Of a stretch of 15,202 nt of DNA, positions 1-15,202 are shown piece by piece. The notes beneath the pieces were generated by a model that made no database searches, was not told where the DNA came from, and worked only from the letters and a program-made list of their open reading frames with translations. This DNA comes from Candidatus Micrarchaeota archaeon (GTDB lineage: Archaea; Micrarchaeota; Micrarchaeia; Norongarragalinales; SBBD01). Position 1 is the stretch's first letter. Each line of letters opens with the position of its first letter. Position numbers and translations under genes: made by a program. The stretch spans positions 1 through 15,202 of the forward strand of contig JBBSVW010000029.1 in NCBI GenBank assembly GCA_038046605.1. The letters are read 5' to 3'.

Positions 1-2
1 AA

Positions 3-602
3 ATCGAGAAAGGCATAATTGAAGGTGTCAATAAAGCAACCAAATCAATCCCCCTGCGCCCCAATTCTGTCGATCCCATAAGCAGGAAAAACATCGGCAA
101 TCACCCATTCATTAATTTGGAATTCTCGAACGATGATTTCATTGAAATTTCAGTAATCCCAAAGGGCGCGGGCTGCGAGAACATGTCAGCGCTTTTCATG
201 CTCCGGCCATCGGATGGAATGGAAGGAGTCCGGAAGGCCATTTTGAAGCACGTTGCGGAAAAGGCGAGGAACGCGTGCCCACCGATTGTGCTCGGAATCG
301 GGATGGGAGGGACGCCGGAAGAGGCGATGAAAGCAGCTAAAGAGAATCATCTCAAGCATTTGACGGAAAAAAATAAGGACGCTGAATTGGCACAAATGGA
401 ATTGCGCCTCCTAAATGAAATCAATGAGTTGGGAGTTGGAACAATGGGCTTAGGAGGCATCCGCACTGCCTTAGCTGTCAAAATTACAAAAATACCATGT
501 CACACCGCAAGCTTGCCTCTTGCCATCAACATTGAGTGCTGGGCGGATAGGAGGATGAAGGCCAGAATTTATGAGAATGGAGAGGTAAAATATTATGAAT
601 AG
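3..602 (+). CDS. fumA: Class I Fe-S fumarate hydratase (tartrate/fumarate family) alpha subunit, 5'-truncated by window edge
   Basis: Frame is open from base 3 (IEKGIIEGVNKATKSIPLRPNSVDP...), so the TTG at 117 is not the start. Family motifs: PLRPN, PKGAGCEN, NACPP, LGVGTMGLGG, HTASLP, CWADRR. The beta subunit follows. Confidence 0.93.
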   Translation: MEKGIIEGVNKATKSIPLRPNSVDPISRKNIGNHPFINLEFSNDDFIEISVIPKGAGCENMSALFMLRPSDGMEGVRKAILKHVAEKARNACPPIVLGIGMGGTPEEAMKAAKENHLKHLTEKNKDAELAQMELRLLNEINELGVGTMGLGGIRTALAVKITKIPCHTASLPLAINIECWADRRMKARIYENGEVKYYE

Positions 603-617
603 GGGGTTTGGGCATCC

Positions 618-654
618 GACCAAACTAAGGGGGATGTGCCCCCTTGGGTTGGTC
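618..654. other. GC-rich hairpin downstream of the fumarase alpha stop
   Basis: GACCAA-A-CTAAGGGGG-(ATGTG loop)-CCCCCTTGG-G-TTGGTC: a 15-bp stem (including one G.U pair) interrupted by one A/G mismatch. Confidence 0.8.
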
Positions 655-657
655 ATA

Positions 658-726
658 GAGTGCTGGGCTGACCGGAGGATGAGCGCACGAATCCACGAGA
701 ATGGAAAAATTGAATATTTCGAATAA
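658..726 (+). repeat. Diverged direct duplicate of the last 22 codons plus stop of fumarase alpha (534-602)
   Basis: ECWADRRMSARIHENGKIEYFE* vs ECWADRRMKARIYENGEVKYYE*; by hand count 51/69 nt and 16/22 aa identical, ungapped. Lies within a 43-codon ORF at 595-726. Confidence 0.93.
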
Positions 727-773
727 TGAATGAAGGCTAAACCAATTAATCAAATCGCGAGGAATTATCCTTT

Positions 774-1385
774 ATGAAATACGAGCTAAAAACGCCACTT
801 TCAAACGAGCAGGTAATAAAGCTTAGGCTAAACGATATCATTTACCTCTCGGGAAAGCTCTTTTCAATCCGGGATCAGGCAATGAGGCGGATTTTGGAGG
901 AAAAGCACCCGCATCCGGAATTGAAGAATGCCGCCATCTACAACTGCGGCCCTCTTGTTAGGAAAAAGGCGCAAGCAAAGGAAGGAGGCAAAAAAAGTAG
1001 CTCAAGCAAATCAAAAGGATCCGAATGGGAACTGATTTCAGCAGGCCCGACAACTTCCAGCCGGATGAATGATTTGGCGGTTGAATTCATCGAACGCTTT
1101 GGAGTGAGCGCAATCATCGGAAAGGGCGGAATGAATGAGAAGGTTTTGGAGGCAATGAAAGGAAAATGCGTTTACCTCTCGGCAGTCGGGGGATCCGGCG
1201 CAATTTCGGCGCAACAACTTAAAGTTACGGATGTTGAATGGGAGGATCTGGGGATGCCAGAAGCTTTCTGGAAATTAGATGCAAAAGGATTTGGTCCCCT
1301 GATTGTGAGCATGGACGCCAATGGCAATTCGCTTTATCAGGAAAACATTAGGGAAGTTGAGGCTAATCTGAAAAAACTAATTTAG
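774..1385 (+). CDS. fumB: Class I Fe-S fumarate hydratase beta subunit
   Basis: Motifs YLSG..FSIRDQA, IYNCGP, SAGPTTSSRM, IIGKGGM, DLGMPEA.W, FGPLIVSMDANGNSLY; adjacent to the alpha subunit. Confidence 0.93.
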   Translation: MKYELKTPLSNEQVIKLRLNDIIYLSGKLFSIRDQAMRRILEEKHPHPELKNAAIYNCGPLVRKKAQAKEGGKKSSSSKSKGSEWELISAGPTTSSRMNDLAVEFIERFGVSAIIGKGGMNEKVLEAMKGKCVYLSAVGGSGAISAQQLKVTDVEWEDLGMPEAFWKLDAKGFGPLIVSMDANGNSLYQENIREVEANLKKLI

Positions 1386-1411
1386 GATTCAAATAGTCCC
1401 ATGAAATCTGC

Positions 1412-2035
1412 TTATTCAAAATCTATTAATGGAATTACCCTGATGCGCCCCTTATGGACTGAACCAAAAACAATATTGCTCCGCTGAAAACCCGCCCTTT
1501 CCCTAAGCGAAAGCGATACGGCGCCAAAATCGCCAACATCAAATCCTTTGGCTTGCAGGTGCCTTAGTAATTTCCTCCCTCTGCCAGTTGTGCCTTCGAT
1601 AATTTCTTCTAGCGATGGAAGAGGATGGTAGGCCATTGCAACTATATTCGGGCTAACGGGATACACTCGAGGTTGGAGAAGGTCATACCCAAGCCCTTTT
1701 GCCTTGTTATGCCTCGAAACCCTGCGCCTTAGCAATGCTATTTGATTGCGTGAATTCTCAAAGCCCTCAATCTTCTTTAGAACCACCAGCCCGCCATTAA
1801 GGTTTCCTGGGATCCTATATAGCCTAACCCGCCTCCCCCAATCGGCGATATTTTGCCGGTCAACTGCCTTCCAAGTATTCCCATTTTTATCGCGATGGAC
1901 GCTGTCCCTAAGCTTTGCCCTATGGTCTGCAATTGGCATCCGCCCCATTCTCTCAAAAAATGCGGCCTCTCCAACCCGACGTATTTCATTGCGGATAAAT
2001 GATAGGATCCTCCTGGAAAGGGCTTTTGCCACCAT
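1412..2035 (-). CDS. Hypothetical Arg-rich protein with degenerate protein-kinase-like (Bud32/Kdo/APH-type) motifs
   Basis: 207-aa ORF filling the gap between fumB and cdc48, with a TATA-like CTTATTAT about 24-31 nt upstream. Motifs in kinase order: VVLKK, PRVY, VAMAY..PSLEE, SNIVF, LIDFE. Confidence 0.65.
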   Translation of the reverse strand: MVAKALSRRILSFIRNEIRRVGEAAFFERMGRMPIADHRAKLRDSVHRDKNGNTWKAVDRQNIADWGRRVRLYRIPGNLNGGLVVLKKIEGFENSRNQIALLRRRVSRHNKAKGLGYDLLQPRVYPVSPNIVAMAYHPLPSLEEIIEGTTGRGRKLLRHLQAKGFDVGDFGAVSLSLRERAGFQRSNIVFGSVHKGRIRVIPLIDFE

Positions 2036-2072
2036 ACCTACAAATAATTAGGCACTAAATAATAAGGTAGCG

Positions 2073-2084
2073 AAAAAACAAAAA
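2073..2084 (-). terminator. Oligo-T archaeal terminator after cdc48
   Basis: TTTTTGTTTTTT immediately follows the TGA stop on the minus strand. Confidence 0.55.
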
Positions 2085-4553
<2,469 letters not shown>

Positions 4554-5573
4554 CGCACCAATAACTACGACCTGTCCCCTGCTCTTGAGGCCGTCCATTG
4601 TGGTAAGTAGCTGGGATACAATTCGCTTTTCGACTTCGCCGACTACTTCCTCCCTCTTTGGGGCAATTGCGTCGAGTTCGTCTATGAAAATTATAGATGG
4701 CGCGTTGTCCTCCGCCTCCTGGAATATATTCCGGAGTTTTTCCTCAGCTTCCCCTACGAATTTGGAAACGATTTCGGGACCGTTGATTGTTATGAAGTGC
4801 GCTTCGGATTCGTTTGCCACAGCCTTTGCAAGGAGGGTTTTTCCTCCGCCGGGAGTTCCATAAATCAAGACTCCTTTTGGAGGCTCGATTCCCAGCCGTT
4901 CGAATAATTCAGGGTGGCGCATGGGGAGCTCGACCATCTCCCTGATCTTCTGCACTTCATCCTTCAGGCCGCCAATATCCTCATAGGAAATGGTGGCAAT
5001 TTTCCCAAGCTCCTTCATGGGCTCCTCTTTGAGCGTGACTTCGGTGGTTTCGTTGACAAGCACAATGCCGGTTGGGAGCGTTTGCGCAACCGCAAAAGGG
5101 AATGAGGTTCCAAAAACATTGACGGAAAGCACATCCCCTTTTGTGAGAGGTTTGCCCATCAGATTCTTCTTTACATAATCGGCAAAGCCAGGAGCGTACC
5201 TAGATGGCTGATTTGGCGCAAGTACAAGCTTCTTTGCGATTTTAGCATCGGCTTTGCTAATTTTGACGCGATCCCCAAGGCCTACGCCGGTATTTTGCCT
5301 TAAGATGCCATCCATGCGGATTATATTGGAGCCTTCATCCTGAGGGTGGGAGGGAAGGACTATTGCGCCGGTGGTTTTGCCCTTTCCGCCCTTGATTTGT
5401 ATTATATCGCCGGTTGTTAGGCCAAGGAGTTTTCGTGCCTGTGAATCAATCCTGACAATCCTTTTGCCGTAGTCTATCTGCATCGCTTCCGCGACTTTAA
5501 GCTCTATCTCATCAACCATAAGTGGAACACCGATTTTGCGAGTGAAAAGAAGTGGAATAACTTCGTAGCCAAT

Positions 5574-5581
5574 ATTTAAAT
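5574..5581 (-). promoter_or_regulatory. Putative TATA box for cdc48
   Basis: TTTAAATA on the minus strand about 55-62 nt upstream of ATG 5519, compatible with a short leader containing GGTG. Confidence 0.5.
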
Positions 5582-5613
5582 GGGTTGGGTTGATCTTAAA
5601 TTTTGCTTTCAGG

Positions 5614-5802
5614 TTATGGTTCCTTGGCATGATTTCGCTTGAATCCTTCGAAATCTATATTGGGCATTGAACCCCACATCTCATCTACTGTAGGCACTTT
5701 CCCTTTTTTGATTCTTTCCTCAACTTCCCTTGAAATTTCTTTCGCTAATTGCATTGGGTCTTTTTCACTTTTCGATCTCCGTCCCTTCGGTCTTTTTTTC
5801 AT
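5614..5802 (-). CDS. Small protein carrying a copy of the antitoxin C-terminal segment
   Basis: ATGA overlap with the PIN gene stop; C-terminus [15 protein letters not shown] matches GSMPRIDVAGFKKEH of the AbrB protein. Confidence 0.8.
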
Positions 5803-6173
5803 AGCATCATCACGTCTTTCAACTTGGCGAAATCCTTATCCCCAGTGACAACTTTTGCACCTAACTGTTGCGCAGCGGCATAAGTGAATGCATCAATTGC
5901 TTTCAGGCCGTGCTTCAAACGCATCTCTGCGGCAAGCGTTGCGAGTTCGGCATCTATAGGAATTATCTGAGCTTCCGTTTTTATCATCGTTTCAAACTCC
6001 AGCAATTTCGCCCTGCCATATTTCTCAGCTACCCTGTAATGAACCTCGTACAAATTGCCTGCCGTAGTATAGAGTTCGCCCTGGTTTTGCTCAATCATTT
6101 TAACTACTTTGCTTCCAGCTGCGCCTTCTTCTAGGATTAAGATCCATGCGAACGTGTCGAGCATCAGTTTCAT
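5799..6173 (-). CDS. vapC: PIN-domain VapC-family toxin
   Basis: LMLDT, NLYEV, IDAFTYAAA, VVTGDKDF: conserved acidic PIN residues present; 124 aa; directly downstream of an AbrB-type gene. Confidence 0.92.
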   Translation of the reverse strand: MKLMLDTFAWILILEEGAAGSKVVKMIEQNQGELYTTAGNLYEVHYRVAEKYGRAKLLEFETMIKTEAQIIPIDAELATLAAEMRLKHGLKAIDAFTYAAAQQLGAKVVTGDKDFAKLKDVMML

Positions 6174-6392
6174 TCAATCATCCGCATCATGCTCCTTCTT
6201 GAAACCAGCAACATCAATCCGGGGCATGGAACCTAGGAAATCCCTTGCCCTCAAAATGGGCTTGAAAACCAGTTCCTGCCGCTCATGCTCGGTTACAACC
6301 TCAACTATGAATTTCCTCGCCGGCACCTGCTTGCGGATTTCTTTTGGGAGTACCACCCGCCCGCTGTCATCCACATTTACCACTATGTCCAT
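6174..6392 (-). CDS. vapB: AbrB/MazE/SpoVT-family antitoxin
   Basis: VDDSGRVVLPKEIRK swapped-hairpin signature; its stop abuts the PIN start (TGAATG); AGGTGG ribosome-binding site upstream. Confidence 0.9.
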   Translation of the reverse strand: MDIVVNVDDSGRVVLPKEIRKQVPARKFIVEVVTEHERQELVFKPILRARDFLGSMPRIDVAGFKKEHDADD

Positions 6393-6455
6393 TTATGCCA
6401 CCTTTTGAATTTATGGTAATTATTAGAAGAATGGCATTTTTAAGGGTTGTGGTAA
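6377..6455. promoter_or_regulatory. Toxin-antitoxin promoter with five RTGGYAW motifs at exact 18-bp spacing (putative operator array)
   Basis: Plus strand: TTACCAC 6377, ATGCCAC 6395 (both inverted), ATGGTAA 6413, ATGGCAT 6431, GTGGTAA 6449. A minus-strand TATA-like CTTAAAAA at 6437-6444 sits between the last two. Confidence 0.7.
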
Positions 6456-6458
6456 AAT

Positions 6459-7082
6459 TCACTTTCCTTCAAGTAGCGCTTTGCGTTTATCTAGGAAAAT
6501 CCTAATGGCGTCACGGGCTTCTGGAGGAATGCGATACGAAATATCTATCTGATTGCCCAGCTTATGCTTGAGCCAATCAGGCCTAATTGCAATCAGCAAT
6601 TTTCTTCTAACAAGGGGAGAGAGCATTTGATCGACAGCACGGGTAATGCTCATATGAAGAAGCGCAACTTGCAAATCAGACGTGTCATATTTTGGAAAGC
6701 CCATCTGTTTCAAATTTCGGTGTAGCTTAATAATTTCTTCTACTTCGCTCATTGGTTTGGAAATAATACGAAAGAATCTATTCGCATGACTTACCCTCGT
6801 GGCCAAATTAACTATTCTTCTTGCATCTGATTTTGAAGGCGACCATAATTTGCGCCGTTCACTTTCAAGTGCACGATCATATTCAGGCACCCCCCCGACA
6901 TCTTGCAAGTGAAAATGAAGTATGTGAGACCCCCTTAGCATTTCATCTGGATCATTTTTTGTGCGCCTTTTCACGAGATGCTCATTTGCTATATGCGATT
7001 TGGAAAGCATGATCAGTTGGGATCGCGAAAGATCCATGCGCTCCAATTGAGTTACCAATTTTTCAGTCGCTTTTGATGGCAT
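6459..7082 (-). CDS. Hypothetical basic protein
   Basis: 207-aa ORF starting immediately after the prenyl synthase stop (TAAATG); no family recognised. Confidence 0.7.
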   Translation of the reverse strand: MPSKATEKLVTQLERMDLSRSQLIMLSKSHIANEHLVKRRTKNDPDEMLRGSHILHFHLQDVGGVPEYDRALESERRKLWSPSKSDARRIVNLATRVSHANRFFRIISKPMSEVEEIIKLHRNLKQMGFPKYDTSDLQVALLHMSITRAVDQMLSPLVRRKLLIAIRPDWLKHKLGNQIDISYRIPPEARDAIRIFLDKRKALLEGK

Positions 7083-8141
7083 TTAGATTTTCCTCTCAAT
7101 CAGGTAGTCCGCGAACTCCTTGAGCTGTTTTTTTGCCTTCGAATTGGGAAGCACTTTTGAGAATTTTTCCCATGCATTCAATACCAGCTCTTTTGCTTTT
7201 CCTCCGGAATATTCGAGGGCGTCAGTTCCCCTAATTAATGAAATAGCTTCGCCAATGATAAGCTGGTTTTTGGTGTGGGAATTGAGTATGAAGAGGAGGC
7301 GTTGGCGCTGGTTTGGATTAAGCTGTTTTAATGCCCTAAGTACTATGAGCGTCCTCTTTCCTTCTGAGATATCCCCGCCGATTTCCTTTCCGTATCCCTC
7401 CGAAGCGGTCAGGTTCAATATATCGTCCTGAATCTGGAAGGCGATTCCGATTGATTCGGCAAATTCGCCGGCTAATTCGATGTTCTTTTGGGAAGCGCCT
7501 GCAAAGAGAGCACCAAGTTTTGCAGCCATCCTTGCCAAAGTGCCGGTTTTGAATGCGCACATCTGCAAATAGCCATCCTCGGAAATATCCGCATTTGTTC
7601 CCCGATGCCACAAGATGTCAAAGCCCTGCCCGTAGGAGAGGTTGATCATCTCCTGAACATAAATGGAATATGCTGAATTTATTATTTTGGGGGAAAACTT
7701 GGAGGGATTTTCAAGCAATATTTTCAGGGGCAGGTAATACATCGCATTTCCGGCGTTTATCGCAATATCTCCACCATAAATCTTGTGGATGGTTAGTTTT
7801 CCCCTGCGCAAATCCGAATTGTCCTCCACATCATCGACCATAAGAGTGCCATTATGGATGATTTCTGGAATGATGGAATATGGAAGGAGCTTTTTGGGGT
7901 TTGCGCCAAAGGCCTCCCCGCAAAGCAGCATCAATGCAGGACGCCACCTCTTCCCGCCCCTTCCAAGAAGATCCCAGATGGGCTCGTTAAGGGCAAGTCC
8001 GGCGCTTTTCTCATCGTATGAATAGCGCGCCTTTCCAAGTATGCGCAGAAGGTTTTTTTTGTCCGCCTTAGGGGGGAAAAAATACAAAATCTGCCTATCG
8101 ATTATTTTCCGCGTCTTTTTGAGGTTATTTTCGAGTGCCAT
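7083..8141 (-). CDS. Trans-polyprenyl diphosphate synthase (GGPP synthase family)
   Basis: GGKRWRP, FARM DDVEDNSDLRRG, GQGFD, KT, SARM FQIQDDILN, GDISEGK. Start reassigned to ATG 8141 (MALENN) with GGTTGAT upstream. Confidence 0.93.
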   Translation of the reverse strand: MALENNLKKTRKIIDRQILYFFPPKADKKNLLRILGKARYSYDEKSAGLALNEPIWDLLGRGGKRWRPALMLLCGEAFGANPKKLLPYSIIPEIIHNGTLMVDDVEDNSDLRRGKLTIHKIYGGDIAINAGNAMYYLPLKILLENPSKFSPKIINSAYSIYVQEMINLSYGQGFDILWHRGTNADISEDGYLQMCAFKTGTLARMAAKLGALFAGASQKNIELAGEFAESIGIAFQIQDDILNLTASEGYGKEIGGDISEGKRTLIVLRALKQLNPNQRQRLLFILNSHTKNQLIIGEAISLIRGTDALEYSGGKAKELVLNAWEKFSKVLPNSKAKKQLKEFADYLIERKI

Positions 8142-8220
8142 AGCATCAACCAGTAGATGAATGCAAACCTGTTTTAATAAGCTTATTTTCAATGAACGAT
8201 TTGAAATTGGGTAGCCTGCC

Positions 8221-8265
8221 AGGTATATAGCTAAAACTTAGCAAAAAACCTACCATTATATACCT
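8221..8265. repeat. 9-bp perfect inverted repeat in a divergent intergenic region
   Basis: AGGTATATA (8221-8229) and TATATACCT (8257-8265), separated by 27 bp. Confidence 0.6.
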
Positions 8266-8318
8266 AAAAACCCTAGTTTAATCCAAGAGGGAAAACAAGC
8301 AAAGGCGGCGAAAAGAGC

Positions 8319-9026
8319 ATGGTTCTCGAAGCGCTTTTTGGGAAAAAACAATTGGAAAAAACAAGGCCCGTTCAGGAGGAGCGGCTAGAAGGATTGCGTT
8401 TGGAAAATGCCGAATTGACCCTTCGGAATGAATTTTACCGGCGCATTATTGAAAAATACGCCGCCATGATCGATGAATACGAGGAAAAGACGGTCCCCGA
8501 GCTAAAATCGCTGATAAACAAGAACGATCCGGCAATCCTCGAGTTGAAGAAGCGCTTTTTGGACGAACTATTGGCGGATAAGATGAAGCGCGGGGGCACA
8601 TCTGCAGATTATGTTTTCTCCGAGGATTTCCTATTTGTCGCCGACAAAGTGTTCAAATACTGCCAGCAGCTTTCGCACATTCATGCTAACCTGCCCGTTT
8701 CATTCTGGCTTAACATGAAGGAGGTATCGCAGATGCAGGCAGCCGACCCCTTTGACCGGGCAATACTTCTCTGCTCGCTTCTTCGCGCCTTTGATGGAAT
8801 GGCAAAAATCCGCGTCCTTGAGCTGGAAAACAACCTGATCCATCCGGTTGTACTGATGGAATTCGAGGGGAAGAAATTCCTGCTGGATACAAACCAGAAG
8901 GAATCGCTATTGACATCATATTCCGGTTTGGATTTGAATGATGTGCTCAAATCATTCGGATATGACGGGAACAAATACCTCAAAAGCGCCTATGAGTTCA
9001 ATGATGAGGAGTATGTGGAATTTTAA
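8319..9026 (+). CDS. Coiled-coil plus transglutaminase-like domain protein, probably catalytically inactive
   Basis: FW....EV.....ADPFDRAILLCSLLRA resembles the GDCxDxAILLxSLLRA motif; the later HPVV and FLLD match the His/Asp strands. Confidence 0.75.
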   Translation: MVLEALFGKKQLEKTRPVQEERLEGLRLENAELTLRNEFYRRIIEKYAAMIDEYEEKTVPELKSLINKNDPAILELKKRFLDELLADKMKRGGTSADYVFSEDFLFVADKVFKYCQQLSHIHANLPVSFWLNMKEVSQMQAADPFDRAILLCSLLRAFDGMAKIRVLELENNLIHPVVLMEFEGKKFLLDTNQKESLLTSYSGLDLNDVLKSFGYDGNKYLKSAYEFNDEEYVEF

Positions 9027-9049
9027 AACCATCAAAGCATCAATTTCGT

Positions 9050-9550
9050 ATGGAAAAACGCATCATCATCAAGCATGCCAATCAGGCTGAGAATGTCCGT
9101 TTTGCGGTAAAGAATTTGCTTGAAGCTAGGCAAAATAGGTTTGAAGAATCCACCATGTCAGCTGCAGCATTCGGAGCGGTCGCATATGGCGCATCGATCC
9201 TCCTAGGCACTCCTTGGGAGGAAAAGCCCCCGTTAGATTTTCCCCATTGGGCACAGGGTATCATTTTGGGTCTTCCCTTAATTCCGGGAATTATTGCATA
9301 TAAAAAGCAGAGCAGGAAAGTCCGGATAGCAACTAACTCAATTGGAACAATTGCAAAATCTAAAAAAGTTGGCTTTCTCGACAGCAACAGACAAGTTCCT
9401 GCATCCCTCCTTGGAACAACGCATATCGGGCTTGTCCGAAAAAACGGCGATATCCACCTTCTACCAACAACGAAAAGAAACCTTAATCTCCTCAGGGCAC
9501 AGCGAACTTGGCTTAGGCACATCGTCCCAGGAAGATATAGGTTCGATTAG
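9050..9550 (+). CDS. Hypothetical protein with two hydrophobic segments and a basic C-terminus
   Basis: 166-aa ORF; TTTTAAAA 22-29 nt upstream of the ATG; hydrophobic stretches AAAFGAVAYGASILL and GIILGLPLIPGIIAY. Confidence 0.7.
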   Translation: MEKRIIIKHANQAENVRFAVKNLLEARQNRFEESTMSAAAFGAVAYGASILLGTPWEEKPPLDFPHWAQGIILGLPLIPGIIAYKKQSRKVRIATNSIGTIAKSKKVGFLDSNRQVPASLLGTTHIGLVRKNGDIHLLPTTKRNLNLLRAQRTWLRHIVPGRYRFD

Positions 9551-10512
9551 CGCATATTTATGATGCCGCTTTCAAGCGCAAACTGGGCAGCCATGAAAAC
9601 AAGGTAGAGCAGCACGAAGAGGTAGCCCTCCTTCCTCACCAAATGCCTCTCAGTCTTAAGAAAATGGATTGTAAGGATGCCAAAAATTATCATCGAGAAC
9701 CCAGAGAGAAGCGCGATGGCCATCTGGGGCGGATTGATGGGCATTATCAGCGCGACAACCCCGATCGAAAGCGTCGCATCCGTTGCCACATTCCCCAGGA
9801 TATCGCCAAGCCCCAGCTCCTGCTTCTTTTCCCTAACCGCCTCTATTGAAAAGGTTAATTCGGGCAGGCAGGTTCCCAAGGCAATGATGATGCCCACGAA
9901 AATCGCCGGCACCGATAGCGCGGCGGCAAGCGCAATGGAATTGTTTGCCACGATATCCGCACTAAGGAATAACACCCCAACTGCAGCTGCGCCGATCACG
10001 AGGTTCTTCGCGAATTTCCATTTGCTTTTGCTTATGCCCTCGACGGATTTGGAGAAGCTGCGCCGCTGCTGCATGATGATTTTCATGTAAAACGCGAATG
10101 CCAATATGAGCGCCAACCCGTCGAACCTCGAAAGCCCGCCGTCCAGCAGAAGCAATACCGGCAGCAATATCAGCATCAAGTAATAATAGAAATTCCCGGT
10201 GATTATTTTGCTGTGCACCTTGATCTTCCCCGCGTAAATAGCCACCAGCCCGATTACGATGGAAAGGTCCGCGACGTTGGAGCCAAAGAGCACGCCCAAT
10301 CCGAAAGCGGAGTTCCCGGAAAGCGCTGAATTTACCGCAATTGAAAATTCCGGGAGCACGCTGGCTATCCCCACAACTAGAAAGCTTATTGTGAATTGCG
10401 ATAGGCCAAAGAATGCGGCAATATGCACAAGCGCCTTTACTGCGTATTCGGCACTCTTGATCAGAATGACAAAGCCTGCAAGCAAGAGAAGCATGGTGGA
10501 AAATAAATCCAT
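9547..10512 (-). CDS. Ca2+/cation (CaCA, YrbG/NCX-like) antiporter
   Basis: Two alpha repeats (IASVLPE...GSNVAD; LGTCLPE...GDILGN), about 10 hydrophobic segments, LSRFDG and LVRKEG motifs. Start reassigned to ATG 10512 (MDLFSTMLL). Confidence 0.9.
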   Translation of the reverse strand: MDLFSTMLLLLAGFVILIKSAEYAVKALVHIAAFFGLSQFTISFLVVGIASVLPEFSIAVNSALSGNSAFGLGVLFGSNVADLSIVIGLVAIYAGKIKVHSKIITGNFYYYLMLILLPVLLLLDGGLSRFDGLALILAFAFYMKIIMQQRRSFSKSVEGISKSKWKFAKNLVIGAAAVGVLFLSADIVANNSIALAAALSVPAIFVGIIIALGTCLPELTFSIEAVREKKQELGLGDILGNVATDATLSIGVVALIMPINPPQMAIALLSGFSMIIFGILTIHFLKTERHLVRKEGYLFVLLYLVFMAAQFALESGIINMR

Positions 10513-10612
10513 ATTAAGGCAAGGCGGAAGGGCATAATAATATTTTCGCTTTTTGGGGGGATAGGTACATGGATTGAATGGTTGCGTTAAAGATGGGGTT
10601 TGCAAGACATCT

Positions 10613-11950
10613 TCAGCCAAATTCATAAAGCCCCTTTTGTCCGGTCAGGGCAAATTTCGGGGAAAGCTTTGCTTTTTTCCCGCCACCCAATTTCTTTTCA
10701 TTGCCAATTATCATATCCTCAGGCAGCTGCAAAACGCCGTATTCGCCATCAAAGCCGGCCTTAACCTTCAGTTTGCCCTCGCGGTTAGCCAGGATTGCCT
10801 TCACGATTTTCTCATGGACTTCCCAGCTTAGCTTTTCCGGGGTGGCATTCAACAGCACGTTCAGCTCGCTCCCGAATTTTGCAATCAGCCTCTGCGTTTC
10901 CTCGTAGACCTTTTTGCTCATTGCTGGAAGCGCCTGGCAGGAGGCGATCAGGTCCTGCAGTGGAAGGATGGTTTTGAATGGGATTGCATGCCTTGGGGTA
11001 AAGCCATCATCCCTATCCGCCAATTGCTCTATCCGGCTTTGCACCCCAATAGTAAGCTTGCTTTTGCATTTGGGGCAGATGCCTCCAAGCGCTTTTGTTT
11101 CCAAAGGTGTGCACGAGAATTTGCAATTGCGATGGCCATCGAAATGGTATTTACCGTAATTCGGATCAACCTCAATTGTATACTTGAAATTGCGCGAATC
11201 CTTGTTTTTTAACGCCGTAATTAAATTCCCGTAGTTGAATTCCCCTTCCCCGAAATCAAATGCATTGCACTCCCTGCCTATGCGGTAGGGATGGGGCGAA
11301 TGCGCATCCGAATTGGAGATGAGGGTAAAATCATCAAGCTGCGAGAGCCTCCAGTTCATTTGGGGGTTCGAGCTCATGCCGGTTTCAAGGGCGAATATAT
11401 GTTTTGCCTGATCCTCGTATGCCTCCTTTATTGAATCAAACCCCGAGTTGCTCCCAAAAACACCAAACCAGGGCGTCCAGATGTGCGCGGGGATTATCTC
11501 AATTTCCTTGCTAACCTCCTTGCAAATTTCAACCAGGTGCGCCGATGAGGTTTTCCCAAACATTGGCCTTCCATCCGCGGAAAGCGAGCCCATTTTTGAG
11601 AGCCTATCATTCAGCTGGGAAACTACTTCAAGGCTTGGCGCCAGGAGAATGTGATGGACTTTCTTTACCCCCTTTGGCGTTGAAAAAAAGGTTGCAACCT
11701 CGTTTTGCAAAATGAAATTTGTAACAGGCAAGGGCGATCCTTTCAAATAATACAAACCAGATCCAACAATAGTTTCCTCCAATTTCAAGGAAAGCTCCTT
11801 GAACCACGTTGGATGCGAGAAATCGCCGGAGCCCAAAAGGGAAAGGCCCTTGCGCCTTGCGCCGGCGTCCAAATGCTCAAGATCCATGCTTTGCGATACC
11901 GCGCGGGAATATTTCGAATGGAGGTGCAAGTCGGCGAAAAGGAGTGCCAT
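10613..11950 (-). CDS. endoQ: Endonuclease Q family protein (PHP domain plus Zn ribbon, C-terminal PIP-box-like motif)
   Basis: ADLHLHSKYSRA, GSGDFSHP.W, HH, PAHIWTPWF, ETGMSS, SNSDAHSP, GRE, GKYH..GHRNC, CPKC, GFDGEYG; ends QKGLYEFG. Start reassigned to ATG 11950. Confidence 0.9.
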   Translation of the reverse strand: MALLFADLHLHSKYSRAVSQSMDLEHLDAGARRKGLSLLGSGDFSHPTWFKELSLKLEETIVGSGLYYLKGSPLPVTNFILQNEVATFFSTPKGVKKVHHILLAPSLEVVSQLNDRLSKMGSLSADGRPMFGKTSSAHLVEICKEVSKEIEIIPAHIWTPWFGVFGSNSGFDSIKEAYEDQAKHIFALETGMSSNPQMNWRLSQLDDFTLISNSDAHSPHPYRIGRECNAFDFGEGEFNYGNLITALKNKDSRNFKYTIEVDPNYGKYHFDGHRNCKFSCTPLETKALGGICPKCKSKLTIGVQSRIEQLADRDDGFTPRHAIPFKTILPLQDLIASCQALPAMSKKVYEETQRLIAKFGSELNVLLNATPEKLSWEVHEKIVKAILANREGKLKVKAGFDGEYGVLQLPEDMIIGNEKKLGGGKKAKLSPKFALTGQKGLYEFG

Positions 11951-11972
11951 GAATACAGTATCGGAAGAGCGA

Positions 11973-11980
11973 TTTATTAA
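11973..11980. promoter_or_regulatory. Shared bidirectional TATA box
   Basis: TTTATTAA (+) / TTAATAAA (-) lies at -30 to -23 from both ATG 12003 (+) and ATG 11950 (-). Confidence 0.65.
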
Positions 11981-12002
11981 TTCCAGCGAGAAAAGGAATA
12001 GC

Positions 12003-12464
12003 ATGGGATTGGTTTTGGATTATGCGATAATTGGGATTTTCTTTTTCTTCCTAGTTGCGCTTGCCTATTTCATAATTCTCTCTTTTTTCGGGATGACATA
12101 CTCCCTGCTTAAGTACGGATCGCTTGATTTCATCAAAAGGAGCGCAAAATTTGCCCTTAAGGCATCACTTATCTCATCGGCGCTCAATGGCATAACCATC
12201 ACGGCAATCTCCCTAATAGTCATTTCAAATATCCTCAAAGGGGGGCTAGGCGCATTTGAATCGATGGGAGGTTTTGGCTACCCCATTGGCGCCCTTGCCA
12301 TTGCGGCAATAATCGCAGGGAAGATAGTCGTATACGGTGCCATATCTACTCTTCTTTGGCTTTTGGCGGCATTTGCCCTCTATGCATATTTTGCAAGCAA
12401 GATGGGAGTGAAAAAAACAGCAGGGGCAAAGAAAAAAGCTGGTGGAAAAATTGCCAGGAACTAA
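12003..12464 (+). CDS. Hypothetical membrane protein (about 4 TM) with Lys-rich tail
   Basis: Start reassigned to ATG 12003 to avoid overlap with endoQ; strongly hydrophobic 153 aa. Confidence 0.75.
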   Translation: MGLVLDYAIIGIFFFFLVALAYFIILSFFGMTYSLLKYGSLDFIKRSAKFALKASLISSALNGITITAISLIVISNILKGGLGAFESMGGFGYPIGALAIAAIIAGKIVVYGAISTLLWLLAAFALYAYFASKMGVKKTAGAKKKAGGKIARN

Positions 12465-12522
12465 AAATTCGTACTTTATCCCAATTAGCTTATTTACGTA
12501 ATCACAATCAGCACAGCAATAT

Positions 12523-12906
12523 CTACGTCGGATACTCGATGCAATACGAATAGCTTGGGGCGGAATAGCATTTGCCAATGACTATTGCGCCCGGCTTGAA
12601 AATCGAAACGAGGTTTGCAATAATCTTTCCCGTAAGCTCGGCTTTTTGGTAATCGGCAAGGGCGGCATCGGTGCTTGGAACTATTGTCACATTTGTTGCA
12701 CTAATGTAAAAATATCGGACCTCATTGCAGGCAACGCTCGAATTTGCAGAGGTGTATTCAATGCAGGCAAGCCTTGCGCCGGCAATTGCAAGCGTTACCT
12801 CCTGCTGACGGAAGGATACGAGCATCATGGCGGCAATAAGGACAAATATCAGGGCGAGAAGCATCACATATTCCGCGGCAGCCTGCGCCCTAAGCTTGAT
12901 AGGCAT
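12523..12906 (-). CDS. Class III signal peptide (type IV pilin-like) protein
   Basis: MPIKLRA|QAAAEYVMLLALIFVLI: basic leader, Q+1, E+5, hydrophobic helix; four Cys in the mature domain; starts 1 nt after the upstream stop. Confidence 0.85.
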   Translation of the reverse strand: MPIKLRAQAAAEYVMLLALIFVLIAAMMLVSFRQQEVTLAIAGARLACIEYTSANSSVACNEVRYFYISATNVTIVPSTDAALADYQKAELTGKIIANLVSIFKPGAIVIGKCYSAPSYSYCIEYPT

Positions 12907-12907
12907 A

Positions 12908-13339
12908 TCACGTGCACCTAAGCTGCATTGTGCTTGCATTGTTCATTGTCTGGAGGGTTACCCATCCGCTACGGAAGCATGAAGGGGCAACAGAGGGAAT
13001 AGGCAAATCAAGCCTATCGCCCACGACCTTTTTGGCAGCGCCGGGAACGATGCAATAGAAGCGCGAATTGGAAATCTCCCAATAAAAGCACTGCGCCCCT
13101 ACTGGAATAAACACCCTATGGGTGAGCGTCGTGTAATTTCCGGAAAGATAAACATACTTGAGGGCGCTTGCCTCCAAATCAAGCGCACTTCTTGCGACAA
13201 GCACGTTGTTCAGTGCGGAAGTTCCCTGGATTTGCCTATCCGCCTGCGTCAATAACACCGATGTCACAAGCAATATGAAGCCGGCTATGAGGAAAAACTC
13301 TATTCCTCCCTGGCCCCTGCCTGATTTTTTCATATCCAT
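12908..13339 (-). CDS. Class III signal peptide (type IV pilin-like) protein
   Basis: MDMKKSGRG|QGGIEFFLIAGFILLV: Q+1, E+5, hydrophobic helix; four Cys. Confidence 0.87.
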   Translation of the reverse strand: MDMKKSGRGQGGIEFFLIAGFILLVTSVLLTQADRQIQGTSALNNVLVARSALDLEASALKYVYLSGNYTTLTHRVFIPVGAQCFYWEISNSRFYCIVPGAAKKVVGDRLDLPIPSVAPSCFRSGWVTLQTMNNASTMQLRCT

Positions 13340-13392
13340 ATCAAATGCCTTTTATTATCAACCAATCCAAATTCATCGGCTTCCCCATAGCT

Positions 13393-13399
13393 AAAAAAA
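13393..13399 (-). terminator. T7 tract after the peptidase stop
   Basis: TGA followed directly by TTTTTTT on the minus strand. Confidence 0.4.
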
Positions 13400-14449
13400 T
13401 CACAACCCTAGAAGTTTCAATATATCAACATAACGGTAAACAAGGAATGCCGCTGCAATCACCGGCGCAAAGGGCAGGCTTTCCTTCACAAGGATCTGTT
13501 TTACGCCAAGCTTTTTTAACGCTCTTATTTCAGAGGGCAAAAGGCCCCTTGCCTTGAGGGAATCAATAATCACCTTGCCTTTTGGCTTAAGGTCGGAAAA
13601 GACGCGGTAGGGTCTAATCCTCCTGCCAATGGATAATAGCTTGTTGATTTCCTTGAATGCATCATCGGCACTCCAGTGCGCAATCTTACCGCCTTTCATA
13701 TAAAGCGTTTCCGCCGGAATTAGCCCCTCACGCAGGTTTGAAACCAATACGGTTTTTGTCAAAACTTTCTTTGAAATCACCTTGAAGCTCCCGCGGAGGA
13801 ATTGCAAAATCAGGGAAACGAAGAATAGCAGCAGCAATAATGAGAGGTAATCCTCCAACGAGAGGAAGAAAATGCCAATCAACATGATCGGAAGGGCGAT
13901 TTTTAGGGGAATTGGGATAATGAAGGAAATCACAAGAAATGCCAAAATTAACAGGGGCGAGGTGTAAATTTGGCTGAATCTGGAAATGAGGAAAAGGGCG
14001 CAGAATGATAGGGCAGCTGATTTGCCCGCATTGATGATGGAATCGATAAAAAGCCTCTTGAAATCGCGCCTGAAAACAAATATTTCACCGAAATTGTAGA
14101 TGAGCGTTATTGGGATCAGGAAGAGGGCGGATATGAGGAAGACCGCAAAACCCGAAAAAAAGCTAAAGCCGGCGTACAGCGGCATGTAGGCCATTAGCGC
14201 CGTGAAGAATTTCACATCCCCTCCCGCCCAAACCCCAAGCCGGTACAGGCCGTATGCGAAGGCAAAATTCAGGAGGAAGAATGGGGCGTACGAAAATAAC
14301 AGGAAGGGCATTTCCACTTCGTATTTGAGGATCACAAGTGCAATCCCAATGAATAGGAAGAAGAAATTCACGGCATCTGGGATCATCCGCGCCTTGAGGT
14401 CAAAATAGAACACAAGCGCAATGAAGAACAGGATTGCTATTTCCCACAT
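13400..14449 (-). CDS. A24 prepilin peptidase, EppA-like (extra TM segments and C-terminal domain)
   Basis: Catalytic aspartates in YFDLKARMIPD and WAGGDVK; C-terminal LREG.I.AE...GL...I..LKK...VKESLPFAP; flanked by Q+1/E+5 pilins. Confidence 0.9.
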   Translation of the reverse strand: MWEIAILFFIALVFYFDLKARMIPDAVNFFFLFIGIALVILKYEVEMPFLLFSYAPFFLLNFAFAYGLYRLGVWAGGDVKFFTALMAYMPLYAGFSFFSGFAVFLISALFLIPITLIYNFGEIFVFRRDFKRLFIDSIINAGKSAALSFCALFLISRFSQIYTSPLLILAFLVISFIIPIPLKIALPIMLIGIFFLSLEDYLSLLLLLFFVSLILQFLRGSFKVISKKVLTKTVLVSNLREGLIPAETLYMKGGKIAHWSADDAFKEINKLLSIGRRIRPYRVFSDLKPKGKVIIDSLKARGLLPSEIRALKKLGVKQILVKESLPFAPVIAAAFLVYRYVDILKLLGL

Positions 14450-14555
14450 AAATTGGATGCGACCTCTTTTGAAATGGAAAGGGAGGAAAGAAATGAATGG
14501 AAAAAATGCGAATTAACATCAAAACGTGGGAAGTACCCATCAACATATGCAAATA

Positions 14556-14726
14556 TCATTCAAGGAACATGCCAATTACCGCATTCCGGTCGGCCTCTAT
14601 GCGCTGAGAAACGACATCTGCCACCTCCTTTATCTGTGTTGCAATTGAAATTCCCGCGAGCACAATCACAAGCCCAAGCGCCACTAACAGTATGTATTCG
14701 GTTGAAGTCTGCGCCTTTTGATCCAT
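14556..14726 (-). CDS. Small (56 aa) class III signal peptide pilin, absent from the ORF track
   Basis: Hand translation: MDQKA|QTSTEYILLVALGLVIVLAGISIATQIKEVADVVSQRIEADRNAVIGMFLE*. GGTG ribosome-binding site and TATA box upstream. Confidence 0.9.
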   Translation of the reverse strand: MDQKAQTSTEYILLVALGLVIVLAGISIATQIKEVADVVSQRIEADRNAVIGMFLE

Positions 14727-14761
14727 CGTTTAACACCAACGGAATTTGTATGGAAAGCGCG

Positions 14762-14769
14762 TATATAAA
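14762..14769 (-). promoter_or_regulatory. TATA box for the pilin cluster
   Basis: Consensus TTTATATA on the minus strand, 36-43 nt upstream of ATG 14726. Confidence 0.7.
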
Positions 14770-14823
14770 ACTAATGATTTGAAATCAAAAAACGCTTAGG
14801 TGAAAACGGCTCCCAAATGGAGT

Positions 14824-14904
14824 GGGTTTAAGGCCCTAATGCCCAATAGTGGCGGGATGGGATGCGGGCAGTTCCTTAATGCACCGTTAGGGTCAGCTAA
14901 ACCC
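14824..14904. other. 81-nt nested inverted repeat / structured element
   Basis: GGGTTTA 14824-30 pairs with TAAACCC 14898-904; CCCTAA 14834-39 with TTAGGG 14887-92; TGCCC 14840-44 with GGGCA 14866-70. Confidence 0.65.
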
Positions 14905-15201
14905 CTACCCCAGCGTATGCACAAGGTCGAATTGCACGGAGAGGAATATGAAGTAAAGCAGCACGAGCATGATGCCCTCCCTGCGCGCAAGCTCCTTTTT
15001 CCGGTATGCGAAGAAGAACACAAGGAGGAATGCAAAAACCATGAAGCCGTAGGCGACAAGGAATTTTTCGAATGAAAACACGAGCGTCCCCCCGACGATT
15101 GCAGCAGCCCCAAGGATGAATGTGAGCTCGGTTACAAAGCTGCCTATGATATCCCCCCAAATGACCTCCTCCTCCCTTGCCTTGAGTGCGCTAAGATCGA
15201 C
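14905..15201 (-). CDS. Second Ca2+/cation (CaCA) antiporter, 3' part only (5'-truncated by window edge), absent from the ORF track
   Basis: Hand translation: VDLSALKAREEEVIWGDIIGSFVTELTFILG...KKELARREGIMLVLLYFIFLSVQFDLVHTLG*. Aligns with the C-terminus of 9547-10512 (GDILGN...LVRKEGYLFVLLYLVFMAAQF). Confidence 0.85.
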   Translation of the reverse strand, partial: VDLSALKAREEEVIWGDIIGSFVTELTFILGAAAIVGGTLVFSFEKFLVAYGFMVFAFLLVFFFAYRKKELARREGIMLVLLYFIFLSVQFDLVHTLG

Positions 15202-15202
15202 C

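Follow-up and report, generated by a model that had tools for sequence, protein, structure and literature searches.

A small open reading frame with a VapB-type tail behind a vapBC pair in a variable genomic slot of a Candidatus Micrarchaeota archaeon

Introduction

In the toxin-antitoxin (TA) systems omega-epsilon-zeta and PaaR2-PaaA2-ParE2, the regulator and the antitoxin are separate proteins: the neutraliser is without a DNA-binding domain, the regulator does not neutralise, and the order of the three genes is conserved. If orf62, the small open reading frame (ORF) considered in the present study, encoded a second antitoxin, the likeness to these systems would be neutralisation by a protein without a DNA-binding domain. 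The locus differs from them in that its VapB would keep both functions, in that the third gene follows the toxin gene and in that the gene order is unique to one species.

In VapBC systems of the AbrB/SpoVT type, an antitoxin-first operon of two genes encodes a swapped-hairpin domain of about 45 residues, which is followed by an aromatic and hydrophobic tail of about 25 residues lying on the PIN toxin (PMC3384007). As set out in the structural account of the Shigella flexneri complex, the DNA-binding domain of VapB comprises residues 1-45, and residues 46-67 are an extended tail whose aromatic residues mediate its wrapping around VapC (PMC3384007). The vapBC pair described here fits this arrangement, but it is only remotely similar in sequence to the solved members, the tail motif of its family was found in this archaeal order only (at E<=0.001 a search of 333 genomes from the other orders of the class gave no match), and an extra tail-only ORF, orf62, follows the toxin gene.

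Orphan antitoxins have been discussed in a population study of Klebsiella, according to which they may mean degrading pairs, anti-addiction or cross-talk with active pairs (PMC7192599); both their possible origin from degrading pairs and their use in anti-addiction are already described there. Like those orphans, orf62 is antitoxin-derived, has no toxin of its own and lies in a region of TA turnover (PMC7192599). Unlike them, it contains only the toxin-binding end of 28 residues, which is joined to unrelated sequence, and it comes immediately after an intact toxin gene from the same family, the stop codon of which it overlaps. A described VapBC system with a tail-only ORF behind the toxin gene was not found in a limited full-text literature search, which is not meant as a claim of absence.

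The DNA analysed (the window) is a complete contig of 15,202 nt from a genome (G000) of 1.64 Mb that is 90.7% complete. All runs in which window DNA was found (n = 8) are groundwater metagenomes, with no RNA run among them, and groundwater is also the origin of one of the three nearest syntenic loci in the genome collection. In a preliminary description of the window, abrB, vapC and orf62 were read as a three-gene operon in which the toxin stands between two proteins with the same C-terminal tail, and it was proposed that orf62 is a second antitoxin or decoy uncoupling neutralisation from autoregulation. The premise that VapB antitoxins act on VapC through their C-terminal segment agrees with the Shigella complex, in which the tail of VapB wraps and inhibits VapC (PMC3384007). 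The present comparison with related genomes and metagenomes points to an ordinary two-gene pair, followed by an ORF whose tail belongs to the VapB family and was derived from a member other than the neighbouring VapB.

Results

Organisation of the locus

All features considered are located on the minus strand, in the order polyprenyl synthase, orf207, vapB, vapC, orf62 and CDC48. The synthase gene (8192..7083; Pfam polyprenyl_synt, 1.1e-63) is followed by orf207 (7082..6459), which is without a Pfam match and fills a variable slot upstream of vapBC. The region upstream of vapB (6393..6456), by its position the putative promoter and operator, resembles the vapB upstream regions of the genomes G004 and G006, and a Shine-Dalgarno-like AAGGTGG precedes the ATG of vapB. 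The vapB gene (6392..6174, 72 aa) and the vapC gene (6173..5799, 124 aa) abut stop to start in the junction TGAATG, and the ATG of orf62 (5802..5614, 62 aa) overlaps the TGA of vapC in the junction ATGA, with a Shine-Dalgarno-like GTGAT stretch ahead of the orf62 start. The tight coupling of the three genes that had been claimed in the preliminary description was thus found as described. No terminator-like site was seen between vapC and orf62, so orf62 is probably carried on the vapBC transcript. A scan for sigma-70 promoters and hairpin terminators, which is not designed for archaea, gave nothing useful, and an Rfam search of the window returned no family.

Downstream of orf62, the CDC48 upstream region (5520..5608) with a TATA-like TTTAAATA marks the edge of the island, as judged from blastn and the sequence. 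The start of the intein-containing CDC48 gene (from about 5519 to 2085) was placed at 5519, since the N-termini of the relatives read MVDEIELK. Contigs from three further runs, which belong to two studies, cover the stretch 5454-5982 and show 0 to 1 differences from the window; as these contigs have the same arrangement, the junctions between vapC, orf62 and CDC48 are not an assembly artefact. In the composition profile the GC content of the island is slightly lower (0.40-0.46 vs 0.45-0.51), a difference without diagnostic value. An exact direct repeat of 11 nt (5603-5622 and 5897-5916) was taken to be a chance occurrence.

The CDC48/VCP intein gave matches to Intein_splicing and LAGLIDADG_3. 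Within the LAGLIDADG region, a single in-frame TGA at 3519-3521 (minus strand) splits CDC48 into the ORFs 5519..3519 and 3494..2085, which are in the same frame; possible readings of this TGA are a nonsense mutation, an error of sequencing or a site of read-through.

The vapBC pair

VapC matches the PIN family PF01850 with an E-value of 1.2e-19 and 71.5 bits against a cut-off of 23.6, and its profile matches the solved VapC 7by2_B (E 3.5e-9). In an alignment of 11 sequences (A3), D6, E43 and D94 are invariant and D112 is nearly invariant; we take these to be the catalytic acidic residues of the PIN active site. VapB has a putative AbrB/SpoVT-type N-terminal domain and a C-terminal toxin-binding tail. 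Its match to PF04014 (E 0.0013, 19.1 bits) does not reach the gathering score of 24.7, and it agrees with a match to the SpoVT N-domain in the PDB (E 0.0035) in which the GRVV-PKEIR stretch is aligned, both being sub-threshold. The resemblance to SpoVT/AbrB lies in the N-terminal 40 residues, and VapB can be aligned from end to end with 14 further VapBs of its family. The antitoxin gene is located directly upstream of the toxin gene in the window and in the 16 related pairs. Judged by domains and gene order, the predicted working unit of the locus is an ordinary AbrB-type type II vapBC pair.

A second vapBC pair of the same family is present in G000 on contig C104, with no third gene. In the VapC paralogue encoded there, a Cys replaces the fourth conserved Asp (SGCEHF vs TGDKDF in the family), and this paralogue may be inactive.

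The VapC of the window is 50-52% identical to those of G006 and G004, which are 60% identical to each other, the ranking by the polyprenyl synthase being opposite, and in the VapC tree it falls in a polytomy with the clade of G004 and G006 and the C104 paralogue. Taken together, the VapC identities, the synthase ranking and the tree suggest that the cassette from which the tail in orf62 survives may have been replaced by the present vapBC pair, or that this pair may be a paralogue of it.

The tail of orf62

Between GSMP and H, 10 of 15 residues at the C-termini of orf62 and VapB are identical, and four residues follow the H in both. The similarity is above chance (10 of 18 identities in pairwise BLASTP, E 8e-7). 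Synonymous codon differences occur at three common residues (Ser, Ile and Gly). The 10 of 15 identities, the equal distance to the stop and the synonymous codon differences had been noted in the preliminary description and were recovered here. In order to place the orf62 tail (5617..5700, 28 codons) within the family, a profile of 15 full-length VapBs was used from which orf62 had been left out. It gave 39.6 bits for the whole of orf62, 39.5 bits for the tail alone and -0.6 bits for the N-terminal half alone, and its match spans residues 28-61. On the family model the orf62 tail reached 38.4 bits, and only 3 of the 15 bona fide VapB tails, which range from 17.6 to 43.8 bits in leave-one-out scoring, are higher. 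The orf62 tail is therefore canonical and undecayed by its family score. The tail of the window's own VapB (its last 29 residues, 6177..6263; alignment A2) is a divergent member of the family with a leave-one-out score of 23.8 bits, and a tail-only ORF in G011 scored 42.5 bits.

Over 28 codons, the orf62 tail is 36% identical to the tail of the window's VapB in protein and 49% in DNA, vs 68% and 65% for the VapB of G006 and 50% and 63% for that of G004; for the small ORF of G011 the values are 59% and 60% over 27 codons. The tail DNA is 79.5% identical to the 3′ end of the G006 vapB gene over 44 nt. The tail of orf62 is thus not a recent copy of the neighbour's, and since it is closer to the VapB tails of the sister species G006 and G004, it was derived from another member of the family. 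The residues that orf62 shares with the neighbouring VapB are those of the family consensus. Of the claim that the toxin is flanked by two proteins with the same tail, the presence of a real family tail in orf62 was confirmed, while the sameness of the two tails does not hold at these identities.

The differences between the orf62 and G006 tails are distributed over the three codon positions as [8,5,16], with a bias to the third position and with 9 synonymous and 9 non-synonymous codon changes. In the comparison of two functional tails, G006 vs G004, the distribution is similar ([4,5,15]). The third-position bias shows that purifying selection acted during most of the divergence, and it does not tell the timing of this selection relative to the truncation.

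The N-terminal half and the reading frame of orf62

The N-terminal half of orf62 (5701..5802) contains a basic tract and a predicted helix, and no relative of it was found. The statement of the preliminary description that orf62 is without an AbrB domain stands: a Pfam search of orf62 gave no match at E<=1, the family score of its N-terminal half was equalled or exceeded in 28% of 500 shuffles of that half, and local alignments with five AbrB domains gave shuffle p values of 0.08 to 0.96. An AbrB ancestry based on the likeness of LAKEISREV to LPKEIRKQV was considered and rejected as not significant (p 0.17). No source of the N-terminal half elsewhere in the genome was detected by blastn-short or tblastn. 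Its codon score (-0.10 per codon) puts it among the bottom 1% of in-frame 34-codon windows from the genome's long genes and within the top 4% of out-of-frame windows, the scores of vapB (0.54) and vapC (0.40) being typical by the same measure. Upstream of the tail, the frame is open for 45 codons with the start at codon 34, which is reached by 3.6% of composition-matched shuffles.

With the whole orf62 protein as query, only orf62 itself was found, both in a word-index search and in an exhaustive phmmer search of 1.84 billion representatives; the former result is weak evidence, since the window's evidently real VapB also found only itself there. A targeted search of 61 genomes is stronger evidence; in it, matches at E<1e-3 outside G000 occurred in G006, G011, G004 and G021. 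These are three VapB C-termini and the small ORF of G011, and the N-terminal half is part of none of them. For orf62, the best feature score in the ESM Atlas was 0.82, which is chance level, and the Atlas model has a pLDDT of 0.59. Prediction of a complex of VapC (alignment A3) with orf62 (A4) scored 0.00 in two runs and bears neither way, the fold of the partner being itself uncertain. A cognate toxin gene immediately downstream of orf62 was not present; this place is taken by the CDC48 upstream region and CDC48, and the sole PIN gene lies upstream.

The variable slot between synthase and CDC48

In blastn comparisons with the same-genus genomes G004 and G006, the window is collinear over the synthase gene, the region ahead of vapB together with the initial codons of that gene, the 3′ portion of vapC, and CDC48 plus the stretch upstream of it. 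Positions 6456-6376 of the window are 72% identical to G006 and positions 6445-6334 are 73% identical to G004 (E 6e-12), and homology resumes downstream at 5608 (G004) and 5521 (G006). In G006 and in metagenome contig L041 the slot holds vapB and vapC only, and in G004 it holds vapB and vapC followed by a gene of 264 aa before CDC48; none of the three has orf62 in the slot. The slot is empty in two further genomes of the genus (G003 and G005) and in one of another genus (G007), where the synthase gene is directly followed by CDC48. It contains a 108-aa ORF in G001, a weak orf207 homologue and then CDC48 in G002, and orf207, vapBC and orf62 in the window. As the slot contents differ in this way among genomes, the slot is by comparison of sequences an insertion hot spot, and orf62 is, among the genomes compared, unique to the species of the window. 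The identity of the synthase to that of G000 is 76% in G005, 73% in G001, 71% in G002, 70% in G004, 69% in G003 and 68% in G006, and thus these identities do not put G000 nearest to the vapBC-bearing genomes.

Several other features of the slot were recorded. The 264-aa ORF of G004 (L010, G004:C31, 294-1088) has a twin-arginine-like N-terminus and, lying between vapC and CDC48, again illustrates the variability of this position. The orf207 homologue of G002 (G002:C11 and G002:C85; L054 and L055) is located at the same position with 23% identity (E 8e-5), and orf207 is not present at the slot in G004 and G006. Most of orf207 is enclosed by an inverted repeat of 21 nt with 81% complementarity (6493-6513 and 7074-7094). 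In the island, genes of mobile elements were not observed.

Distribution of the tail family

A tail profile of 29 positions (A2) was searched against 68 genomes of the order and matched 16 places in 10 of these genomes. One match, in G006:C14 (E 0.0097), was spurious and located inside an unrelated 133-aa ORF. Among the 15 credible tails, 10 form the end of an AbrB-type ORF with a PIN gene behind it, one is cut by the contig start and also has a PIN gene after it, and four are without an AbrB domain, namely orf62, a 68-aa ORF in G011:C15, a 49-aa ORF in G009 and a 131-aa ORF in G016. Three of these four, those with visible surroundings, are located beside complete PIN-type pairs. A metagenome scan with a four-sequence alignment (A5) gave at least 8 confirmed loci out of 583 pattern matches. 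Among the matches listed are the window itself, one spurious locus (L047, a match on a high-GC contig that overlaps an ORF of 1,117 aa) and six AbrB and PIN pairs, of which L044 and L045 show no differences in the ORFs that were compared. Together with the 10 AbrB-fused tails and the contig-cut tail of the 68 genomes, the six metagenome loci among the matches listed make 17 vapBC pairs with the tail. A tail-only ORF behind the toxin gene was found only at the window's pair and at none of the 16 other pairs, the metagenome part of this count being among the matches listed. With the two-gene loci that occupy the same slot in G004, G006 and L041, it follows that orf62 is not conserved. Conserved three-gene synteny, for which the preliminary description had proposed a search, was not observed, and the dedicated three-gene architecture is not supported; non-conservation of orf62 is among the outcomes that the preliminary description itself had named as counting against its reading.

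Two of the AbrB-less ORFs deserve a separate description. The 131-aa ORF of G016 (L032, G016:C1, 1189-1584) has a UPF0175 domain (E 1.2e-13) followed by a VapB-type tail; it comes after a UPF0175 and DUF3368 pair in a TA-rich stretch and looks like a chimera that arose by recombination between antitoxin modules. The 49-aa tail ORF of G009 (L033, G009:C115, 1456-1605) has no AbrB domain; a coiled-coil gene immediately precedes it, and the contig ends 13 nt away.

A parallel relic in another family of the order

The genome G011 belongs to another family of the order, and its 68-aa tail-only ORF has radA on one side and a second PIN pair on the other. The metagenome loci L044 and L045 are collinear with the flanks of this ORF (84% over 1,191 nt and 83% over 1,392 nt), and between the flanks they have an entire pair, with vapB of 73 aa and vapC of 125 aa. 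Of this pair of 702 nt, G011 retains 63 nt, which is the tail. The ORF of G011 is the remainder after deletion of most of a vapBC pair, and this synteny establishes that deletions in the family can take away both the toxin gene and the AbrB domain, while the tail stays behind as part of an ORF. At the site of orf62, no second full vapBC pair was present in the relatives examined. As no genome with an intermediate state was found, the decay history of orf62 itself is one that we infer.

Discussion

On balance, we lean towards the reading that orf62 is an orphan antitoxin fragment that arose by cassette turnover in the variable slot and has no dedicated role. In that case orf62 would be a young, species-specific and chimeric ORF. 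Gain of vapBC cassettes, recombination and deletion in the slot would have left the fragment behind, the last 84 nt of which would stem from the 3′ end of another vapB of the same family. These 84 nt would have been joined to 102 nt of unrelated sequence that happened to be open back to the vapC stop, and orf62 would now lie on the vapBC transcript. Should orf62 be translated, the intact tail could bind toxins of the VapC family, and no sign was seen that the ORF has been retained for that purpose. This origin is suggested by the variability of the slot, by the absence of orf62 from G004, G006 and L041, by the foreign or ancestral type of its tail, by the parallel in G011 and by the orphan N-terminal half with its atypical codons. 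It also accords with the Klebsiella study, in which orphan antitoxins ascribed to degrading TA pairs are reported as common in other genomes (PMC7192599). Against it speak the undecayed tail, which outscores 12 of the 15 bona fide tails as well as that of the window's own VapB, the bias to third codon positions, the open frame reached in few shuffles and the classic coupling overlap with the vapC stop. Moreover, AbrB-less tails recur in the order (4 of 15, three of them beside PIN-type pairs), which could suggest retention and not chance.

In the second-antitoxin model of the preliminary description, as spelled out here, orf62 would be translated by coupling to vapC, and its tail would fill the VapC groove. 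Without a DNA-binding domain it would buffer free toxin and add nothing to operator binding, which would uncouple neutralisation from autoregulation. The canonical tail, the ATGA overlap with the GTGAT stretch before the start, the rarity of so long an open frame and the third-position bias are all consistent with this, and the window's VapC is 50-52% identical to just those VapCs whose VapB tails most resemble that of orf62. In the solved AbrB-type VapBC complex, the tail alone makes the inhibitory contacts (PMC3384007). We nevertheless consider a second antitoxin rather unlikely, because none of the 16 other pairs (for metagenomes, among the matches listed), including the three loci in the same slot, has an orf62-like ORF, because the N-terminal half is an orphan with atypical codon usage, and because the parallel case in G011 is a deletion relic; the contigs of the three other runs, with their 0 to 1 differences over orf62, offer no variation by which selection could be gauged. 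Of the preliminary reading as a whole, the undecayed tail, the missing AbrB domain and a position fit for co-transcription and coupling remain, while the same tail and the dedicated architecture do not. A more general version of the idea, in which AbrB-less VapB tails are a recurrent product of vapBC turnover in the order and are kept as free-standing mini-antitoxins, orf62 titrating VapC and leaving the operator untouched, appears similarly doubtful.

Two further readings have less in their favour. A fragment kept for immunity or anti-addiction would neutralise the VapC of incoming or displaced cassettes and allow cassette replacement without killing. The tail of orf62 is most like that of a G006-type cassette and unlike the neighbour's, the slot exchanges cassettes, and the Klebsiella study proposes anti-addiction as a role of orphan antitoxins (PMC7192599); set against the same non-conservation of orf62 and an island in which mobile-element genes were not seen, such a role seems improbable. 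A recent local duplication, by which the 3′ end of the neighbouring vapB was copied behind vapC, would explain the GSMP, ID, GFK and H common to both tails and their equal distance to the stop. These common residues are the family consensus, and over 28 codons the tail of the window's VapB is far less similar to that of orf62 than the G006 tail is, in DNA as in protein, which makes this duplication very improbable.

If orf62 is a relic of cassette turnover, the locus would provide a clean example, dated by synteny, of TA cassette turnover in the small genome of a DPANN archaeon. The part of an antitoxin that binds the toxin could then outlive the rest of its pair, which would be helpful for annotation and not surprising. 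If orf62 is made and neutralises VapC, nature would have provided a minimal antitoxin peptide and, with it, a natural experiment in which neutralisation is parted from conditional co-repression, as is now done only with engineered truncations. As a mini-antitoxin, orf62 would give the TA pair a neutraliser that is blind to autoregulation, or immunity to incoming cassettes.
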